Positions 1-64,000 of a stretch of DNA of 64,000 nt are shown piece after piece (the first letter of the stretch is position 1; every line of letters starts with the position of its first letter). Both the position numbers and the translations under genes were made by a program. Below the pieces are notes generated by a model that worked only from the letters and a program-made list of their open reading frames with translations, was not told the DNA's origin and ran no database searches. Origin of the DNA: an uncultured Mycoplasmatota bacterium (GTDB taxonomy: Bacteria > Bacillota_I > Bacilli_A > RF39 > UBA660); assembly GCA_949288035.1 (NCBI GenBank), contig CASEIJ010000022.1:23-64022 (forward strand), given 5' to 3'.

Positions 1-1272
1 GAAATTACAAATCTTACAACTTTAAATTTAGGTGTTGAATTACAACAACCAGGAGCAAGTGCAACATATGATGTTGTTGTAGAAAATCAGGGAGATTTGG
101 ATGCGGTATTATCAAGTATTAATGGAGTAGACGAAGGCAATAACCAAGATCCAAAATCAATTAAAGTGAGTGTAGAAAATATCAGAGTAGGTGATTCATT
201 ACTTGCAGGAGGTAAGAAAACATTCCAAGTAAAAGTATATTGGGATCCTAATGTAGATTTCAGTGATACAAATATGCAAAAAGAAATAGAAATCACATTA
301 ACGTATGAACAAAGTGATGATGGAGTACCAGTAGGACCGATTCCAAGTGATGGAGTAGATATGGGAGGACAGAATGTAGAGTTAGTAACAAGTGGAGATG
401 GATTATATGAAGATCAATATGAAAATGGAAGATATATCTATCGTGGAAGTAATCCAAATAACTATATTCAGTTTAATAATGAACTATGGAGAATCATAGC
501 AAAAGAAACCGATGGAACTTATAAGATAGTAAGAGATGAATTACTACCACAAAATGAAAATTATACAACCATGGCATATGATGCAAGAAATCATCGTTCA
601 ACCGAAAATAATACGTATTGTACATATCCAGATAATGGATGTGGAGTCTATGCAGCAGTAACAGGAACATTCAGGACACCAAATGGAAATTATAGTGGAA
701 CAGTAACAGAAGATTCAAGTATCAAAGAATACTTAAATAATACATACTATCCAACATTAACAGGAATTGCAAAGACACAAGTACAAAGTCATACTTTCAA
801 TATTGGTAGTGTACAGTTGTTAGACGAAAGTAGAAATGATAGTATTGAGAAAAATATAGCCGGAGAGAAGATGTACAAATGGACAGGAAATGTAGGACTT
901 ATTAATGTAAGTGATATATTAAAAGCAAGTACGAATACCGCATGTAAATCGGCAACGGATCAGCAAATGAAATTAATGCAAGACACACCAGAAACTACAT
1001 GTGATAGTAATTACCTATTAGATGCATTATCAATAAATGAAGAATCAGGAGGAATCGGATACTGGACAATGAATGCGTTTTCTGCGGAGTCTGAAGACTA
1101 CTCGTACCATGCCTGGCTTGCGTCTCGTGTTCCTGGGTTGTTGGCCGGGCTTGGTTACTACGATGCGTACTATGACGACACTAATGGGGCGCGTCCAGTT
1201 CTCTATTTGAAATCAAATATTGAACTAACAAGTGGAACAGGGACTAAATTAGACCCGTTTGTAATCGGGTAA
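1..1272 (+). CDS. Surface or pilin-associated protein, 5'-truncated by the window edge; Ig-like N-part and C-terminal lectin-like module ending GARPVLYLK
   Basis: Frame 1 is open from nt 1 (EITNLTTLNLGVELQQPGASATYDVVVENQGDLDA...), so the ATG at 97 is internal. Stop at 1270-1272. Motif YIQFNNELWRII is typical of Firmicute pilin-like adhesins. Confidence 0.6.
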   Translation, partial: EITNLTTLNLGVELQQPGASATYDVVVENQGDLDAVLSSINGVDEGNNQDPKSIKVSVENIRVGDSLLAGGKKTFQVKVYWDPNVDFSDTNMQKEIEITLTYEQSDDGVPVGPIPSDGVDMGGQNVELVTSGDGLYEDQYENGRYIYRGSNPNNYIQFNNELWRIIAKETDGTYKIVRDELLPQNENYTTMAYDARNHRSTENNTYCTYPDNGCGVYAAVTGTFRTPNGNYSGTVTEDSSIKEYLNNTYYPTLTGIAKTQVQSHTFNIGSVQLLDESRNDSIEKNIAGEKMYKWTGNVGLINVSDILKASTNTACKSATDQQMKLMQDTPETTCDSNYLLDALSINEESGGIGYWTMNAFSAESEDYSYHAWLASRVPGLLAGLGYYDAYYDDTNGARPVLYLKSNIELTSGTGTKLDPFVIG

Positions 1273-1298
1273 AGAATAAACAAAAGAATATGTGTTAG

Positions 1299-1344
1299 CA
1301 AAGGCATAAGCCTTTGTAAAAAAATCGCGAAAGCGATTTTTTTT
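1299..1344 (+). terminator. Tandem hairpins plus T-run after the surface-protein gene
   Basis: caaaggc-ataa-gcctttg (1299-1316), then aaaatcgc-gaaa-gcgatttt (1321-1340) followed by TTTT. Confidence 0.6.
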
Positions 1345-1467
1345 GGTAATAGGTTGATAAAGTTGATTTTTGGACTGTACTGATTACAAAGTCTTTTCTA
1401 TTTTTATATTAGAAATTTACAGTGATAATATGTGACAAATTTGTCACGAAGAATATAGGATAATAAC

Positions 1468-1496
1468 TTGCTGATTTTAGGAATTAGTGTTATACT
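1468..1496 (+). promoter_or_regulatory. Sigma-A-type promoter upstream of ltaS-like gene
   Basis: TTGCTG (1468-1473), 17-nt spacer, TATACT (1491-1496) with a TGT extended -10. Confidence 0.45.
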
Positions 1497-1523
1497 GTTT
1501 TAGTATGAATATTGAGGTGAGTT

Positions 1524-3581
1524 ATGCAAAAGAAAATCAAAGATACTTCAAAACGTATTACGAAAAAGATGAAGTCATATTCTGCTAATTATATGAAAAC
1601 AAACATCTTATTTTTAAGCTTTGTTGTGACTTCTGTGTTGAATGCAACACTATTACGTTATTTGACAGTAAAAAATTATTTTGATGTGTTTCCAATTTTA
1701 GCTGATTTAGCAGTTGTAGTAATTATTGGAGCATTTGGTTATTTCTTTAAACCGAAAAATCAATTTAAATATTTTGCTACATGTTCTATCTTTTTTACAG
1801 CGTTATGTATTATTAATTCAATGTATTATACGAATTATTTATCATTTGCATCATTGTCATTGTTACAGACATCATTACAAATTGTAGATGTTGCCGATGC
1901 GGTTGTAGAGAATGTTATGGAGTTAAAGGATTTTTCTTATATATGGGCTCCAATTGCACTGTTCTTTTTAAATCATACATTGAAGAAGAAAGAGTATTAT
2001 AAAAAAGTAGCTGAAATTGAAGTAGGAAAAGTAAGAGCTTTAAATACGATGGTATTTGGACTTGTTGTCGTAGGAGTATTTATTTCTACTTTAAATTCAG
2101 TAGATATTTCAAGACTTGGAAAACAGTGGAATCGTGAGTTTATTGTGATGCGTTTTGGACTATACACTTATCAGATTAACGATGTGATTTCTAGTTTAAA
2201 ACCTCAAATTAGTCCGCTGTTTGGATATGATGAGAAGGCACGTGAGTTTAGAGAATATTACGATAAAAGAAGTCAAGAGACACATGCTGAAAATGAATAT
2301 ACAAATGTTTTCAAGGGTAAGAATTTACTTGTAATTCATGCGGAGAGTATGCAAGAATTTGTGATGGATTTAAAATTTAATGGGGAGGAGTTAACTCCAA
2401 ATTTAAATCGTATTGCTAGTGAAGGATTATTTTTCTCTAATTTCTATGCTCAAGAAAGTGTAGGTACTAGTAGTGATACTGAGTTTACCTTTAATACAGC
2501 TCTTATGCCAGCAACGAGTGGTACAGTATTTATTAGTTATTGGGATAGGGAATATGTTACAATTCCTAAGTTATTAAAAGAACAAGGATATTATGCATTT
2601 AGTATGCATGGTAATAAGGGTAGTATGTGGAATCGTGATACGGTTCATCTAAAAACTTTAGGATATGATAGATTTTATAGTTATAATGATTTTAAAATTG
2701 ATGAGACAATTGGATTGGGATTATCTGATCGCTCATTCTTTAGACAAGTAGTTCCAAAAATTAAGAAAATTCAAGAAAAAAATAAGAATTTTTATGGAAC
2801 ATTGATTATGCTTTCTAACCATACACCATTTTCAGATATTGAACATTTACCAGATCCAATTGAAGTAGATTATAAGTACGAGAAAACAAATCCAGAAACG
2901 GGTGAGAAAGAAACTGTTTCAGCACCATATATGGAAGGAACAAAGTTAGGAAATTACTTTAAGTTTGTACACTATGCAGATAGTGCAATTGGACAATTAT
3001 TTGATGATTTAGATAAAGCGGGTATTTTAGATAATACAGTTGTTGTAATTTATGGAGATCATGATGCGAAGTTAAAACAATCTGAGTTTGAATATTTCTA
3101 TAATTATGATCCTTATACAGATAGTGTATTAGATAAAGATGATCCAAATTATCGTGATGTTGATTTCTATGATTATGAGTTGAATCGTAAAGTACCATTT
3201 ATTATTTGGACAAAAGATCACGAAGATGATAAGTATACGAAAGAGATTACAAAAGTAATGGGAATGTATGATGTACTTCCAACATTAGGAAATATGTTTG
3301 GATTTACTGATAAGTATGCATTAGGTCATGATATCTTCTCAACGGATGAAAATGTTGTTATTTTCCCTGATGGTAATTGGTTGACAGATAAGATGTATTA
3401 TAATCATCAAAAAGGGGAAGGAAAAGTATTACATGATGGTGATACAGTAAGTATTGATTATATTGAAAAGTATAATCAAATGTCAGAGGAATTATTAAAT
3501 GTAAGTGATTCTATTATTGTTTATGATTTAATTAAGAAACAAGATGAAGCAAAAAAAATTGTAGATGATTATAATAAATAG
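1524..3581 (+). CDS. ltaS: Lipoteichoic acid synthase family protein (N-terminal polytopic membrane domain plus extracellular sulfatase-like domain)
   Basis: 685 aa with several N-terminal TM helices. Sulfatase-type motifs LLVIHAESMQEF, SVGTSSDTEFTFNTALMP, YGDHDA. RBS GAGGTGA 6 nt upstream. Confidence 0.8.
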   Translation: MQKKIKDTSKRITKKMKSYSANYMKTNILFLSFVVTSVLNATLLRYLTVKNYFDVFPILADLAVVVIIGAFGYFFKPKNQFKYFATCSIFFTALCIINSMYYTNYLSFASLSLLQTSLQIVDVADAVVENVMELKDFSYIWAPIALFFLNHTLKKKEYYKKVAEIEVGKVRALNTMVFGLVVVGVFISTLNSVDISRLGKQWNREFIVMRFGLYTYQINDVISSLKPQISPLFGYDEKAREFREYYDKRSQETHAENEYTNVFKGKNLLVIHAESMQEFVMDLKFNGEELTPNLNRIASEGLFFSNFYAQESVGTSSDTEFTFNTALMPATSGTVFISYWDREYVTIPKLLKEQGYYAFSMHGNKGSMWNRDTVHLKTLGYDRFYSYNDFKIDETIGLGLSDRSFFRQVVPKIKKIQEKNKNFYGTLIMLSNHTPFSDIEHLPDPIEVDYKYEKTNPETGEKETVSAPYMEGTKLGNYFKFVHYADSAIGQLFDDLDKAGILDNTVVVIYGDHDAKLKQSEFEYFYNYDPYTDSVLDKDDPNYRDVDFYDYELNRKVPFIIWTKDHEDDKYTKEITKVMGMYDVLPTLGNMFGFTDKYALGHDIFSTDENVVIFPDGNWLTDKMYYNHQKGEGKVLHDGDTVSIDYIEKYNQMSEELLNVSDSIIVYDLIKKQDEAKKIVDDYNK

Positions 3582-3590
3582 GAGGATTAT

Positions 3591-4250
3591 ATGGCAGCAA
3601 CTACTCGTACAAAAAAAAGAAAGTTAAAAAAGAAGAGAATTATGATTGCAATGATTGTATTAGTTGCAATCATTGCAGTAGCATCTTTTGGTATTTATCA
3701 GATATGCTTTCATAAAAAGGAAGTAAAAACTGTAGTGACAGTCACGGATAAGATTGCAAATGGATATGATTATACCATTACGGATGAAGCTACAAAATAT
3801 TCAAAAGATTTATTTTCTAAATTAAAGAAGGAATTATCTAAGGATAGTGTGGATGAAGAAAATTATGCGAAATTAGAAACACAATTATTTATTAGTGAAT
3901 TGTTTACATTGGCTAATAAAGTAAATAGAAATGATGTTGGTGGTGTACAGTTTATTTATAAAGATTACCAAGAGTCATTTACGAAAGAAGCGATGGAAGG
4001 ATTATATCACTATGTAGAAAATGATATCTACGGTGATCGAAAACAAGAGCTTCCTGAAGTCGTAAATGTTGATGTTATTAATGTAGAACAAAAAGAGTAT
4101 ATACTAAATGATGAGATAACGGATGATAAAGCATATTATATCGATGTTACTATGAATTATGCGAAAGATCTTGGATACCAAAATTCTGCGACTGTTGTAT
4201 TAATTCATAATGGCAAACGTTTAGATATTGTTAAAATGACTGAGAAATAG
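3591..4250 (+). CDS. Hypothetical membrane-anchored protein
   Basis: Basic N-terminus (TRTKKRKLKKKR), then one TM helix. RBS AGGAGG upstream. No recognisable domain. Confidence 0.5.
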   Translation: MAATTRTKKRKLKKKRIMIAMIVLVAIIAVASFGIYQICFHKKEVKTVVTVTDKIANGYDYTITDEATKYSKDLFSKLKKELSKDSVDEENYAKLETQLFISELFTLANKVNRNDVGGVQFIYKDYQESFTKEAMEGLYHYVENDIYGDRKQELPEVVNVDVINVEQKEYILNDEITDDKAYYIDVTMNYAKDLGYQNSATVVLIHNGKRLDIVKMTEK

Positions 4251-4277
4251 ATGAAAGAATATTCTTTCATCTTTTTT
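4251..4277 (+). terminator. Intrinsic terminator
   Basis: Perfect 20-nt palindrome atgaaagaat/attctttcat followed by CTTTTTTG. Confidence 0.7.
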
Positions 4278-4341
4278 GTAAACAGTAGATGAAAAAAGAG
4301 AGGAAACATGGTATAATGAAAAAGAGAATGAGAGGTAAGCT

Positions 4342-4851
4342 ATGACAGAAGGAAAGAAACAATGGTTGAAGGCATTATTCATTTTATGTATTTTTATTGT
4401 ATTATGGATCTGTTTATTTTTTATGATGAAGAGTCCTACTAAGATAAATTATGATAAAGTGAGTCAATTGACTTTTGAGACTCGTTTGAAACAGGTTTCT
4501 CCTGATATAAAAGGTGAAAAAAAAGATCAATATATCAAGTATCAAATCGATGAAAATAGTGAAATCTATGTCGATTATCAAGAAGGGAATATTTCACGAT
4601 TATTGCTTGTATTTGATCAGGAAAATTATCAAGAAAACGATGCTGCATTATTGTTACAGGAAGTCATTGATATATGTATTCCAAAGTTGGATAACAATGA
4701 AGAGATTACAGAACAATTAATGGACTTTGAGGATAAAGAAGAGGATTTAGTGGCTAATGATATGACTATAGATAATATTGAATTCTTGTCACGTATTGAT
4801 CGTGATAAAGAGAAAGTTGTATTTTATATTTATTATTTAGACAATGAATAA
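4342..4851 (+). CDS. Hypothetical protein with N-terminal TM anchor and acidic C-part
   Basis: ORF with RBS GAGAGG. TM segment LKALFILCIFIVLWICLFFMM. Confidence 0.5.
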   Translation: MTEGKKQWLKALFILCIFIVLWICLFFMMKSPTKINYDKVSQLTFETRLKQVSPDIKGEKKDQYIKYQIDENSEIYVDYQEGNISRLLLVFDQENYQENDAALLLQEVIDICIPKLDNNEEITEQLMDFEDKEEDLVANDMTIDNIEFLSRIDRDKEKVVFYIYYLDNE

Positions 4852-4859
4852 AAGAGGGG

Positions 4860-5180
4860 ATGGATTGTATGGATTTAGTTATTTTTATTGTTTTAGCACT
4901 GATAGTAGTTATTTTATTTAAATCATTTGATAGTTTTGTTTATTTCTTTGCAATCATTGATATTTTACTTCGTATTTTAGATTTTTTAAAACAACTTTTA
5001 AATATTCCGGAATTAACAAGTTTTTTAAATCAATATGTACCAACAAGTATCTTAAGTATGATAAATCAATATTCAACTGGAGTATTTAATCAAATATTGA
5101 CATGGGGATATCTGATTTGCTTTATTGTATTTGAAGTATATTTAGTAAAATATTTTATGAAAACGAAAAGAAGGAGATAA
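4860..5180 (+). CDS. Small integral membrane protein
   Basis: 106 aa with 2-3 hydrophobic helices. Tightly packed between neighbouring ORFs. Confidence 0.45.
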   Translation: MDCMDLVIFIVLALIVVILFKSFDSFVYFFAIIDILLRILDFLKQLLNIPELTSFLNQYVPTSILSMINQYSTGVFNQILTWGYLICFIVFEVYLVKYFMKTKRRR

Positions 5181-5182
5181 TT

Positions 5183-6550
5183 ATGAAAAAGGGTTTTACT
5201 TTAGTAGAGTTATTAGCAACCATTACGATTTTAGGAATTATTGCGTTATTATTGGTACCAACTGTAACAAATGTACTTTCTAGTTTTCGTGGGGATGCTT
5301 CTGAGAATCAAAAAAAGTCTATTGTTTCAGCTGCTAAGTTATGGGCAAGTGATCACCGTGTTGATTTGCCTTCTACTGATGGAGAAACTGTTTGTGTGAA
5401 GGTATCAGAGTTAAAACAAGGGTATTTAGAGGATGATTTAAAAGATCCAAATACGAAACAATCTATTTCTAATAATGCTGGTGTACAGATTAAACGTGTT
5501 GGGAAGTCTTTTGAATATACATACCAGGATACTTGTTCTGGTGTAACTGTTAGTCCTAAGCCAACTGAAAGTTCAAAACCAACTGAAAGTTCAAAACCAA
5601 CTGAAAGTTCAAAACCAACTGAAAGTTCAAAACCAACGAATAGTCCAACGCCTTCAGAGAAGCCGGTTAGTATTCAATTAGCTTTGAAGAATATCAATGT
5701 TACGAGTTCTAGTATTACTTTACAAGCAACTGCTACAGTAACAAATGATACTCTAAAGGGGTATCAATTTTCATCTAATGGTAGTACATGGACATCAGTA
5801 CAAACAAGTGGGACGAAAGTTTTTAGTGGACTTGCTAAAAATACAAAATATGAACTAAGAGTAAGAGCAATTTCTAAGACGAATAAACAGGTTGAAAAAT
5901 CGATTACGGTTTATACCAATAGTATTGGAACACCTACTTATCGTGTGAGTGATACAAGTGATCATAAGAAAAATGTGACGATACAGTATCCAAGCAGTAA
6001 AGAATCTACTTGGGTTTATGAATATTCTTTAGATAGTGGACGAAGTTGGAATGTTGTCAGTGGGGTAAGTTATAGTATAAAGTTTGAACAATCTGGTACT
6101 GTGATTGCTAGAGTAAGAGATACGGGTAATAGTAATAATACAGTGACAGCTAGTGTTTTAACTGTTACAGTCGAAGTCCCGCAATTACAAGTCATTTGTT
6201 CTATGGAACTGGCATCTAATTTCTCATCTAATGATAGATGTGTGACATTTAATAGTTGGCATACAGATTGGGCGTATGTGTATAAAGATGGTACGAGGGA
6301 ATTTCTTACGAATGCGACTGTTGAATTCTTTTATCCAGGTGTGTCTACCCCAGTTACTTATTATAATCAAAATTCTTCTATGACATTACCAAATTTCCCA
6401 TCACCATATAATTCTACTTGTGCTGGAGATGGAAAACAATATAAAGTGCGTATTACTGCACCGAATGGGAAAACGGGAACGGTTGTATACAGTTGGAAAC
6501 TTGGAGATGATGGAAGATATATATTATCTAGTGATCTTCGTGAATATTAG
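5183..6550 (+). CDS. Prepilin-type N-terminal cleavage/methylation domain protein with (PTESSK)n stalk and Ig/FN3-like C-terminal domains
   Basis: N-terminus MKKGFTLVELLATITILGIIALLLVP is the class III (type IV pilin) signal. RBS AAGGAG. Repeat linker, then beta-rich domains. Confidence 0.75.
   Translation: MKKGFTLVELLATITILGIIALLLVPTVTNVLSSFRGDASENQKKSIVSAAKLWASDHRVDLPSTDGETVCVKVSELKQGYLEDDLKDPNTKQSISNNAGVQIKRVGKSFEYTYQDTCSGVTVSPKPTESSKPTESSKPTESSKPTESSKPTNSPTPSEKPVSIQLALKNINVTSSSITLQATATVTNDTLKGYQFSSNGSTWTSVQTSGTKVFSGLAKNTKYELRVRAISKTNKQVEKSITVYTNSIGTPTYRVSDTSDHKKNVTIQYPSSKESTWVYEYSLDSGRSWNVVSGVSYSIKFEQSGTVIARVRDTGNSNNTVTASVLTVTVEVPQLQVICSMELASNFSSNDRCVTFNSWHTDWAYVYKDGTREFLTNATVEFFYPGVSTPVTYYNQNSSMTLPNFPSPYNSTCAGDGKQYKVRITAPNGKTGTVVYSWKLGDDGRYILSSDLREY
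5561..5650 (+). repeat. In-frame 18-bp tandem repeat ccaactgaaagttcaaaa: 4 perfect copies plus 1 degenerate copy
   Basis: Copies at 5561, 5579, 5597 and 5615 are identical. 5633-5650 is diverged (ccaacgaatagtccaacg). Encodes PTESSK units. Confidence 0.9.
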
Positions 6551-6576
6551 ATACTTTTTCGAAAGTATCTTTTTTA
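6549..6576 (+). terminator. Intrinsic terminator
   Basis: agatacttt-ttcg-aaagtatct followed by TTTTT. Confidence 0.7.
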
Positions 6577-6577
6577 C

Positions 6578-6606
6578 TTCCAAACATTTGTTTGTTATGA
6601 TATAAT
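6578..6606 (+). promoter_or_regulatory. Sigma-A-type promoter of ruvAB-miaA
   Basis: TTCCAA, 17 nt, TATAAT (6601-6606) with upstream TGA. Confidence 0.45.
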
Positions 6607-6621
6607 GAAATAGGTGATACT

Positions 6622-7179
6622 ATGTATTCATATATAATTGGAATGGTAAAAGAAATAGAGGCAAGTTATATTGTTATAGATAATCATGGGATTGGATATT
6701 TGATTTATACTGCGAATCCATATCAGTTTCATGAGGAAGAAGAAGTGAAAATTTATGTGTATCAACAAATTAGAGAAGATGAAAATACACTTTATGGTTT
6801 TAAAACCAAAAAAGAAAAAGATTTATTTTTACAGTTAATTCAAGTAAAAGGATTAGGGTGTAAGATGGCACTTCCTATGCTTGCAACTGGATCGATTGAA
6901 GGAATACAGGATGCGATTGAGAGGGAAAATGTATTATATTTAAAAAAGTTTCCTAAGATTGGAGATAAAGTGGCTAGACAAATTATATTAGATTTAAAAG
7001 GAAAGTTAGCTGCTTCTACGTCTGGTCAAAAAACGGTAGATCAGTTTGAGGAATTGGTGGAAGTGTTAAAAGGCTTAGGATATAAACAACCAGATATTAA
7101 GCGTGTTTTACCACAAATTGATAGTAGTTTAGAGTTAGAAGATCAAATTAAAGAAGCATTAAAACTTATGTTAAAATAG
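6622..7179 (+). CDS. ruvA: Holliday junction branch migration complex subunit RuvA
   Basis: MYSYIIGMVKE...IVIDNHGIGY...LYGF...LIQVKGLG is a classic RuvA N-terminus with HhH motifs. Confidence 0.9.
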   Translation: MYSYIIGMVKEIEASYIVIDNHGIGYLIYTANPYQFHEEEEVKIYVYQQIREDENTLYGFKTKKEKDLFLQLIQVKGLGCKMALPMLATGSIEGIQDAIERENVLYLKKFPKIGDKVARQIILDLKGKLAASTSGQKTVDQFEELVEVLKGLGYKQPDIKRVLPQIDSSLELEDQIKEALKLMLK

Positions 7180-7188
7180 GAGGTGCTT

Positions 7189-8196
7189 ATGGAAGAAGAT
7201 AGAATTGTAACAGGTGAGAAATTAAAAGAAGATAATTTTGAACAGAGTATTCGTCCTGATCGAATTGATGATTATATTGGACAGGGAGAAGTGAAAGAAA
7301 ATTTAGAAATTTTTATTAAAGCTGCCAAGATGCGTGAAGAACCATTAGACCATGTTCTTTTATATGGACCTCCAGGGCTTGGAAAGACAACGCTTTCTTA
7401 TATTATTGCTAATGAACTTGGTAGTAATATTAAAACTGCCTCTGGTCCATCGATTGAAAAGAGTGGAGATTTGGCGGCAATTCTTTCTACTTTGGAACCT
7501 GGTGATGTGTTATTTATCGATGAGATTCATCGTATGCCTCGTTTTATTGAAGAAATTTTATATCCAGCTATGGAAGATTTTACATTAGATATTATTGTAG
7601 GAGAAGGTTCTACGAGTCGTAATATTAAAATCAATTTACCACCTTTTACTTTAGTTGGAGCAACAACAAGAGCTGGAGATCTTTCTGATCCATTACGTGA
7701 TCGTTTTGGAATTATTTCTAAGTTAAATTATTATACGGTAGAAGAATTAACGCAAATTGTAAAAAGAACAAGTCGTGTTCTTGAATGTAGTATTGATGAG
7801 GATGCTGCAGTAGAACTTGCAACCCGTAGTAGAGGAACGCCTCGTATTGCGAATCGTCTTTTCCGTCGTGTTCGTGATTTTGCGTTGGTTATGGGAAATG
7901 GGAATATTGATTTAGAAATTACAAAATATGCTTTAGATAAGTTAAAAGTAGATAGTTTAGGATTAGATAATACTGATTATAATTTATTAAAATCTATTAT
8001 TGAAAAATTTAATGGTGGGCCTGTTGGAATTGAAGCCATTGCTTCTTCGATTGGTGAAGAAAGAGGTACCATTGAAGATGTGTATGAACCTTATCTTTTA
8101 CAAACAGGGCTATTAAAACGAACGAGTAGAGGAAGAATGGCAACAAGAAAAGCCTATGAACATTTAGAGATTCCTTATCCAGAAAAAGGTGAATAG
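7189..8196 (+). CDS. ruvB: Holliday junction DNA helicase RuvB
   Basis: Walker [36 protein letters not shown] at 7189 follows GGAGGTG, so the ORF-track start at 7183 is probably too early. Confidence 0.95.
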
Positions 8197-9078
8197 ATGA
8201 AAGTCATTGTAATATTAGGACCTACAGCAGTGGGAAAAACCAAATTAAGTGTGGAATTAGCTAAGAAGTTAAATGGAGAAGTAATTAATGCCGATAGTAC
8301 GCAAGTGTATCAGGGGTTAGATATTGCTACTGCTAAGGTAACAGAAGAAGAAAAAGAAGGAATTCCTCATCATTTATTTGATATCAAAAAGGTAACAGAA
8401 GATTATAGTGTCAGTGATTATCAGAAAGATGTAAGAATGGTCATTGAAGATTGTATGAAACGTGGTAAGACTCCTATTTTAGTAGGGGGAACTGGTCTAT
8501 ATGTGAAAGCTGCATTATACGATTATCAATTTGAACCTACTTCTTATAAAGGGGATTATCATCAATTTAGTAATGAAGCGTTATATCAACAATTATGTCA
8601 AATAAATCCAAATACCAAGATTCATTTCAATAATCGTAAGAGAATGGAACGAGCGCTTGATTATTATCATGAAACGGGTCAGGTGTTAGAATTAAAAGAG
8701 AAGTCAAAAACATTGTTATATCCAACTATTTTTATTGGTCTAACATGTGAACGTCATTTACTTTATGAACGTATTAATCATCGTGTTGATAGGATGAAAG
8801 AAAAAGGATTATTAGAAGAAGCTAAGAAGATATATGATTCTCACATTCGTACCAAGGCAATTTTAACACCAATTGGTTATAAACAATTATTTCCTTATTT
8901 TGAAGGAACAGAAAGTTTAGAACATTGTTTAGATCATATAAAAAAAGAAAGTAGACATTATGCGAAAAGACAATATACTTTTTTTAAGCATCAACTACCA
9001 GTTCATTGGATTGAGGTTAATTTTGAACAGTTTGATCAAACAGTACAAGAAGTATTTGATTATATTAACAGAAAGTAA
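8197..9078 (+). CDS. miaA: tRNA dimethylallyltransferase
   Basis: ILGPTAVGKTKLSVELAK..., INADSTQVY..LDIATAK, LVGGTGLY. Confidence 0.9.
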   Translation: MKVIVILGPTAVGKTKLSVELAKKLNGEVINADSTQVYQGLDIATAKVTEEEKEGIPHHLFDIKKVTEDYSVSDYQKDVRMVIEDCMKRGKTPILVGGTGLYVKAALYDYQFEPTSYKGDYHQFSNEALYQQLCQINPNTKIHFNNRKRMERALDYYHETGQVLELKEKSKTLLYPTIFIGLTCERHLLYERINHRVDRMKEKGLLEEAKKIYDSHIRTKAILTPIGYKQLFPYFEGTESLEHCLDHIKKESRHYAKRQYTFFKHQLPVHWIEVNFEQFDQTVQEVFDYINRK

Positions 9079-9094
9079 TTGACTTTCTGTTTTT
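9065..9094 (+). terminator. Intrinsic terminator overlapping the miaA stop
   Basis: aacagaaagt-aattg-actttctgtt followed by a T-run. Confidence 0.6.
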
Positions 9095-9103
9095 TCTTAG
9101 ATA

Positions 9104-9541
9104 ATGATGGTGTATGATACAGGTTGTATTGATTTTCCAGAAAATAAGTGGGAAGCATCTTATCAAAAGAGAAAAACATCGAATCGCTTTTTTGCTTTTC
9201 TAAAAGATACGATAAAGAATTGTTATGTCGGGTATGTGAATTATCAATATAATCTAAGGAATCAAAGATATGAATGTGGTATTTTAATAGAAGGTAAATA
9301 TCGTGGTTTAGGCTATTCTAAGGAAGGTTTATATTTGCTGTGTGATGCAGCATTTAAAAATGGTATCAATGCTTTATATGATGGTTTTGAGAAAAGTAGA
9401 GTAGGAGCAAGAAAAGTATTTCAAGAAATAGGGTTTCAGGTTGTTGATACTTCTACTTGGAAGAAATTTGATGATATGGTAGAAGGGATTACAATTTGCT
9501 TAACAAAAGAACAATTTTATAAACAAAAAGAGAATTTGTGA
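9104..9541 (+). CDS. GNAT-family N-acetyltransferase (probable)
   Basis: Motif-A-like segment GILIEGKYRGLGYSKEGLYLL. Size is typical of the family. Confidence 0.5.
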   Translation: MMVYDTGCIDFPENKWEASYQKRKTSNRFFAFLKDTIKNCYVGYVNYQYNLRNQRYECGILIEGKYRGLGYSKEGLYLLCDAAFKNGINALYDGFEKSRVGARKVFQEIGFQVVDTSTWKKFDDMVEGITICLTKEQFYKQKENL

Positions 9542-9552
9542 TAATTCTCTTT

Positions 9553-10482
9553 TTATATTCCTTCTCGATAAATATTTTGATCAAAGGTATGGTGTAGTGG
9601 ATCTTTTTGTAATAATTCTGTTCCTGTAATTAAGAAGTAATGATCTAATAAGATATTTTGATGGGTATTGACAACTGGATCATCCCAAGTTAGATCAATG
9701 TGTTTCCATGCTCCGTTTACGTAGGCTAAATTCCATACATGTTCGGTATTAGATATTTTATAATTTGGTACACCTAAACGATTTAAGAATAAAGCCATGG
9801 TATCAGAATATCCACCACATAATGCGATATGATATTTTAATGTTCCATAAGCAGTATGTGTCGATTTTTTATTTTTATAATCTTCATTATTTAAGTTTTC
9901 TGCACCTACACTGTCATATACAGTATGATTAATGATATAGTCATGGGCAGCTTTTATTTTTTGTTCTAAGGTCATTTGATCATTGATGATTTCTTGATAG
10001 ATGGTATCAAGTTCTTTTTCAATGAATGTAATTTGTTCTTTTGAATACGTTTTTTCAACCTCTACATGAATTTTTCCAAAATTATTAATATCGATATATA
10101 AGTGATTAAAACTATTATACGGGTGTACAAAGTTATTAAAATTAGATAATTCTTCTGGATTTTCTGTTAATGATTTCGCATCTTTAAAACAGTTTGTATA
10201 GTTTTCATCACAGAAAAATGTAAATTCACTCCATCCATTATTTAAAATTGTATAAATAATATTTAATAAATCTTGTCTACTTGTTGGTTTAAAATCGTTT
10301 GTTTCTTTTAAATAAGATATATTTAATGATTCTTTATACTGATTGGCAGCTTTTATGACGGTATCATTTTTGTAAATGAAGTTTTCCATAAAGAAACGAG
10401 CAATGGGTTTACTATATAAAAATACGCAAATTAAAAATACAAAAGCAATGACTGTATATAAAAATCGTTTCATTTGTTTCAT
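9553..10482 (-). CDS. Membrane-anchored transglutaminase-like cysteine protease domain protein
   Basis: N-terminal TM. C/H/D triad context ALCGGYSDTMALFLN...HVWNLAYVNGAWKHIDLTWDDP. Confidence 0.65.
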   Translation of the reverse strand: MKQMKRFLYTVIAFVFLICVFLYSKPIARFFMENFIYKNDTVIKAANQYKESLNISYLKETNDFKPTSRQDLLNIIYTILNNGWSEFTFFCDENYTNCFKDAKSLTENPEELSNFNNFVHPYNSFNHLYIDINNFGKIHVEVEKTYSKEQITFIEKELDTIYQEIINDQMTLEQKIKAAHDYIINHTVYDSVGAENLNNEDYKNKKSTHTAYGTLKYHIALCGGYSDTMALFLNRLGVPNYKISNTEHVWNLAYVNGAWKHIDLTWDDPVVNTHQNILLDHYFLITGTELLQKDPLHHTFDQNIYREGI

Positions 10483-10535
10483 ATAATCACCTAGTCATAT
10501 TATATCAAAATAGAATAAAAAAAAGAAGTAATTTC

Positions 10536-10799
10536 TTACTCCATTTCATTAACCTTTTTTGTTAAACGTGATTTATTACGAGCAACATTGTTTGCTTTAA
10601 TTGCACCTTTGCTTTTTGCTTTATCGATTGCTTTGATGGCTACACCTAATTTATTTTTTGCCAATTCTTTATCATTTGCTTTTACAGCTCTTTCAACATT
10701 TTTAATTGCTGTTTTCATAGTTGCTGTATAAGTATTATTTTCCGCTTCTCTTTTAATATTTTGTTTGATTTTTTTCTTTGCATTCTTCATATTTGCCAT
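10536..10799 (-). CDS. rpsT: 30S ribosomal protein S20
   Basis: MANMKNAKKKIKQNIKRE... with GGAGGTGAAAC RBS upstream of the ATG at 10799. The ORF-track start at 10814 lacks an RBS. Confidence 0.85.
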   Translation of the reverse strand: MANMKNAKKKIKQNIKREAENNTYTATMKTAIKNVERAVKANDKELAKNKLGVAIKAIDKAKSKGAIKANNVARNKSRLTKKVNEME

Positions 10800-10904
10800 A
10801 AGTTTCACCTCCAAGTTCTCTTGAACATCATTATTTTAGCAGAAAAACAAAAGAAATGCAATAAAAAGACTTATTTTTGGCAAAAATAATCATAGGTGAT
10901 ACAA

Positions 10905-11942
10905 ATGGGACATGAAATACATTTTATGGGGAATTTACCTCGTACTGATTTAGCCATCGATTTGATAGATGAAAATCAAACATTGGATGGATTGACGAAA
11001 AAAGTAAAACAATATAACAATTGTAAAGTAACATGGGTCAATATAACAAGTGATGGAAGTAAGAAGATCTCTAAGAAGGCAGGATACTATATTACGATTG
11101 AATTTGATGATGTGACAGATCATGAAAATGAACAAGAAGTATTAAAAGTAACAGCTGAAGCCGTGAGTCATTTATTAGAAATTTTATCTATTAAAAAAGA
11201 TGCTTCTTGTTTGATTGTCGGGCTTGGAAATGAGGATTCTACCCCAGATGCTTTGGGACCACTTTCGATTGATCATGTATTAGTAACCAATCATTTATTT
11301 GAGTTGGGGGAAGTAGAAGATGGTTTTCGAAAAACATATGCTTTAAATCCAGGTGTTATGGGAACAACGGGAATTGAAACAAGGGAGTTATTAAAAGGAA
11401 TTGTCGATAATGTGAAACCAGATTTTATGATTGTTGTTGATGCTTTAGCAAGTGGAAGTGTAGAACGTTTAAATAAAACAATTCAAATTACGGATACGGG
11501 GATTCATCCTGGAAGTGGAGTACAAAATAAAAGAAAAGAAATTAGCTCGGATTTTTTTCACATTCCTGTGATAGCAATAGGAATTCCTACTGTGGTTGAT
11601 GCTGCAACAATTGTTTCAGATACGATTTATTATATGCAGAAAAATTTCTCATATATGAAAAAACAGTTAAAGAAGCCTTCTTCAAAATTAGCTGTTACCA
11701 GTGGCAATTACTTGAAAAAAGAAGTAATTGTTGAACCACAAGATAATGTAGAATTAATGGGAAAACTGGGAATGCTAACAGAAGAAGAGAGAAAACAATT
11801 AGTATTAGAAGTATTAACGCCAATTGGTTATAATTTTATGGTTACACCAAAAGAAATTGATTTTTTAATTCGTAAACTTTCTTATGTGATTGGTAGTGCG
11901 ATTAATCATGCCCTACATGAGCATGTTTCTTTTGAACAATAA
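10905..11942 (+). CDS. gpr: Spore germination protease
   Basis: RTDLAIDL..., GLGNEDSTPDALGP, VDALAS. Position beside rpsT and spoIIP matches B. subtilis. Confidence 0.85.
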   Translation: MGHEIHFMGNLPRTDLAIDLIDENQTLDGLTKKVKQYNNCKVTWVNITSDGSKKISKKAGYYITIEFDDVTDHENEQEVLKVTAEAVSHLLEILSIKKDASCLIVGLGNEDSTPDALGPLSIDHVLVTNHLFELGEVEDGFRKTYALNPGVMGTTGIETRELLKGIVDNVKPDFMIVVDALASGSVERLNKTIQITDTGIHPGSGVQNKRKEISSDFFHIPVIAIGIPTVVDAATIVSDTIYYMQKNFSYMKKQLKKPSSKLAVTSGNYLKKEVIVEPQDNVELMGKLGMLTEEERKQLVLEVLTPIGYNFMVTPKEIDFLIRKLSYVIGSAINHALHEHVSFEQ

Positions 11943-12000
11943 GTTTTTTTGACATAATTCCAATTCTTCTTATCGTAATATATTATTAGGAGGAATCGAT

Positions 12001-12978
12001 ATGTCAAAGAAATTTCACACGAAAAAAAAGAAGAAAAAGAAATATTTTTTCTTAAAAATACTTTTATTATTTGTACTTACTTATCTTTCTTTTGAATGTA
12101 CTACTTATTATATATTGAAGTCACAATTGGCTACTTCCAATGAAGAGTTTTTAAATCATATGTTACGTGATTCTAATCATTATTTACTATATCAAAAAAG
12201 TGAAGAAAATATCATTCATAAAATTGGAAAGTATTTTATGCATTTTGATTTATCAAATCCTCAAAGTTTATTGGGTATGCCTACGGAGAATGAAACGAGT
12301 AAGAAAGTAGTATCCTATCAAGAAAATACAAAGTTTATTCAAAATCCTACTCCAAAGACAGAATCAAAATCTCCACAAGTATATATTTATAATACACATC
12401 AAAGTGAAAGTTATAGTATGAAGACGTTAGAACCATATAATATTACACCAAGTGTTATGATGGCATCTTATTTGATGAAAGAGAATTTTCAAAAAACTCA
12501 GATAGAAGTAGTCGTAGAAGAAACAGATTTTACCAAATATTTAAAAGAACATAATTTAAATCATGCTGCTAGTTATCAAGTAAGTCGAGAATTTGTGAGT
12601 AAGATATTAAAACAGTATCCGGATTTAAAACTAATTATTGATTTACATCGTGATGCGATTCCTCATGATTCTTCTACTCTTACGATTGATGATAAGAATT
12701 ATGCGAAAGTATTATTTATTGTCGGTCTGAATAATCCGAATTATCAAGCTAATTTAAATCTTGCTACTACCTTATCTAATCAAATTAACGAAAGTTATCC
12801 AAAGTTATCGAGAGGAGTGATGCAAAAGTCAGGGACGACTGTCAATGGACTTTATAATCAGGATTTAAATGCAAATATGATTTTGTTGGAATTAGGGGCA
12901 AATGAGAATACGATTGATGAGGTACAAAATACAGTAGAAGCAATTATACCTATTTTTAGTAAGTATGTGAATTCATGA
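12001..12978 (+). CDS. spoIIP: Stage II sporulation protein P
   Basis: N-terminal TM. VYIYNTHQSESY and IDLHRDA motifs. Synteny with gpr. Confidence 0.8.
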   Translation: MSKKFHTKKKKKKKYFFLKILLLFVLTYLSFECTTYYILKSQLATSNEEFLNHMLRDSNHYLLYQKSEENIIHKIGKYFMHFDLSNPQSLLGMPTENETSKKVVSYQENTKFIQNPTPKTESKSPQVYIYNTHQSESYSMKTLEPYNITPSVMMASYLMKENFQKTQIEVVVEETDFTKYLKEHNLNHAASYQVSREFVSKILKQYPDLKLIIDLHRDAIPHDSSTLTIDDKNYAKVLFIVGLNNPNYQANLNLATTLSNQINESYPKLSRGVMQKSGTTVNGLYNQDLNANMILLELGANENTIDEVQNTVEAIIPIFSKYVNS

Positions 12979-13322
12979 TTAAAAAAGAAGATAAGATTAA
13001 GATATATAAACGTTGTTTTAAGTATTTTATGATTGCTTCTTTTATTACTTTTTTGACGCTTTATTTGTCTCAAGAGACTGGTTACTATGAATATGATATG
13101 AGGAGAAAGACAAGTTTTACGAAAAGTCAGATTGAACAGTTTGAGAAGGATGTAGCATCAGGAAAGAATGTGGATATTGAAGATTATTTACAGCAACCTG
13201 ATCGTAATTATGGGAATAAGATGTCTGATTTAGGCTATAGTATTTCTAGTAAGATTGGAAGTGGAGTGAAATTTGGAGTTGACAAGTTGTTTGGAATGTT
13301 GAATAAAATGGTAGATGAATAG
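12975..13322 (+). CDS. Small membrane protein in the position of B. subtilis yqxA
   Basis: 115 aa with one TM (FMIASFITFLTLYL). 4-nt overlap with the spoIIP stop. The YqxA assignment rests on position only. Confidence 0.4.
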   Translation: MIKKEDKIKIYKRCFKYFMIASFITFLTLYLSQETGYYEYDMRRKTSFTKSQIEQFEKDVASGKNVDIEDYLQQPDRNYGNKMSDLGYSISSKIGSGVKFGVDKLFGMLNKMVDE

Positions 13323-13371
13323 TTGTAAAAATTGGTAAAACATGATAAACTAAGGGCAAGTTGGTGATAAT

Positions 13372-13986
13372 ATGAGTTTAAAGGAAATTCTAGAAATTAG
13401 GGATTTAAGTTATTATCCGGATCATATTAAAAGTATTGTGAATCGAGAAGATGATTTAGATAGTGCGATTTTAATTCAGAAGAAGAGAAATGATTCTCTT
13501 TATGAATTTTATAAAAATTTTTATGATAATCCAAAAGGAGATTTGTTAGAAATAGTAGATTTAGATAAAAAATACTATGACAAAATAAAAAAATTACGTC
13601 CTGATGATAAACCATTGAAATACGAAAAAGTGTATCAAAATATGTTTGGTTGTTCTTATATGGATGGTCTTTATATGATTGTTCAAGATTTTAAGAAGCC
13701 AGATTTAAATATTGTATTACCAAGGGAAGATACGGATATGTTATCAGATGAAGAAAAGAAAAGATATTATGCGGCACTGATTTTAGAAAATGAACATTTT
13801 AGAGAGCGTGTTGAAGCAATTAATGGTACTACTTTATCTTTCTTGTTAGGAGATTATATTACACTAAGTGATGTCGATTACAAAAGAGTTTTAGCATCTT
13901 TGAAAAAGCATAAGATTCGCGAAGGGATTTTAGAAAATATTGAGACACAGTTAAAGGAATTTTTTAAAGGGGAAAGTGAGTTATAA
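13372..13986 (+). CDS. Hypothetical protein
   Basis: RBS GGTGAT. No recognisable motif. Stop overlaps the next start (TAATG). Confidence 0.5.
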   Translation: MSLKEILEIRDLSYYPDHIKSIVNREDDLDSAILIQKKRNDSLYEFYKNFYDNPKGDLLEIVDLDKKYYDKIKKLRPDDKPLKYEKVYQNMFGCSYMDGLYMIVQDFKKPDLNIVLPREDTDMLSDEEKKRYYAALILENEHFRERVEAINGTTLSFLLGDYITLSDVDYKRVLASLKKHKIREGILENIETQLKEFFKGESEL

Positions 13987-14522
13987 TGATTGAAGAAAAA
14001 AGTGTTTTATCTGCAACATTGGAAAAGTTAAATCCGGATTTATTTCTTAATCCGGTATTTCAAAATTATTATTTAAAATTATTTTATGATGTCGATTTTT
14101 CTGATGGAATGCGTGGTTTTCATACAGAAAATAGTCATACGTTTTGTGGAAATCAAAAACAAGCTAAGATTGTATATCAGTCAGATGGAACTTTTATGAT
14201 GCGTTATATAGATTATGCGAAAAAGATGAGTCGTTCATTGGAAATTGCGAAAGGAGAACAGGAATCTGTTTTGTTTACAACGAGATATGTATATCTTGTT
14301 GATGGTGTTTTTTATCACATGACAGAAAGACAAGTTTTAAAAGATAATCAGGTATATCCAATTCAATATCAATATGTAGGCTTTGATGAAAAAGCAATTG
14401 ATGAAAAGGAATATCACCAAGATTGGGTATATCAAGCTGATTTTGTTGATAAAATGAAACAAAATGGAATTGCTCCAATTGATGAACACAGAAAAGACGA
14501 AAATAGACAGAAAAACAAATAA
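13986..14522 (+). CDS. Hypothetical protein, translationally coupled to the preceding ORF
   Basis: TAATG overlap at 13984-13988. No recognisable motif. Confidence 0.5.
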   Translation: MIEEKSVLSATLEKLNPDLFLNPVFQNYYLKLFYDVDFSDGMRGFHTENSHTFCGNQKQAKIVYQSDGTFMMRYIDYAKKMSRSLEIAKGEQESVLFTTRYVYLVDGVFYHMTERQVLKDNQVYPIQYQYVGFDEKAIDEKEYHQDWVYQADFVDKMKQNGIAPIDEHRKDENRQKNK

Positions 14523-14604
14523 AGGATTAAGAGAGTCAAGTGATTCTCTTTTTACTTGCTGTTATTTTGTAAAAAACATGGTATAATAACGAGAGGTGAT
14601 AGCT

Positions 14605-16410
14605 ATGAAACAACAAAATATTCGTAATTTTTCAATTATTGCACATATCGATCATGGAAAAAGTACGATTGCAGATCGTATTTTGGAATTAACGGGTGCA
14701 ATTACAAAGAGAGAAGCAAAAGATCAATTATTAGATAATATGGATATTGAGCGTGAAAGAGGAATTACAATTAAATTAAATGCGGTTGAATTAGAGTATG
14801 AAATGGATGGAGAAATGTATCAACTTCATTTGATTGATACACCAGGTCATGTTGATTTTTCGTATGAAGTAAGCCGTAGTTTAGCTGCTTGTGAAGGAGC
14901 TATATTGGTAGTTGATGCAGCGCAAGGAATAGAAGCACAAACCCTTGCGAATTTATATCTTGCTTTGGATAATAATTTGACAATTATTCCAGTGATTAAT
15001 AAAATTGATTTACCAAATGCGAATCCGGATAAAGTAAAACAAGAATTAATGGATACGTTAGGGTTTGAAGAGGATGAAATTATTTTAACGAGTGCGAAGA
15101 ATGGAATTGGTATTAAAGAATTGGTAGAACAAGTAATTAAAAAAGTACCAGCTCCAACTGGGGATGAGAAAAAACCGTTAAAGGCTTTAATTTTTGATAG
15201 TTATTATGATGCTTATTTAGGGGTTGTTGCATTGATTCGGATTGTAGATGGATCTGTTCATGTGGGAGATGAAATTTACATGAAACAGGCAAATCGTAGC
15301 TATTCTGTAGTAGAGTTGGGTGTTTCAACGCCGCATAAGAAAAATTTAAAAGAGTTGACAGTAGGAGAAGTTGGTTTTTTAACTGCTAGTATTAAAGACA
15401 TTCAAGATATTAAAGTAGGGGATACCATTACTTTAAAAAATAATCCTTGTGAAGGAGAAGTAATTGGTTATAAACCGATGAAACCAATGGTTTTTTGTGG
15501 CTTATATCCAATCGAGTCTAATAAATATGATAGTTTAAGAGAGGCTTTGGAAAAATTAAAACTAAATGATGCATCTTTAGAGTTTACTCCTGAGACAAGT
15601 AAAGCGTTAGGATTTGGATTTCGTTGTGGCTTTTTAGGTCTTCTTCATATGGATATTATTGAAGAGAGAATAGAACGTGAGTTTAAGATTGATTTGATTG
15701 CGACAAGTCCTTCTGTTATTTATGATGTAGAATTAACAGATCATACGCATATGATGGTAGATAGTCCTTCTAAAATGCCAGATCGTGTTCGTATCAAAGA
15801 TGTAAAAGAGCCATATATTCGTACTAATATCTTTGTACCAAGTGAATATATTGGTCCGGTGATGGAATTATGTCAAAATAAGCGTGGGAATTATGTATCT
15901 ATGGAATATTTAGATGCTACTAGAGTAAATATTCATTATGAGATTCCACTTTCAGAAATTGTTTATGATTTCTTTGATCGCTTAAAGTCTAGTACGAAGG
16001 GATATGCTTCGTTTGATTATGAATTAATTGGTTATAAGAGTAGTGATTTAGTAAAGATGGATATTTTATTAAATGGTGAAATGGTAGATGCACTTAGTAT
16101 GATTGTCCATCGTGATTTTGCATATAAACGTGGAAAAGCAATTGTCGAAAATTTAAGAAAATTAATTCCAAGACAACAGTTTGAGGTTCCAATTCAAGCT
16201 GTGATTGGATCTAAGGCGATTGCTCGTAGTAACATTAAAGCAGTTCGTAAAAATGTACTGGCGAAATGTTATGGTGGAGATGTGAGTCGTAAACGTAAGT
16301 TATTAGAAAAACAAAAAGAGGGAAAGAAACGTATGAAAATGGTTGGAAGTGTTGAAGTTCCTCAAGAAGCATTCTTATCTATTTTAAGTATGGATGAGCA
16401 AGATTCTTAA
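14605..16410 (+). CDS. lepA: Translation elongation factor 4 (LepA)
   Basis: [33 protein letters not shown] and the C-terminal LepA-specific region. ATG at 14605 follows GAGGTGAT. Confidence 0.95.
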
Positions 16411-16629
16411 AATTATATTCTAGTTTTGTCGAATTACAACATATCTAAAAGAAAACGTGATAGGATTTTTTTAGAGGTGATGTATTTGATGGTGGATCAA
16501 GAAGTAATTATGATTTATTATGATGATTTATTAGAGACATTAGAAGATGTGAAAAGAGCTACTTATTTTTTAGAAGATAGGTAGTTTTTTTCTTCTTTTT
16601 TTGTTATGATGAAAGAAAGGAGGAGTAGA

Positions 16630-17451
16630 ATGAAAAACAACATGATTGTGACAAAAGACTTAAGTATTTCATTTGGACGTAAAAAAGTATTAAATGGAAT
16701 TACATTTGATGTGAAGGAACATGAAATATTTGGCTTTTTAGGACCAAGTGGGGCTGGTAAAACAACGACGATTAAGATTTTAACAGAACAATTGAAGATT
16801 ACTTCTGGAAGTTGTGAAGTAAATACGAAAAGAAATGAAATTGGAATATTAAGTGATAATAGTGGCGTTTATGAAAGATTATCTGTTTATCGTAATCTAT
16901 GTTTTTTTGCAGAGCTGTCTCAAACAGATAAGAAGTATGTAGAAGAAGTATTAAAAGAAGTAAAACTATGGGATGATAAAGATAAAAAAGTAGAAAATTT
17001 ATCGAAAGGTATGAAACAGCGTCTTTTACTTGCTTGTGCGATAATTCATCATCCAAAATTATTATTTTTAGATGAACCGACAGCAGCTTTAGATCCTGCT
17101 ACAACGGAAGAAATTCATAAGTTATTATTAAAATTAAGAGAAGAGGGAACAACAATCTTTTTGACGACACATAATATGGAAGAAGCTGATTTATTATGTG
17201 ATCGAATTGCTTTCTTAAATAAAGGAGAAATCGTGGAGTTAGGGACACCACGTGAATTAAAATTAAAGTATGCACAAGATTCTGTGTCTATTATTTATGA
17301 AGATGAAAAAGAGATTATTGTAAAGAAAGATACAGATGCGATTGTGAAAGCATTACAAAAAAATAATAAGAAAAAGATACAATCCATTCATTCCCAAGAA
17401 CCTAATTTGGCAGAAATCTTTTTAAGTTTAACAGGGAGGGAATTAAAATGA
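16630..17451 (+). CDS. ABC transporter ATP-binding protein (ABC-2 exporter type)
   Basis: Walker A GPSGAGKTT, signature LSKGMKQRL, Walker B LLFLDEPT. ATG at 16630 follows AGGAGG. Confidence 0.85.
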   Translation: MKNNMIVTKDLSISFGRKKVLNGITFDVKEHEIFGFLGPSGAGKTTTIKILTEQLKITSGSCEVNTKRNEIGILSDNSGVYERLSVYRNLCFFAELSQTDKKYVEEVLKEVKLWDDKDKKVENLSKGMKQRLLLACAIIHHPKLLFLDEPTAALDPATTEEIHKLLLKLREEGTTIFLTTHNMEEADLLCDRIAFLNKGEIVELGTPRELKLKYAQDSVSIIYEDEKEIIVKKDTDAIVKALQKNNKKKIQSIHSQEPNLAEIFLSLTGRELK

Positions 17452-18155
17452 GATTTTATAAAATAAAAGCATTATTTAAACTAGGATTAGAAGATTTATT
17501 AAAAAATTTTAATGTCTTTATTTATGTGATTTTGCCAATTGCTTTTGCTTTTTTATATGCGAATATGGGAAATACACCGAAGGAGTATTTATTTTCTATT
17601 TGTACTTTACTTACTTTATCAATGGTGCCAGTTGCATTAATGGGGACGATTATTGCGGAAGAAAAAGAAAAGAATACACTTCGTACTTTGATGTTAAATG
17701 ACGTGAAAGCAAGTGAGATATTGTTTGCGAAAGCAATGATTTGTATGTTATTTGTCGTGGTTGATAATTTATTGATTTATTTTATTTTAAAATTACCAAT
17801 GGATCATTTTATTTTATATCAACTTGTTAGTTTTATAGCAGGATTAGCTGTTATATTATTTGGAGCCTTTGTAGGGTTACTTGCGAAGAATCAAATGTCA
17901 GCAGGGCTTTTATCGATGCCATTTATGATTCTTTTTATGGCACCAATGTTTATTATGATGTTTAAAGATAAATTAGCTGAGGCAATTTCTAGTTTACTGC
18001 CAACGGATGCGATGATGGAAATATTTTCATGTATTACAAAAAATACATTGACAATTACCAAAGTAGGTTTTCCTTGTGTTGTGATTATTGCATGGTTGGT
18101 AATTAGTATCATATTATTTCAATTTGCGTATAAAAAAGTAGGTGTTGATAATTAG
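17448..18155 (+). CDS. ABC-2 type transporter permease
   Basis: 6 predicted TM helices. 4-nt overlap with the ATPase gene. Confidence 0.7.
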   Translation: MRFYKIKALFKLGLEDLLKNFNVFIYVILPIAFAFLYANMGNTPKEYLFSICTLLTLSMVPVALMGTIIAEEKEKNTLRTLMLNDVKASEILFAKAMICMLFVVVDNLLIYFILKLPMDHFILYQLVSFIAGLAVILFGAFVGLLAKNQMSAGLLSMPFMILFMAPMFIMMFKDKLAEAISSLLPTDAMMEIFSCITKNTLTITKVGFPCVVIIAWLVISIILFQFAYKKVGVDN

Positions 18156-18183
18156 ACAATTCTTTGGAATTGTCTTTCTTTAT
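18155..18183 (+). terminator. Intrinsic terminator (weak T-run)
   Basis: agacaattc-tttg-gaattgtct followed by TTCTTTAT. Confidence 0.45.
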
Positions 18184-18206
18184 GTTATAATGAATTTGGT
18201 GATAGT

Positions 18207-18683
18207 ATGATTACGGCAATTGAATTAAAAGATGGAATGGGTAGTTTAGAGTATGGGACAGATCCATTTGAAAAGCCTTGTATTTATTATGTAGATGATC
18301 GTTTAGAAAAACATATGACAAAGTTAGAAGATCAGTTACTAATTTTAAAAGAGTTATCAGAAGTATATGATGCGAATGATATATATGATGACTTTTTGAA
18401 GATTGTAGAACATGTAAAAAAGAAAATACGTAAAGATGATGTTTTAATGATTGAAAAGATGGGGGAAAAATACGGAACGAAAGTTGTGATTACCTTTTTG
18501 ATCTTATATATGCAGATGCTATTAGATGAAAAGTATTATCATCTTGGAAAAGAAAGAACTTGTTTAAGACTATACTATCTCTTTTTTGAAGATTATAGTA
18601 TTAGTATGTGTATTCATATGTTAGATGGTATGGATGAAAAAGAAATAAAAAAAATATGTAAGGAAAAGGATATTTTGGCTTAG
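18207..18683 (+). CDS. Hypothetical protein
   Basis: TATAAT and GGTGAT upstream. No recognisable motif. Confidence 0.5.
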   Translation: MITAIELKDGMGSLEYGTDPFEKPCIYYVDDRLEKHMTKLEDQLLILKELSEVYDANDIYDDFLKIVEHVKKKIRKDDVLMIEKMGEKYGTKVVITFLILYMQMLLDEKYYHLGKERTCLRLYYLFFEDYSISMCIHMLDGMDEKEIKKICKEKDILA

Positions 18684-18770
18684 TGTGAAGTTTGTGTCAA
18701 GTCCTTGATTTCATTGACAAAATATGACATTACTGATAAAATGTAGATGTCGAATAAAGAGGTGGAAAAT

Positions 18771-19097
18771 ATGAACGATAGAATTTTATTAACAACAAAA
18801 GATATTTTAGAAAAAGACTTCAAAATTGATACACGTGGATATCGTCCTCAAGAAGTAGACAAGTTTTTGGATATTATTATTCACGATTATGAAGAATATG
18901 AAGCTGTGATTTCTGATATGAAGAAAACACAAAAAGAAATTATGGAAGAAAATGCACGATTGAAACAAGAAAATAGAAGTCTTCATACGAAGTTAGATGT
19001 GTTAAGTGAAACAGGTGGCGAAAGTACGAATGTATCAAATGCCGATGTTTTAAGAAGATTATCTAACTTAGAAAAAATTATTTACGGAAAAGAATAA
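18771..19097 (+). CDS. gpsB: Cell-cycle protein GpsB (DivIVA-domain)
   Basis: TTKDILEKDFKIDTRGYRPQEVDKFLD, then a coiled coil. Lies directly upstream of rnpB, as in B. subtilis. ATG at 18771 follows GAGGTGG. Confidence 0.75.
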   Translation: MNDRILLTTKDILEKDFKIDTRGYRPQEVDKFLDIIIHDYEEYEAVISDMKKTQKEIMEENARLKQENRSLHTKLDVLSETGGESTNVSNADVLRRLSNLEKIIYGKE

Positions 19098-19450
19098 TAT
19101 TTTGACAAACGCTATATTCTTGTAATATAGAGGAAAGTCCATGCTCGCACAGTCTGTGATGGCTGTAGTGTTTGTGTGTAGGGAAAAAATAACCTACAGG
19201 AGAGAAATCTCACGGCTCTTTAAAAATCTAAGTACATTTGTATATGATTTGAAGAAGTATAAAAGTGCCAAAGTGACGATGCCTTTTTGAAATAAAAGGA
19301 GTGGAACGTGGTAAACCCCACAAGCGAGAAACCCAAATTTTGGTAGGGGAGCTTGAGTTAGAAAGAAACGAATTTCGCTCGGGATCAAGTAATTGATAGA
19401 TAAATGTTTGTCGCCTAGAAATAGGAACAGAACATGGCTTATAAAATATT
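19096..19450 (+). ncRNA. rnpB: RNase P RNA (type B, Firmicute-like); ends uncertain by about 15 nt
   Basis: GAGGAAAGTCCATGCTCGCAC at 19129-19149, GGTAAACCCC..GCGAGAAACCCAAATTTTGGTAGGGG, ACAGAACATGGCTTA near the 3' end. Candidate P1 pairing aatatttt (19096-19103) with aaaatatt (19443-19450). Confidence 0.8.
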
Positions 19451-19481
19451 ATTTTTTTTATGTTTCATTGGAGTGATATAC

Positions 19482-19973
19482 GTGAAAGAAATCGGAGAAA
19501 GATTAAAAGAAACAAGAGAAAGTATTGGAATTTCGATTGAAGAAGCAGCAGAAGATTTAAAGATGCGTCCAACTCAAATTGAGAATATTGAATCAGGAAA
19601 TATGAAAGCATTTAAAGATGTCTTTTATTTAAAATATTTCATTCGAGATTATTCTAAATATTTAGGATTGGATTATGAAGATATGGTTGATGAATTTAAT
19701 GAATATCTATTTGACTATACTTCAAAAATATCGATGGATGATATAAAAAAGGCGAAGAAACATGCGAAGAAGGAAAAAGATAAGAAAAAGATATCTTCTC
19801 CTTATACTTTAGAAAGAAAACGTAGTTTTGCAATTCCACCGATCGTGATATATATATTCATTTTATTCATTATTTTAATGGTTGTTTATTATGTTTTTTC
19901 AAATATTCATCATGATGATTTTGTAGAAGAAAATGTTGTTTATGTAGTGAGTGAGGAGGCTACTTTATTATGA
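19482..19973 (+). CDS. rodZ: RodZ-like membrane protein with XRE-type HTH
   Basis: GTG start after GGAGTGA. IGERLKETRESIGISIEEAAEDLKMR HTH, basic linker, one TM. Lies upstream of pgsA, like ymfM/rodZ. The ORF-track ATG at 19434 lies inside rnpB. Confidence 0.55.
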   Translation: MKEIGERLKETRESIGISIEEAAEDLKMRPTQIENIESGNMKAFKDVFYLKYFIRDYSKYLGLDYEDMVDEFNEYLFDYTSKISMDDIKKAKKHAKKEKDKKKISSPYTLERKRSFAIPPIVIYIFILFIILMVVYYVFSNIHHDDFVEENVVYVVSEEATLL

Positions 19974-20572
19974 ATTTACCAAATAAATTAACAATGCTTA
20001 GAATTATTATGGCATTTGTGATTATTGCTGTATTATTATTCCCATTTGATGCGATGGGAGTTGATATTTACAAATTATTTATCAATGAGAAAATTGTTGT
20101 AGATATTCGTTATATTATTGCTGGTGTTTTATTTATTCTAGCAAGTTTAACTGATTTTTTAGATGGATATATTGCTCGTAAATATAACTTAATTACTGAT
20201 TTTGGAAAGATGATTGATGCGATTGCAGATAAAGTATTAGTAAATTCTGTTTTAATTATTTTATGTGCACAGGGATTTATTCATCCATTAATTACAGTTG
20301 TTATTATTGTTAGGGATAGTATTGTAAATTCAATTAAGATGGTTGCTGGAAGTAAAGGACATGTGGTAGCAGCAATTAAAAGTGGTAAGGCAAAGACAGC
20401 TTGTTTAATGGTAGGTATTGTATTAACATTATTCTATAATTTACCATTTGAGTTATGGAATTTAAAAGTATCTGACTTTTTATTAATTGTTGCTTGTGTT
20501 CTTTCAATTATCAGTGGAGTACAATATTACAATTTAAATAAAAAATTCTTTTTAGAAGATGTTAAAAAATAA
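19970..20572 (+). CDS. pgsA: CDP-diacylglycerol--glycerol-3-phosphate 3-phosphatidyltransferase
   Basis: NLPNKLTMLRI..., DFLDGYIARKYN...G...DAIADK is the CDP-alcohol phosphatidyltransferase motif. Confidence 0.85.
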   Translation: MNLPNKLTMLRIIMAFVIIAVLLFPFDAMGVDIYKLFINEKIVVDIRYIIAGVLFILASLTDFLDGYIARKYNLITDFGKMIDAIADKVLVNSVLIILCAQGFIHPLITVVIIVRDSIVNSIKMVAGSKGHVVAAIKSGKAKTACLMVGIVLTLFYNLPFELWNLKVSDFLLIVACVLSIISGVQYYNLNKKFFLEDVKK

Positions 20573-20600
20573 AGATAGAAAATTAGTTCTATCTTTTTTT
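20573..20600 (+). terminator. Intrinsic terminator
   Basis: agatagaa-aattag-ttctatct followed by TTTTTT. Confidence 0.6.
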
Positions 20601-20631
20601 ATATTTGATTTTTTAATCTTACAAATTTAAA

Positions 20632-20683
20632 CAAACAAATGTTCGCAAAAACTATTGACTTTTTTTTGAAAGTAAGTTACAAT
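20632..20683 (+). promoter_or_regulatory. recA promoter with candidate LexA (Cheo) box
   Basis: CAAAC-AAAT-GTTCG (20632-20645) has one mismatch to CGAAC-N4-GTTCG. TTGACT (20655-20660), 17 nt, TACAAT (20678-20683). Confidence 0.5.
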
Positions 20684-20720
20684 GTTAATGTCAATAAAGA
20701 AAATATCAAGGAGGAAGAAC

Positions 20721-21749
20721 ATGGCAAGTAAAGCAAGTAAGACAACGAATGATAAAACATTAGATCAAGTTTTATTAGATATTGAGAAACAATTTGGAAA
20801 AGGTGCGGTTATGAAATTAGGAGAGGAAGCGCACCGTACGATAGATGTGATTCCAAGTGGTTCATTATCATTAGATATCGCTTTAGGAATTGGTGGATAT
20901 CCAAAAGGACGTATTATTGAAATATATGGTCCAGAATCAAGTGGTAAGACAACATTTGCTCTTCATGCGATTGCGGAGGCTCAAAAAAAGGGAGGACGTG
21001 CTGCTTTTATTGATGCAGAGCATTCTTTGGATCCAAAATATGCAGAGGCATTAGGAGTAAATACCAATGAATTGTTATTGTCTCAACCTGATAACGGAGA
21101 GCAAGCATTGGAAATTTGTGAAGCATTGGTTCGTAGTGGAGCAATTAGTATTGTTGTAATTGATTCTGTGGCTGCTCTTGTACCTCAAGCTGAAATAGAA
21201 GGAGAAATGGGCGATAGTCATGTTGGATTACAAGCACGTTTAATGAGCCAAGCATTACGTAAGCTATCTGGAATTATTAATAAGACGAATACCATTTGTA
21301 TTTTTATTAATCAATTACGTGAAAAAGTAGGAGTTATGTTTGGAAATCCAGAAACAACCCCTGGTGGACGTGCATTGAAGTTTTACTCTTCTATTCGTTT
21401 AGAAATTCGCCGTTCTGAACAAATTAAAACATCGAGTGAAATTGTTGGAAATAAGACAAATGTAAAGGTTGTAAAAAATAAAATGGCGCCTCCATTTAAA
21501 ACATGTTGTGTTGATATTATGTATGGAGAAGGTGTATCTAGAGAAGGAGAACTAGTAGATCTTGCTAGTGAAGCAGGAATTATTGAAAAAAGTGGTGCAT
21601 GGTATTCTTATAATGGAGATAAGATTGGTCAAGGAAAAGAGAATGTAAAGGAATTATTACGTAACAATAAATCATTAGCAGAAGAAATTGAGAAAAAAGT
21701 CCGTACTCACTATGGAATTGGTGATAAAACTGAAAAGAAGGCAGAGTAA
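20721..21749 (+). CDS. recA: Recombinase RecA
   Basis: [32 protein letters not shown], and more. ATG at 20721 follows AAGGAGG. The ORF-track start at 20682 sits inside the -10 box. Confidence 0.95.
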
Positions 21750-21756
21750 TATCTGC

Positions 21757-21800
21757 TTTTTTTGCATGCAAAAAAAGACAGGAATCTGTCTTTTATTTTC
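21757..21800. terminator. Bidirectional terminator between recA and tRNA-Ser
   Basis: Palindrome tttttttgca/tgcaaaaaaa, then hairpin aagacag-gaat-ctgtctt (21775-21792). U-runs are available on both strands. Confidence 0.5.
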
Positions 21801-21803
21801 TTA

Positions 21804-21894
21804 TGGCGGAGTAGGAGAGATTTGAACTCTCGCGCCAGTTGCCCGACCTACACCCTTAGCAGGGGCGCCTCTTCAGCCTCTTGAGTACTACTCC
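21804..21894 (-). tRNA. tRNA-Ser(GCU)
   Basis: Reverse complement folds as GGAGTAG / D-arm / CGCCC-CTGCTAA-GGGTG / long variable arm / GAGAG-TTCAAAT-CTCTC / CTACTCC-G-CCA. Confidence 0.85.
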
Positions 21895-22032
21895 AGTGCT
21901 ACGTCTTTCATTTTACATGATAAATAATAAATTGTCAATTGCTTTTTTGTGAAATTGTGGTATCGACAATCTTTTTTTGATTTCTCATATAAATTATATT
22001 ATAATGTATTTAGAGATACTAGGAGGCAATTT

Positions 22033-22731
22033 ATGGCATTTATAGAGTTTAAAAATGTTAGAAAAGAATATGTTGGAGAGGTCCGTGTTTTAGCCGTTGA
22101 TAAATGTTCTTTTGAAATTGAAAAAGGAGAGTTAGTTGTTGTTTTAGGACAATCTGGAGCAGGGAAAACAACTATTTTAAATATGTTGGGAGGAATGGAC
22201 TTTTCTACTTCTGGTCATATTGTTGTTGATGGAAAAAGAATTGATCAAATGAAAAAGAAAGAACTTGTATCTTATCGTCGTCATGATATTGGTTTTGTTT
22301 TTCAATTTTATAATTTAATTCCTAATTTAACAGCTTTGGAGAATGTTGAACTTGCTTGTGAATTATGTAGTAATGCTTTAGATCCTAAAGTTGTATTAAA
22401 ACAAGTCGGATTAGAAAAAAGAATGAATAATTTTCCTGCCCAATTATCAGGTGGAGAACAACAACGTGTAGCGATTGCTAGAGCGATTGCGAAAAACCCT
22501 AAAATATTACTTTGTGATGAACCAACGGGGGCTTTAGATTCTAAAACTGGTCAAAAAGTAATTGAATTATTAGAAGATACTTGTCGTAATATGGGAATTA
22601 CTACAGTTGTCATTACTCATAATGCGATGATTGCAGAAATTGCAGATAAAGTGATACATATTAAGAATGGAACAGTAGATCATATTGATCTCCATTCAAA
22701 ACCTAAAAAAGCGAAAGATATGGTGTGGTGA
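22033..22731 (+). CDS. ABC transporter ATP-binding protein (MacB/FtsE-like)
   Basis: [37 protein letters not shown] at 22033 follows AGGAGG. Confidence 0.85.
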
Positions 22732-22735
22732 TAAA

Positions 22736-25228
22736 ATGCTTTTTAAAAATACGTTACGTAAAATAAAAAAGTCATTTGGTCGTTATGCTTCTTTAATTGT
22801 GATTGTATTTATTGGAACTGCTATTTTTACGAGTCTTCAGCTTTGTACGCCTAATATTAAAGAAGTACAACAAGATTATTATGATGATACGAATTTAATG
22901 GATTTAAAGATCAATGGTACATTAGGACTTACAGATACGGATGTGAATGATTTAAAGCAATTAGATCAAGTTGATCAGGTAGTGGGTAGTTATTCTAAAG
23001 AAGTATTAGATGGCAGTCATGCAATGAAAGTACATGCGATAGAAGATGATATCAATCGTCTTGACTTAGTAGATGGGAAGATGCCTACGAATGATGAGGA
23101 ATGTTTAGCAGATGCTTCTTATTATCAGGTTGGAGATATTATAACAATTACTGAACCAAATCATGAGAATGATTTAAAGACACATCGTTTTAAAGTAACT
23201 GGGACAGTTTATTCTCCTCTTTATACGGGTACGAATTATGGTAGTAGTCAAATTGGTGATGGAACTTTATATTCTTATATGTTTGTTTTAAAAGATACAT
23301 TTCAATATGATGTATATACAGAAATATACATTACTTTGAAACAATCATCTGATGATATGATTTATTCATCCAATTATAAAGACAATATAGAACAGTTAAA
23401 AAAAGAGATTGAAAAGGTTTCTGAAAAGGCTGAAAAACGTCGTTATGATGAATTGACTGAGGATATGGTATTGCAGTTAGAACAATTAAAACAAGCAAAT
23501 CAGATGATGCCTAATCCTATTTATCAGCAAAATATTGAAGCGTTAGAAAGCGCGATTGATCAAGTAGGGGAAAGTAAATGGCATATTTTTGATCGTTATG
23601 ATAGTGTGATCTCTTATAAGATATTAGAAATGCAGTATGATGAAGTACAAATATTAGCAAATATTGTTCCTTTCTTTTTCTTCATTGTTGTATTACTCAT
23701 GACTTCAAATACAATGACTAGAATGATTACAGAAGAAAGAAGTGAAATGGGTGCTATGACATCGATTGGTATTTCGAATCGTCGTATTATTAACCACTAT
23801 GTTATTTATATTTTATCTAGTACGGTTGTTGGAACATTACTCGGTTTCTTATTTGGAAATTATGTATTAACACCATTATTCTATAGTTGTTTTCCAGTTC
23901 ATATGCCAGAGATGCATTCTACTTTTCATTTTGGATTATTCATTATATTATTAATATTTGTACAAGCTTTGATGATGACTGTTACGATTTATTCTTGTTT
24001 GAAAGTCTTCCGTCAAAGCCCAGCGAATTTATTAAGACCACCAGCACCTAAGAGTGGTAAAAAAATTATTTTAGAAAAGATTCATATTTTATGGAATCAT
24101 CTATCATTTTCTTGGAAGATTACGATTCGTAATATCTTTCGTTATAAGAAACGTGTTTTTATGACATTAGTTGGAACTGCAGGTTGTACTTTCTTAATTT
24201 TAATTGGTTTTGGAATTCAAGATAGTATTGAAGGGGTTGGAAAGAAGCAATATACAGATGTATTACGTTATGAGAATATGATTGTTCTTAAAAATAATAT
24301 GTCAGATATTTCAACTTCTCTTGATACGGTATTAAAAGATCAAGTAAAAGATCCTGTGTTATTAAATCAAACCCATTTTAAAGTGCATACAACAACAGAT
24401 GATATGGATGCTTATGTGATTGTACCAAAAGAAGATAATTCTAACTTTTATAAGTATTTTGCAATCAAAAGTAATCAAGATGGCAAGACAAAGAAATTAA
24501 ATAACAATCAAGTATATGTTACAACACAGATTGCGAGACGTTGTGATATTGAAGCAGGAGATAAGATTACACTAGAAGATAGTGATGGAAATACCTATCA
24601 AGTTGTTGTTGGAGATATTATTGAGAATTATGTTTCTAATTATATTTACATGGATCGTTCTCTTTATGAGAATACCATGAAAGAAGAATGGACAGGAAAT
24701 ATGATTGTCTCTCAGAATGATAATAGTAAGAAGCAGATTGCGAATCATTTACTAGATTCAGGAGAAGTATTAAGTGTTCAGTTTTCTGATGATTTATTAG
24801 AAGATGTAAATGGTGGTATTAGTGGTTTAGAAAATGTAATTGTTGTACTGATTTTAATTGCTTCTTTACTAGCTTTTTCCGTCTTATATAATTTAACTTC
24901 TATTAATATTAGTGAACGTATTCGTGAAATATCGACATTAAAAGTACTTGGATATACAGATTTAGAAACGAGACGATATATTTATCGTGAAACACTGATT
25001 ATGGTTGTATTTGGAATTGCCCTTGGTTTATTCCTAACACCATTTGCTCATCATTATATTGTGAATTTACTACAAAATGATGAGACATTGTTATTAGAGC
25101 AAATTGAATTATCAAGTTATATTTATGCATCATTGATTACCTTTATTTTCGCTGTGATTATGCAGTATGTGACACATTTTAAATTAAGAAAAGTAGATAT
25201 GATTGAAGCATTAAAGTCAGTAGATTAG
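22736..25228 (+). CDS. FtsX-like ABC transporter permease (duplicated FtsX domains)
   Basis: About 830 aa. Two 4-TM FtsX-type modules separated by large extracytoplasmic domains. ATG at 22736 follows GTGGTGAT. Confidence 0.8.
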   Translation: MLFKNTLRKIKKSFGRYASLIVIVFIGTAIFTSLQLCTPNIKEVQQDYYDDTNLMDLKINGTLGLTDTDVNDLKQLDQVDQVVGSYSKEVLDGSHAMKVHAIEDDINRLDLVDGKMPTNDEECLADASYYQVGDIITITEPNHENDLKTHRFKVTGTVYSPLYTGTNYGSSQIGDGTLYSYMFVLKDTFQYDVYTEIYITLKQSSDDMIYSSNYKDNIEQLKKEIEKVSEKAEKRRYDELTEDMVLQLEQLKQANQMMPNPIYQQNIEALESAIDQVGESKWHIFDRYDSVISYKILEMQYDEVQILANIVPFFFFIVVLLMTSNTMTRMITEERSEMGAMTSIGISNRRIINHYVIYILSSTVVGTLLGFLFGNYVLTPLFYSCFPVHMPEMHSTFHFGLFIILLIFVQALMMTVTIYSCLKVFRQSPANLLRPPAPKSGKKIILEKIHILWNHLSFSWKITIRNIFRYKKRVFMTLVGTAGCTFLILIGFGIQDSIEGVGKKQYTDVLRYENMIVLKNNMSDISTSLDTVLKDQVKDPVLLNQTHFKVHTTTDDMDAYVIVPKEDNSNFYKYFAIKSNQDGKTKKLNNNQVYVTTQIARRCDIEAGDKITLEDSDGNTYQVVVGDIIENYVSNYIYMDRSLYENTMKEEWTGNMIVSQNDNSKKQIANHLLDSGEVLSVQFSDDLLEDVNGGISGLENVIVVLILIASLLAFSVLYNLTSINISERIREISTLKVLGYTDLETRRYIYRETLIMVVFGIALGLFLTPFAHHYIVNLLQNDETLLLEQIELSSYIYASLITFIFAVIMQYVTHFKLRKVDMIEALKSVD

Positions 25229-25241
25229 AAAAGAGGATATT

Positions 25242-25898
25242 ATGGATCATAAAAGTTATACACATCAGATTTATCACTTAAAAGCTTTATGTCGTCAATT
25301 AGAAAAAGAACATGTCATTACATTTGAAGGTGATTTAATCATGTCATTAGATGGCTTCTTTGAAGGAATTGTCGAAGAGAAATTCTCATCCTCTCTTACT
25401 AGAAAATGTTATGTAGCAGGAGAAATATATGACGAAAAAGGAATTACCCTTACCAAATTAGCGCCCTATGGACCAATGAGAACTACCTATTTTTTAGGAA
25501 TGGTCATGGATCCTACCTGTTCAAATCTTATGATGGATGGAGAATGGAATTATTGTAAAGAATTAGAACGTATTACAGAATATGATCCAGTATTAGATGA
25601 GATTGTTTATGATAGTTCGTTTGAGAAAGAATATACTTATGGTGGAGTATTTCAATTTACGTTAGAAAAACAAGATACTTATCATCATAATGTTCAAAAT
25701 CGTCTACAGGGGATTGAAAAGTTTACGGATCGTTTTTCTCATGATTTAAAAGAAATACAAGCGCATATTTTCTTACCCTATGCTTGTAAGAGAAAAAGAG
25801 ATGCTTTCTTTTCTATGTACCATAATTATTTAGAACAACAAAAGCAAGTATTAGAAACATTAAAAGATGAGATTCAAGCGAAAGTATATCGTCGTTGA
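25242..25898 (+). CDS. Hypothetical protein
   Basis: RBS AGAGGA. No recognisable motif. Confidence 0.5.
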   Translation: MDHKSYTHQIYHLKALCRQLEKEHVITFEGDLIMSLDGFFEGIVEEKFSSSLTRKCYVAGEIYDEKGITLTKLAPYGPMRTTYFLGMVMDPTCSNLMMDGEWNYCKELERITEYDPVLDEIVYDSSFEKEYTYGGVFQFTLEKQDTYHHNVQNRLQGIEKFTDRFSHDLKEIQAHIFLPYACKRKRDAFFSMYHNYLEQQKQVLETLKDEIQAKVYRR

Positions 25899-25966
25899 GT
25901 TTCATCTTTTTCTAATTTGATGAAATCATAAAGAAATAGTATAATCATGGGATAAGGAGGGATGTT

Positions 25967-26755
25967 ATGAAATATTGTGATTATTGTAATGAAGCAAATT
26001 CAGAAGATTCTATGTATTGTAAAAAATGTGGACGTCCACTTTATGAAGAGATAGAAGAAAGAGAAGAAAAGGTCAAAAACAAAAATAAAAAAAGTAAAAA
26101 AACGAAACATAAAACGAAAACAAAACATAAGAATAAGACCAAGGTAATTGATCAAAGAGAGAAAGGTAAAATGAGTTTCTTTCAAAAGTTTATGATGTTT
26201 TTCTTATTTTTACTTTGTGTCATTAGTATTGGAGCAGTTGGAATCTTAGGATATCATATTTATCAAACAGAAAATATTACCGTTCCAGATGTAACAGGAC
26301 TTACTTATGAAGAAGCAGAAATACGTTTACGTGATGTTGGTTTAAATGCCTCTAGAAAAGAAGTCATTACGGATGAGGAAGAAGAAGTAGGAATTGTTTT
26401 AAAACAGAAAAAACGTGGTGGTGCGAAGGCAAGTGAAAATGCGATTATAGAACTATCTGTTGGTGTATTGGATACCACGGTAGAAGTACCAGATATAGAG
26501 GGAAAAACATTAGAAGAAGCTTTAGAACTTTGTAGAGAATATGGTGTTACATACCAAATTGTTTATGAAGAATCAGATGAGAAAGCGAATACAGTATTAA
26601 AACAGAGTATTCGTAGTGGAAAGAAAATAGAAAATACAGAAGTGTTAGTATTAACTGTTTCTAAAGAAAAAGAAGTGGAAAAAGAAACAGAAGAACCAAT
26701 AGAGACACCAACGGAAACACCATTGGCAGAAGATGAGAATATACAAGATGAGTAA
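25967..26755 (+). CDS. Zinc-ribbon / PASTA-domain membrane protein
   Basis: CDYC...CKKC ribbon, Lys-rich linker and one TM. Two PASTA-like units (VPDVTGLTYEEAEIRLRDVGL; VPDIEGKTLEEALELCREYG). Confidence 0.6.
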   Translation: MKYCDYCNEANSEDSMYCKKCGRPLYEEIEEREEKVKNKNKKSKKTKHKTKTKHKNKTKVIDQREKGKMSFFQKFMMFFLFLLCVISIGAVGILGYHIYQTENITVPDVTGLTYEEAEIRLRDVGLNASRKEVITDEEEEVGIVLKQKKRGGAKASENAIIELSVGVLDTTVEVPDIEGKTLEEALELCREYGVTYQIVYEESDEKANTVLKQSIRSGKKIENTEVLVLTVSKEKEVEKETEEPIETPTETPLAEDENIQDE

Positions 26756-26784
26756 ACAAGAAAGAAAAGGAGAAAGAGATATAA

Positions 26785-27048
26785 TTGGTAAAGAATATTC
26801 AAAATAGTGAATTCAATTTTCCTGATATTAGAGAACGTGAGTGGGGTAAATTAGACGATGTGAAAGCCGCAAAATTATTACAGTTGTTGATTGAAGCTGA
26901 AGATATTTTTCTAGATCTAGATGATTTTCAAATGGCACATAAACAATGTTATCCTGAAATAGAGGATATGATGTTACAGATAGGTGTTCTTAGAGAGCAA
27001 TATACAAATTTTGTCGATTCCCATATGGAAGTATTAGATATAAAATAA
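26785..27048 (+). CDS. Hypothetical small acidic protein (TTG start)
   Basis: ORF preceded by AAGGAGAAAGAG. No motif recognised. Confidence 0.35.
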   Translation: MVKNIQNSEFNFPDIREREWGKLDDVKAAKLLQLLIEAEDIFLDLDDFQMAHKQCYPEIEDMMLQIGVLREQYTNFVDSHMEVLDIK

Positions 27049-27139
27049 AGAGCGTGAAATCATGTTCAAAAATAAGCATAGTGAACAAGCTGTGCTTTTT
27101 TTATAAATATGTTATACTAGATAAGAAAGAGGTGAGAAC

Positions 27140-27191
27140 ATGCGCAGAGTAAATGGTTAAAAATTGGCATAAATAAAACAACATTTATGCC
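27140..27191 (+). promoter_or_regulatory. Leader peptide ORF (MRRVNG) plus hairpin upstream of the ABC-F gene
   Basis: GAGGTGA RBS, then atg cgc aga gta aat ggt taa (27140-27160). Hairpin ggcataaat-N8-atttatgcc (27166-27191) ends 3 nt before the AAGGAG RBS of the ABC-F gene. Confidence 0.4.
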
Positions 27192-27207
27192 TAGAAGGAG
27201 TGTATAA

Positions 27208-28719
27208 ATGTTAGAGATAAAAAATTTAAAGATTGAAAATCATGAACAGACCATCTTAGAACAAGTGAGTTTTATCGTACACAATCGTGATAAGTTAGCT
27301 ATCATTGGTGAAGAGGGGGATGGTAAGTCCACTTTATTAAAAGCGATTATGGGAGTTTGTAATTATGCAACGGTAACAGGAACAATCAATACCAATGGAA
27401 AAAGATTTGGATATTTAAAACAAACGATGTCGGAACATGATTTTGAGCAGTCAATTTTTCACTATTTATTTTGTGACATGGATGATTACTACCAAAAAAT
27501 GAATTTATTTTATCGTATTTGTCAGCAATTAGACTGGAATTTAGATATTTTCTCATCATTACAAGTAAAAAATTTATCAGGTGGTGAGAAAGTAAAATTA
27601 CAGTTATGTCGAATTTTATTAACAGAGCCGGATATATTATTATTAGATGAACCAACCAATGATTTAGATATTGAGACACTTTCTTGGTTAGAGCAATTTA
27701 TCAACCGTGATTCTCGTCCTATTTTATTTGTGTCTCATGATGAACTTTTTTTAGAACATACTGCGAATTGTATTCTACACTTAGAGAGAACTCATAAAAA
27801 GGAAATTCCAAAAGCGACTTGGATAAGATGTGATTATCACACTTATATCACATCACGTATTAATAGGTTGGAAAAAACAACCCAAGTAGCACATGCAGAA
27901 CGAAGAAAACAAAAAAAGCAGGAAGAAAAGTTACAACAGATTATGAATAAAGTAGAATATCAACAAGAGACCATTAGTAGAAGTAATCCTCATGGGGGAA
28001 GATTGTTAAAAAAGAAGATGAGAAATTTAAAAGCTCAAGAAAAGAAATTAGAAAATCGGAATATAACAGAAGTTCCAGATGTAGAAGAAGCAATTTTATT
28101 TTCTTTTCCGGAAGTGCATATACCGAAAGAGAAAGTAATTTTAAAATTATCGTTAGAAGAATTAAAAGTAGAAGATCATGTTTTATCTCATTCGCTTGAA
28201 CTGGAAATAAGAGGTCCGAAACATATTGTCATTACTGGTAAGAATGGTGTTGGTAAGACAACGTTATTAAAATATATGTTTCATATATTAAAAGATAGAA
28301 TGGATATGAAAGTAGGGTATATGCCTCAGCATTATGATGAGATATTGTCTTCTTTTGATACACCGATTTCTTTTCTATTAGAACATCAATCGCAAATTCC
28401 TGTTTATAAAATAAGACAGTGGATGGGAAATATGAAGTTCACCAAAGAAGAAATGATTGGTGATATATCAAAATTAAGTGGTGGTAGTAAAGCAAAATTA
28501 TGTTTATTAAAATTCATGATAGATGGTTGTGATGTATTATTGTTAGATGAACCAACTAGAAATGTCAGTCCTCTATCGAATCCTGTTATTCGAAAAGCAT
28601 TGAAACAATATCATGGTTGTATTATTAGTATTTCTCATGATCGAAAATATATTGAAGAAGTTGCGGATACCGTGTACTTATTAAAGCAAGATGGAATTCA
28701 TGAAGTTAGTAAGAGATAG
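27208..28719 (+). CDS. ABC-F family ATPase, probable ribosomal-protection (ARE-type) protein
   Basis: Two ABC cassettes without TM domains (GEEGDGKST / LSGGEKVKL / LLLDEPTN; GKNGVGKTT / LSGGSKAKL / LLLDEPT). They are joined by a basic helical linker RRKQKKQEEKLQQ... Confidence 0.8.
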   Translation: MLEIKNLKIENHEQTILEQVSFIVHNRDKLAIIGEEGDGKSTLLKAIMGVCNYATVTGTINTNGKRFGYLKQTMSEHDFEQSIFHYLFCDMDDYYQKMNLFYRICQQLDWNLDIFSSLQVKNLSGGEKVKLQLCRILLTEPDILLLDEPTNDLDIETLSWLEQFINRDSRPILFVSHDELFLEHTANCILHLERTHKKEIPKATWIRCDYHTYITSRINRLEKTTQVAHAERRKQKKQEEKLQQIMNKVEYQQETISRSNPHGGRLLKKKMRNLKAQEKKLENRNITEVPDVEEAILFSFPEVHIPKEKVILKLSLEELKVEDHVLSHSLELEIRGPKHIVITGKNGVGKTTLLKYMFHILKDRMDMKVGYMPQHYDEILSSFDTPISFLLEHQSQIPVYKIRQWMGNMKFTKEEMIGDISKLSGGSKAKLCLLKFMIDGCDVLLLDEPTRNVSPLSNPVIRKALKQYHGCIISISHDRKYIEEVADTVYLLKQDGIHEVSKR

Positions 28720-28772
28720 GCAGAAATCTGTCTATTTTTCTGTTATAATAAAGATAGAATGTAGGTGATGTT

Positions 28773-29231
28773 ATGCATTTTTACAATATCATAGAAGATT
28801 TATCAAAGACACAATCTATTACATTATTTGTAGATATGGATGGAGTCATTGCTTCTTATGATTTTGGTAAGAAATATGATTTTGATAAGAAAAGACCATT
28901 ATTTCATCATATTGAAGTATTAGAAAAAATAAGTCATTTAGAACATGTAGAGTTGTATATATTATCGATTAGTCCAAAAGAGGAACATATAAAGGAAAAA
29001 CAATACTGGTTAGATCAATATGCTTCATTTTTTAAAGAAGAAAATCGAATTATTTTAGATAAAACGAAATATCCAGGACTTAGTTCTAAGGAGATAAAAG
29101 CAAATTATTTGCAACAGATTCCTAGAGATCATAAGATTGTACTAATCGATGATGATAATGCGGTATTAAAATATATTCATCATGTTTTATCGGATATTTT
29201 GTTGTATCAAGATTCTGAATTGGTGGATTAA
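28773..29231 (+). CDS. HAD-superfamily 5'(3')-nucleotidase-like protein
   Basis: LFVDMDGVIASYD is DxDGV motif I. LIDDD near the C-terminus. Confidence 0.5.
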   Translation: MHFYNIIEDLSKTQSITLFVDMDGVIASYDFGKKYDFDKKRPLFHHIEVLEKISHLEHVELYILSISPKEEHIKEKQYWLDQYASFFKEENRIILDKTKYPGLSSKEIKANYLQQIPRDHKIVLIDDDNAVLKYIHHVLSDILLYQDSELVD

Positions 29232-30121
29232 TGATTTTAAATGTTAGCGGAAGAACCGATATTGTAGCCTTTTATACGGAGTGGTTTATGAATCGCTATC
29301 GAGAGGGATTTGTCGATGTTAGAAATCCGGTCTATCCTAAAATGGTGAGTCGTATTTATTTTGAAGATGTTGATGCGATTTTGTTTTGTACAAAAAATCC
29401 ACTTCCAATTATAAAGTATATAAAAGAAATTAAAAAGCCTATTTTATTTCATGTGACACTAACTCCATATAAAAAAGAGATAGAACCACATGTTCCGGAA
29501 AAAGGGAAGGTGATTGAAGCAATTAAACAGTTATCACAAGTACTTGGTAAAGATTATGTGGTGGTTCGTTATGATCCGATTTTGGTGAGTGAGAAATATT
29601 CTATTGCTTATCATAAGAAAGCATTTCAACATTTGTGTGCTTTATTAAATGGATCTGTTTCTAAAATCATTGTTTCATTTTTAGATGATTATAAAAATGT
29701 ACGGAAGAATAGGTCAGTTCTTGGAGCGAGAACGATTACAGAAGCAGATTACAGAGAGATTGGAGTTTCTTTTAGTAAGAGTGCGAAAGAATATGGGATG
29801 ACAGTTCAGACGTGTTTTGAAGAAAAGAATTTAGTAGAATATGGTTTTATCAAGGAGGATTGTTTTTCGTCCTTATTGGCTTTTCAAATGACAGGGAAGA
29901 TATTTCCAAAATGGAAAGCGAGAAAAGGTAAGTTGTGTCAATGTGTGGAGATGGTAGATATTGGAGCTTATAATACTTGTTCTCATTTTTGTAAGTATTG
30001 TTATGCGAATTATGATGAAAAAAAGGTAGAGATAAATAGAACATATCATGATCCAACTTCAACTTTACTGATTGGAACATTACAAGATGATGATGTAATA
30101 AAAGTACGGAAAGATAAGTAG
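29231..30121 (+). CDS. DUF1848-family protein with C-terminal Cys cluster
   Basis: ILNVSGRTDIVAFYTEWFMNRYREGFVDVRNP N-terminus. CQC...CSHFCKYCYAN cluster. TAATG overlap with the upstream gene. Confidence 0.6.
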   Translation: MILNVSGRTDIVAFYTEWFMNRYREGFVDVRNPVYPKMVSRIYFEDVDAILFCTKNPLPIIKYIKEIKKPILFHVTLTPYKKEIEPHVPEKGKVIEAIKQLSQVLGKDYVVVRYDPILVSEKYSIAYHKKAFQHLCALLNGSVSKIIVSFLDDYKNVRKNRSVLGARTITEADYREIGVSFSKSAKEYGMTVQTCFEEKNLVEYGFIKEDCFSSLLAFQMTGKIFPKWKARKGKLCQCVEMVDIGAYNTCSHFCKYCYANYDEKKVEINRTYHDPTSTLLIGTLQDDDVIKVRKDK

Positions 30122-30180
30122 GGATGAATTGAACTTTATAGATTGGGTATGATAATATAGATATGGAAAAGAGTGATGAT

Positions 30181-31107
30181 ATGAGAAATAAAGTAGTGAT
30201 TATTGGATGTGGCAATGTTGGTATGAGTTATGCTTATGCATTAATCAATCAAAAGACATTTGTTACGGATTTGGTATTAATTGATATTGATTCCAAGCGT
30301 GTTGAGGGAGAAGCTATGGATTTAAGTCATGGAATTCCTTTTGCTCCTAGTAAGGTTAATGTGAAGGCAGGTACTTATGAAGATTGTAAAGATGCGAAAA
30401 TTGTATGTATTTGTGCGGGTGCAAATCAAAAACCAGGAGAGACAAGACTTGATTTAATTAAAAAGAATTATCAAATTTTTAAAAGTTTAATACCACAGGT
30501 TATGAATAGTGGTTTTCAAGGTATCTTTTTGGTGGCTACTAATCCTGTTGATGCGATGAGTTATTTTACGTATCGTTTATCAGGACTACCAGCTAGTCAT
30601 GTGATTGGATCAGGAACGACACTTGATACTTCTCGTTTACGTTTTTTGATTAGTGAGAAATTAGGGATTAATGCGAAGAATATTCATGCATATGTTTTAG
30701 GGGAACATGGTGATAGTGAGTTTGTTCCATGGAGTCATGCTAGTGTGGGACTTGATTTGATTACTTCTTATTTGAGTGAAGCAGAAAGAAACAAACTTTG
30801 TGATGAAGTAAAGAATGCAGCTTATGAAGTGATTCAACGAAAAGGGGTTACCAATTATGGGATTGGAATGTGTCTGGTACGTATTACCAATGCGATATTA
30901 GGGGATGAAAATACAATTTTATCTGTTTCTACTTATCATGAAAAAGAGAAAGTATTTATTAGTACACCAAGTATTATGAATCATGAAGGTGTTAAAAAAC
31001 AAGTTTTATTTCCATTAACAGAAGAAGAGCAAGTGCGTTTAGATCATTCTATGAAAGTCATTCGAGAGGCTATTTTATCAGTCGAACATGAGAGTACTAA
31101 CGATTAA
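30181..31107 (+). CDS. ldh: L-lactate dehydrogenase
   Basis: KVVIIGCGNVGMSYAYAL, ICAGANQKPGETRLDL, GEHGDSEFVPWS. Confidence 0.85.
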   Translation: MRNKVVIIGCGNVGMSYAYALINQKTFVTDLVLIDIDSKRVEGEAMDLSHGIPFAPSKVNVKAGTYEDCKDAKIVCICAGANQKPGETRLDLIKKNYQIFKSLIPQVMNSGFQGIFLVATNPVDAMSYFTYRLSGLPASHVIGSGTTLDTSRLRFLISEKLGINAKNIHAYVLGEHGDSEFVPWSHASVGLDLITSYLSEAERNKLCDEVKNAAYEVIQRKGVTNYGIGMCLVRITNAILGDENTILSVSTYHEKEKVFISTPSIMNHEGVKKQVLFPLTEEEQVRLDHSMKVIREAILSVEHESTND

Positions 31108-31495
31108 AGAACCATTTGCCTCTCTCGTTGCTTATCGGATTAAGAGAATAGAAACGAGAAGTTGGAAAACAAAATACCGTGGAGAAATTTATATCCATGC
31201 TGGTCTTGCCAAAGTAAATGTCAAAGATAAGCGTATTGCGCATTTGCTTTCCTATCTTCCAAATCCTACACCAAAGTACGGTGAAATTATCGCCAAAGCC
31301 AATCTAGTTGATTGTGTCTTTATGGGTGATGCTTTTTTAAAACAAATTAAAGAAAATCCTGTCGAGTATGAATGTGGACACTATGAATATGGTCGCTATG
31401 CATGGATATTGGAAGATGTCGAATTATTAGAAAATCCCATTTCTGCTAAAGGGAAATTGGGTATATGGTACTATGAAAACAGCAATCGTAACTGA
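31088..31495 (+). CDS. ASCH domain protein
   Basis: MRVLTIKEPFASLVAYRIKRIETRSWKTKYRGEIYIHA is a typical ASCH N-terminus. Confidence 0.65.
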   Translation: MRVLTIKEPFASLVAYRIKRIETRSWKTKYRGEIYIHAGLAKVNVKDKRIAHLLSYLPNPTPKYGEIIAKANLVDCVFMGDAFLKQIKENPVEYECGHYEYGRYAWILEDVELLENPISAKGKLGIWYYENSNRN

Positions 31496-31502
31496 TTGCT
31501 GT

Positions 31503-32399
31503 TTATAGTTTATCTAAATAAGATGTGAAACCTGCTTCTTTCATTTTTTCTTTCGAAATAAATTTTAAAGCGGCACTATTGATACAATAACGTTTCCCAC
31601 CTAATTCTTCAGGACCATCTTGAAAGACATGTCCTAAATGGTTATGACTGCTTTTAGAAATGACTTCTGTACGAATCATAAAATGAGATAAATCTAATTT
31701 TTTTTGAATACAATGCTCATCAATTGGCTTCGTAAAACATGGCCAACCACAGTCAGATGGAAATTTATCTTTCGAAGAAAAAAGCGGCATATTAGTATCG
31801 ATATCCACATAAATTCCTTTTTCTTTATGATTCCAATAGGCATTTTCAAAAGGTGGCTCTGTTTTCTTTTCTTTTGTTACATAAAAAGAAATTGGTTTTC
31901 TTTTCATATTGTTTTCCGCATCAATCATTTGTAATTTGTTATATGATACCTGACAAGGACTTTGAGGATGTTTTCGTAAATAATCTTGGTGGTAATCTTC
32001 TGCTTTCACATAATTTTTTAAAGGAAGACATTCAATTTTTATTTTACGATGATAATGCGTCTGTAGTTTTTTTAAGGAATAGGAAATAATTTTATAGTCG
32101 TCAGGATTGGTATAATAAATTCCTGTTCGATATTGACCTCTTTTTAATTTTGTTGGTGGAATTAGTTCATAAAAGAAATCGAGAAGTCTTGTTAAAGAAA
32201 TCTGGTAGGGATGATATGCTACTTTTACAACTTCTACATGCCCACTTCCTTTACATACTTCTTCATATGTCGGATGTTCTGTCTTGCCATTGGCATATCC
32301 GACTTCAGTTTCTATAACCCCATCAATTCTACGAAAATATTCTTGAACTGTCCAAAAACAACCACCTGCTAAGTAAAGTTCTTTCATATATTTCACCAT
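31503..32399 (-). CDS. msrAB: Bifunctional methionine sulfoxide reductase MsrA/MsrB
   Basis: N-terminal LAGGCFWTVQEYF (MsrA). C-terminal GWPCF...HLGHVFQDGP...RYCINSAAL (MsrB). Confidence 0.85.
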   Translation of the reverse strand: MVKYMKELYLAGGCFWTVQEYFRRIDGVIETEVGYANGKTEHPTYEEVCKGSGHVEVVKVAYHPYQISLTRLLDFFYELIPPTKLKRGQYRTGIYYTNPDDYKIISYSLKKLQTHYHRKIKIECLPLKNYVKAEDYHQDYLRKHPQSPCQVSYNKLQMIDAENNMKRKPISFYVTKEKKTEPPFENAYWNHKEKGIYVDIDTNMPLFSSKDKFPSDCGWPCFTKPIDEHCIQKKLDLSHFMIRTEVISKSSHNHLGHVFQDGPEELGGKRYCINSAALKFISKEKMKEAGFTSYLDKL

Positions 32400-32412
32400 T
32401 TTTAATATGGTA

Positions 32413-32916
32413 TTATTTTTTTAATTCATTCGTATATACTTTCATCTTTTGGTATTCTTTTATCAGGATTTGTTCTATTCCTTTTTTACAATAAGCGGGA
32501 GAAGTAGAAGGAAGTGAAATCGCCTTTATTTTTGTTTTGGGATAGATATATTTTTGATAGAGTTGGTATGCTTTTTTACCAGTTGTAAAAATAGTCTGAA
32601 TTTGACTTTGCTTTAAAATTTCGGTTAAATCATTGGGAACTACATTTTTAATAGAACTATCACTGGAACCATCTATATCACAACTTTTTATTACATCAAA
32701 AAGAGCAATATGATGCTTTTTTAGAAATTGAATTTTACTTGTTATACTGTCATCGATTGTTTCTTCGTATATCGCTGATAGGGTAGACCAAAAACGATTT
32801 TTAGGATGCCCATAATAAAAACCGATTTCCTTTGATTTAATAGAGGGCATACTACCTAAAATTAAAACTTTTGAGTGCTTATCATAAATAGGTTCTAAGG
32901 TATGATATACTTTCAT
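32413..32916 (-). CDS. DNA-deoxyinosine glycosylase (UDG superfamily)
   Basis: LILGSMPSIKSKEIGFYYGHPKNRFW motif. 167 aa. Confidence 0.65.
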   Translation of the reverse strand: MKVYHTLEPIYDKHSKVLILGSMPSIKSKEIGFYYGHPKNRFWSTLSAIYEETIDDSITSKIQFLKKHHIALFDVIKSCDIDGSSDSSIKNVVPNDLTEILKQSQIQTIFTTGKKAYQLYQKYIYPKTKIKAISLPSTSPAYCKKGIEQILIKEYQKMKVYTNELKK

Positions 32917-32990
32917 AAAATCACCATACTTAGTATAGAATAAATGTTACAAAAAGACAAATGTTTGATAAAATAGAAATAGGTGATTAT

Positions 32991-33233
32991 ATGTTATTTT
33001 CAAAAAAGAGACCAATCATTTTAAAGATTGAAGGAATGCACTGTGATGCCTGTAAAAAAAGAATTATGAATGTATTAAAAAGTAACTTCCATATTAAAAA
33101 ATGTGATATTTCTCTAGAAGAAAAGAAAGCAATTTTATGGTTGGATGATAAAATTGATATAGAAGAAATAAAAAAGAGGATAGAAGCGTTGGATTTTCAA
33201 GTAACTGATATCGAGGAACCATCTCATGATTGA
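32991..33233 (+). CDS. Heavy-metal-associated (CopZ-like) domain protein
   Basis: GMHCDACKKRI metal-binding motif. ATG at 32991 follows AGGTGAT. Confidence 0.65.
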   Translation: MLFSKKRPIILKIEGMHCDACKKRIMNVLKSNFHIKKCDISLEEKKAILWLDDKIDIEEIKKRIEALDFQVTDIEEPSHD

Positions 33234-33699
33234 AAAAACAAATGTCATGCGTATTTTAGATAGAAATCACATTTCCTATAAAAGTTATTGTTATAAAGAT
33301 ACCAATGCAATCAGTGGTATCGAAGTAGCGGAAGTTTTACATGAAAATCCAGATCAAGTATTAAAAACATTGGTGACTATTTCCAAAGAAAAACATATCT
33401 ATGTGTTTATGGTACCAGTTTCCAAAGAGTTAGATTTAAAAAAAGCTGCCAAAGTAGTTTCTGAAAAATCTTTAGAAATGTTAAAACAAAAAGATTTACT
33501 TCCTACAACTGGATATGTTCATGGTGGTTGTTCTCCAATTGGGATGAAAAAAGAATTTCCAGTTGTGCTTGCAAAACAAGTAGAAAAATTCGATCATATT
33601 ATTTTTAGTGCTGGGAAAGTAGGTTATCAAGTAGAAATGTCTTTATCACAATTATTAGATTTTAGACAAGCAAAGTTAGCTGATATTATAAAAGAGTAG
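33226..33699 (+). CDS. ybaK: Cys-tRNA(Pro)/Cys-tRNA(Cys) deacylase YbaK
   Basis: TNVMRILDRNHISYKSY..., GYVHGGCSPIGMKK is the YbaK/EbsC editing domain. Confidence 0.75.
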   Translation: MIEKTNVMRILDRNHISYKSYCYKDTNAISGIEVAEVLHENPDQVLKTLVTISKEKHIYVFMVPVSKELDLKKAAKVVSEKSLEMLKQKDLLPTTGYVHGGCSPIGMKKEFPVVLAKQVEKFDHIIFSAGKVGYQVEMSLSQLLDFRQAKLADIIKE

Positions 33700-33709
33700 G
33701 AGAGATTAT

Positions 33710-34021
33710 ATGGAATTTATATGGATTATTTATTGGTTGTTTTTATTATTGAGCTTTATATTCAGTATCTTTATTACATGGAAGTATCATCGTAAGACAG
33801 GAATGATTCAATTATTACTAACGATTGTGATTCCTATCTGGGCGTTATATTTGACAGTCGCTACGAACTGGGTAGGAAGTGGAACAAATGAATTTATGCA
33901 TATGTTTGAACTTGCTGTTGATGGATCTATCTCTGCCATTGGTATTATGTTTGGCTATTTAGTACTCATCGGATTCTTTATTTATCACATTTTTTTACTA
34001 GTAACTTTAAGAAAAAAATAA
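33710..34021 (+). CDS. Small integral membrane protein
   Basis: 103 aa with three hydrophobic helices. Confidence 0.45.
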   Translation: MEFIWIIYWLFLLLSFIFSIFITWKYHRKTGMIQLLLTIVIPIWALYLTVATNWVGSGTNEFMHMFELAVDGSISAIGIMFGYLVLIGFFIYHIFLLVTLRKK

Positions 34022-34039
34022 AGTTACTTTTTCTTTCTC

Positions 34040-34070
34040 TTGACTTAAAGTCAACTCTAAGTGTTATACT
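34040..34070 (+). promoter_or_regulatory. MerR-type promoter (19-bp spacer) with dyad over the -35
   Basis: TTGACT-TAA-AGTCAA perfect dyad (34040-34054). -35 TTGACT, 19-nt spacer, -10 TATACT (34065-34070). Confidence 0.5.
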
Positions 34071-34092
34071 AACAATGGAAGGTGATAATAAC

Positions 34093-34419
34093 ATGGTAAA
34101 ACAAACTGCCGGAAGAGAACAATTAGGTGATTTTGCTCCTAAATTCGCTCAGTTAAATGATGACGTATTATTTGGAGAAGTGTGGTCTAGAGAAGATAAA
34201 CTATCTTTAAGGGATCGCTCTATGATTACAGTGATCGCATTAATAAGTAAAGGAATTTTAGATTCCAGCTTAGAGAGTCATTTGATTAATGCTAAAAAGA
34301 ATGGGATTACAAAAGAAGAAATGGCAGAGATGATTACCCATGCTGCATTTTATGCCGGATGGCCAAATGCCTGGGCAGTATTTAGAATGGCCAAAGAAGT
34401 ATACGAGGAGGAAGCATAA
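34093..34419 (+). CDS. Carboxymuconolactone decarboxylase (CMD/AhpD-like) family protein
   Basis: FGEVWSREDKLSLRDRSMITVIAL...THAAFYAGWPNAW. ATG at 34093 follows AAGGTGA. Confidence 0.7.
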   Translation: MVKQTAGREQLGDFAPKFAQLNDDVLFGEVWSREDKLSLRDRSMITVIALISKGILDSSLESHLINAKKNGITKEEMAEMITHAAFYAGWPNAWAVFRMAKEVYEEEA

Positions 34420-34850
34420 TGGATAAAAAAGAATTTGATAAAGTGAATGTATTTGGACTTGGAGAACCGAACAATGCTTACGCACAGTATTTTATTGGAC
34501 AGAGTTATTTAAATCCACTTACAGATCCAAATAAGACGAATGTTTTTCTAGCAAATGTAACATTCGAACCTGGTTGTAGAAATAACTGGCATATTCACCA
34601 TGCGAAAAGTGGTGGGGGACAACTTTTAATTTGTACCGCTGGATCTGGTTGGTATCAAGAAGAAGGAAAAGAGGCTGTATCATTAGAACCTGGTATGGTC
34701 ATTACAATTCCTGCAAATGTAAAACATTGGCATGGAGCCAAAAAAGATACTTGGTTTAGCCATATTGCTGTAGAAGTACCTGGTGAAGAAACACAAAATG
34801 AATGGTGTGAAGCAGTTACTGATGAAGAATATGAGAAATTAGAAAAATAA
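34419..34850 (+). CDS. Cupin domain protein
   Basis: FEPGCRNNWHIHHA...GQLLICTAG...IPANVKHWHGA is the cupin motif. Overlaps the stop of the CMD gene. Confidence 0.7.
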   Translation: MDKKEFDKVNVFGLGEPNNAYAQYFIGQSYLNPLTDPNKTNVFLANVTFEPGCRNNWHIHHAKSGGGQLLICTAGSGWYQEEGKEAVSLEPGMVITIPANVKHWHGAKKDTWFSHIAVEVPGEETQNEWCEAVTDEEYEKLEK

Positions 34851-34867
34851 AAAGGAGGAATGACAAT

Positions 34868-35338
34868 ATGAATCCAGATAAATTGCTAGTAGTTTACTAT
34901 TCCTATGGAGGAAATACGGAACAAATTGTAAACATGATTCAAAAACAAAAAGATTGTGATGTTTTGAAATTAGAATCACTTGTTCCATATACAAATGATT
35001 ATCAAGCATTGGTAGATGAAGAGGAAAGTAAAATGGAACAAGAAGAAATGGTAGAATTAAAACCATATGATATAGATATATCGAAGTATTCTAAAATTGT
35101 ATTAGGAACTCCAGTATGGTGGTATACCATGTCTCCTGTTATGAGAAGCTTCTTGAAACAAACAGATTTAATAGGAAAAGAAGTATCAGCGATTATTACC
35201 AATGGTGGTTTTTTAGGACATGCATTAGAAGAAATTAAAAAGTATACTCCACTAAAAAGTAGTATGAATATTGTATTTCAAGGACATGATTTAGATACAA
35301 AGCAAGAGTTGATTGCTGATTGGATTTCTAAATTATAA
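34868..35338 (+). CDS. Flavodoxin-like protein
   Basis: KLLVVYYSYGGNTEQI..., LGTPVWWYTMSP. Confidence 0.65.
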   Translation: MNPDKLLVVYYSYGGNTEQIVNMIQKQKDCDVLKLESLVPYTNDYQALVDEEESKMEQEEMVELKPYDIDISKYSKIVLGTPVWWYTMSPVMRSFLKQTDLIGKEVSAIITNGGFLGHALEEIKKYTPLKSSMNIVFQGHDLDTKQELIADWISKL

Positions 35339-35342
35339 AAAA

Positions 35343-35368
35343 AAGCTACTAACCATCGTTAGTAGCTT
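35343..35368. terminator. Hairpin between the convergent flavodoxin and collagen-like genes
   Basis: aagctactaac-catc-gttagtagctt. The A-run on the + side gives a U-run for the minus-strand transcript. Confidence 0.55.
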
Positions 35369-35384
35369 AAAGAAAGATTACAAT

Positions 35385-36188
35385 TTAAAAAATTCTAGTA
35401 ATAGATACACAGCCTGAGTATAGATCGTTTGGTACTAATCTTAAATCGACATCAGAAGTATTAATTAGTCGATAACTTGCTCCTGGAAGAGCTTCAAAGA
35501 TTGCATTTCCACTAATCGTACCAGTATCACAACAAGTTAATTTATTGTGCGTAGAAGAGTGTGCAATTAAGATATCTTCTGGCCAGAATTGGTGGAATTC
35601 AATACCTAAAGTTTTTGGTTCACAACTTTCATCATTCTTATCACTATGTCTTACATTAATCCACCAATGAATGATATAAATACCGGCTTCTGGAATTGAG
35701 AAGTCACCAGTGTTTGGATTATATGTAATTTTATTAGAGATGTTTGTTGTTTGGAATAAAACAGGTTGTTGTACACCGACAGTAGAATTGGTTTCATCAT
35801 GAACCATAGCATAGCTATCTAATAGTGTTCCTGGACCTGCAGGACCAGTCGCACCAGTTGCTCCGGTAGCTCCAGTGGCACCAGTAGCGCCAGTCGTACC
35901 TGTAGGTCCTTGAATACCTTGAGGACCGGTTGGACCTGTTACACCCGTTGCTCCAGTGGCCCCGGTAGCCCCAGTTGCACCTGTAGGTCCTTGAATACCT
36001 TGAGGACCAGTTGCTCCAGTTGCCCCAGTTGCTCCGGTAGCACCAGTATATCCTCTAGGACCAGTTGGCCCGGTTGGTCCAGTAGGACCAGTCGCACCTT
36101 TTTTACAGATGCAGTCAATGACTTTGCATAAGCATTCATCGTTTGATTTGTTTGTCCCATTTGTAATGTTTTCTATTGATTCGTTCAT
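35385..36188 (-). CDS. Collagen-like triple-helix repeat protein with BclA/C1q-like C-terminal domain (probable spore-surface protein)
   Basis: About 29 G-X-Y triplets ([22 protein letters not shown]...), then a beta-rich C-terminal domain. Cys-rich N-terminus [21 protein letters not shown]. Confidence 0.8.
35832..36098 (-). repeat. GXY (mainly GAT/GPT) collagen-like 9-bp periodic repeat tract
   Basis: Runs of ggtgctact / ggaccaact-type triplets. Internal duplication of [10 protein letters not shown](A/T)TGATGATGATG. Locally much more GC-rich than the surroundings. Confidence 0.85.
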
Positions 36189-36321
36189 TTTCTTCCTCCT
36201 TTCACGATATCATATGATGGGAAGAAAAATGTTCGTGAGCAAATAACTACTAATTATAAAAAAAGTCAAAAATGTGTTTTTACATTGATAAATCCGTTTA
36301 GTGGATAAAGGTGGTGATGAA

Positions 36322-36684
36322 ATGACAATCAAGGAAGTAAGTGAGAAATATGACATCTCTGAAGCAACATTACGTTATTATGAAAAAGAAGGGATATTAC
36401 TTCCTGTTAAAAGAAAAAATGGTATTCGCTGCTATACAGAAGAAAATTTACGTAATATTGAATTTGTACAGTGCATGCGTAATTCCGGCATGAGTATTGA
36501 AAGATTAAAAAAGTATATTATGCTTACAATTGGACAAAATACAGAACGTGAAAGAAAAGAAATTTTAGAAGAGCAACGTAGTGAGATTAAAGAAAAGATG
36601 AAACAGTTAGAAGACAGTTTAGAACGTTTAAATTATAAGATTGAAAATTATGAGAAATTACTAAAAAATAAGGAGGAATGTTAA
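36322..36684 (+). CDS. MerR-family transcriptional regulator
   Basis: MTIKEVSEKYDISEATLRYYEKEGIL HTH, then a coiled-coil dimerisation helix. Confidence 0.8.
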   Translation: MTIKEVSEKYDISEATLRYYEKEGILLPVKRKNGIRCYTEENLRNIEFVQCMRNSGMSIERLKKYIMLTIGQNTERERKEILEEQRSEIKEKMKQLEDSLERLNYKIENYEKLLKNKEEC

Positions 36685-37569
36685 ATGGAAAAAGCAAAAG
36701 TATATTTTACAAAAGAAATTACACCAGAAAGTTTAATTAAGATGTATGAAACGTTAGGAAAAAAATTAGAGGGAAATGTTGCAGTTAAAATGCATTCTGG
36801 TGAAAAGGGAAATCAAAATTATCTAAGACCAGAATTTGTCAAGGATATAGTTAAGTATGTAAATGGGACAGTGGTAGAATGTAATACTGCTTATGAAGGG
36901 GCTAGAAATTCCACTGAAAAACATAGAGAATTAATTAAAGAACACGAATGGGAAAAATATTTTCCATTTGATCTATTGGATGCTGAAGGACCAGATATGG
37001 AATTAGAGATTCCAAATGGGAAAGTATTAAAAAAGAATTATGTTGGAAAAGATTTAAAAAATTATGATTCTATGCTAGTATTATCTCATTTCAAAGGCCA
37101 TGCAATGGGTGGATATGGAGGTGCATTAAAACAATTATCGATTGGTTGTGCATCTTCTAAAGGAAAAACCTTAATTCATACTGCAGGAGTTACTGATGAT
37201 CAAACAGAATTATTTCAAAATCTACCAGAACAGGATCGTTTCTTAGAAGCAATGGCAGATGCAGCATCTAGTGTTGTAGATTACTTTAAAGGAAATATTG
37301 TCTATATCAATGTGATGAAGAATATTTCTGTTGATTGTGATTGTGATGGTAATGCAAAAGCACCTTGTATGCAAGATATTGGTATTTTAGCAAGTTTAGA
37401 TCCAATTGCAATTGATCAGGCATGTTTAGATCTTGTATATGGATCTAATGATCCAGGAAAAGAACAATTAATTCAAAGAATTGAATCATTACATGGAGTT
37501 CATACAGTTGAAGCAGCAAATGAACTTGGCTTTGGAACGAGAGCATATGAATTAATTTCTATCGATTAA
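36685..37569 (+). CDS. DUF362-like protein with Cys cluster
   Basis: KVYFTKEITPESL... N-terminus and a VDCDCDGN cluster. Start abuts the MerR stop. Confidence 0.5.
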   Translation: MEKAKVYFTKEITPESLIKMYETLGKKLEGNVAVKMHSGEKGNQNYLRPEFVKDIVKYVNGTVVECNTAYEGARNSTEKHRELIKEHEWEKYFPFDLLDAEGPDMELEIPNGKVLKKNYVGKDLKNYDSMLVLSHFKGHAMGGYGGALKQLSIGCASSKGKTLIHTAGVTDDQTELFQNLPEQDRFLEAMADAASSVVDYFKGNIVYINVMKNISVDCDCDGNAKAPCMQDIGILASLDPIAIDQACLDLVYGSNDPGKEQLIQRIESLHGVHTVEAANELGFGTRAYELISID

Positions 37570-37632
37570 CAAGATATATTGTCTCGTTTTTTTTCTTTGT
37601 GCTATAATGTTATAAAGTAGAAGAGGTGTAAG

Positions 37633-38757
37633 ATGATAGAATTTCAAAATGTTTCAAAAACATATAAGAAAACAACAGTACTTTCTAACATTAATTTAAA
37701 AATAGAAGATGGTAATTTAGTTTGTTTGATTGGTGAGAGTGGTTGCGGAAAGACGACAACTTTGAAAATGATTAATCGCCTAATTACTCCAACTACAGGA
37801 CAAATATTATTTGATGGAGAGGATATCTCTAAAAAAGACATTATTAAGTTAAGACGAAGTATTGGTTATGTAATTCAACAAACTGGTTTATTTCCTCATA
37901 TGACAGTTCGAGAAAATATTGAATTGATTTCTAAATTAAAAAAAGAGCCCATTGAAAAAATACATAAAAAAACATTAGAAATGATGAATATGGTAGGGCT
38001 AGAAGCCGAAAAGTATTTAGATCGATATCCTACAGAATTATCAGGTGGACAACAACAGAGAATTGGAGTAGCTCGTGCGTTTGCAACCGATCCGAATATT
38101 ATTTTAATGGATGAACCATTTAGTGCTTTAGATCCAATGACTAGAACTTCTTTACAAGATGAATTAATGAAACTACAGGAACAGTTTCATAAAACCATTG
38201 TCTTTGTCACGCATGATATGGATGAAGCAATTAAAATAGCTGATAAAATATGTATTATGGATGGTGGGCGTATTGTTCAATACGATACTCCAGAACAAAT
38301 TTTAAAACATCCTAAAAATGATTTTGTAAAGAACTTTGTAGGTCCAAAACGTATTTGGACTAACCCAGAATTCATTAAAGTAAGAGATATTATGGTAACA
38401 CGTCCAGTTACTTGTTCTAAAAATTTATCTATCTTCCAATGTATTAATAGAATGAAAATGATGAAAGTAGATACTTTAATGGTTACAGAAAAAGATGGTA
38501 CTTATTTAGGTAGTTTACATGCTTCTAAGTTAAATGAAAATAGTGATGTCCATGCGAAAGTAGAGGAATACATGGATCGAGATAATATTCGTGCGAATGA
38601 AGAAGACTCCATTGTTGATGTATTAAAGATTGTAGATAAACAGGGATTGTCAACACTTCCGGTTGTAAATGATAAGGGAAAATTAACTGGTTTTGTGACT
38701 CGTAGTAGTTTAATTACTTCTCTTAGTCAGCAATTTTTAACAGGAGGTGAGAAATAA
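37633..38757 (+). CDS. opuCA: Glycine betaine/choline ABC transporter ATP-binding protein with tandem CBS domains
   Basis: GESGCGKTT, LSGGQQQRIGVARA, ILMDEPFSALD. C-terminal CBS pair. Confidence 0.8.
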   Translation: MIEFQNVSKTYKKTTVLSNINLKIEDGNLVCLIGESGCGKTTTLKMINRLITPTTGQILFDGEDISKKDIIKLRRSIGYVIQQTGLFPHMTVRENIELISKLKKEPIEKIHKKTLEMMNMVGLEAEKYLDRYPTELSGGQQQRIGVARAFATDPNIILMDEPFSALDPMTRTSLQDELMKLQEQFHKTIVFVTHDMDEAIKIADKICIMDGGRIVQYDTPEQILKHPKNDFVKNFVGPKRIWTNPEFIKVRDIMVTRPVTCSKNLSIFQCINRMKMMKVDTLMVTEKDGTYLGSLHASKLNENSDVHAKVEEYMDRDNIRANEEDSIVDVLKIVDKQGLSTLPVVNDKGKLTGFVTRSSLITSLSQQFLTGGEK

Positions 38758-40340
38758 TGGATTTTGTTTCATATATGATAAATAACTATGATCAAATTAT
38801 TTCTCTTTTAATTGAACATATTGAATTAACTGTAATTGCTGTAGGACTTGCTATATTAATTGGTATACCAATTGGGATTTTAATTAGTTATGTTAAAAAG
38901 TTAAATAAACCAATTTTAGGAGTTGCTAGTGTCATTCAAGCAATTCCTAGTATGGCTTTACTTGGATTTGCAATTCCATTTTTAGGAATAGGTACATTAC
39001 CAGCAATTGTAATGGTTGTTTTATATTCATTATTACCAATTATTAAAAATACTTATACAGGTGTAAATAGTATTGATAAAAACATGATTGAAGCTGCAGA
39101 GGGAATTGGTCTTACGAAGTGGCAAATACTTTATAAAGTACAAATTCCGCTAGCTCTTCCTGTTATTATGGCAGGTATTCGTATTTCTGCAGTGACAGCA
39201 GTTGGACTTATGACAATGGCAGCATTTATTGGAGGAGGAGGACTTGGATTTTTAGTATTCTCAGGTATTCGTACGGTGAATAATGCACAAATATTAGCAG
39301 GAGCAATCCCTGCTTGTTTACTAGCACTTTTTGTCGATTATATTTTTGGTATTATTGAAAAATTAGTAACACCAATTAGTTTACAAAAAGAACAAGGATA
39401 TTCTAAGAAAGTACTGAAAAAGAAAAGATTCCATCAAAAAGTGATTTTAATGATTACGGCCATTTTATTAATATTTATTTTTATTGTTACAAACATGATG
39501 AACCAAAAGAGTAGTGAATCTATCACGGTAGGAAGTAAAGATTTTACTGAACAAAATATTTTGTGTCATATGGTATCTGATGTAATTGAAGATAATACAG
39601 ATATTGATGTAAATCGCAGTTGTAATTTAGGTGGAACTCAAATTTGTTTTGGAGCATTACAAAAAGGAAATATTGATTTATATATCGATTATACTGGTAC
39701 CGTTTATGGAGATACGTTGAAATATACTCCAATTAGCGATATTGATAAAGTATACAAGACTGTAAAGAAAGATATGAAAAATAAATATCAGATTGCTGTA
39801 TTAGATCAAATGGGATTTAATAATACTTATGCTCTAGCAGTTCGTAGTGAAACAGCCAATCAATATCAACTACGTACTATGAGTGATTTAGCTCGTATTT
39901 CTAATCAGTTAATTATTTCCCCAAGTTTGGAATTTATTAATCGTCAAGATGGTTTAGTAGGAGCAACAAATGTATATCACTTTCAGTTTAAAGATACGAT
40001 TGGAATAGATGGTAGTCCTCGTTATACAGCACTTGCGAATCATGAAAGTGATGTGATTGACGCTTTCTCAACAGATGGATTATTAAAGAAGTTCCAATTA
40101 ACTGTATTAGAAGATGACAAACATTTCTTTCCACCATACTATGCGATTCCAATGGTAAGAGAGGATACATTAGAAAAATACCCAGAAATTGAAGAAATAT
40201 TAAATAAACTTGGAACACAGTTAAGTAATGATATTATGAGTGAATTAAATTATCAAGTAGATGAACTTGGTAAAAACCCAGAAGATGTTGCACAGGAATT
40301 TTTAGAAACATTACCAAATAATTATTTTTCAACCAAATAA
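38757..40340 (+). CDS. Fused osmoprotectant ABC permease / substrate-binding protein
   Basis: N-terminal BPD-type permease (EAAEGIGLTKWQILYKVQIPLALP). C-terminal glycine-betaine-binding-like domain after an extra TM. Confidence 0.8.
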   Translation: MDFVSYMINNYDQIISLLIEHIELTVIAVGLAILIGIPIGILISYVKKLNKPILGVASVIQAIPSMALLGFAIPFLGIGTLPAIVMVVLYSLLPIIKNTYTGVNSIDKNMIEAAEGIGLTKWQILYKVQIPLALPVIMAGIRISAVTAVGLMTMAAFIGGGGLGFLVFSGIRTVNNAQILAGAIPACLLALFVDYIFGIIEKLVTPISLQKEQGYSKKVLKKKRFHQKVILMITAILLIFIFIVTNMMNQKSSESITVGSKDFTEQNILCHMVSDVIEDNTDIDVNRSCNLGGTQICFGALQKGNIDLYIDYTGTVYGDTLKYTPISDIDKVYKTVKKDMKNKYQIAVLDQMGFNNTYALAVRSETANQYQLRTMSDLARISNQLIISPSLEFINRQDGLVGATNVYHFQFKDTIGIDGSPRYTALANHESDVIDAFSTDGLLKKFQLTVLEDDKHFFPPYYAIPMVREDTLEKYPEIEEILNKLGTQLSNDIMSELNYQVDELGKNPEDVAQEFLETLPNNYFSTK

Positions 40341-40368
40341 AAAATCTTTAGTTGCTAAAGATTTTTTT
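40340..40368. terminator. Bidirectional hairpin between opu and mscL
   Basis: aaaaatctttag-ttg-ctaaagattttt, with an A-run and T-run on the two sides. Confidence 0.6.
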
Positions 40369-40777
40369 CTTTTAATAAATCACGTATTTCTTCTAGTAAT
40401 AAAATTTGCTCATCTTTCTTTTTCTTTTCTTCTTTTTCTTGTTTGTGTGTGATTCTAGATATGATTTTAATAAAAATAAAGATACAAGAAGCTACAATTA
40501 GAAAGTCAATGACATTTTGTAAAAACATACCATATTGAATGGTTGCATCTCCAATTTTAATATGAAGTGAAGAAAAATTTAACCCTCCAATTAAAATACC
40601 GATGATTGGTGTTAAAATGTCGTTGACCATAGATGTAACAATTTTTCCAAAAGCAGATCCAATAATGACACCAACTGCAAGGTCTATTACGTTTCCTTTA
40701 GAGATGAATTGTTTAAATTCTTTTAAAGTTGAGTTTCCTTTCTTTACTAGTTCTTTTTTATTCGCCTTCTTTTTCAC
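40355..40777 (-). CDS. mscL: Large-conductance mechanosensitive channel
   Basis: [44 protein letters not shown] start at 40777 follows GAGGTGAT. The ORF-track start at 40840 lacks an RBS. Confidence 0.85.
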
Positions 40778-41088
40778 TTTTATCACCTCAATAATAGTAG
40801 AATAACATAACGATTTAGAAAACACAATGATATTTACCATGATTTTTTATTGAAAATCGGATGTGAGTGGTATACAAATATGCGTTTTTTTTAAGCTATC
40901 ATTATAAGAATTTGAAATCAAATAATGCGATAATAATAACATTGTATTTTGTTGAAATATATAATGAGTTCTAAAAAATAAATACGGTTGATGAATTATA
41001 AAATAGAAAACTTGTAAAAAAATTTATTTTTTTTTATCTGGCATGCAGGAATTTATGGTAAGAATCTATAAAGATATAAATAGAGGAG

Positions 41089-41877
41089 GTGGTCAATATA
41101 ATCGATTATAAAGTCGATGGATTTCAAAATGAAAGAAATTTCACACAAGAATTAGATGGTAAACGTGTTAGACAGTTAAAACCATTGTATTATCAAATGA
41201 TTGTACAGTTATATGGAAAAGTGTGTGGTTTAAAGAAAGTACATGCTTGGGTGGATGATAGAAAAAAGAAATATGATATGATTATTAAAATAGGAAAAGT
41301 AGAGAAAAAGATTAGTATAAAAAAAGGAATTAACAATTCTATGCACGTGGAAGGAATTTCTACTTTTATTCATTTTTTAATTGAAATGAAAATCGGGAGA
41401 GAGCATGTAATGACTTATTTGAAATATCATTATGCAGATGGAACAACAAATGGCAAAGGTGAATATCGTATATCCGTACAAGAATACAAATTATTACATC
41501 AAGAAGAAATTAATCAGTTAAATACTTGTTTAAATCATCCATTTGTATTAAGACAGGCAATTAATCGCTTTGTATTAATGGGAAGAAATTCTGAAGAAAA
41601 AATTGATGGTATTATTTATGGAGTCGTCAATGATTTTATATTTATATCTGCTCAAGATATTATTCGAGTCATAGAATCAAAAAAAGATATTTCGATGACA
41701 GGCGTACATTTTGGACCATTGTGTTGTCAACCTATGACACGAAATTTAAATTATAATCCTCTTTATGAGAAAAAACGTTTTTGTGTGCAGATTAAATGGT
41801 ATGATATTTATGAAGATATTGTCGATTATAGGCGGAAGAAAGAGCAAAGTAAGTACGAACAAAATAAGAGGATTTAA
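41089..41877 (+). CDS. PD-(D/E)xK-like nuclease, possibly an MspI/HinP1I-family type II restriction endonuclease homologue; no adjacent methyltransferase
   Basis: VDGFQNERNF near the N-terminus. Candidate catalytic segment YDMIIKIGKVEKKISIKKG (D63...E72xK74 / S76xK78). C-terminal ...FCVQIKW. From memory it resembles HinP1I/MspI; this is not verified. The GTG start directly abuts GGAGG, so the start is uncertain. Confidence 0.4.
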   Translation: MVNIIDYKVDGFQNERNFTQELDGKRVRQLKPLYYQMIVQLYGKVCGLKKVHAWVDDRKKKYDMIIKIGKVEKKISIKKGINNSMHVEGISTFIHFLIEMKIGREHVMTYLKYHYADGTTNGKGEYRISVQEYKLLHQEEINQLNTCLNHPFVLRQAINRFVLMGRNSEEKIDGIIYGVVNDFIFISAQDIIRVIESKKDISMTGVHFGPLCCQPMTRNLNYNPLYEKKRFCVQIKWYDIYEDIVDYRRKKEQSKYEQNKRI

Positions 41878-41938
41878 TTCTTTTGCTAGGAGTTTGGAAG
41901 GTTTTGCTAAAGTTCTACCATTTTTTTTAAAGAAAGGC

Positions 41939-41966
41939 TTGACATTTTTTTAAAATCACGTATAAT
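41939..41966 (+). promoter_or_regulatory. Promoter of tRNA-Gly(UCC)
   Basis: TTGACA (41939-41944), 16 nt, TATAAT (41961-41966). About 20 nt upstream of the tRNA 5' end. Confidence 0.55.
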
Positions 41967-41985
41967 TAAAAGTGCCTACTGAAAT

Positions 41986-42059
41986 GCGGATGTAGTTTAA
42001 TGGTAGAACTTCAGCCTTCCAAGCTGACTACGTGAGTTCGATTCTCATCATCCGCTCCA
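41986..42059 (+). tRNA. tRNA-Gly(UCC)
   Basis: GCGGATG acceptor, TCAGC-CTTCCAA-GCTGA anticodon arm, GTTCGATTC T-loop, CATCCGC-T-CCA 3' end. Confidence 0.9.
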
Positions 42060-42070
42060 TAGGTTATAAC

Positions 42071-42098
42071 AAGAGATATGAGTTATCTCTTTTTTTTG
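42071..42098 (+). terminator. Intrinsic terminator after tRNA-Gly
   Basis: aagagata-tgagt-tatctctt followed by TTTTTTT. Confidence 0.65.
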
Positions 42099-42287
42099 TA
42101 TCTTTCCCTCACGTAGTCTGCTTGGAATCCAAAACTCTTTTGGAAAACCTGCAGCAAACATAGTTTATAAATAGAAAAGATAAAAATGTCAAGTAAACAA
42201 TCTTAAATTAAAAAAAATGTTTATTGTTTACATAATTTGATATAATAGATATATAGGAGCATACTAAGAATAGGAAGGTGTTGAGCT

Positions 42288-42650
42288 ATGAGATATATCA
42301 TGAATATGAATAGCTCTGGTTTTGACAAAATCAAACGCGGTGTAAAAACGCATGGTTACCGTTTATATGATCGCGTTGGTAGACATTTAAAAATCGGAGA
42401 TGAAATTTTAATTCGTTTAGAACCAGAATTAAAAGAATGTGTATTAGTAGAGATAGTAGGCGTAGCTCGTTATAAAACATTCTATGATATGTATATTGAT
42501 TTTTTTGATGTTGATTTTAAATATCGTTATCGATCTGTGAATGATATCTTAAAAGAAACATTTCATCACTGGTATACAGAAAAAGAAGAAAAAAAATATG
42601 GAGCAATGGCATTTAAATTTGTGGTTACAAAAACATTTTCAAAACTGTAA
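42288..42650 (+). CDS. Small ASCH-like domain protein
   Basis: FDKIKRGVKTHGYRLYD...IGDEILI is reminiscent of the ASCH/PUA-like fold. RBS GGAAGGTG. Confidence 0.4.
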   Translation: MRYIMNMNSSGFDKIKRGVKTHGYRLYDRVGRHLKIGDEILIRLEPELKECVLVEIVGVARYKTFYDMYIDFFDVDFKYRYRSVNDILKETFHHWYTEKEEKKYGAMAFKFVVTKTFSKL

Positions 42651-42671
42651 AACCATTTTACAGTTTTTTTT
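42645..42671 (+). terminator. Intrinsic terminator
   Basis: ctgtaaaa-cca-ttttacag followed by TTTTTTTT. Confidence 0.7.
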
Positions 42672-42747
42672 GTGATATCTTGTATCCTATTAAAAAAACA
42701 TGATATACTGAATATGTAAATACAAAATAAGAAAGAAGGAATGATGA

Positions 42748-43506
42748 ATGTTTCAATTAAAAGGTAGAGTAGCTGTTATTACAGGGGCATCTAGTGGACT
42801 TGGAAAACAAATGGCAAAAGGATTTGCAAGTCAAGGTGCTGATTTAGTAATTATGGCAAGACGTTTAGAAAGATTAGAAGAATTAAAGAGTGAATTAGAA
42901 CAACTAGGCGTTCGTTGTTTACCAGTTAAGTGTGATGTAACAAATCCTAGTGATATTAAAAATGCAGCATTAGAAGCAGAGAGAGTTTTTGGAAAAGTAG
43001 ATATTTTAGTGAATTGTGCAGGATCTGCAAAAAATAATGGTGTGTTAAATATGACAGATGAAGAATGGAAATTTACAATCGATACAGATTTAAATAGTGT
43101 ATTCTATGTAACACGTGAGTTTGCGAATATTATGAAAAAGAACAATTATGGAAGAATTATCAATATTGCTTCTATGTATGGAATGGTTGGTAATATGGCA
43201 ATGGATACCGTTGCATACCATTCATCTAAGGGTGGAGTCATTAATTTTACAAGAGCAGTAGCTGCAGAACTTGCGAAATATAACATTACATGTAATGCTA
43301 TTTGTCCAGGGTATTTTGATACAGAATTAACTCATGAGACATTAATTACAGAGTCATTTACGAATTATATGAAAGCGACAGTTCCAGTTGGAAGATATGG
43401 ACATGAAGGAGAATTAAATGCTGGTGCGATCTTTTTGGCAAGTGATGAAGCAAGTTATGTTACTGGTGTAATTCTTCCCATTGATGGTGGATATACTGCT
43501 GTATAA
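42748..43506 (+). CDS. SDR-family oxidoreductase
   Basis: VITGASSGLGKQMA (TGxxxGxG), NCAG, YHSSKGGV (YxxxK). Confidence 0.85.
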   Translation: MFQLKGRVAVITGASSGLGKQMAKGFASQGADLVIMARRLERLEELKSELEQLGVRCLPVKCDVTNPSDIKNAALEAERVFGKVDILVNCAGSAKNNGVLNMTDEEWKFTIDTDLNSVFYVTREFANIMKKNNYGRIINIASMYGMVGNMAMDTVAYHSSKGGVINFTRAVAAELAKYNITCNAICPGYFDTELTHETLITESFTNYMKATVPVGRYGHEGELNAGAIFLASDEASYVTGVILPIDGGYTAV

Positions 43507-43554
43507 GACCTTTTATGGTCTTTTTGTTTTTGATATAATAAATATGGTGATATT

Positions 43555-44250
43555 ATGGATCAAGAGAAAATAGGAAAATTGATACGCGATATTCGGAAAA
43601 AAAATAAAATGAGTCAACAACAGTTTGCCAAAAAATATGGTGTCACATATCAAGCTGTTAGTAAATGGGAGAATGGGAAAAATATACCAGATATTGCCAT
43701 TTTAAAACAGATTTGTGAAGACTATCACATAGATTTAAACGACTTATTAGATGCGAAACAAACTAGGAAAAGACATAATAAAAAATGGATGATAGGAAGT
43801 AGTATTATAATTCTTGGTCTTTTTTTGATATTATTGATTTTTCTATTTACAAGACAAGATGGCTTCGAATTTAAGAAATTAACAGCTTCTTGTGATGATT
43901 TTACTCTTTATGGGAGCATTGCTTATACAGAGAGTAAATCATCGATTTATATTACGAATATCTCTTATTGTGGGGAAGAAAATAAACAGAAATATCAAGA
44001 TTTATTATGCATTTTATATGAAGAAGATGGAAAATCTAAAACAGAAATTAGTCGGTATCACTATCAGGAATCAGAACCAATTACAATAGAAAAGTTTGCA
44101 AGTATGATTGAGTTACATGTTGATCACTATGAAAATACTTGTGACATAGGAAAAGAAAATAGTCTTCATTTAGAAATAGAAGCAACGGATTTGGATGGGA
44201 AGATTACAACGTATAAAATTCCATTAACACTATCTGATCATTGTAATTAG
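43555..44250 (+). CDS. XRE-family HTH protein with TM anchor and extracytoplasmic domain
   Basis: IGKLIRDIRKKNKMSQQQFAKKYGVTYQAVSKWENGKNIPD, then TM WMIGSSIIILGLFLILLIFLF. Confidence 0.65.
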   Translation: MDQEKIGKLIRDIRKKNKMSQQQFAKKYGVTYQAVSKWENGKNIPDIAILKQICEDYHIDLNDLLDAKQTRKRHNKKWMIGSSIIILGLFLILLIFLFTRQDGFEFKKLTASCDDFTLYGSIAYTESKSSIYITNISYCGEENKQKYQDLLCILYEEDGKSKTEISRYHYQESEPITIEKFASMIELHVDHYENTCDIGKENSLHLEIEATDLDGKITTYKIPLTLSDHCN

Positions 44251-44251
44251 G

Positions 44252-44278
44252 CACTCAACTTTAGGTTGAGTGTTTTTT
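44252..44278 (+). terminator. Intrinsic terminator
   Basis: cactcaac-tttag-gttgagtg followed by TTTTTT. Confidence 0.7.
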
Positions 44279-44339
44279 CAACTTTGTCTTGATTGTATTT
44301 TCAAGTAATATTTTTTACAATGAGGATGAGGTGATATTT

Positions 44340-46310
44340 GTGAAAAAGAATAGAAAGAATATTATTAAAATTGTTATTTCTGTTTTGGTATTATTCATGA
44401 TTTTATTATTGATCGTACTTATGTATTACAATCATAAAAATACAAGTACCAAAACAGTAGATGAAAAGGAACTGATGGTATTTGAACAAGCTAAGAAAGA
44501 AAAAGAATTTCAAACAGAAGGGCATACATTAGAAGATGCAAATGTTATATTAAATCCTTATGGAAATTCTCCTTTAACTGCTCTTATTTTATTTGAAACA
44601 AAAGAAAAAGTGAGTCCTACAGTAAAAATTGTAGGAAAAGATGAATTATCGACGTTTGAGCATACTTTTGAAGATACTACAAAGCATTACTTACCAATTT
44701 ATGGACTTTATCCTGATACAGAAAATGAAGTAATTATTTCATTTGAAGAAAATGGGATACAACAAGAAAAAACATTTCATATTCAAACAGAATCATTACC
44801 AGATGATTTCATATTACCAACTGAAGTAACGGCAGATAAAGAAAAATTATCCAATGATCTATATTTTTATACTCCATCATCATCTGGATATACTTGTGCT
44901 TATGACGTAAATGGGGATGTTCGTTGGTATTTCACGAATTACGCATTGTGGAAAATAGATCGTTTAAAAAATGGGCATCTACTAGTTAGTACAGAGCGTT
45001 TAGTGAATAGTCCATATTATATGACAGGATTATATGAAATGGATTTATTAGGAAAAATTTATACTGAATTTTCACTTCCAGGAGGTTATCATCATGATTA
45101 TTATGAAATGGAAAATGGAAACTTACTGATCGCGAGTGATGATTTTGAAAGTGGAACAGTAGAAGATTATATCGTTGAATTAGATAGAAATACTGGAAAA
45201 ATAGTAAAAGAGTATCATTTAAATCAAATTTTAAATATGGAAGATGGGAAAAGTGAAAATTGGATTAGTTATGATTGGTTTCATAATAATTCAGTTTGGT
45301 ATGATAAAAAGACCAATTCTATTACTTTATCCGGTAGACATCAAGATGCTGTCATTAATATTGATTACGATAGTGGTAAGTTAAATTGGATTATTGGGGA
45401 TTCTACAAATTGGAGTGAGGAATATCAAAAGTATTTCTTTAAGCCGATTGGCGATGATTTTGAATGGCAATGGAGTCAACATGCTGCAATGATTACTCCA
45501 GAAGGGTATGTCTTTATCCTAGATAATGGAAATAATAAATCAAAAATAAAAGATGAGTATGTAGATGCTTCTGATAGTTATACAAGAGGTGTTATGTATA
45601 AAATTAATACCGAAGATATGACGATTGAGCAAGTATGGGAATATGGAAAAGATAGAGGAAGTGATTTTTATTCTCCATATATTTCTGATGTTGATTATAT
45701 AGAAGAAAATCATTATATTGTTCACTCTGGTGGCATTGTTTATGTAGATGGAGAGAACTCTAATCAGCCCGCTGGATTTAGTAAAAATGCTGAATTGAAA
45801 TCTGATACAGTGGAATTAATGAATGATGATGTAGTTTTTGAACTCGTGTTGCCAACCAATAATTATCGTGTAGAAAAAATGAGTCTATATACAGATAATG
45901 AAAAGTTTGAGATAGGGGAAGCTAAGAGAATTGGAACTTTAGGAAAAACAGAAGTAACAAAAGAAAAATGGACTCCTCTTTTGGCAACTAAAAAGATAGA
46001 TGATGGATATCAAAAACATAATATATCTATCATCGATGAGCAAGATCGTTTGGTTGTAAAAGGGCAGTTTAAAAGAACAGATGATGTGAATATTGTTTTA
46101 TATCAAAATATGAAATCCAAGTATTATCACGTTACAGTAAGTAAGAAACCTTATACTGCTCTTTGTGTTGATGTCTTTACAGAAGAAGAAACAAAAAATG
46201 GTATTTCTGTCACAAAATACATCAATCAAGAGGGATTATCAGGTAAATATTCTATTTATATAGTGATTAATGGAATATTATATAATACAAAAAAGTATGT
46301 ACAATTTTAA
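44340..46310 (+). CDS. Aryl-sulfate sulfotransferase (ASST) family protein, membrane-anchored
   Basis: NPYGNSPLTALILFET N-domain motif, DWFHNNS and WQWSQHAA beta-propeller motifs. GTG at 44340 follows GAGGTGAT. Confidence 0.6.
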   Translation: MKKNRKNIIKIVISVLVLFMILLLIVLMYYNHKNTSTKTVDEKELMVFEQAKKEKEFQTEGHTLEDANVILNPYGNSPLTALILFETKEKVSPTVKIVGKDELSTFEHTFEDTTKHYLPIYGLYPDTENEVIISFEENGIQQEKTFHIQTESLPDDFILPTEVTADKEKLSNDLYFYTPSSSGYTCAYDVNGDVRWYFTNYALWKIDRLKNGHLLVSTERLVNSPYYMTGLYEMDLLGKIYTEFSLPGGYHHDYYEMENGNLLIASDDFESGTVEDYIVELDRNTGKIVKEYHLNQILNMEDGKSENWISYDWFHNNSVWYDKKTNSITLSGRHQDAVINIDYDSGKLNWIIGDSTNWSEEYQKYFFKPIGDDFEWQWSQHAAMITPEGYVFILDNGNNKSKIKDEYVDASDSYTRGVMYKINTEDMTIEQVWEYGKDRGSDFYSPYISDVDYIEENHYIVHSGGIVYVDGENSNQPAGFSKNAELKSDTVELMNDDVVFELVLPTNNYRVEKMSLYTDNEKFEIGEAKRIGTLGKTEVTKEKWTPLLATKKIDDGYQKHNISIIDEQDRLVVKGQFKRTDDVNIVLYQNMKSKYYHVTVSKKPYTALCVDVFTEEETKNGISVTKYINQEGLSGKYSIYIVINGILYNTKKYVQF

Positions 46311-46312
46311 AG

Positions 46313-46341
46313 AGTTTATGTGAACGCATAAACTTTTTTTG
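46313..46341 (+). terminator. Intrinsic terminator
   Basis: agtttatg-tgaacg-cataaact followed by TTTTTTT. Confidence 0.7.
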
Positions 46342-46427
46342 AGTAGTAATATGACATAAAAGTGATATGATTTTTTCTTTCTTTATAGTATAATAAATTT
46401 ATGTAAATAGATAGAAATGAGGCATAT

Positions 46428-46907
46428 ATGATTAAAATTTTATTTATTTGTTTGGGAAATATATGTAGATCTCCTATGGCAGAATTTGTTATGAAAGATA
46501 TTGTTAAAAAGAGAGGGTTAGAGGACTATTTTTTAATATCTTCTGCAGCCACAAGTGATTATAATGAAAAGTATCAATGTCATATTTATCCAGAAGTAAA
46601 AGAAATTTTAAAAGAAAACAAAATACCATTTACAGATCGTATATCTAGGCATATGAGAATAGAGGATTATGATGAATATGATTATATGATTGGAATGGAT
46701 GAAGAAAATATAAGAGATATTCTAGATATGATCGGTACTGATTCAGAACAAAAAGTATATCGTTTACTAGATTTTACAGAAACTCCGAGAGATGTGATTG
46801 ATCCTTGGTATTATGGTAATTTTGATAAGACATATGAAGATATAAAATACGGATGTGAGAAATTATTAGAATTTATTTTGAATTCAAATCAATCAATGGT
46901 AAAATAG
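46428..46907 (+). CDS. Low-molecular-weight protein-tyrosine phosphatase
   Basis: ILFICLGNICRSPMAE (CX5R P-loop) and a DPWY-type Asp loop. Confidence 0.85.
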   Translation: MIKILFICLGNICRSPMAEFVMKDIVKKRGLEDYFLISSAATSDYNEKYQCHIYPEVKEILKENKIPFTDRISRHMRIEDYDEYDYMIGMDEENIRDILDMIGTDSEQKVYRLLDFTETPRDVIDPWYYGNFDKTYEDIKYGCEKLLEFILNSNQSMVK

Positions 46908-46923
46908 TATATGGAGGTAATTT

Positions 46924-47823
46924 ATGAGTTATATAATTAATGGAATTAGGGGATTTTGTATGGCACTTGCGGATAGTGTTCCAGGAGTATCAGGAGGAAC
47001 AATTGCTTTTATTTTAGGATTTTATGATAAATTTATCAATTCATTAGATGATTTAGCATTTGGAACTTTTGAAAAAAAGAAAAAAGCTTTATTCTTCTTA
47101 ATTAAATTAGGAATCGGATGGATGATTGGTATGATTTTAGCTGTTTTGGTACTGACTAATTTGTTTGAAAGTCATATCTATCAAGTTAGTTCTGTCTTTA
47201 TTGGTTTTATCTTATTTTCAATTCCTTTAATCGTCAAAGAAGAAAAAGAATCACTAAAGGGGAAATATCACAATTTAATTTTTACATTGATTGGAATTGC
47301 CATTGTTGCACTCATTACTTATTTTAATCCAATTTCAGGAGAATCACACGTAGTAGATATTTCAAAACTAAATGTAGGACTAGCTCTTTATATGTTTGTT
47401 GCTGCTATGGTATCTATTTCAGCTATGGTATTACCAGGTATTTCTGGTTCTACTTTGTTATTGATATTTGGATTATATATTCCAATTATTTCAGCAATTA
47501 AAGAGTTTTTACATTTCAATTTTAGCTATGTGCCAGCATTATTTGTATTTGGACTAGGAGTTCTTTTTGGAATTATATTAGTCATTCGTCTGATTAAAAT
47601 CGCATTAGAAAAATATAGAAGTCAATCGATTTATTGTATTTTAGGGCTTATGATTGGATCAATTTATGCAATTATTATGGGGCCAACGACATTAAATACA
47701 TCAACGGCTCCATTATCTATTTCAACATTTAGTATTTTATCTTTTATTTTAGGTGGAGCGATTATTTTGGGATTAGAAAAAGTAAAAGGGATCTTAGAAA
47801 AGAAACAAGCAAAAGAAGATTAA
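46924..47823 (+). CDS. DUF368-family integral membrane protein
   Basis: ADSVPGVSGGTIAFILG and VLPGISGSTLLLIFG are the duplicated DUF368 motifs. Confidence 0.65.
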   Translation: MSYIINGIRGFCMALADSVPGVSGGTIAFILGFYDKFINSLDDLAFGTFEKKKKALFFLIKLGIGWMIGMILAVLVLTNLFESHIYQVSSVFIGFILFSIPLIVKEEKESLKGKYHNLIFTLIGIAIVALITYFNPISGESHVVDISKLNVGLALYMFVAAMVSISAMVLPGISGSTLLLIFGLYIPIISAIKEFLHFNFSYVPALFVFGLGVLFGIILVIRLIKIALEKYRSQSIYCILGLMIGSIYAIIMGPTTLNTSTAPLSISTFSILSFILGGAIILGLEKVKGILEKKQAKED

Positions 47824-47855
47824 AAGCATTCACGAAAATAGCGAATGCTTTTTTA
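47822..47855 (+). terminator. Intrinsic terminator
   Basis: aaaagcattc-N11-gaatgctttt followed by a T-run. Confidence 0.6.
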
Positions 47856-47950
47856 AAATGGAGAATATCATTTTTTTAATGAGTAAGATGATAGAAACAA
47901 AATCCTGAAAGTTTGAATTTGGTTATGAAAGAAAAGAAGGTGAATCATTC

Positions 47951-49027
47951 ATGAGTTTATATTATGATCATGTACATGAGAAAATAAAAAAATATTTTGA
48001 AATTCTAGAGCCTAATTTTCCAGAATGGTTAAATGAATATATAAATACAAAAGAATTATTATCACAACAATATATTAGTGTTACTTGTGGTACTATATAC
48101 ACTGATTTGTTTAAAAGTGATTTTTTCTTTTCTAGTTTAGATCATTCTGTTGCAGTTGCTTTAATAGTTTGGCATTTTACACACGATAAAAAACAAACGT
48201 TATCTGGTTTATTTCACGATATAGCAACTCCTGTATTTAAGCATTGTGTAGATTTTCTAAATGGAGATTATATGATACAAGAATCTACAGAAGAATTAAC
48301 TACAGAAATAATTAAAAGTTCTAAAGAAATCATGATGCTATTAAAAAGAGATCATATAAAAGTTTCAGAAGTAGATAATTATCATTTGTATCCGATTGCT
48401 GATAATGATATGCCTAAATTATCTGCTGATAGATTAGAATACTCTCTATCTAATGCTTTATTTACATATAATTTATTAGAGGTTGAAAATATAAAAGAAA
48501 TATACAATGATATAGAAATTCAGACAAATGAACAAAATGAAAGTGAATTAGCTTTTAAAACTAAAAAAATAGCTAGAAATTTTGTAAAAGTTACAAGTAA
48601 ATTATCTATTATATATCGTGAAGATAGAACTAGATATTCTATGCAGTTGTTAGCGGATATTTTAAAAAGATTAAATAATGAAAATAAAATATCTAAAAGA
48701 GATTTATATGAATTAAAAGAAAGTGATGTCATTCGTATTATAGAAAATTCTAAATATAATCATATATTTTATATTTGGAAACATGCGAAGAAAGTAAAAA
48801 CATTGAAGAAAGTACCAAAAGATGTTTATTATGTGCATCATGGCGCAAAAGTTCGATATATCGATCCATTATGGAACGGAAAAAGAATTTCTAAATGCTG
48901 TAAGATTGCTCAAAAATTAATAGAAAGTAATTTAGCTTATGATATGAGTAATTATGTATATTTAGATTTTCAATTTCCTGTTTCTGATATTGAGTATAAG
49001 AAAAAAGAAACGGTTATTTCTGATTGA
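47951..49027 (+). CDS. HD-domain protein
   Basis: LDHSVAVALIVW...LSGLFHDIATP is an H...HD metal-binding motif. Confidence 0.6.
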   Translation: MSLYYDHVHEKIKKYFEILEPNFPEWLNEYINTKELLSQQYISVTCGTIYTDLFKSDFFFSSLDHSVAVALIVWHFTHDKKQTLSGLFHDIATPVFKHCVDFLNGDYMIQESTEELTTEIIKSSKEIMMLLKRDHIKVSEVDNYHLYPIADNDMPKLSADRLEYSLSNALFTYNLLEVENIKEIYNDIEIQTNEQNESELAFKTKKIARNFVKVTSKLSIIYREDRTRYSMQLLADILKRLNNENKISKRDLYELKESDVIRIIENSKYNHIFYIWKHAKKVKTLKKVPKDVYYVHHGAKVRYIDPLWNGKRISKCCKIAQKLIESNLAYDMSNYVYLDFQFPVSDIEYKKKETVISD

Positions 49028-49369
49028 GTTCTATATCAAAAGTATGAATTGTTTGAATCAATTCACTTTCGGATGTTTACTGGGAAAAAATACACAATTT
49101 AATAAAACATTCAATTGTATTTGATGTATGTTTTGTTTAAGCAATATTTATTAGGAAAATTATTAGGAAACGTGAGATGATTCATTTGATAATAAAAAGA
49201 ATTAGAACAGTAAAATTGTAACAGTAAAATGTTATGATTTTTTTGTTTTTATATTAATTTGTATATATATTTCCAAGCTAATTATGGAAGTTCGAAACAC
49301 AAAAAAATCAAATCCATTTCTGAATTTGATATTTATCACAATGCTCGAAAGTTCGAGCAGATTCATCTC

Positions 49370-49443
49370 TGGAGCAAGTGACGGGAATCGAACCCGCGTC
49401 CTAGCCTTGGCAAGGCCATGTTCTACCATTGAACCACACCTGC
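49370..49443 (-). tRNA. tRNA-Gly(GCC)
   Basis: Reverse complement GCAGGTG..TGGCC-TTGCCAA-GGCTA..GGTTCGATTCC..CACTTGC-T-CCA. Confidence 0.9.
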
Positions 49444-49588
49444 ATATTTCCATTATATGAAATATTTACTTATTTGTAAACTATTTTTTGAATAAATTGT
49501 AATTAATCTGTGATATTGTCATAGTATAATTAACTTTTGAAAATGTCATAGTACTAAGATATAATATTACCTCATTGGAGGTATTCAA

Positions 49589-49666
49589 ATGAAAGGAAGT
49601 CATTATACGATTATGGAATTAAAATCTTTCAATATGATTCAATCTGTTATTGATCAATTATTCTAA
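49589..49666 (+). CDS. Candidate 25-aa small protein (MKGSHYTIMELKSFNMIQSVIDQLF)
   Basis: GGAGG RBS 6-7 nt upstream. Two TATAAT boxes upstream. Hairpin terminator aaagagaga-tat-tctctcttt at 49671-49691. Confidence 0.3.
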   Translation: MKGSHYTIMELKSFNMIQSVIDQLF

Positions 49667-49827
49667 TAAAAAAGAGAGATATTCTCTCTTTTCGGGGGTG
49701 TTATCAAGGTTTTGCCAAACCCACTATATTATATGTCCTTCTTTTTATTTACGTATGTGTGTAACACTAGGGGATACATATTTTTATATATGTTTTCATA
49801 TATTTAAGTGAAAAGGAGGAATTAATC

Positions 49828-50088
49828 ATGGAAACACTAAAAGTTTCATCAAAATCGAACCCAAATTCTGTGGCAGGAGCACTGGCAAATGCGGTGAGAG
49901 AACACGATAATGTAGAGATTCAAGCAATTGGTGCAGGGGCACTGAATCAAGCGATTAAAGCAATTGCGATTGCTCGAGGATTTGTTGCTCCCTCTGGAAA
50001 GAATCTAGTTTGTATTCCTGCATTTACAGATATTGTAATTGATGGGGAAGAAAGAACTGCCATTAAATTAATTGTAGAAAGTAAATAA
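49828..50088 (+). CDS. spoVS: Stage V sporulation protein S
   Basis: METLKVSSKSNPNSVAGALA...IQAIGAGALNQAIKAIAIARGFVAPSG...IPAFTDI.IDGEERTAIKLIVE is near-identical in pattern to B. subtilis SpoVS. Confidence 0.9.
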   Translation: METLKVSSKSNPNSVAGALANAVREHDNVEIQAIGAGALNQAIKAIAIARGFVAPSGKNLVCIPAFTDIVIDGEERTAIKLIVESK

Positions 50089-50175
50089 TACCCATTTGGG
50101 TATTTTTTGTTGATAAAAAGACATTTACAATATAATATAAAATTTAGTATAATAAAATTATATAGGGGTGATTGA

Positions 50176-51330
50176 ATGTTTCGTAGACGTTTTAATAATA
50201 AAAAAATAGATATTGAAAGTGTCAATGGAGCTTTGAGTTTGACCAATAAAATATTAAAGGTCGCATATATTTTAATTGTGATTATTGGTATTTATGCGAT
50301 TACATTGATTGGTAAAGAGTGGAATGTCAAAGAATTTCTATTTACAGTTCTTCGTATTTTATCACCACTTTTTGTAGGAATTGTAATTGCATGGTTATTT
50401 AATCCATTTGTTACATGGTTACAAAAGAAGGGAATACGACGAGGGATTGGAACAACACTGACTTATGCGCTTTTATTTAGTGTTTTATTCTTTATTATGC
50501 AGGCCATTATACCGATGTTAATTGATCAAGTAAATGAGTTTGTAAAAACATTACCAAGTGTTTTTCATACAGTGAAATATTGGATTGATGATATATTTAC
50601 AAGTATTGGGGAATTAGTAAACATGAATACATCTGGTATAGAGAAAGATATTTTTAAGGAAGTTGAAAACTTTGGAACTGGAATTGCAAAAGGATTACCA
50701 CAAATGACACTTAGTTTTGTATCTTCCGTATTCTCAGGAGCAGGAATTATTTTGATTGGTCTTGTCATTGGCTTTTATTTCTTACTTAGATTTGATAGTG
50801 CCGGGGATAGTATCTTTGAACTTGTACCAAAAAGATATCGTAAAGAGACAAAAGAATTATTTAGAACAGTTAATACCTCATTACAACGCTTTGTTCAGGG
50901 CGCATTAATTGACTGTACCGTTGTGTTTGTAGTGACTAGTGTAGGGCTATGGTTGGTTGGATTAAAAGCACCGTTGTTGTTTGGGTTGTTCTGTGGTATT
51001 ACCAATGTCATCCCATATGCAGGGCCATATATTGGAGGTTTTCCAGCTGTCATTGTTGGTTTTGCTCAATCACCAATGATTGGTTTTTTAACATTATTGG
51101 TGATTGTTGTCATTCAATTTGTAGAGGGAAATTTCTTCCAACCATTGATTATGAGTAAGACAACAAAGCTACATCCAGTAACGATTATGGTAGGACTTTT
51201 GGTGTTTGGACATTTCTGGGGAATACTTGGAATGGTAGTATCTACACCAATTATTGCGTCAATTAAATCAATTTTTATGTATTTTGATGAAAAATATGAT
51301 ATACTAGAAGCATCTGAAAGCGAAGAATAA
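50176..51330 (+). CDS. AI-2E family transporter (PerM-like permease)
   Basis: About 8 TM helices. NVIPYAGPYIGGFPAV and QFVEGNFFQPLIMSK motifs. Confidence 0.8.
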   Translation: MFRRRFNNKKIDIESVNGALSLTNKILKVAYILIVIIGIYAITLIGKEWNVKEFLFTVLRILSPLFVGIVIAWLFNPFVTWLQKKGIRRGIGTTLTYALLFSVLFFIMQAIIPMLIDQVNEFVKTLPSVFHTVKYWIDDIFTSIGELVNMNTSGIEKDIFKEVENFGTGIAKGLPQMTLSFVSSVFSGAGIILIGLVIGFYFLLRFDSAGDSIFELVPKRYRKETKELFRTVNTSLQRFVQGALIDCTVVFVVTSVGLWLVGLKAPLLFGLFCGITNVIPYAGPYIGGFPAVIVGFAQSPMIGFLTLLVIVVIQFVEGNFFQPLIMSKTTKLHPVTIMVGLLVFGHFWGILGMVVSTPIIASIKSIFMYFDEKYDILEASESEE

Positions 51331-51351
51331 GAGATATAGATAATTATATTC

Positions 51352-51511
51352 ATTTCAAAAGAGAGTCTATGGGTGGTGGAAATAGATAAATGGAATAATT
51401 ATTTGCTCCTCTTAGAGTGTAAGTAAAGCTTACCGGGGATACCCGTTATCATAATTAAGAACAAATAGGATGGTACCGCGTAATTCGCTCCTAGATTTAC
51501 GTGGTTTTTTT
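51352..51511 (+). promoter_or_regulatory. T-box riboswitch leader with terminator
   Basis: T-box core AATAGGATGGTACCGCG (51464-51480). Terminator ccgcgtaattc-gctccta-gatttacgtgg (51476-51504) plus TTTTTTT. AGAGAG and GGTGG elements of stem I upstream. Candidate GCU specifier at 51405-51407 is not secure. Confidence 0.65.
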
Positions 51512-51525
51512 ATGGGAGGAATCAT

Positions 51526-52083
51526 ATGAAGATAAAAGAAACAATACCACGTATCTATTTAATTTGTGGACGTGCTCGTCATGGGAAAGATGAGATTGCA
51601 AAAGCGATACAAGAATATTATTATAATTTAGATATGGATACGATGAATTTACGTTATGCACATTATATTAAAGAGTATGCGAAAAATATTACTGATTGGG
51701 ATGGTAGAGAAGAAACCAAACCTAGAGCGTTATTACAGATGCTTGGAACTGATATCATTAGAAAGAAAATTGATAATGATTTGTTTATTAAGCGTATGAT
51801 TGATGATGTGGCGGTATATGGATATTTTTTTGATGTGATTACTGTTTCTGATGGACGTTTTGTAGATGAGGTAGTAAAATTAAAAGAAGCGTATCCAAAT
51901 ACGGTTGTGATTCATGTATATCGACCTAATTTTGAGAGTGGGTTAAAGAAAGAAGAACTTGCTCATGCGACAGAACATGGTTTAGATGATTTCCACGATT
52001 ATGATTATGAGATTACTAATGATGGAACGTTAGAAGTTTTAAGAAAGAAAGTGTTTGATATATTAGAAAGGATTGAGAAGTAA
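51526..52083 (+). CDS. P-loop kinase resembling phage-type deoxynucleotide monophosphate kinases
   Basis: IYLICGRARHGKDEIA P-loop, LLQMLGTDIIRK, VSDGRF, HATEHGL. Confidence 0.45.
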   Translation: MKIKETIPRIYLICGRARHGKDEIAKAIQEYYYNLDMDTMNLRYAHYIKEYAKNITDWDGREETKPRALLQMLGTDIIRKKIDNDLFIKRMIDDVAVYGYFFDVITVSDGRFVDEVVKLKEAYPNTVVIHVYRPNFESGLKKEELAHATEHGLDDFHDYDYEITNDGTLEVLRKKVFDILERIEK

Positions 52084-53852
52084 TGAAAGATTTAAAGAAG
52101 TTATATACAGATTTTTTTGTGAGTAAGGGACATGCTTTGATTCCGTCTGCTCCAATTATTCCAGAAAATGATCCTACGTGTTTGTTTAATACAGCAGGGA
52201 TGCAACCACTAGTTCCATATTTATCAGGACAACCACATCCTTTAGGAACTCGTTTAACAGATTATCAGAAGTGTTTTCGTTTAACGGATTTAGATGAGAT
52301 TGGAGATACAACACATCATACTTTCTTTGAGATGTTAGGAAATTGGTCTTTAGGAGATTATTTTAAGAAAGAGAGTATTACATGGAGTTACGAGTTTTTA
52401 ACAAGTGTTTTAAATTTTCCAAAAGAAAGGCTTGCAGTGACTGTTTTTAAAGGGGATGGTATGATTCCAAGAGATGAAGAGAGTGCTAGGTTATGGGAGA
52501 GTTTAGGAATATCTAAAAAACATATTGCTTATCTTGGAAAAGAAGGAAATTGGTGGAGTCTTGGTGGAGGAGTAGGACCATGTGGACCTGATACTGAGAT
52601 TTTCTATTTCCGTAGTGATGATGAGATTCCTGAAGTGTTTGATCCAGAAGATGATCGTTGGGTTGAAATTTGGAATAATGTATTTACACAGTATCAAGGG
52701 AATGGAGATGGAACAGTCACTCCACTTGAGAAGAAGAATGTTGATACTGGTATGGGTGTAGAAAGAGTTACAGCGATACTAGAGGGTGTAAAAGATAATT
52801 ATGAGACGAGTTTATTCCGTGATATTATAAAATATATTGAGGAAGTATCTCATCATGATTATTATGATTTGGATTATCAAAGAGCAATGCGTATTATTGC
52901 TGATCATATGAGAGCAATTACGATTATTAGTGGAGATAATGCGAGAATTGTACCATCGAATACAGATCAAGGATATATTTTAAGACGTTTAATTCGTCGT
53001 GTGATTCGTTATGCAAAGAAGATTGATATTGATATTCATTCTGATTTTGATGTTGAAATTGCTAAGATGTATATTGAACAATTTAAGGGATATTATCACG
53101 AATTAGAGGCAAATCAAGAACATATTATGCAAGTATTAACGAATGAGAAAAAGAAATTTTCACGCACATTGGACAAAGGATTAAGAGAATTTGACAAGAT
53201 TGTATCAAAATTAAATGGGACAGAAATCGATGGGGTGACTGCCTTCCATTTATATGACACGTATGGATTTCCAATTGAGTTAACAGAAGAATTAGCTCAT
53301 GAAAAGAATATGACAGTTGATACCAAGGGATTTGATGAGAAATTTAAAGAACATCAAGAAAAGTCACGTGCTGGTTCAAAAGAACGTTTTAAAGGTGGAT
53401 TACAAAGTGATTCTGAAATGAATATTAAGTATCATACCGCTACCCATCTTTTAAATGCTGCACTAAAAAAAGTGATTGGTCCCGAATCTAATCAAATGGG
53501 TAGTAACATTACTGATGAGAGAATGCGTTTTGATTTCCCTTGTGATCATAAATTAACAGAAGAAGAAAAAAAGCAAGTAGAAGATTTAGTGAATCAATGG
53601 ATTAAAGATTCTATTCCAGTTACACACTATGAAGTATCAAAAGATGAAGCAGTGAAGATGGGTGCAGAAGCACAATTCATAGAACGTTATGGAGACCGTG
53701 TAACAGTATATCAAATTGGAGATGTATCACTAGAAATCTGTGGAGGACCTCACGTGTCTAATACAAGTGAACTTGGACATTTTAAAATAAAAAAGGAAGA
53801 GTCTAGTAGTGCTGGAGTAAGAAGAATTAAAGCAGTATTAACAAGTGAATAA
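52083..53852 (+). CDS. alaS: Alanine--tRNA ligase, compact form (catalytic, tRNA-recognition and editing domains; no C-Ala domain)
   Basis: FNTAGMQPL, HHTFFEMLGNWSLGDYFK, editing-site HTATHLL and CGGPHV. 589 aa. TAATG overlap with the upstream kinase gene. Confidence 0.8.
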   Translation: MKDLKKLYTDFFVSKGHALIPSAPIIPENDPTCLFNTAGMQPLVPYLSGQPHPLGTRLTDYQKCFRLTDLDEIGDTTHHTFFEMLGNWSLGDYFKKESITWSYEFLTSVLNFPKERLAVTVFKGDGMIPRDEESARLWESLGISKKHIAYLGKEGNWWSLGGGVGPCGPDTEIFYFRSDDEIPEVFDPEDDRWVEIWNNVFTQYQGNGDGTVTPLEKKNVDTGMGVERVTAILEGVKDNYETSLFRDIIKYIEEVSHHDYYDLDYQRAMRIIADHMRAITIISGDNARIVPSNTDQGYILRRLIRRVIRYAKKIDIDIHSDFDVEIAKMYIEQFKGYYHELEANQEHIMQVLTNEKKKFSRTLDKGLREFDKIVSKLNGTEIDGVTAFHLYDTYGFPIELTEELAHEKNMTVDTKGFDEKFKEHQEKSRAGSKERFKGGLQSDSEMNIKYHTATHLLNAALKKVIGPESNQMGSNITDERMRFDFPCDHKLTEEEKKQVEDLVNQWIKDSIPVTHYEVSKDEAVKMGAEAQFIERYGDRVTVYQIGDVSLEICGGPHVSNTSELGHFKIKKEESSSAGVRRIKAVLTSE

Positions 53853-53880
53853 AAGTCAGTTTCAAAAACTGACTTTTTTG
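53852..53880 (+). terminator. Intrinsic terminator after alaS
   Basis: agtcagtt-tcaaa-aactgact followed by TTTTTT. Confidence 0.7.
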
Positions 53881-53912
53881 TATATAATATAGTTATTCGG
53901 GGAGGTACGACT

Positions 53913-54503
53913 ATGGGTAAGATTTCTCACGCAATTCAGATGTTAAATTATCTTAATACAGGAAATAAGTATACAGTAAAAGAATTATCTCAAAAACTGG
54001 GTATTACAGAACGCATGGTTAGATATTATAAACAAGAATTAGAAGCAGATGGTATTCCCATTGAAACTTTTATGGGACCAAATGGTGGCTATTATATGAT
54101 CCAAAGAAAAAGTATATATCATCAATTTAATAAATATGATATAGAGTTATTAGAAGATATTTCAGGAATATTAAAAGAATCTAATTATATGTACTTTGAT
54201 AAATACGAGAAATTAGTCCATCGAATAAAACATGTGTATGATGTGGAAGAGGAAAGAAGTAAATATTTTATTGTAAACGGAATTTCCAACCAATCTGACA
54301 TTTATCGTCTATTAACGGAAGCGATACAAAATCATAAAAGAGTATTAATTTTATATCAGAATTTGAAGAGACAGTGGAAAGAAAGATATATTCATCCTAT
54401 TCAAATTTTTGAATATGATCATCGTTTTTATGTAACTGCTTTTTGTGAGTTGAGAAATGATATTAGACACTTTGAATTTAGTAGAATGAAAATTGTTGAG
54501 TGA
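53913..54503 (+). CDS. HTH plus WYL-domain transcriptional regulator (YafY/BrxR/CapW-like architecture, short form)
   Basis: N-terminal wHTH YTVKELSQKLGITERMVRYYKQELEADGIPIE. C-terminal WYL-like KRVLILYQN...ERYIHPIQIFEYDHRFYVTAFCELRNDIRHFEFSRM. Confidence 0.7.
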   Translation: MGKISHAIQMLNYLNTGNKYTVKELSQKLGITERMVRYYKQELEADGIPIETFMGPNGGYYMIQRKSIYHQFNKYDIELLEDISGILKESNYMYFDKYEKLVHRIKHVYDVEEERSKYFIVNGISNQSDIYRLLTEAIQNHKRVLILYQNLKRQWKERYIHPIQIFEYDHRFYVTAFCELRNDIRHFEFSRMKIVE

Positions 54504-54613
54504 ATGTAAGAAGGAATATTTTATTTCTTTTTTTAATTAAGACATAATATTTCCTATATATTTGATATGATAAAGATAACAAATAACAGAGCATGTTTAG
54601 AAAGGAATATATA

Positions 54614-56578
54614 ATGAGTGTAGTCGGGGTAGGAGATTTAGTTACAGATTTTTATTATAAAAATGGAAAATTGGTTGGAATAAACGGAGGAATGACTTCC
54701 CACAACATAATCGCGAATATTGCTAAGTTAGGTTTTGAAACATCTGTTTATGGTGTTTGTGGAAATGATATGGCAGGTATTATAGCACGAGATAGTTTAA
54801 AGGAAGTAGGAACGAATATTGATGATGTAAAAATCATTGATGACATCAATACACGTTGTTTTCACGTGTCATATCAAGAGTTAAATGGTAAATTGGAATT
54901 CACATCTAAAAAACGATGTCCGATTTGTAAAGTAAAAAGATGGTATGATGAAAGTAAAATAGATGTGAAAGAAATCTTAAAACAAATTCATGAAGATGAT
55001 GTTTTGGTTTTTGATAATTTAAATGAGAAAAATCAAATGATTATAGATCATTGTGATAATAGAAAAATGTTGGACTTGGGACAATACTTTGAATTGGAAA
55101 ATTATAGTGATGATGAAATTGTTAAAAAAATGAAAAATAAATTTGATTTTATCAACTTAAATGAACGAGTTGAGAAATATTTAAAAAGTAGATTTTCTCT
55201 ACAGACGTTAGAAGAAATATATTGTATATTACAGCCGAAAATGATCATTGTTACTAGAGGAAAAAAAGGCTCAGATTTCGTTTTTGACGATCATAAAATA
55301 AACAAAATATTAAGTAACCCATCAATGGAAATTGATCCAACAGGTGCTGGTGATGCATTTTTCGCAACGTTTATTAGTGAGTATGTAAAAAATAACTATA
55401 TGATTGATGATGAGTTTATAGATTCCACTTTTGAAAAAGCTACTAAACTTACAACCCAAGTTGTAAAAAAGTTTGGAGCAAGAGGACATATTCAATCTTT
55501 GTATAAAATAAAAAAAGTAAAAGAGAAGTGTACTTGTGAAGATTTTGAACCAGTCGTTCGTAAACAGATAAAAAGATGCAGCATTAATGTCAATCATTTA
55601 GAAGCAAGAATCATTCATGCTGTGAATAGTAGTGCTTATGATAGATTAGTTAAAATTGATTTTAAAAGTTTAAATCATAGTATTTTTGTGGGAACAGGTG
55701 GATCTTTTGCTGGGGCAAAGTTTTCATCTAAACTGATTAATCAGTTGTATGGAACAAATACAATTGCATTATATCCTAGAGATTTATATTATAGAAACAA
55801 TCATAGTGTAGATGCAGTATTTTTATTTACTTATTCTGGGACAACAAATGATTTGATTATATCATCAAGTTTCATAGATAATAATAAAAAATACATTATA
55901 ACAAAAGGTGAATTACAAAAAATTGTTACTAAAACGGGAATATCTAAAAATAATATTGTTTCATATCGGACAAATGCAAATAAAGGAAAAGAAAGAGGCT
56001 TTTTATCATTTGAAGGTGCTTTAGCTCCTGCTAGTTTATTTTTAAAACTATATTTTGAAAATAAATCACGAAATGATATTGAAGATTTTATCAAAGATAG
56101 TATAAACTATTGGAAAAAATATTTTGATAAATATTTTAAAGAAAATAAGAAAGTGCTAAAAAAATTTTTAAAAGAAGGAAATAGTTTTAATATTTTTACA
56201 GGAGACTTCACAGAATCTGCAGCTAGTGATTTAGAAAGTAAAATAATCGAGTCAGGTATATACAATTGTTTAATTCACGAAAAGAAAAATTTTTCACATG
56301 GAAGATTTATTAATTATGAGCATTTAAGTTGCAAGAAAAATATTTATTTTAAACAAAAAACTACAAGTTCATATGAACAAAAATTATTGGAATACTTAAA
56401 AAAGGATGAAAATTTAATGATAGAAAGTAGATATGATGGTATTTTATGTGAATATGATTTATTAGTTGCATCACAGTATTTAATTTATGCTATTTCTAAT
56501 TTTATTGATATTGATTGTTCTAAACCAACATATAGTGAAAATGCAATGAAAATTTATTTTTACAAAGGAAGTCTATAA
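54614..56578 (+). CDS. Fusion protein: PfkB-family (ribokinase-like) kinase with CxxC insertion plus C-terminal double SIS (phosphosugar-binding) domain
   Basis: GVGDLVTDFY and DPTGAGDAFFATF (PfkB signatures). KKRCPICKVKRW insert. SIS-like VGTGGSFAGAKF and LFTYSGTTNDLI. ATG at 54614 is preferred (AAAGGA RBS); the ORF-track start is 54593. Confidence 0.7.
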   Translation: MSVVGVGDLVTDFYYKNGKLVGINGGMTSHNIIANIAKLGFETSVYGVCGNDMAGIIARDSLKEVGTNIDDVKIIDDINTRCFHVSYQELNGKLEFTSKKRCPICKVKRWYDESKIDVKEILKQIHEDDVLVFDNLNEKNQMIIDHCDNRKMLDLGQYFELENYSDDEIVKKMKNKFDFINLNERVEKYLKSRFSLQTLEEIYCILQPKMIIVTRGKKGSDFVFDDHKINKILSNPSMEIDPTGAGDAFFATFISEYVKNNYMIDDEFIDSTFEKATKLTTQVVKKFGARGHIQSLYKIKKVKEKCTCEDFEPVVRKQIKRCSINVNHLEARIIHAVNSSAYDRLVKIDFKSLNHSIFVGTGGSFAGAKFSSKLINQLYGTNTIALYPRDLYYRNNHSVDAVFLFTYSGTTNDLIISSSFIDNNKKYIITKGELQKIVTKTGISKNNIVSYRTNANKGKERGFLSFEGALAPASLFLKLYFENKSRNDIEDFIKDSINYWKKYFDKYFKENKKVLKKFLKEGNSFNIFTGDFTESAASDLESKIIESGIYNCLIHEKKNFSHGRFINYEHLSCKKNIYFKQKTTSSYEQKLLEYLKKDENLMIESRYDGILCEYDLLVASQYLIYAISNFIDIDCSKPTYSENAMKIYFYKGSL

Positions 56579-56610
56579 AAAATATGCGATTTATTTCGCA
56601 TATTTTTTTA
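56577..56610. terminator. Bidirectional hairpin between convergent island genes
   Basis: aatatgcga-tttatt-tcgcatatt (56581-56604), flanked by an A-run and a T-run. Confidence 0.6.
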
Positions 56611-57091
56611 ATTTTTGTTTATCTTTTTGAATATTTTCACTGGATAATTGATGTAGTTGTTCTTGTAAAGATTTACGATAGATAGCTGAGTATAGATTTG
56701 GAGATATTGTCATGTTAGGACATGATACTTTCTTTTCTCCCACTTGAATTTGATATTCTTGAAAATGATTTGTATCATCTATGATAATATAATCACATGG
56801 AATCTCTTGAATTCTATCATGTGTTGGTAGTTCATAAAAATAGTGACTTGGTTTTTCTTGATATTGTTGTACAGTCATATAAAAAATATTAAATTTAAAT
56901 TTTTCTAAGATGGTTCTTTCATAGTATTGTTTTAATTTAAATAATTCTTCTGGATAAAGTTGGTTTACATTGATACTATTTGTATCTTTGTCCATGTGTA
57001 AATTACAAAATTTAGATAATTGATCCTCTGCTTTTTCTACATTTTCTTTTAATCTTTTATATTCATTTAAGATGATGTCATTTGTTTCCAT
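56591..57091 (-). CDS. Hypothetical protein (coiled-coil N-part)
   Basis: 166-aa ORF with a GGGAGG RBS on the minus strand. No recognisable motif. Confidence 0.5.
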   Translation of the reverse strand: METNDIILNEYKRLKENVEKAEDQLSKFCNLHMDKDTNSINVNQLYPEELFKLKQYYERTILEKFKFNIFYMTVQQYQEKPSHYFYELPTHDRIQEIPCDYIIIDDTNHFQEYQIQVGEKKVSCPNMTISPNLYSAIYRKSLQEQLHQLSSENIQKDKQKLKKYAK

Positions 57092-57203
57092 ATTTATACC
57101 TCCCTAAAGATTGTATCATATTTCTTTGAAATTCTGATAATTAGATTGCAATCAATGTCGAAACATGTTAAAATAAAGACGTATTCATAAAGTAGGTGAG
57201 ACT

Positions 57204-57452
57204 ATGAAAGAAGAAACAAAAGTATATCACATCGAGGATATTAGAGAAGGACTCATTGGTGATTGTATTACGAAAGTAATTGCAATCTTAGAAGAGCGTG
57301 GTTATGATGCAATGACACAACTAGTAGGGTATTTAATGAGTGGAGATCCTGGTTATATTACGAGTCATAAAGAGGCACGTAATATGATTATGCGTTATGA
57401 TCGTGCTGAAATATTAGAGTTTTTAATTCATCATTATATGGATCATCGATGA
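57204..57452 (+). CDS. ireB: IreB-family regulatory phosphoprotein (UPF0297)
   Basis: VIAILEERGYDAMTQLVGYLMSGDPGYITSHKEARNMI. Confidence 0.75.
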   Translation: MKEETKVYHIEDIREGLIGDCITKVIAILEERGYDAMTQLVGYLMSGDPGYITSHKEARNMIMRYDRAEILEFLIHHYMDHR

Positions 57453-57868
57453 GAGTTTTAGGATTAGATTTAGGTACTAGAACGCTTGGTTTAGCCATTT
57501 CAGACGAAACAAAGACAATTGCTACGCCTCTTTATACGATTCGGTATGAAGAAGAGGATTATGAGCATTTATTTGATGAATTACAAAAAGTGTTGAATGA
57601 GTTTTCCATTGAAAAATTTGTTTTAGGATTACCTAAAAATATGGATAATAGTATGGGAGAACATGCACTCTTGTCAGTAGATTTTAAAGAGAAGTTAGAA
57701 GAGAGATTTCAGTTACCTGTTATTTTACAAGATGAGAGGTTGACGACTGTAGAAGCAACAAATTATATGGTGAAGTTTGATATATCTAGAAAAAAAAGAA
57801 AGAAGAAAATAGATAGTTTGGCTGCTAATATTATATTACAAACTTATCTAGATAAAGGGAGGATTTAA
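57449..57868 (+). CDS. ruvX: Putative pre-16S rRNA nuclease / Holliday junction resolvase-like YqgF
   Basis: MRVLGLDLGTRTLGLAISDE..., DERLTTVEA. Confidence 0.85.
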   Translation: MRVLGLDLGTRTLGLAISDETKTIATPLYTIRYEEEDYEHLFDELQKVLNEFSIEKFVLGLPKNMDNSMGEHALLSVDFKEKLEERFQLPVILQDERLTTVEATNYMVKFDISRKKRKKKIDSLAANIILQTYLDKGRI

Positions 57869-57870
57869 GT

Positions 57871-58173
57871 ATGCAAGAAGAAAAAATGACATTTAAAGTA
57901 AAAGGTCAAGATGGAAAAGAAGTAGAGTGCGAAGTATTATTTACATTTGAAAGTGAAGAAACAAAGAAAAATTATATGGTGTATACAGATAATACTGTAG
58001 ATGAAAATGGAAATACAAAGGTGTATGCTTCTATTTATACACCAAATACAAAAACAACGATGTTAGAACCAATTGAAACAGAAAAAGAATGGAAAATTAT
58101 TCAAACAATATTAGATGAATTACAAGCATCTGCTAGAGAAGAAGCAAATCAAGAAGGAAACGAGCAAGCATAA
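57871..58173 (+). CDS. DUF1292-family protein (YrzB-like)
   Basis: ECEVLFTFESEETKKNYMVYTDN. Position after ruvX matches B. subtilis yrzB. Confidence 0.7.
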   Translation: MQEEKMTFKVKGQDGKEVECEVLFTFESEETKKNYMVYTDNTVDENGNTKVYASIYTPNTKTTMLEPIETEKEWKIIQTILDELQASAREEANQEGNEQA

Positions 58174-58191
58174 AGCTCGTTTTTGGTGTGT

Positions 58192-59274
58192 ATGAAAAAA
58201 AGAAGAAAATTAAAGAAAAAACCAGTGATTATTTTAGTAATTAGTATATTACTAATTGTTTTTTTCATTTGGTTTATAACATTGTTTGGTGCTGTATCAA
58301 GTAAATCAGAGCCAGTAACATTAACTGTTGAAAAAGGACAAAATTATTATTCGATTGCAGCGACTTTAAAAGAAAAGGGATTAATCCGTTCTGAATTGGC
58401 TTATAAATTATACTTGCGTATGCAGAAATTATCTCCATTAAAAGAAGGAAACTATAATTTGAATAAAAATATGGATTTAAAAACTTTGATTCATAGTTTA
58501 GCAGGTGATGAGAAATTTCATACTGGAGAAATTACGATTACTTTTCCAGAAGGAAAAAATATGAGACAAGTTGCGGCTATTATTGCAAATCATACGAATC
58601 ATACAGAGGAAGAAGTATTTACTCTATTACAAGATGAGACTTATTTAAATGAATTGATTCAAAAGTATTGGTTTATTACGGATGAAATTAAAAATCCAAG
58701 TATTTATTATTCTCTAGAAGGATATTTATTACCTGATACATATCGTTTTACAAATGAAGATGTTGAAATAAAGAAAATTTTTGAGAAAATGTTAGATGCT
58801 ATGAATCAGAAATTAACACCATATCAATCTCAAATTGAAGCAAGTAATTATTCATTTCATCAAATTTTAACAGTTGCTTCTATGTCAGAATTAGAGGCAA
58901 GTACTGATAGTGATCGTAGTATGGTATCACGTGTTTTTTATAACAGATTAGCGCAAAATATGACTCTAGGTAGTGATGTTACAACTTATTATGGAGCTAA
59001 AATAAATATTGGAGAACGTGATTTATATATGTCAGAAATTACTGAAGCCAATGCTTATAATACACGTAGTGCCGCTTCTAGTGGACATTTACCAGTAGGC
59101 CCGATTTGTAACCCTGGAATTCAGACAATTATAGGAGCGATTAATCCAGAAGCAAATAATTACTATTATTTTGTAGCCGATAAAAATAAAAAAGTATATT
59201 TTACTGAAACAAGTAGAGAACATGAAAATATTGTTGCAAAATTAAAAGAACAAGGTTTGTGGTTAACATGGTAA
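58192..59274 (+). CDS. mltG: Endolytic murein transglycosylase MltG (YceG-like)
   Basis: N-terminal TM. TFPEGKNMRQVA, LEGYLLPDTY, ASMSELEA, YNTR...GLP.GPICNPG. Confidence 0.85.
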   Translation: MKKRRKLKKKPVIILVISILLIVFFIWFITLFGAVSSKSEPVTLTVEKGQNYYSIAATLKEKGLIRSELAYKLYLRMQKLSPLKEGNYNLNKNMDLKTLIHSLAGDEKFHTGEITITFPEGKNMRQVAAIIANHTNHTEEEVFTLLQDETYLNELIQKYWFITDEIKNPSIYYSLEGYLLPDTYRFTNEDVEIKKIFEKMLDAMNQKLTPYQSQIEASNYSFHQILTVASMSELEASTDSDRSMVSRVFYNRLAQNMTLGSDVTTYYGAKINIGERDLYMSEITEANAYNTRSAASSGHLPVGPICNPGIQTIIGAINPEANNYYYFVADKNKKVYFTETSREHENIVAKLKEQGLWLTW

Positions 59275-59846
59275 TAAAAGATTTAGAAGATTATGCAAAA
59301 GAAAATCATGTACCAATTATGGAACATGATGGGATTGAATTTTTAACACAATATATAAAGGAACACGAAGAAATCAAAAATATTTTAGAAATTGGTTGTG
59401 CCATTGGTTATTCAGCTATTCGTATGGCTTTAATCAGAGATGATATTCATGTAACAACGATTGAAAGAGATCAAGAACGTTATTTGAAAGCAAAAGAAAA
59501 TGTAAGTACATTTCATTTAGAAGATCGCATTACGATTTTATTTCAAGATGCATTAGAAGTAGAACTAAACGAACAATATGATTTCATATTTATCGATGCA
59601 GCTAAAAGTCAGTATATTAAATTCTTTGAAAAATTTACACCATTGTTAAGTGAAAATGGGGTAGTTTTCTCAGATAACTTATTATTTCATGGTTATACCA
59701 AACAAAAAGAGAGAATAGAAAGTAAAAATTTAAGACAATTAGTACAGAAAATTAGAAAATATATTGTTTATCTAAAAGAAAATAAGAACTATGTGACTGA
59801 ATTTTATGATGTTGGTGATGGGATTGCTGTAACAAAGAGACGTTGA
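59259..59846 (+). CDS. SAM-dependent O-methyltransferase (YrrM/TrmR-like)
   Basis: ILEIGCAIGYSAIRMA SAM motif, FIFIDAAK. The start may instead be the ATG at 59268. Confidence 0.7.
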   Translation: MVNMVIKDLEDYAKENHVPIMEHDGIEFLTQYIKEHEEIKNILEIGCAIGYSAIRMALIRDDIHVTTIERDQERYLKAKENVSTFHLEDRITILFQDALEVELNEQYDFIFIDAAKSQYIKFFEKFTPLLSENGVVFSDNLLFHGYTKQKERIESKNLRQLVQKIRKYIVYLKENKNYVTEFYDVGDGIAVTKRR

Positions 59847-59860
59847 TTGTCTCTTTTTTT
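59835..59860 (+). terminator. Intrinsic terminator
   Basis: aagagac-gttgatt-gtctctt followed by TTTTT. Confidence 0.6.
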
Positions 59861-59915
59861 GACAAATAAAATAAAAAGTGATATTCTATTTCGCAGGTTT
59901 AAAGGGGGCATTGTT

Positions 59916-60998
59916 ATGAAGAGGAAGTATTTACAATTAAAAATATTGTGGGCACTTTTGTGTGCTAGTAGTATTACTGGTCTAACAATGGTGAAAGCAA
60001 ATCAAAATGAGGTAGATAGTGACGTTGCTGAAACGACGCTTGAGAATAGTGAATTATTAAATCGTTTTCATGATTTTTTAGATGATACGGATAGTGAATT
60101 TGAAACTTATGTACAAAATGTAGCTACTACTTTAAGTTTAGATCCAAATACTGCACTTTCTTACGTTTATCAAAATATTTCAAGTTTATCAAGTTCTAAA
60201 CAAATTAGTGCAGATATTGTTCGTATGTTAGCACAATTAAAATACAAAGATGTATCATTACCAAGTAATATGGGAACAAATTGGACGCTTACTGATTATT
60301 CTAATTATTTAAATACAGAAGAAGGGCAAAGACAATTACAACTTTGTAATATATATGGAATGGATCCCCATTTATTATTTGCACTAGAGAAAGTAGAATC
60401 AAACTTAGATCATTATAATCACATCGGTACTTATGATGCGAATGGGAAGTACTTATTTGCAGTTGGAATTACGCAACAAGAAAGAGCTAATTTTTACAGT
60501 GTAAATGCCAGTACGGAAGAAATTGCCTCTAAACCACCACGTACTGGATATAATTATGAGACAAATCAAATAGATTCTATTCCTTTATGTGAGGATCAAT
60601 TAAACGACTTTGATACCAATGTCAAATTAGGAATTATGGCTTTAAATGGAGCTCTGGGATTATCAGATTATGATATTTCATATGCTTTAGATATTTATAA
60701 CAAAGGAAAAGTAGGTGCTGATCGTTTTCGTGAACAAGGAATTGTCAGTGGAAGTCCTATTTATGTATCATCGGTATATCAAAATATTGTAGTACCATAT
60801 TTTGTATTTCAGACGAGTCCACAAGAAATGATGATTGTTGATTTAAATACTAATCAGAAATTCTACTGTTCGTTACTTACAAATGATGTATTAAAACCAT
60901 ATTGTGATGAATATCTTTCTTTTTTAACACAATTAAATGAACAAAAGATAAGTCAAGATGTGATTGATACAGAAGTGCAAAAGAGTTTGACTAAATAA
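59916..60998 (+). CDS. Secreted protein with lytic-transglycosylase (SLT)-like domain
   Basis: Signal peptide MKRKYLQLKILWALLCASSITGLTMVKA. ALEKVESNLD...AVGITQQ...YALDIYNKG resembles the SLT E-S / G-x-x-Q / AYNAG motifs. ATG at 59916 follows AAGGGGG. Confidence 0.5.
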   Translation: MKRKYLQLKILWALLCASSITGLTMVKANQNEVDSDVAETTLENSELLNRFHDFLDDTDSEFETYVQNVATTLSLDPNTALSYVYQNISSLSSSKQISADIVRMLAQLKYKDVSLPSNMGTNWTLTDYSNYLNTEEGQRQLQLCNIYGMDPHLLFALEKVESNLDHYNHIGTYDANGKYLFAVGITQQERANFYSVNASTEEIASKPPRTGYNYETNQIDSIPLCEDQLNDFDTNVKLGIMALNGALGLSDYDISYALDIYNKGKVGADRFREQGIVSGSPIYVSSVYQNIVVPYFVFQTSPQEMMIVDLNTNQKFYCSLLTNDVLKPYCDEYLSFLTQLNEQKISQDVIDTEVQKSLTK

Positions 60999-61068
60999 TT
61001 GGTTTACATATGAGAGATTTATTTCTCTTTTTTTTGGAATTTGGTATAATAAGAAAGTTGGTGATGTT

Positions 61069-61944
61069 ATGAAAAAATTAGTCGTTCCAAGTAGTATTCA
61101 AGCAATTCAAGATGAACTTTTTTTTGCGGATGCTTTCTTATTTGGGGTAAAGAATTTATCTGTACATTTTGAACATACATATTCATTAGATGAATTAAAA
61201 TCAGTGATTGAATTATTAAATGAACAAGGTAAAGAAGTTTTTTTGTCTTGTAATAAAAACTATGATCGCAATGATTTAGAAAAATTGGATGAGACTCTAA
61301 AAGAGATTGAATTATTGCCAGTTACTGGTGTATTTTTCTATGATCTTTCTGTTTTAGAATATGTACAAGAAAAATATCCAAATATTACCTTAGTATGGGA
61401 TCAAGAACATATGACGACCAATTATTTTAGTGCTGATTTCTATGAGAAACAGGGAGTAAAAGGGGTTTCTCTTTCTACGAATTTAACATTAAAAGAAATT
61501 ATAGAAATCAAAGGAAAAACAAATATGTTTTGTATCACACCTATTTTTGGTTATTATCCGATGTTTGAAAGTAAAAGACATCTTGTAAAAAATTATTTAG
61601 AAACATTTTCTTTAGAAGATCATCATGGAAATTATAAACTTGAAAAAGAAGGAAACACTTATCCTATTGTGGAACATAAATTTGGAACAACGGTTTATAC
61701 ATCTGTTCCTTTAAATGCAGTAAAAGAATCAAAAATATTAAAAGATCATGGAATAGATTATTTGTTATTTCAAGAACAGTTATTAGATCATGATTTATTT
61801 ATAGAAATAGTAAAATGTTATGAACAATATTTAAACTGTGGAGAAGAAAAGTGGATTGGTAAAATAGATCAATTATTAGAAGGGAAATATGATCTCGGAT
61901 TTTTATATAAAGAGACGATATACAGGGTGAAGAAAAATGGATAA
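61069..61944 (+). CDS. U32-family peptidase-like protein (YrrN-like)
   Basis: Assigned from its position and pairing with the downstream U32 gene. The motif match is weak. Confidence 0.5.
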   Translation: MKKLVVPSSIQAIQDELFFADAFLFGVKNLSVHFEHTYSLDELKSVIELLNEQGKEVFLSCNKNYDRNDLEKLDETLKEIELLPVTGVFFYDLSVLEYVQEKYPNITLVWDQEHMTTNYFSADFYEKQGVKGVSLSTNLTLKEIIEIKGKTNMFCITPIFGYYPMFESKRHLVKNYLETFSLEDHHGNYKLEKEGNTYPIVEHKFGTTVYTSVPLNAVKESKILKDHGIDYLLFQEQLLDHDLFIEIVKCYEQYLNCGEEKWIGKIDQLLEGKYDLGFLYKETIYRVKKNG

Positions 61945-63139
61945 AAGAGTAGAGTTATTAGCACCAGCAGGTTCATTAGAAAGTTTAAAATGGGCTATTT
62001 TATATGGTGCTGATGCAGTATATGTAGGTGGTCCAGGGTTTGGACTTCGTGCCAACGCCACAAATTTTACCATCGATGAATTAAAAGAAGCAGTAGAATT
62101 TACTCATCAACATCAGAAAAAATTATATGTTACAGTCAATATTGTGATGCATAATCAAGAAGTTGAAAAATTAGATGATTATTTAAAAAAGTTAGAAGAG
62201 ATTCAAGTAGATGCATTAATCATTAGCGATCCAGCTATTATACAATACGCGAAAGAACATACCTCATTAGAATTACATGTGTCAACACAACAATCAACTT
62301 TAAATTATCTTGGTGTCAAATATTTAAAAAAACTAGGTGCAAGCCGAGTTGTTTTAGCACGTGAAGCAACCAAAGAAGATATTGAAGATATTAAAAAACA
62401 TGTTGATATTGAAATAGAAACATTTATTCATGGAGCAATGTGCGCTTCCTTTAGTGGACGTTGTGTTTTATCAAACTATTTTACTGCTCGTGATTCCAAT
62501 CGTGGTGGTTGTAGCCAAATTTGTCGATGGGATTTTGATTTATTGGAAGATGATAAACCACAACAAGGAGAAAAACCATTTACATTCTGTACGAAAGATC
62601 TTTCTATGATTACAAAAATTCCAGAGATGATAGAATTAGGAATTGATTCTTTTAAGATTGAGGGAAGAATGCGTTCTATTTATTATATCGCAACTGTTGT
62701 AAGCACTTATCGTAATGTCATAGATGCATATTATGAGAATAAGCTCACGAGTGATATGATCGAAAATGCGAAAAAGATATTAGATGCGGTTGCGAATCGT
62801 GAGAGTACGGTTCAATTTTTTGATGGATATTATGGCAAAGATTGTCAATATTATAATGGTAGGTTAGAATTTTCAAATCAAGATTTTTTAGGAATTGTTC
62901 TTGATTATGATGAGAAAAACCATTTGGCTAAAATAGAACAACGCAATTATTTTAAAGTAGGGGATGTTGTTGAAGTATTTGGACCAAATCATTTTGTAAA
63001 CATTTTAAAATTATCACATATATATGATGAAGAGCACCATCCAATAGAAATAGTAAATCATCCTCGTCAAATTGTATGGATTGAGACGTATCAACCATTA
63101 CATGTCAATGATTTAATGAGAATGAAAAAAAGAGATTGA
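61937..63139 (+). CDS. U32-family peptidase (YrrO/RlhA-like)
   Basis: VELLAPAGSLESLKWAILYGADAVYVGGPGFGLRA, IHGAMCASFSGRCVLS, EGRMRS. Confidence 0.8.
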   Translation: MDKRVELLAPAGSLESLKWAILYGADAVYVGGPGFGLRANATNFTIDELKEAVEFTHQHQKKLYVTVNIVMHNQEVEKLDDYLKKLEEIQVDALIISDPAIIQYAKEHTSLELHVSTQQSTLNYLGVKYLKKLGASRVVLAREATKEDIEDIKKHVDIEIETFIHGAMCASFSGRCVLSNYFTARDSNRGGCSQICRWDFDLLEDDKPQQGEKPFTFCTKDLSMITKIPEMIELGIDSFKIEGRMRSIYYIATVVSTYRNVIDAYYENKLTSDMIENAKKILDAVANRESTVQFFDGYYGKDCQYYNGRLEFSNQDFLGIVLDYDEKNHLAKIEQRNYFKVGDVVEVFGPNHFVNILKLSHIYDEEHHPIEIVNHPRQIVWIETYQPLHVNDLMRMKKRD

Positions 63140-63206
63140 CAAAATGATTATTTCGTAGTATTATTTTGTAGATTTCATAGAAAGAAAGAAGATCAGAGGT
63201 GAAAGT

Positions 63207-63680
63207 ATGCAAACAAATACAAAAGAAATTTATTTAACTGAGAAAGGTTATGATGATATAAAAAAACAATTGGATGAATTAAAACTTGTAAAGCGTCCTG
63301 AAGTAATTCAAGCTTTAAAAGAAGCGCGTGCATTAGGAGATTTAAGTGAAAATGCAGAGTATGATGCAGCTCGTCAGGAACAAGCACAAGTAGAAGGTAA
63401 GATTGCAGAATTAGAAATGATGTTAGAAAAAGCAACGATTGTAAAAAATACAAATAAAGATACAATTGGAATTGGTTCTACTGTTAAAATATGTTATGTA
63501 GATGACGATGAAGAAGAAGAATATACCATTGTAGGAAGTAAAGAAGTAGATCCATTTGCAGGTAAAATTTCTAATGAAAGTCCAATTGCTCAAGCAATTT
63601 TAAATCATAAAGTAAATGATATTGTAGATGTTGTAAGTCCAGCTGGAAGTTATCCAGTTAAGATTTTAGAGATTTGCTAG
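63207..63680 (+). CDS. greA: Transcription elongation factor GreA
   Basis: LTEKGYDDIKKQLDELK...RPEVIQALKEARALGDLSENAEYDAARQEQ. Confidence 0.9.
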   Translation: MQTNTKEIYLTEKGYDDIKKQLDELKLVKRPEVIQALKEARALGDLSENAEYDAARQEQAQVEGKIAELEMMLEKATIVKNTNKDTIGIGSTVKICYVDDDEEEEYTIVGSKEVDPFAGKISNESPIAQAILNHKVNDIVDVVSPAGSYPVKILEIC

Positions 63681-63681
63681 A

Positions 63682-63712
63682 ATAAAAGTCATAAAAGACT
63701 TTTATTTTCTTG
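63682..63712 (+). terminator. Intrinsic terminator after greA
   Basis: ataaaagtc-ataaaa-gacttttat followed by TTTCT. Confidence 0.55.
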
Positions 63713-63719
63713 TATTTAC

Positions 63720-63748
63720 TTGAAAATAACGAGAATATTCGTTATACT
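63720..63748 (+). promoter_or_regulatory. Promoter of tig
   Basis: TTGAAA, 17 nt, TATACT. Confidence 0.45.
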
Positions 63749-63775
63749 ATTGGTTGTAAGGAAAGGTGTTAAAGA

Positions 63776-64000
63776 ATGAAAAAAGAATTTACAATTGAAG
63801 TAAAAGGAAAAGATTGGGAAGAAGCATTAGATAAAGCATTTCAAAAAGCTGTAAAAAATGTAAGAATAGATGGATTCCGTAAAGGAAAAGCTCCTAAAGA
63901 AATCTTTTTAAAGAAATATGGAAAAGAATCATTATATTTAGATGCGGCTGATATTGTGCTTCCTGATGCATATTCTAAAATGTTAGAAGAACATAAAGAT
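63776..64000 (+). CDS. tig: Trigger factor, 3'-truncated by the window edge
   Basis: Not in the ORF track because it is open-ended. MKKEFTIEVKGKDWEEALDKAFQKAVKNVRIDGFRKGKAPKEIFLKKYG... contains the GFRKGK ribosome-binding motif. RBS AAAGGTG. Confidence 0.8.
   Translation, partial: MKKEFTIEVKGKDWEEALDKAFQKAVKNVRIDGFRKGKAPKEIFLKKYGKESLYLDAADIVLPDAYSKMLEEHKD

Follow-up and report, generated by a model that had tools for sequence, protein, structure and literature searches.

A probable diversity-generating retroelement variable region in a remote DUF6273-fold target gene of an uncultured gut bacterium

Diversity-generating retroelements (DGRs) are reverse-transcriptase systems that rewrite adenine-templated codons, and as a kind of system they are well known. 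Near one end of a 64,000-nucleotide stretch of DNA from an uncultured Mycoplasmatota bacterium (contig CASEIJ010000022.1; the whole stretch is called the window here), the 3′ end of a gene for a surface protein carries a patch that is poor in adenine and rich in G+C. What wrote this patch? An original prediction, made from the window sequence alone, proposed a DGR variable region (VR) and named recombination from a higher-GC homologue as the main alternative. Variation within the gene family, template repeat (TR) and reverse transcriptase (RT) cassettes in relatives and the predicted fold all support the former reading, and the TR-homologous stretch given in Table 1 is very probably the VR of a DGR target gene.

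Results

The patch stands out from its gene and from the window

A recount of positions 1081-1200 gave 18 A, 37 G, 30 C and 35 T, reproducing the numbers of the original prediction (18 A; G+C, 67/120). Over 1060-1203 the sequence has 53.5% GC and 16.7% A, compared with 33.2% and 42.2% in the same gene at 1-1059 and 30.3% and 36.7% in the whole window, which agrees with the A-rich background of about 30-35% GC described at the outset. The 47 nt from 1110 to 1156, correctly reported as free of A, form the longest A-free run of the 64 kb, the expected number of such runs under an i.i.d. model being ∼3 × 10−5. Among all 120-nt segments of the window, those starting at 1073-1077 have the fewest A (17). 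The A-free codon usage described for the patch is directly readable from the sequence.

Elsewhere in the window, at least 60 G+C per 120 nt is reached in just two patches, both unrelated (Table 1). They were rejected as candidate TR or VR, 21759-21928 being tRNA-Ser and 35759-36150 the collagen-like gene; 40413-40451, a T/C-rich low-complexity stretch within the MscL ORF on the opposite strand, was also discarded.

Table 1. Features of the target locus and the two unrelated GC-rich patches (window coordinates)
Feature	Position	Strand	Basis or remark
Probable DGR target gene, 3′ 423 codons and stop	1..1272	+	frame open from nt 1
Predicted DUF6273-fold C-terminal domain, ∼300 aa	361..1269	+	Pfam, AF2, Foldseek
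Probable VR, TR-homologous stretch	1077..1198	+	alignment to TR
Sole substitution off TR adenines	1123	+	TR G to T; GCT Ala to TCT Ser
TTG TTG, in-frame 3-nt duplication within the VR	1138..1143	+	alignment column 465
IMH-like element, GGGGCGCGTCCAGTTCTCTATTTGAAATC	1186..1214	+	GC-rich start, then VR-specific tail
Hairpin, 7-bp stem CAAAGGC/GCCTTTG, 4-nt loop	1299..1316	+	just past the stop codon
Intrinsic-terminator-like hairpin and T-run	1318..1344	+	also at other remote targets
tRNA-Ser	21804-21894	-	unrelated GC-rich patch
Collagen-like GXY-repeat gene	35385-36188	-	unrelated GC-rich patch

Substitutions in the VR fall almost wholly on template adenines

The repeat that the original prediction had called for is present in related genomes and metagenome contigs, and VRs differ from it at its adenines. 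A TR predicted by setting the variable positions of the VR to A matched real sequence at 96% in L021 and 93% in L022, where each TR lies ∼220 nt downstream of the target-gene VR. The TR is ∼120 nt long and contains 32-36 adenines, mostly in AAY codons and nearly confined to AAY, GAN and ACT codons; the scaffold between them consists of A-free codons. In the cognate VR/TR pair of L021 all 13 differences are at TR adenines (p=5 × 10−9), and in that of L022 22 of 25 are.

The reference TRs with which the window VR was compared either belong to related genomes or fall in the same ENA accession series (ERZ16268xxx); none can be assigned to this genome with certainty. Relative to the R-type TR of L029 (34 A in 119 nt) it carries 17 substitutions, 16 of them at TR adenines (hypergeometric p=1.2 × 10−9), and 16/34 TR adenines are thus replaced; relative to TR21 of MAG OZ006994.1 the corresponding figure is 14/17 (p=3.6 × 10−7). 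The span matching TR adenines is 1088-1197, with observed A-to-N substitutions at 1099-1181. The base composition follows from the same comparison. The GC shift stems from the TR scaffold, which consists of A-free codons (70% GC over the non-A positions of the TR), and within 1110-1156 all seven TR adenines are replaced in the window copy. The scaffold and these replacements together resolve the caveat, raised originally, that a total absence of A was too extreme for A-to-N mutagenesis. The protein capacity of the template is ∼10^18 variants.

Two differences are of another kind. The Ser codon created by the sole off-adenine substitution is rare in the family (alignment column 458, A94 S5), and the extra Leu codon is missing from every TR found and from 118/121 homologues, three homologues having a residue at that column. 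Fresh homing from the TRs found would erase both. When the TR-encoded peptide was used as query, none of the TRs retrieved had the Ser or Leu-Leu specific to the window, and a metagenome scan permitting a 3-nt insertion returned TR21-like copies only. Two other window proteins, looked up by exact sequence to locate the strain's own cassette, had no record.

Variation across the family follows the template codons

The homologue search found 1,992 sequences, the best 120 of which have 73-84% identity. Among 121 homologues, entropy above 3 bits was confined to columns at amino acids 365-395, interleaved with invariant S, W, A and G. The hypervariable columns contain Y, G, D, N, S, R, F, I, H, A, T, L, V, C and P and are nearly without K, E, Q, M and W; as read from the alignment, AAY template codons would be expected to give just such an NNY spectrum. 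Columns of partial variability show G/D/E/V/A (GAN) or D/G/V/A (GAY). At the nucleotide level, six distinct R-type VRs vary at 29/32 TR-A sites versus 11/87 non-A sites (Fisher p=2 × 10−15), with 17, 19 and 4 variable sites at codon positions 1, 2 and 3, respectively.

In natural populations, a set of 40 proteins that share at least 99% identity once the VR is left aside has 36 different VRs. For the R-type cassette-adjacent target there are 10 distinct VRs, on proteins that mostly share 98-99% identity in the 250 residues preceding the VR. Differences among strains and among paralogues are restricted to the codons of the patch and to NNY amino acids, which is the outcome of a check proposed earlier. 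From such dozens of VR variants on otherwise identical genes we conclude that gut bacteria are actively using the system. For the exact window locus a single VR state is known (window and L028 agree). Contig L028, the only other contig of the same strain, stops 22 nt upstream of window nt 1, inside the target gene. All available assemblies of the strain end within this multi-copy gene, and metagenome assemblies break at exactly these target genes because of the repeats.

The model places the VR on a β-hairpin and loop of a DUF6273-fold domain

The N-terminus of the target gene is lost at the end of the window and contig. Full-length homologues measure ∼486-498 aa, and their alignment consensus shows a hydrophobic anchor or signal at the N-terminus. 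DUF6273 (Pfam PF19789) matches 24/32 family members (best E=1.3 × 10−6); the window protein itself scores E=0.059 and 13.7 bits (cutoff 23.5) over model positions 34-171 of 172. AF2 modelled the C-terminal domain with pLDDT 92.2 from a diverse alignment drawn from a 50%-cluster library (pLDDT 92, versus 38 with the shallow 121-sequence alignment), and placed the VR on a β-hairpin and loop. Foldseek matched the model to PDB 9qa6 (E=1.3 × 10−7), the IgA peptidase of T. ramosa, which has DUF6273 as its N-terminal domain, and to a phage ‘DUF6273 domain-containing protein' (BFVD A0A8S5VBN9; E=8.4 × 10−9, TM 0.49/0.46). Mtd and TvpA were absent from the best 50 of 145 Foldseek PDB matches (E≤10), where likeness to the CLec/FGE type was limited to weak EgtB (FGE-like) matches (probability ∼0.1, TM 0.19), and a profile search of PDB sequences gave no match.

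Modelling of this domain had been suggested with the original prediction, and its outcome is a confidently predicted DUF6273 fold, that is, a known DGR target domain, published as C-lectin-like and globular (PMC11792537, PMC10743442). The target product is a membrane-anchored or secreted protein whose DUF6273-fold C-terminal domain presents the VR.

Related genomes carry complete cassettes

In related gut-Bacilli contigs the cassette is ordered target, TR, MutS-like gene, probable Avd gene and RT on one strand; the adjacent DGR-type RT and Avd that the original prediction had suggested looking for, together with a MutS-like gene, are represented directly after the TRs of relatives. A DGR-type RT of 385-386 aa stands beside the TR in L022, L024, L025 and L031. 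It matches RVT_1 above cutoff (E=1.7 × 10−18), with IGNMTSQ at residue 229 and YMDD at 261. The probable Avd ORF (114 aa, between the MutS-like gene and the RT) spans the full model length and scores below the curated cutoffs of both Pfam bAvd (E=7.4 × 10−9; 36.5 bits, cutoff 40) and NCBIfam DivGenRetAVD (E=1.2 × 10−10; 41.7 bits, cutoff 80); bAvd is also among the precomputed Pfam matches of L023-L026. The MutS-like protein (132-135 aa) matches MutS_I at E=7.6 × 10−4 and 20.1 bits, below the cutoff of 20.6. A 346-aa and a 123-aa ORF beside an integrase at the P0004 locus were rejected as RT and Avd, having no supporting Pfam matches.

The cassettes are neighboured by housekeeping genes (GDSL lipase, Maf, FtsW, MraY and a PBP). 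A phage origin was discarded: IMG/VR yielded no match to the TR, and phage RTs in INPHARED reach at most 37.5% identity to the cassette RT. In L026, the cassette of the closest paralogue, an R-type VR is paired with an F-type TR and a group II intron splits the RT gene. Contigs L029 and L030 are possible TR × VR hybrids, either recombinants or assembly chimeras.

The window copy is a remote target

Within the 64 kb, a direct-repeat search, an ungapped adenine-tolerant scan of both strands and blastn with predicted TRs found the VR and no TR, low scores in the adenine-tolerant scan being merely A-rich DNA. No window ORF of at least 200 aa contains a YxDD motif, and tblastn with the three cassette proteins (RT, Avd and MutS-like) returned noise only (E≥0.12). 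The earlier remark that no RT, Avd or TR was visible therefore holds across the window.

The IMH-like element of the window is single-copy there and identical (29/29) to the elements of the cassette-adjacent VRs of L021, L022 and L026; it diverges from the TRs of the same three from the 14th base onward, the TR counterpart being the IMH*-like GGGGCGCGTCCAGATCTCTAATAAAAC. The hairpin just past the stop codon is conserved with the target-TR spacer of the cassettes, its stem being identical and its loop variable in L021, L022, L025, L026, L029 and L030; other remote targets have it in degenerate form or lack it. Homology of the window to the cassettes stops at ∼1322, and the terminator-like hairpin stands where they have the TR, MutS-like gene, Avd and RT. 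Next comes ltaS (1524-3581; Pfam LtaS_N and Sulfatase), the neighbour originally assigned. The window copy is a remote (non-cassette) target, with a terminator and ltaS in place of the cassette genes. The fold of 1186-1350 as a whole has z=-5.4. No Rfam family matched window 1-1600 or the TR-spacer region, and a small AT-rich hairpin right after the IMH (∼1204-1219) was rejected as too weak and not conserved.

Sister genomes combine one cassette with four remote targets. The closed MAG OZ006994.1 (1.26 Mb) has five VR-bearing paralogues, with a TR found beside one only. A contig scan returned eight VRs and no TR, the latter because its pattern included the IMH. P0022 and P0434 are the same remote gene (459/482 residues identical) and 20 of their 23 differences lie in the VR, including a complete switch of scaffold type, which shows that a remote target can be rewritten entirely. 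In P0004 and its relatives, the remote R-type VRs are identical though the proteins are 85-97% identical elsewhere, and some remote copies, namely this group, appear static. One family copy lies directly upstream of a tad pilus operon.

Discussion

We propose a mechanism modelled on the archetypal DGRs. TR RNA from elsewhere in the genome would be reverse-transcribed by the DGR-type RT working with Avd, a MutS-like accessory protein also being encoded in the cassette. Random nucleotides would be put in opposite template adenines, and the cDNA would replace the VR, with the IMH-like element setting the 3′ boundary. The invariant scaffold shared by TR and VR would be immutable, being almost wholly A-free codons. 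We infer that the genome of the window carries such a cassette and that the window copy is still rewritten.

The cassette is absent from the 64 kb, and the window copy has its private extra TTG and its non-A substitution relative to all TRs found. Both observations would fit a fossil or orphan VR, written by a DGR at an earlier time, whose cassette has been lost or which is no longer recognised, and which now undergoes ordinary coding evolution. The identical remote VRs of the diverged P0004 group fit this as well, as do the R-type VR and F-type TR mixed in the L026 cassette and its intron-interrupted RT gene. A group II intron can splice out, though, and the L026 RT is not necessarily dead. 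The IMH-like element of the window has remained identical to that of actively varying cassette targets, and since all but one of the differences from the nearest TR are at adenines, little ordinary drift can have accumulated since the last homing. Remote loci have, moreover, been completely rewritten in sister genomes. Taking these points together, we consider a fossil VR possible but doubtful.

Mechanisms that dispense with reverse transcription fare much worse. Diversifying selection with gene conversion among paralogues could draw on the several paralogues per genome, on the assemblies that break inside the target gene and on the possible TR × VR hybrid contigs; yet it is unable to yield 36 distinct VRs on an otherwise identical gene, and it leaves unexplained the restriction to TR adenines, the NNY residue spectrum and an untranslated all-AAY master copy beside Avd and RT. 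We regard it as highly improbable. A higher-GC homologue as donor of the C-terminal segment, through mosaic recombination or horizontal transfer, is suggested by composition alone (54% GC in a 30% GC genome) and is the least credible of these accounts; such recombination was the main alternative in the original prediction. All family members, which come from AT-rich Bacilli or Acholeplasmataceae MAGs, share the GC-rich scaffold, and it is base-for-base identical to the non-adenine positions of the TR; transfer does not predict that copies differ at positions 1-2 of AAY-templated codons.

A DGR thus remains the preferred reading, and its elements have known counterparts. The Treponema denticola DGR is chromosomal and serves TvpA and seven remote targets from one cassette (PMC5758913). 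Like the present system it is not phage-borne, diversifies several scattered paralogous surface proteins from one cassette and has the VR at the C-terminus of a lectin-like domain. Its accessory protein is HRDC, whereas a probable Avd and a MutS-like protein occur here, and DUF6273 is, by sequence, not an FGE-sulfatase-type CLec fold. The gene order resembles that of MSL-containing DGRs, which are Architecture D of Wu et al. 2017, for example in Legionella pneumophila (PMC5758913), and of Bacteroides DGRs with Avd and Msl (bioRxiv 10.1101/2024.11.15.621889): target, TR, a small MutS-domain-I-like ORF, Avd and RT on one strand. The host here is a gut Bacilli or Acholeplasmataceae-like lineage with a 1.26-Mb genome, the targets are DUF6273 proteins rather than Legionella lipoproteins or Bacteroides type V pilus adhesins, and the MutS_I match is marginal.

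With the Bordetella phage BPP-1 DGR (mtd, avd, TR, brt; PMC5758913) the system shares adenine-specific TR-to-VR transfer, AAY template codons, invariant scaffold residues specified by the non-adenine positions of the template, and a GC-rich IMH at the VR 3′ end versus a divergent IMH* at the TR. BPP-1 differs in being phage-borne with a single adjacent target; here IMG/VR yielded no TR copy, the TR precedes both the accessory genes and the RT, the IMH is coding since ∼85 nt separate the end of the VR from the stop codon, and the conserved hairpin lies ∼85 nt past the IMH instead of directly after it. The target domain family is shared with the DUF6273 DGR targets of gut phages (Faecalibacterium prophages; ‘tentaclins'), in which the VR is described as a surface β-hairpin flanked by loops in a C-lectin-like globular domain (PMC11792537, PMC10743442). 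Here, too, the VR is in the C-terminal part of DUF6273, and the secondary structure of the model agrees. Those targets are phage receptor-binding or decoration proteins; the present cassettes, in contrast, are flanked by housekeeping genes, and their RT has ≤37.5% identity to the INPHARED RTs.

A wider reading, which we think unlikely, is that reduced-genome gut Bacilli maintain a multi-target repertoire system with two scaffolds (R and F), in which scaffold switching is added to point diversification. Alternative R and F TRs can overwrite the same remote locus entirely. TR × VR recombination may make mini-targets with a TR leader and a VR/IMH tail (78-82 aa ORFs), and the DGR RT gene can harbour a group II intron. 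To our knowledge, DGRs with a combinatorial layer of scaffold switching and point diversification have not been reported. Should these features be real and not assembly artefacts, the element would combine the two, and the domain targeted by the repertoire would be one that also serves as N-terminal module in an IgA protease of a gut bacterium.

The kind of system is already known, and what is added is a stand-alone target gene in a small-genome gut bacterium. Base composition is enough to recognise a DGR target, as an A-stripped, GC-shifted 3′ patch in an AT-rich gene, and this signature works when the retroelement is far away or off the contig, where cassette-based DGR finders fail. The finding adds a membrane-anchored DUF6273 family of small-genome human-gut Bacilli to the chromosomal DGR targets that exist as multiple remote copies.

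Composition of the adenine-poor patch

The patch at the 3′ end of the target gene was recounted, and the 18 A and 67 G+C reported in the original prediction for positions 1081–1200 proved exact. Over 1060–1203 the sequence has 16.7% A and 53.5% GC, versus 42.2% A and 33.2% GC in positions 1–1059 of the same gene. The longest A-free run in the 64 kb is the 47 nt at 1110–1156 (about 3 × 10−5 runs of that length are expected under an i.i.d. model), and the strongest A depletion anywhere in the window is found in the 120-nt windows beginning at 1073–1077. The only further strongly GC-rich patches are a tRNA-Ser gene and a collagen-like gene (see table). The A-poor patch is a real, isolated compositional island within an ordinary protein-coding frame. 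The collagen-like gene, more strongly GC-rich than any other patch of the window, encodes a protein with GXY repeats (Pfam Collagen, E 6 × 10−14) and a weak BclA_C/C1q-like match in its C-terminal domain.

Coordinates of features in the window and in related loci
Feature	Sequence	Position (strand)	Remarks
Stop codon of target gene	window	1270–1272	frame open from nt 1
VR 3′ element	window	1186–1214	
Hairpin	window	1299–1316	
Terminator-like hairpin	window	1318–1344	followed by ltaS
Pilin-like gene	window	5183–6550 (+)	tandem repeats at ~5545–5648
tRNA-Ser gene	window	21804–21894	strongly GC-rich; no relation to patch
Collagen-like GXY gene	window	35385–36188 (−)	GC-rich; no relation to patch or DGR
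MutS-like ORF	cassettes, after TR		132–135 aa; MutS domain I match marginal
Avd-like ORF	cassettes, after TR		114 aa
RT ORF	cassettes, after TR		385–386 aa; RVT_1, IGNMTSQ, YMDD
Conserved ~230-nt stretch	L021	1040–800 (−)	between TR and MutS-like ORF
Conserved ~230-nt stretch	L022	1450–1710	same
Conserved ~230-nt stretch	L024	130–390	same
Split RT gene	L026	2850–6000	
Group II intron, RF02005 (Rfam)	L026	3675–3901	in RT gene
Group II intron, RF00029 (Rfam)	L026	5487–5560	in RT gene
Group II intron ORF	L026	4153–5469	438 aa; RVT_1+GIIM
Short ORF	L029	159–395	
Short ORF	L030	91–330	
P0078 and pilus operon	L008	10001–16762	also in L009–L014

Template repeats and cassettes in relatives

The template repeat (TR) of a diversity-generating retroelement (DGR) was predicted by writing A at each variable position of variable-region (VR) DNA from several loci, and then searched with blastn. 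It matched real sequence at 96% in L021 (closed 1.26-Mb MAG OZ006994.1, 'uncultured Bacilli bacterium') and at 93% in a second relative, L022, each time ~220 nt downstream of the target-gene VR. The repeat that had been sought exists in relatives: the cognate VR/TR pair of L021 has 13 differences, 13/13 at TR adenines, and that of L022 has 25, 22/25 at TR adenines. Translated, these TRs would read ...SAESEDNSNNAWNAARATGLAGLDNNNANNDNNNGARP... A DGR-type RT and an Avd-like ORF, the other expected partners, stand next to them together with a MutS-like ORF, and the identical layout recurs in L023–L026 and in L031 and L032, both metagenome contigs (human gut according to the record of L032), with housekeeping genes on the flanks. 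The stretch between TR and MutS-like ORF is strongly conserved across cassettes and matched no Rfam family; it may act in priming as a structured 3′ portion of the TR RNA.

The window VR compared with templates

Against the TR of L021, the window VR shows 17 substitutions, 14 of them at adenines (p=3.6 × 10−7). An R-type TR identical to the predicted one is carried by L029 (ERZ16268098), which shares the ENA accession series ERZ16268xxx with the strain contig L028; here 16 of 17 substitutions fall at adenines (34 A in 119 nt; p=1.2 × 10−9), comprising nine A>T, four A>C and three A>G. They range over 1099–1181, and 18/34 template adenines are kept. Two changes do not fit this pattern, G>T at 1123 (Ala to Ser) and an extra TTG at 1138–1143; neither is present in any TR found. 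The window 3′ element, GGGGCGCGTCCAGTTCTCTATTTGAAATC, is the same as in cassette-adjacent VRs, and the TRs end differently (...CCAGATCTCTAATAAAAC); from sequence, this would be the IMH/IMH* relationship as defined in PMC5758913. The 50 nt past the stop codon, hairpin included, are homologous to the target–TR spacer of cassettes; beyond them the homology stops, and a predicted terminator and ltaS come next in the window.

The original prediction had considered the total lack of A too extreme for A-to-N randomization and had named recombination from a higher-GC homologue as the main alternative. The template itself answers both points. Overall the TR contains 27% A and 51% GC, rising to 70% GC once adenines are excluded, and its adenines are confined almost wholly to AAY, GAN and ACT codons; the scaffold uses GCG, GCC, GGG, TTG, CTT, CGT, TCG and TGG, among them codons listed in the original prediction. 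An adenine-specific mutator would demand such A-free codons wherever a residue must stay constant. The 47-nt run arises because all seven TR adenines within 1110–1156 are replaced in the window copy, and given the A-poor scaffold no higher-GC donor is therefore required. The patch was very probably produced by DGR mutagenic retrohoming.

Natural variation in the family

Hypervariability is limited to the codons of the patch, as had been suspected: among 121 aligned homologues (73–84% identity by BLASTP), entropy above 3 bits is restricted to residues 365–395 of the window protein, with invariant S, W, A and G in between. Hypervariable columns contain Y, G, D, N, S, R, F, I, H, A, T, L, V, C and P and almost never K, E, Q, M or W, which is exactly the NNY-codon set; partly variable columns (G/D/E/V/A or D/G/V/A) match GAN and GAY templates. 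There are 36 distinct patches among 40 proteins at least 99% identical elsewhere, and 10 distinct VRs in a 90% cluster of the cassette-adjacent R-type target, whose 250 preceding residues are mostly 98–99% identical. Two scaffold classes occur, R (W.AAR..GLAGL), to which the window belongs, and F (W.AAF.QGVG.F). In six distinct R-type VRs, 29/32 TR-A sites vary versus 11/87 other sites (p=2 × 10−15), with 17, 19 and 4 variable sites at codon positions 1, 2 and 3.

Target gene and fold

The N-terminus of the target protein is missing from the window. L028 (ENA ERZ16268291, 68,909 nt), a second assembly of the same strain (99.94% identity across 11.3 kb), extends just 22 nt upstream of nt 1 and then ends; full-length homologues have 486–498 aa and an N-terminal hydrophobic anchor. 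The ~300 C-terminal residues form a widespread module with 1789 representatives (E<=0.001, 50%-identity clusters). An AlphaFold model from a diverse alignment was confident (pLDDT 92.2), and its best structural neighbours include the Thomasclavelia ramosa IgA peptidase 9qa6 (E 1.3 × 10−7; model of window aa 121–423), whose N-terminal domain is annotated DUF6273, and a phage 'DUF6273 domain-containing protein' (E 8 × 10−9). That domain of the gut-bacterial IgA protease is the sole solved structure of the fold among the best 50 of 145 PDB matches. Pfam DUF6273 matched 24/32 family members, the match of the window protein itself being sub-threshold. DUF6273 has been described as a domain that DGRs target, with a C-lectin-like fold whose C-terminal end carries the VR (PMC11792537, PMC10743442). 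The modelled patch is predicted to form two strands (model residues 250–256 and 262–268) and the next loop.

Live target or orphan

As first noticed, no RT, Avd or TR was found in the 64-kb window, nor a MutS-like gene, which leaves the window copy as either an orphan or a remote target. Remote targets have been reported for non-phage DGRs (Wu et al.; PMC5758913), and OZ006994.1 yielded five VR-bearing paralogues, only one of them with a TR found beside it. P0022 and P0434 represent one remote gene in two strains (459/482 residues identical), with 20/23 differences within the VR and the scaffold apparently switched from R to F, a pattern that would be explained only by templated replacement of the whole VR. 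The failure to find a TR copy in IMG/VR was also counted for remote targeting. Against current activity stand the private TTG and Ser of the window VR, and the remote R-type VR of the P0004 group, identical across strains 3–15% different elsewhere. On balance, the odds lean slightly towards the window copy still being rewritten in its source strain.

Mixed scaffolds, assembly breaks and neighbours

Both scaffold classes coexist in OZ006994.1 (loci L015, L016, L018, L019 and L021), where the TR found is R-type yet the five VRs include an F-type one; the genome may have a second TR. In L026 (ENA ERZ16268155 scaffold_12621), the cassette adjoining the closest homologue of the window protein, an R-type VR lies next to an F-type TR and the RT gene appears to be split by a group II intron. 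Short ORFs of 78–82 aa in L029 and L030 (P0438–P0441; 13 member sequences for P0440) start as the TR leader (MASEELWGYT.NRALFSAES...), continue as unmutated TR body (L029) or diversified VR (L030), and end as IMH plus the C-terminal tail of a target gene; they could be TR × VR recombinants, self-targeted TRs or short-read assembly chimeras.

Independent assemblies break within or beside DGR repeats: at window 1 and 1276 (where Logan contig L001 begins), within the TR (L023:1, L024:1), in the VR 3′ end (L031, L032) and in L028. Over its initial 210 nt, L028 shows 5 mismatches to the window and a 2-nt deletion that frameshifts the gene, probably through paralogue mixing at the contig end.

In L008–L014, a paralogue with an F-type VR (P0078) immediately precedes a pilus operon of the tad/Flp type, with genes for TadE, a ParA/CpaE-like ATPase, T2SSE and two T2SSF proteins; this arrangement hints at a link of the variable protein to pilus-mediated adhesion. 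Also in the window is a gene for a pilin-like protein that has a prepilin N-methylation motif and an fn3 domain; the gene carries five tandem 18-nt repeats coding PTESSK.

Relation to known systems

In mechanism the system is a canonical DGR: information passes from TR to VR with adenine specificity, the 3′ ends of VR and TR show an IMH/IMH*-like relationship, and an Avd-like protein accompanies a DGR-clade RT. The Treponema denticola element, which shares multiple remote targets, is among its closest parallels, as are the MSL-type cassettes found in Legionella and Bacteroides. The cassette order is the one that Wu et al. 2017 (PMC5758913) call 'Architecture D', the type containing MSL; Msl with Avd is reported in Bacteroides DGRs (bioRxiv 10.1101/2024.11.15.621889), and the target domain corresponds to the DUF6273 targets reported for gut-phage DGRs. 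The novelty lies in the host lineage (gut Bacilli or Acholeplasmataceae-like MAGs with small genomes), in the DUF6273-fold target family of the window protein and in showing that base composition by itself can reveal a remote VR.

Follow-up and report, generated by a model that had tools for sequence, protein, structure and literature searches.

What has been inserted between alaS and ireB in this genome, and is it a complete system? The window, a stretch of 64,000 nucleotides from an uncultured Mycoplasmatota bacterium (GCA_949288035.1 CASEIJ010000022.1:23-64022), contains three open reading frames between these two genes: 53913-54503 and 54593/54614-56578 on the plus strand, and 56591-57091 on the minus strand. 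A preliminary description had listed all three, and had read them as a three-gene island (53881-57200) with its own bidirectional terminator, a deviant AT-richness and possibly a role in defence.

The insertion itself is confirmed by contigs of the same species, among which we find three alleles at the alaS–ireB site. The empty allele (contigs L096 and L099) has the gene order alaS–gene 3–ireB. The full allele (L095 and L097) consists of a WYL regulator (W), a small HAD nucleotidase (h), a 777-aa nucleotidase/PRTase (P) and a kinase–SIS fusion (F). The reduced allele, which the window carries, consists of W and F only. IreB is identical and the flanks are 96-99% identical across empty, full and reduced contigs. 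We chose contigs by an exact IreB look-up and read 23 of them; of the 22 places tallied, 18 have the reduced allele, while the full and the empty allele occur at two each.

The empty contigs also define the limits of the insert. They align (blastn) to positions 50000-53854 and 56569-60999 of the window with an overlap of 12 nt, which places the cassette at approximately 53855..56580 on the plus strand, right behind the stop codon of alaS. An imperfect 12-nt direct repeat, AAGTGAATAAAA (53843-53854) and AAGTCTATAAAA (56569-56580), is the only mark of its edges; there are no integrase, transposase or other mobility genes inside or adjoining the cassette. The insert is thus shorter than the proposed island and contains two genes instead of three, because gene 3 persists in the empty allele. 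The bidirectional terminator exists (56577..56608), but it is resident DNA of which only the first few bases fall within the insert. Similarly, the deviation in base composition is real but modest: the cassette has a GC content of 26.5% compared to a mean of 30.3% for the window (sd 1.9% over segments of the same size), and belongs to the lowest 2.6% of these segments.

Gene 3 (56591..57091, minus strand, 166 aa) is found in empty, reduced and full alleles alike. Among 80 species loci it occurs at L011 only, which is a same-species locus. It has no match in Pfam, NCBIfam, PADLOC or PHROG, in line with its earlier description as an unknown protein. Gene 3 is a resident, lineage-specific gene and not a member of the cassette.

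The two remaining genes do not form a complete system. When the full allele L095 is compared to the window (blastn and allele alignment), about 55 nt at 54575..54631 (plus strand) stand in place of a 2.85-kb stretch that contains h and P. This junction segment provides a new ribosome-binding site (GAAAGGA) as well as codons 1-6 of F. The deletion junction is identical in all five reduced alleles that we aligned (the window, L011 and L091-L093), and the gene layout of L094, L098 (the L011 record) and L100 is the same. The cassette of the window is a strain-variable, cut-down two-gene form of a longer operon, from which two genes, h (159 aa) and P, are missing.

W (53913..54503, plus strand) is a regulator of 196 aa with an HTH and a WYL domain, as proposed before: HTH_11 matches residues 9-60 (Pfam, 2e-7) and WYL residues 130-195 (Pfam, 6e-15). 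The only PADLOC match of the cassette is that of W to the WYL model PDLC01457 (2e-27), a generic accessory model. W resembles BrxR of BREX and CapW of CBASS in this match and in its arrangement, an HTH and WYL gene immediately upstream and on the same strand of an accessory, strain-variable operon; its nearest solved structures are the WYL domains of PafBC and BrxR, both weak matches. Regulators of the BrxR/CapW type are about 290-330 aa long and have a WCX extension. In contrast, W lacks the WCX dimerisation domain (the WYL match reaches residue 195 of 196), and its homologues measure 195-201 aa. Unlike in BREX and CBASS, the genes beside W match no catalogued defence system: F, P and h have no match to any system model in PADLOC-DB v2.0.0.

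W evolves with a dN/dS of 0.04-0.16. It is adjacent to the operon, with a conserved intergenic region, and may repress it by binding an operator until a ligand releases it. A hairpin followed by a U-run (54508..54533, plus strand) lies directly 3' of the W stop codon. The folding energy is -7.1 kcal/mol in the window and -10.5 to -14.4 in other alleles, and paired changes between alleles keep the stem (GGAAUA/UAUUUC vs GAAGCA/UGCUUC). The hairpin is probably a weak terminator or attenuator that separates W from the downstream gene or genes.

F (54614..56578, plus strand) is a fusion of 654 aa. Since all close homologues have this length, the start codon is the ATG at 54614 (MSVVG...) and not the one at 54593, and the earlier estimate of 655-661 aa has to be corrected. 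The domain assignment, a PfkB kinase joined to a double SIS module, holds in Pfam, Foldseek and profile searches against the PDB. Residues ~1-300 form a PfkB/ribokinase-like kinase (PF00294, 3.6e-13) with a CPxC insertion; a second cysteine pair, C306/C308, lies in the linker, and the stretch from ~320 to 654 is a double SIS module like those of GlmS-isomerase, AgaS and FrlB. The AF2 model of F has a pLDDT of 91.5, and Foldseek places its kinase half nearest to adenosine kinase and the ribokinases (E 1e-16, target TM ~0.7). The C-terminal half, which resembles NagB-II, GlmS and FrlB, matches 1j5x (6e-8), 2aml (1e-6), 8eol and 3hba (1e-4, both lobes) and the FrlB-like 3eua (5e-4). On the C-half profile (332 positions) the 8eol and 3hba matches extend from 19 to 288, and on the full-length profile (684 positions) the 2aml match extends from 358 to 666.

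We compared residue conservation across 36 diverse homologues. The cysteines of the CPxC and C..C pairs, mentioned in the preliminary description, are nearly invariant. The window F has the PfkB hallmarks, namely the GAGD anion hole and base (G244, D247) and the N-terminal D...GG...N sugar motif (D12, G26, N31), all of them family-invariant. NLNE stands where the NxxE Mg/phosphate motif is expected, in a column that varies in distant family members. G360, G362 and S364 (GTGGS), E541, E546, K558, H562, G563 and R564 are invariant in the family and all kept in the window. The SxSGxT phosphate loop of SIS lobe 1 reads YSGTTND (family consensus SYSGxTxD, with S408 and G409 nearly invariant). In lobe 2, E546 and H562 never vary in the family and K543 hardly does. 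Their spacing, K-x2-E-x15-H, equals that of K485, E488 and H504 in E. coli GlmS, residues that, judged by eye, may be equivalent.

F is under purifying selection, with a dN/dS of ~0.17 between reduced alleles (0.16-0.18). Given this selection, an intact reading frame and a new ribosome-binding site of its own, F probably still works as an enzyme.

The closest functional analogy offered so far was the FrlD–FrlB pair of E. coli and B. subtilis, in which FrlD is a PfkB fructoselysine 6-kinase and FrlB a double-SIS fructoselysine-6-phosphate deglycase. As a description of the folds this is fair: F has the same two folds in the same order, and distant homologues are named "ribokinase / FrlB-like" by JGI annotators. 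Broader relatives are the double-SIS enzymes GlmS-isomerase, AgaS and NagB-II, with which F shares the SxSGxT loop and perhaps the E/K/H motif in lobe 2. However, the likeness to Frl is weak by score (NF007321, 9e-10; 38 bits, where the cut-off is 247), and F scores far below every equivalog cut-off. Unlike the separate FrlD and FrlB, F unites both folds in a single chain and has two conserved pairs of cysteines, its partner is a nucleotidase/PRTase and not a sugar-utilisation gene, and its context is one of mobile elements and defence islands. The transporter FrlA, the epimerase FrlC and the regulator FrlR are absent from the neighbourhood of all loci examined. With no Frl neighbours and sub-cut-off scores, we find no support for membership of F in the fructosamine pathway.

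What does the longer operon look like? We surveyed representatives of 80 related species, 68 of which provide a usable view of the upstream DNA. The usual operon is W–h–P–[acetyltransferase–esterase]–F, where the CAT-like acetyltransferase (c) and the esterase (e) are optional. In 53 of these 68 loci the operon is preceded by W. P is present in 48 (41 of them as W-h-P-[c][e]-F), has left only remnants in two, and is without trace in 18, of which eight are W-(e)-F and ten F or e-F. The small protein h resembles 5'(3')-deoxyribonucleotidases (PHROG match to 5'-3' deoxyribonucleotidase, 1.4e-15). P begins with an ISN1-like HAD nucleotidase (IMP-specific nucleotidase ISN1, Foldseek 1.6e-7), continues with a helical middle and ends in a type-I PRTase, which has a weak likeness to APRT/ComF PRTases and the motif VLLDDNLLTGKT.

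The operon lies among housekeeping genes in a clade of gut Bacilli with genomes of about 1.2-1.3 Mb; such hosts probably depend on salvage. The species-representative genome collection contains 182 matching stretches. The site of the operon differs in nearly every species, and two loci hardly ever have flanks in common: the 140 flanking proteins fall into 112 clusters. Together with presence and absence within one species, this bears out the idea of an accessory, horizontally mobile module in a string of core genes. For every orphan or reduced F locus compared, the nearest match is a locus with the full operon (98% for L011, 97% for L059, 99% for L018 and 95% for L029/L030). Hence P and h have been lost repeatedly and independently, while F stayed full-length throughout. 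In places P is split or frameshifted (L105 vs L106), with open reading frames of 436-526 aa. Across more than 100 loci we saw no linked transporter, permease or downstream catabolic gene, which extends the earlier observation for the window, and so the family does not sit consistently in sugar or Amadori-product operons with transporters.

Distant homologues of F (25-45% identity) are rare singletons in environmental bacteria. Where upstream DNA is visible, in 22 distant loci, the gene immediately before F is P in 17; this pair is the core that recurs in other phyla. The distant P homologues are ~800 aa long (Hydrolase_3 and Pribosyltran) and overlap F in the loci examined. WYL genes are absent from these environmental pairs, and no transporters were seen near them. 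They sit in ICE, transposon or integrase contexts, among them a T4SS/Prim-Pol element and Mu-transposase/TniB, and several pairs adjoin Thoeris, Hma and restriction-modification genes. A PADLOC run on 141 neighbours identified HmaA (E = 0), HmaC (7e-184), a type III methyltransferase (E = 0), a type IIG RM protein, ThsA (3e-190) and ThsB (2e-112, and 4e-46 in L104). Thoeris, Hma, type III or type IIG RM or BrxP-like proteins lie within 10 kb in ~6-7 of the 22 distant loci. For comparison, the 65 housekeeping proteins of the window gave generic ATPase/HTH-type matches only (best 1.6e-37) and no hallmark defence proteins. No counterpart of the operon was found in PADLOC, phages, plasmids or the literature.

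These surroundings keep the idea of a novel defence system alive. Our preferred explanation, which we hold tentatively and at slightly under an even chance, is that the full operon is an undescribed conflict system that acts on the nucleotide pool and most likely serves against phages, and that the window carries its cut-down remnant of W and F. W would repress the operon until it meets a cue, either a nucleic acid or a nucleotide. P and h would then convert PRPP and (d)NMPs to nucleosides and act as a depleting or toxic arm. The PfkB half of F would phosphorylate a ribosyl or ketosamine product and hand it to the SIS half, where a GlmS/FrlB-type aldose-ketose (Amadori) isomerisation or deglycation could complete or neutralise the chemistry. 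In the reduced allele, F may have been retained as an antidote or for immunity, or may act as a kinase-deglycase on its own.

Several validated defence systems contain PRTase and HAD enzymes: ShosT, type III retrons and Ophion (10.1101/2025.09.30.679545; for ShosT also PMC12961424), and DS-9 and DS-32 (10.1101/2025.01.08.631726). ShosT toxicity requires PRPP binding (PMC12961424). Like the PRTase effectors ShosT of ShosTA, type III retron, Ophion OpnC and DS-32A, the full operon, although not the window, has a type-I PRTase motif, and P is tied to a second, possibly counteracting gene in defence or mobile contexts. Unlike in these effectors, the PRTase of P is fused to an ISN1-like HAD nucleotidase and matches no ShosT or retron-PRTase model in PADLOC, and its partner is a kinase-isomerase rather than a DprA-like, reverse-transcriptase, rSAM or NADAR protein. 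A second parallel are the Ter-linked genes for a PRTase and a HAD phosphoesterase, for which the Aravind group has proposed synthesis of a nucleoside-like signal or metabolite, as far as this is summarised in PMC7824862. Both combine a nucleobase PRTase with one or more HAD phosphoesterases in a conflict-associated cluster, which implies a route from base and PRPP to nucleotide to nucleoside. However, the operon has no TerB, TerC, TerD, TelA, ATP-grasp or lyase partners, and its PRTase and HAD share one chain that is tied to a PfkB-SIS enzyme.

Several points weigh against a conflict system. Every enzyme is of an ordinary metabolic type, and WYL regulators control non-defence genes too. In the gut Bacilli the operon lies among housekeeping genes, and its spread, with 182 matching stretches, exceeds that of most defence systems. 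F, P and h match no model of PADLOC v2, hence the defence assignment is guilt by association in the ~6-7 distant loci. Without P and h, a defence mechanism that needs them cannot operate in the window. Furthermore, the reduced allele is in the majority (18 of 22 places), which suggests that F is useful alone, possibly in ordinary metabolism.

This leads to a serious rival, which we consider less likely: an accessory metabolic cassette for the salvage or detoxification of a nucleobase, nucleoside or amino-sugar (Amadori-type) compound of the gut. P and h would interconvert base, nucleotide and nucleoside, F would phosphorylate and then deglycate or isomerise the sugar moiety by the logic of FrlD and FrlB, and W would sense the metabolite; the window would have kept the kinase-deglycase step alone. 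Metabolic routes are known in which a kinase acts first and an SIS deglycase or deaminase next (FrlD/FrlB; AgaS with tagatose-6-P kinase). The standard metabolic folds, the small and probably salvage-dependent hosts and the wide spread among gut Bacilli fit this explanation, and a majority allele with F alone under purifying selection is most easily explained by a stand-alone benefit of F. It does not account for the lack of linked transporters, permeases or catabolic genes, for a genomic position that shifts in almost every species, or for presence and absence within one species. The distant homologues are rare singletons, and distant P–F pairs are cargo of ICEs, transposons and integrase elements beside Thoeris, Hma and RM systems. 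A PRTase and a nucleotidase on one chain would also spend PRPP on making a nucleoside, a waste of energy in a salvage route.

Alternatively, and in our view improbably, the three alleles could be a producer/immunity polymorphism. The full operon would make a toxic nucleoside-like compound through the PRTase and then the nucleotidase, optional acetylation and de-acetylation would form a pro-drug cycle, and F would be the self-resistance enzyme that phosphorylates and destroys the compound. Full, reduced and empty alleles would correspond to producer, resistant cheater and sensitive strain in a rock-paper-scissors game, with the window a resistant non-producer. Exactly three alleles occur at one locus in one species, and the repeated, asymmetric loss of P and h or breakage of P, with F intact and selected, agrees with such a game. 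The optional CAT-like acetyltransferase and esterase may have a parallel in nucleoside-antibiotic self-resistance, and the proposal for the Ter-linked pairs points the same way. Yet a toxin-antitoxin-like defence system would give the same asymmetry, there is neither an exporter nor the tailoring enzymes typical of nucleoside-antibiotic biosynthesis, and release of a product from the cell would be a supposition.

That W and F have been functionless and in decay since h and P were deleted is very unlikely: the window lacks P, which directly precedes F in 17 of the 22 distant loci with upstream DNA, P remnants exist in several species and F evolves faster than its flanks (92% vs 98% aa identity to L011), but W and F are full-length in all reduced alleles with the low dN/dS values given above, every family-invariant residue of F is kept, the deletion junction created a proper ribosome-binding site and start codon, the reduced allele is the commonest, and W-F and F-only layouts recur in many species and distant lineages (L107, L135).

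The insertion may also have changed how alaS transcripts end. The cassette brings a terminator-like hairpin for alaS (53851..53877, plus strand; 12-bp stem and T-run), which is missing from the empty allele, where alaS runs straight into the terminator at 56577..56608. A promoter-like site, TTCAAA-16-TATAAT (53861-53888, plus strand, 10/12 match), lies just upstream of W and overlaps this hairpin. The two terminator-like hairpins at 53851-53877 and 56577-56608 compare to 0.4 expected.

Within the species of the window, the interval between alaS and ireB exists in three forms. Same-species contigs were collected by an exact-sequence look-up of the window IreB; 23 contigs were read and 22 places tallied. 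The reduced layout, alaS-W-F-gene 3-ireB, accounts for 18 of the 22 places (L091-L094, L098 and L100 among them) and is the most frequent by a wide margin. Here W is a 196-aa HTH and WYL regulator, F is a 654-aa fusion of a PfkB kinase with a double SIS module, and gene 3 is a 166-aa ORF. Contig L100 is identical to the window. The full layout, alaS-W-h-P-F-gene 3-ireB (L095, L097), has two additional enzymes: h, a HAD nucleotidase of 159 aa, and P, a nucleotidase/PRTase of 777 aa. By tblastn there is no P or h copy anywhere in the 64-kb window. The empty layout is alaS-gene 3-ireB (L096, L099). These same-species alleles are a natural series of armed, F-only and naive states. The preliminary description had proposed an accessory module, and the three alleles bear this out. 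So does the operon site: flanking proteins fall into 112 clusters among 140, hence the site differs in almost every species.

The empty allele defines the insert. It aligns with the window through 53854, resumes at 56569 and matches only outside, so the insert covers about 53855-56580. An insertion between alaS and ireB had been recognized correctly, but its extent needed this correction. The island had also been described as containing three genes. Gene 3 (convergent, 56591-57091) is present in the empty allele as well; it is resident DNA, and the cassette consists of W (53913-54503) and F. Pfam, NCBIfam and PADLOC assign gene 3 to no family, and the idea that it diverged from the 159/162-aa HAD was rejected (BLASTP E 0.2). 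The ORF calls place a phage-type dNMP-kinase-like gene (51526-52083) and a short alaS of 589 aa (52083-53852) upstream, and ireB-ruvX-DUF1292-mltG, starting at 57204, downstream. The long ORF of F was called from 54593 or 54614 to 56578. Because all close homologues have 654 aa, translation starts at 54614.

Terminator-like hairpins lie at both sites for which terminators had been claimed (53851-53877 and 56577-56608; 2 found, 0.4 expected), but the second is resident and not the island's own. In the empty allele this hairpin, found 3' of F in the window, directly adjoins alaS. The cassette carries its own terminator and a promoter region 5' of W. Its reported AT-richness holds in direction (26.5% GC vs 30.3% ± 1.9% in equal-size windows), but by only about 2 sd. 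Neither an integrase nor att sites or inverted repeats mark the cassette ends, and the two edges have no more in common than a 12-nt imperfect repeat. Rfam and tRNA scans detect no RNA gene inside the cassette.

All five aligned reduced alleles (5/5) have one common junction, where about 55 nt (54575-54631) stand in place of 2.85 kb; these nucleotides supply F with a new RBS and its first six codons. Directly 3' of the W stop there is a hairpin with a U-run (54508-54533; counterparts in L011, L093 and L095), in which paired substitutions preserve the stem. The hairpin may attenuate expression of the enzymes downstream of the regulator.

With W and F as its only genes of this operon, the window cannot support any activity that depends on P. 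The unit of interest is the larger operon seen in relatives. We surveyed 80 species representatives, all MAGs of small-genome gut Bacilli, 68 of which offer a usable upstream view. The order W-h-P-[CAT-like]-[esterase]-F, with bracketed genes optional, occurs in 41 of the 68 loci and W-P-F in 4. Another 3 have h-P-F or P-F, 8 have W-(esterase)-F, 10 have F alone or esterase-F and 2 retain remnants of P only. Some of the loci counted as full have P split into ORFs of 436-526 aa. For every reduced or orphan-F locus, the most similar locus bears a full operon (L011 98%, L059 97%, L018 99%, L029/L030 95%). Hence, P and h were lost many times independently, and F was kept full-length.

Two otherwise syntenic contigs of another species (L105 5687-8004 and L106 5686-8004) differ in P, which is intact in one (772 aa) and split in the other (377 + 311 aa). 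Here P appears to be caught during pseudogenization, with F intact. The optional genes between P and F encode a CAT-like acetyltransferase (PF00302, 4.5e-30) and an Abhydrolase_2 esterase (L001 6668-7988 and 9 other species loci); several further species loci have the esterase without the acetyltransferase. Together, the two enzymes might add an acetyl group to a product and remove it again.

The two lost enzymes resemble nucleotide hydrolases. In PHROG, h hits the '5'-3' deoxyribonucleotidase' family (1.4e-15), and its sequence has the HAD motifs DxDG...T...K...DD. P has a DIDGT HAD-IIB core at its N-terminus and a PRPP motif, VLLDDNLLTGKT, at its C-terminus. The nearest structure to its AF2 model (pLDDT 77.5) is the IMP-specific 5'-nucleotidase ISN1 (E 1.6e-7), followed by HADs of the trehalose-6-P phosphatase and phosphomannomutase types. 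The C-terminus has weak structural matches to APRT and ComF.

The identities proposed for the two cassette proteins stand. Searches of Pfam, NCBIfam and PADLOC confirm HTH_11 and WYL in W, and PfkB in the N-half of F. For F, a family alignment, profile matches and an AF2 match of the kinase half agree on a PfkB kinase joined to a double SIS module. Among 36 full-length homologues (22-80% identity to the window protein), the kinase residues D12, G26, N31, G244 and D247 (GAGD) are invariant, and the CPxC and C..C cysteine pairs nearly so. The alignment also shows the SIS motifs GTGGS/SYSGxTxD and, in the second lobe, DLESKxxESG...HEKKDFSHGRF. The K-x2-E-x15-H spacing of this lobe may correspond to that of the GlmS catalytic residues, an equivalence drawn by eye and not from a tool alignment. 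With the full profile, the N-half matches PfkB kinases and the C-half the double-SIS proteins 1j5x and 2aml. A profile of the C-half alone matches 1j5x (6e-8), 2aml, 8eol/3hba across both lobes (1e-4), FrlB-like 3eua (5e-4) and GlmS/GFAT. F gives a high-confidence AF2 model (pLDDT 91.5), whose kinase half is nearest to M. tuberculosis adenosine kinase and to ribokinases. Among the best 50 Foldseek matches the whole model finds the kinase half only, so the SIS assignment rests on sequence profiles.

The association of P with F extends far beyond gut Bacilli. Searching 1.8 billion cluster representatives with F yielded 109 clusters at E<1e-30, among which are full-length fusions with identities as low as about 25%, as well as kinase halves and SIS halves that stand alone. 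Distant fusions, which carry PF00294+PF01380, are rare singletons. In 17 of the 22 distant loci with upstream DNA, a P homologue (a Hydrolase_3/Pribosyltran protein of about 800 aa) lies directly upstream of F, and the two genes overlap in the loci examined. The W-F arrangement occurs in two unrelated lineages as well (L107, L135). In the environmental contig L135 (2-2947), an F fragment, a WYL gene and a full F follow one another, as if a W-F locus had been duplicated in tandem or rearranged. An 802-aa protein downstream of W-F in L107 was ruled out as a displaced P (hhalign probability 0.2%). Two metagenome contigs, L122 and L124 (WNGQ/WNGL), have a full-length tblastn match to F directly 3' of an intact P and no long ORF in table 11; this F could be degraded or use an alternative genetic code.

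Several distant P-F pairs lie near mobile-element and defence genes. Their settings comprise a T4SS/Prim-Pol element, Mu transposase/TniB and integrases, and PADLOC detects ThsB nearby. Among 141 neighbours are HmaA (E = 0), HmaC (7e-184), a type III methyltransferase (E = 0), type IIG RM, ThsA (3e-190), ThsB (2e-112), SIR2_2, TIR_2, transposases and TraG. As a PADLOC control, 65 housekeeping genes of the window gave generic ATPase/HTH-type matches only. A sugar-operon setting with transporters, which would have spoken against the preliminary description, was looked for: no transporter or sugar-catabolic neighbour was seen, including among the neighbours of distant P-F pairs.

Neither F nor P has a model in PADLOC v2, and our full-text literature searches turned up no account of this gene combination. 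A phage origin was rejected: one weak relative (23% identity) appears in an IMG/VR scan, the window F is unmatched by tblastn in 50,697 phage records, and PHROGs yielded nothing beyond generic PfkB and WYL families with no assigned function. Plasmid carriage was rejected as well, with a distant F unmatched in PLSDB.

These results fit an undescribed, horizontally mobile module with P and F as its core, to which W and the second nucleotidase were added in gut Bacilli. The cassette belongs to no catalogued system, and we rate it as a putative WYL-associated accessory conflict cassette with nucleotide-metabolizing enzymes, in keeping with the possible defence role raised in the preliminary description. 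Judged by their sequences, all parts of the operon would act on nucleotides, nucleosides or phospho-sugars. PRTase/HAD enzymes recur in the validated defence systems ShosT, type III retrons and Ophion (10.1101/2025.09.30.679545; ShosT also PMC12961424), and in DS-9 and DS-32 (10.1101/2025.01.08.631726). For Ter-linked systems, PRTase+HAD pairs have been proposed as makers of a nucleoside-like molecule (summarized in PMC7824862). Because of this chemistry and this recurrence we favour, with slightly less than even confidence, a conflict system whose target is the nucleotide pool. P and h would be the depleting or toxic arm, and F the completing or neutralizing enzyme.

A more specific version is tentative. 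P-F may be a previously unrecognized conflict system acting via nucleotide or nucleoside chemistry, with a toxic or depleting P and a neutralizing F. Full, reduced and empty alleles would then be a producer, immune and sensitive (or armed, antidote-only and naive) polymorphism, and the window would carry the antidote-only state, now the majority allele. Strongly asymmetric loss, in which P disappears and F is kept, selected and here the majority allele, is expected for a toxin/antidote pair. It also fits a simpler reading, in which F belongs to an accessory salvage cassette and is a kinase-deglycase of use on its own; this is a less likely but serious rival. A producer/immunity polymorphism as such also fits the loss of P with F retained, and we consider it rather improbable. 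Pure decay is very unlikely; between reduced alleles of the window species, dN/dS is 0.16-0.18 for F and 0.04-0.16 for W.

As a defence or toxin/immunity system, the full operon would bring a new enzymatic logic to bacterial conflict systems, coupling PRPP/nucleotide-to-nucleoside conversion to a kinase and an isomerase of the Amadori type. Its source would be uncultured gut Bacilli with small genomes, about whose immunity, to our knowledge, almost nothing is known. The three-allele series within one species is a ready-made natural experiment, which makes the question directly testable. Even if the function is metabolic, F (the PfkB–double-SIS fusion) and P (the nucleotidase–PRTase) stand for two large enzyme families that are uncharacterized (about 1,100 and 600 sequence clusters recovered, respectively) and have a clear gene-linkage signal.

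Several other features of the window deserve mention. The dNMP kinase homologue at 51526-52083 (Pfam DNMK 1.3e-15; phrog_139 5.8e-38) overlaps the alaS start by one base (ATGA). The short alaS is of the NF002436/PRK01584 type, without the C-terminal part of the canonical 870-aa AlaRS. This pair is present in all three alleles and is thus resident, outside the cassette. A collagen-like GxT-repeat protein of 267 aa (35385-36188, minus strand) has the highest GC content in the window (41.9%) and resembles, by eye, BclA-type exosporium proteins; BclA_C proteins occur near F genes of relatives (L005). The window also encodes SpoVS, SpoIIP and a germination protease, which point to a spore-forming host. 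ARAGORN predicts a 91-nt tRNA-Ser(GCT) at 21804-21894 (minus strand), unlisted in the Rfam gathering-threshold scan, and a class B RNase P RNA lies at 19097-19446.
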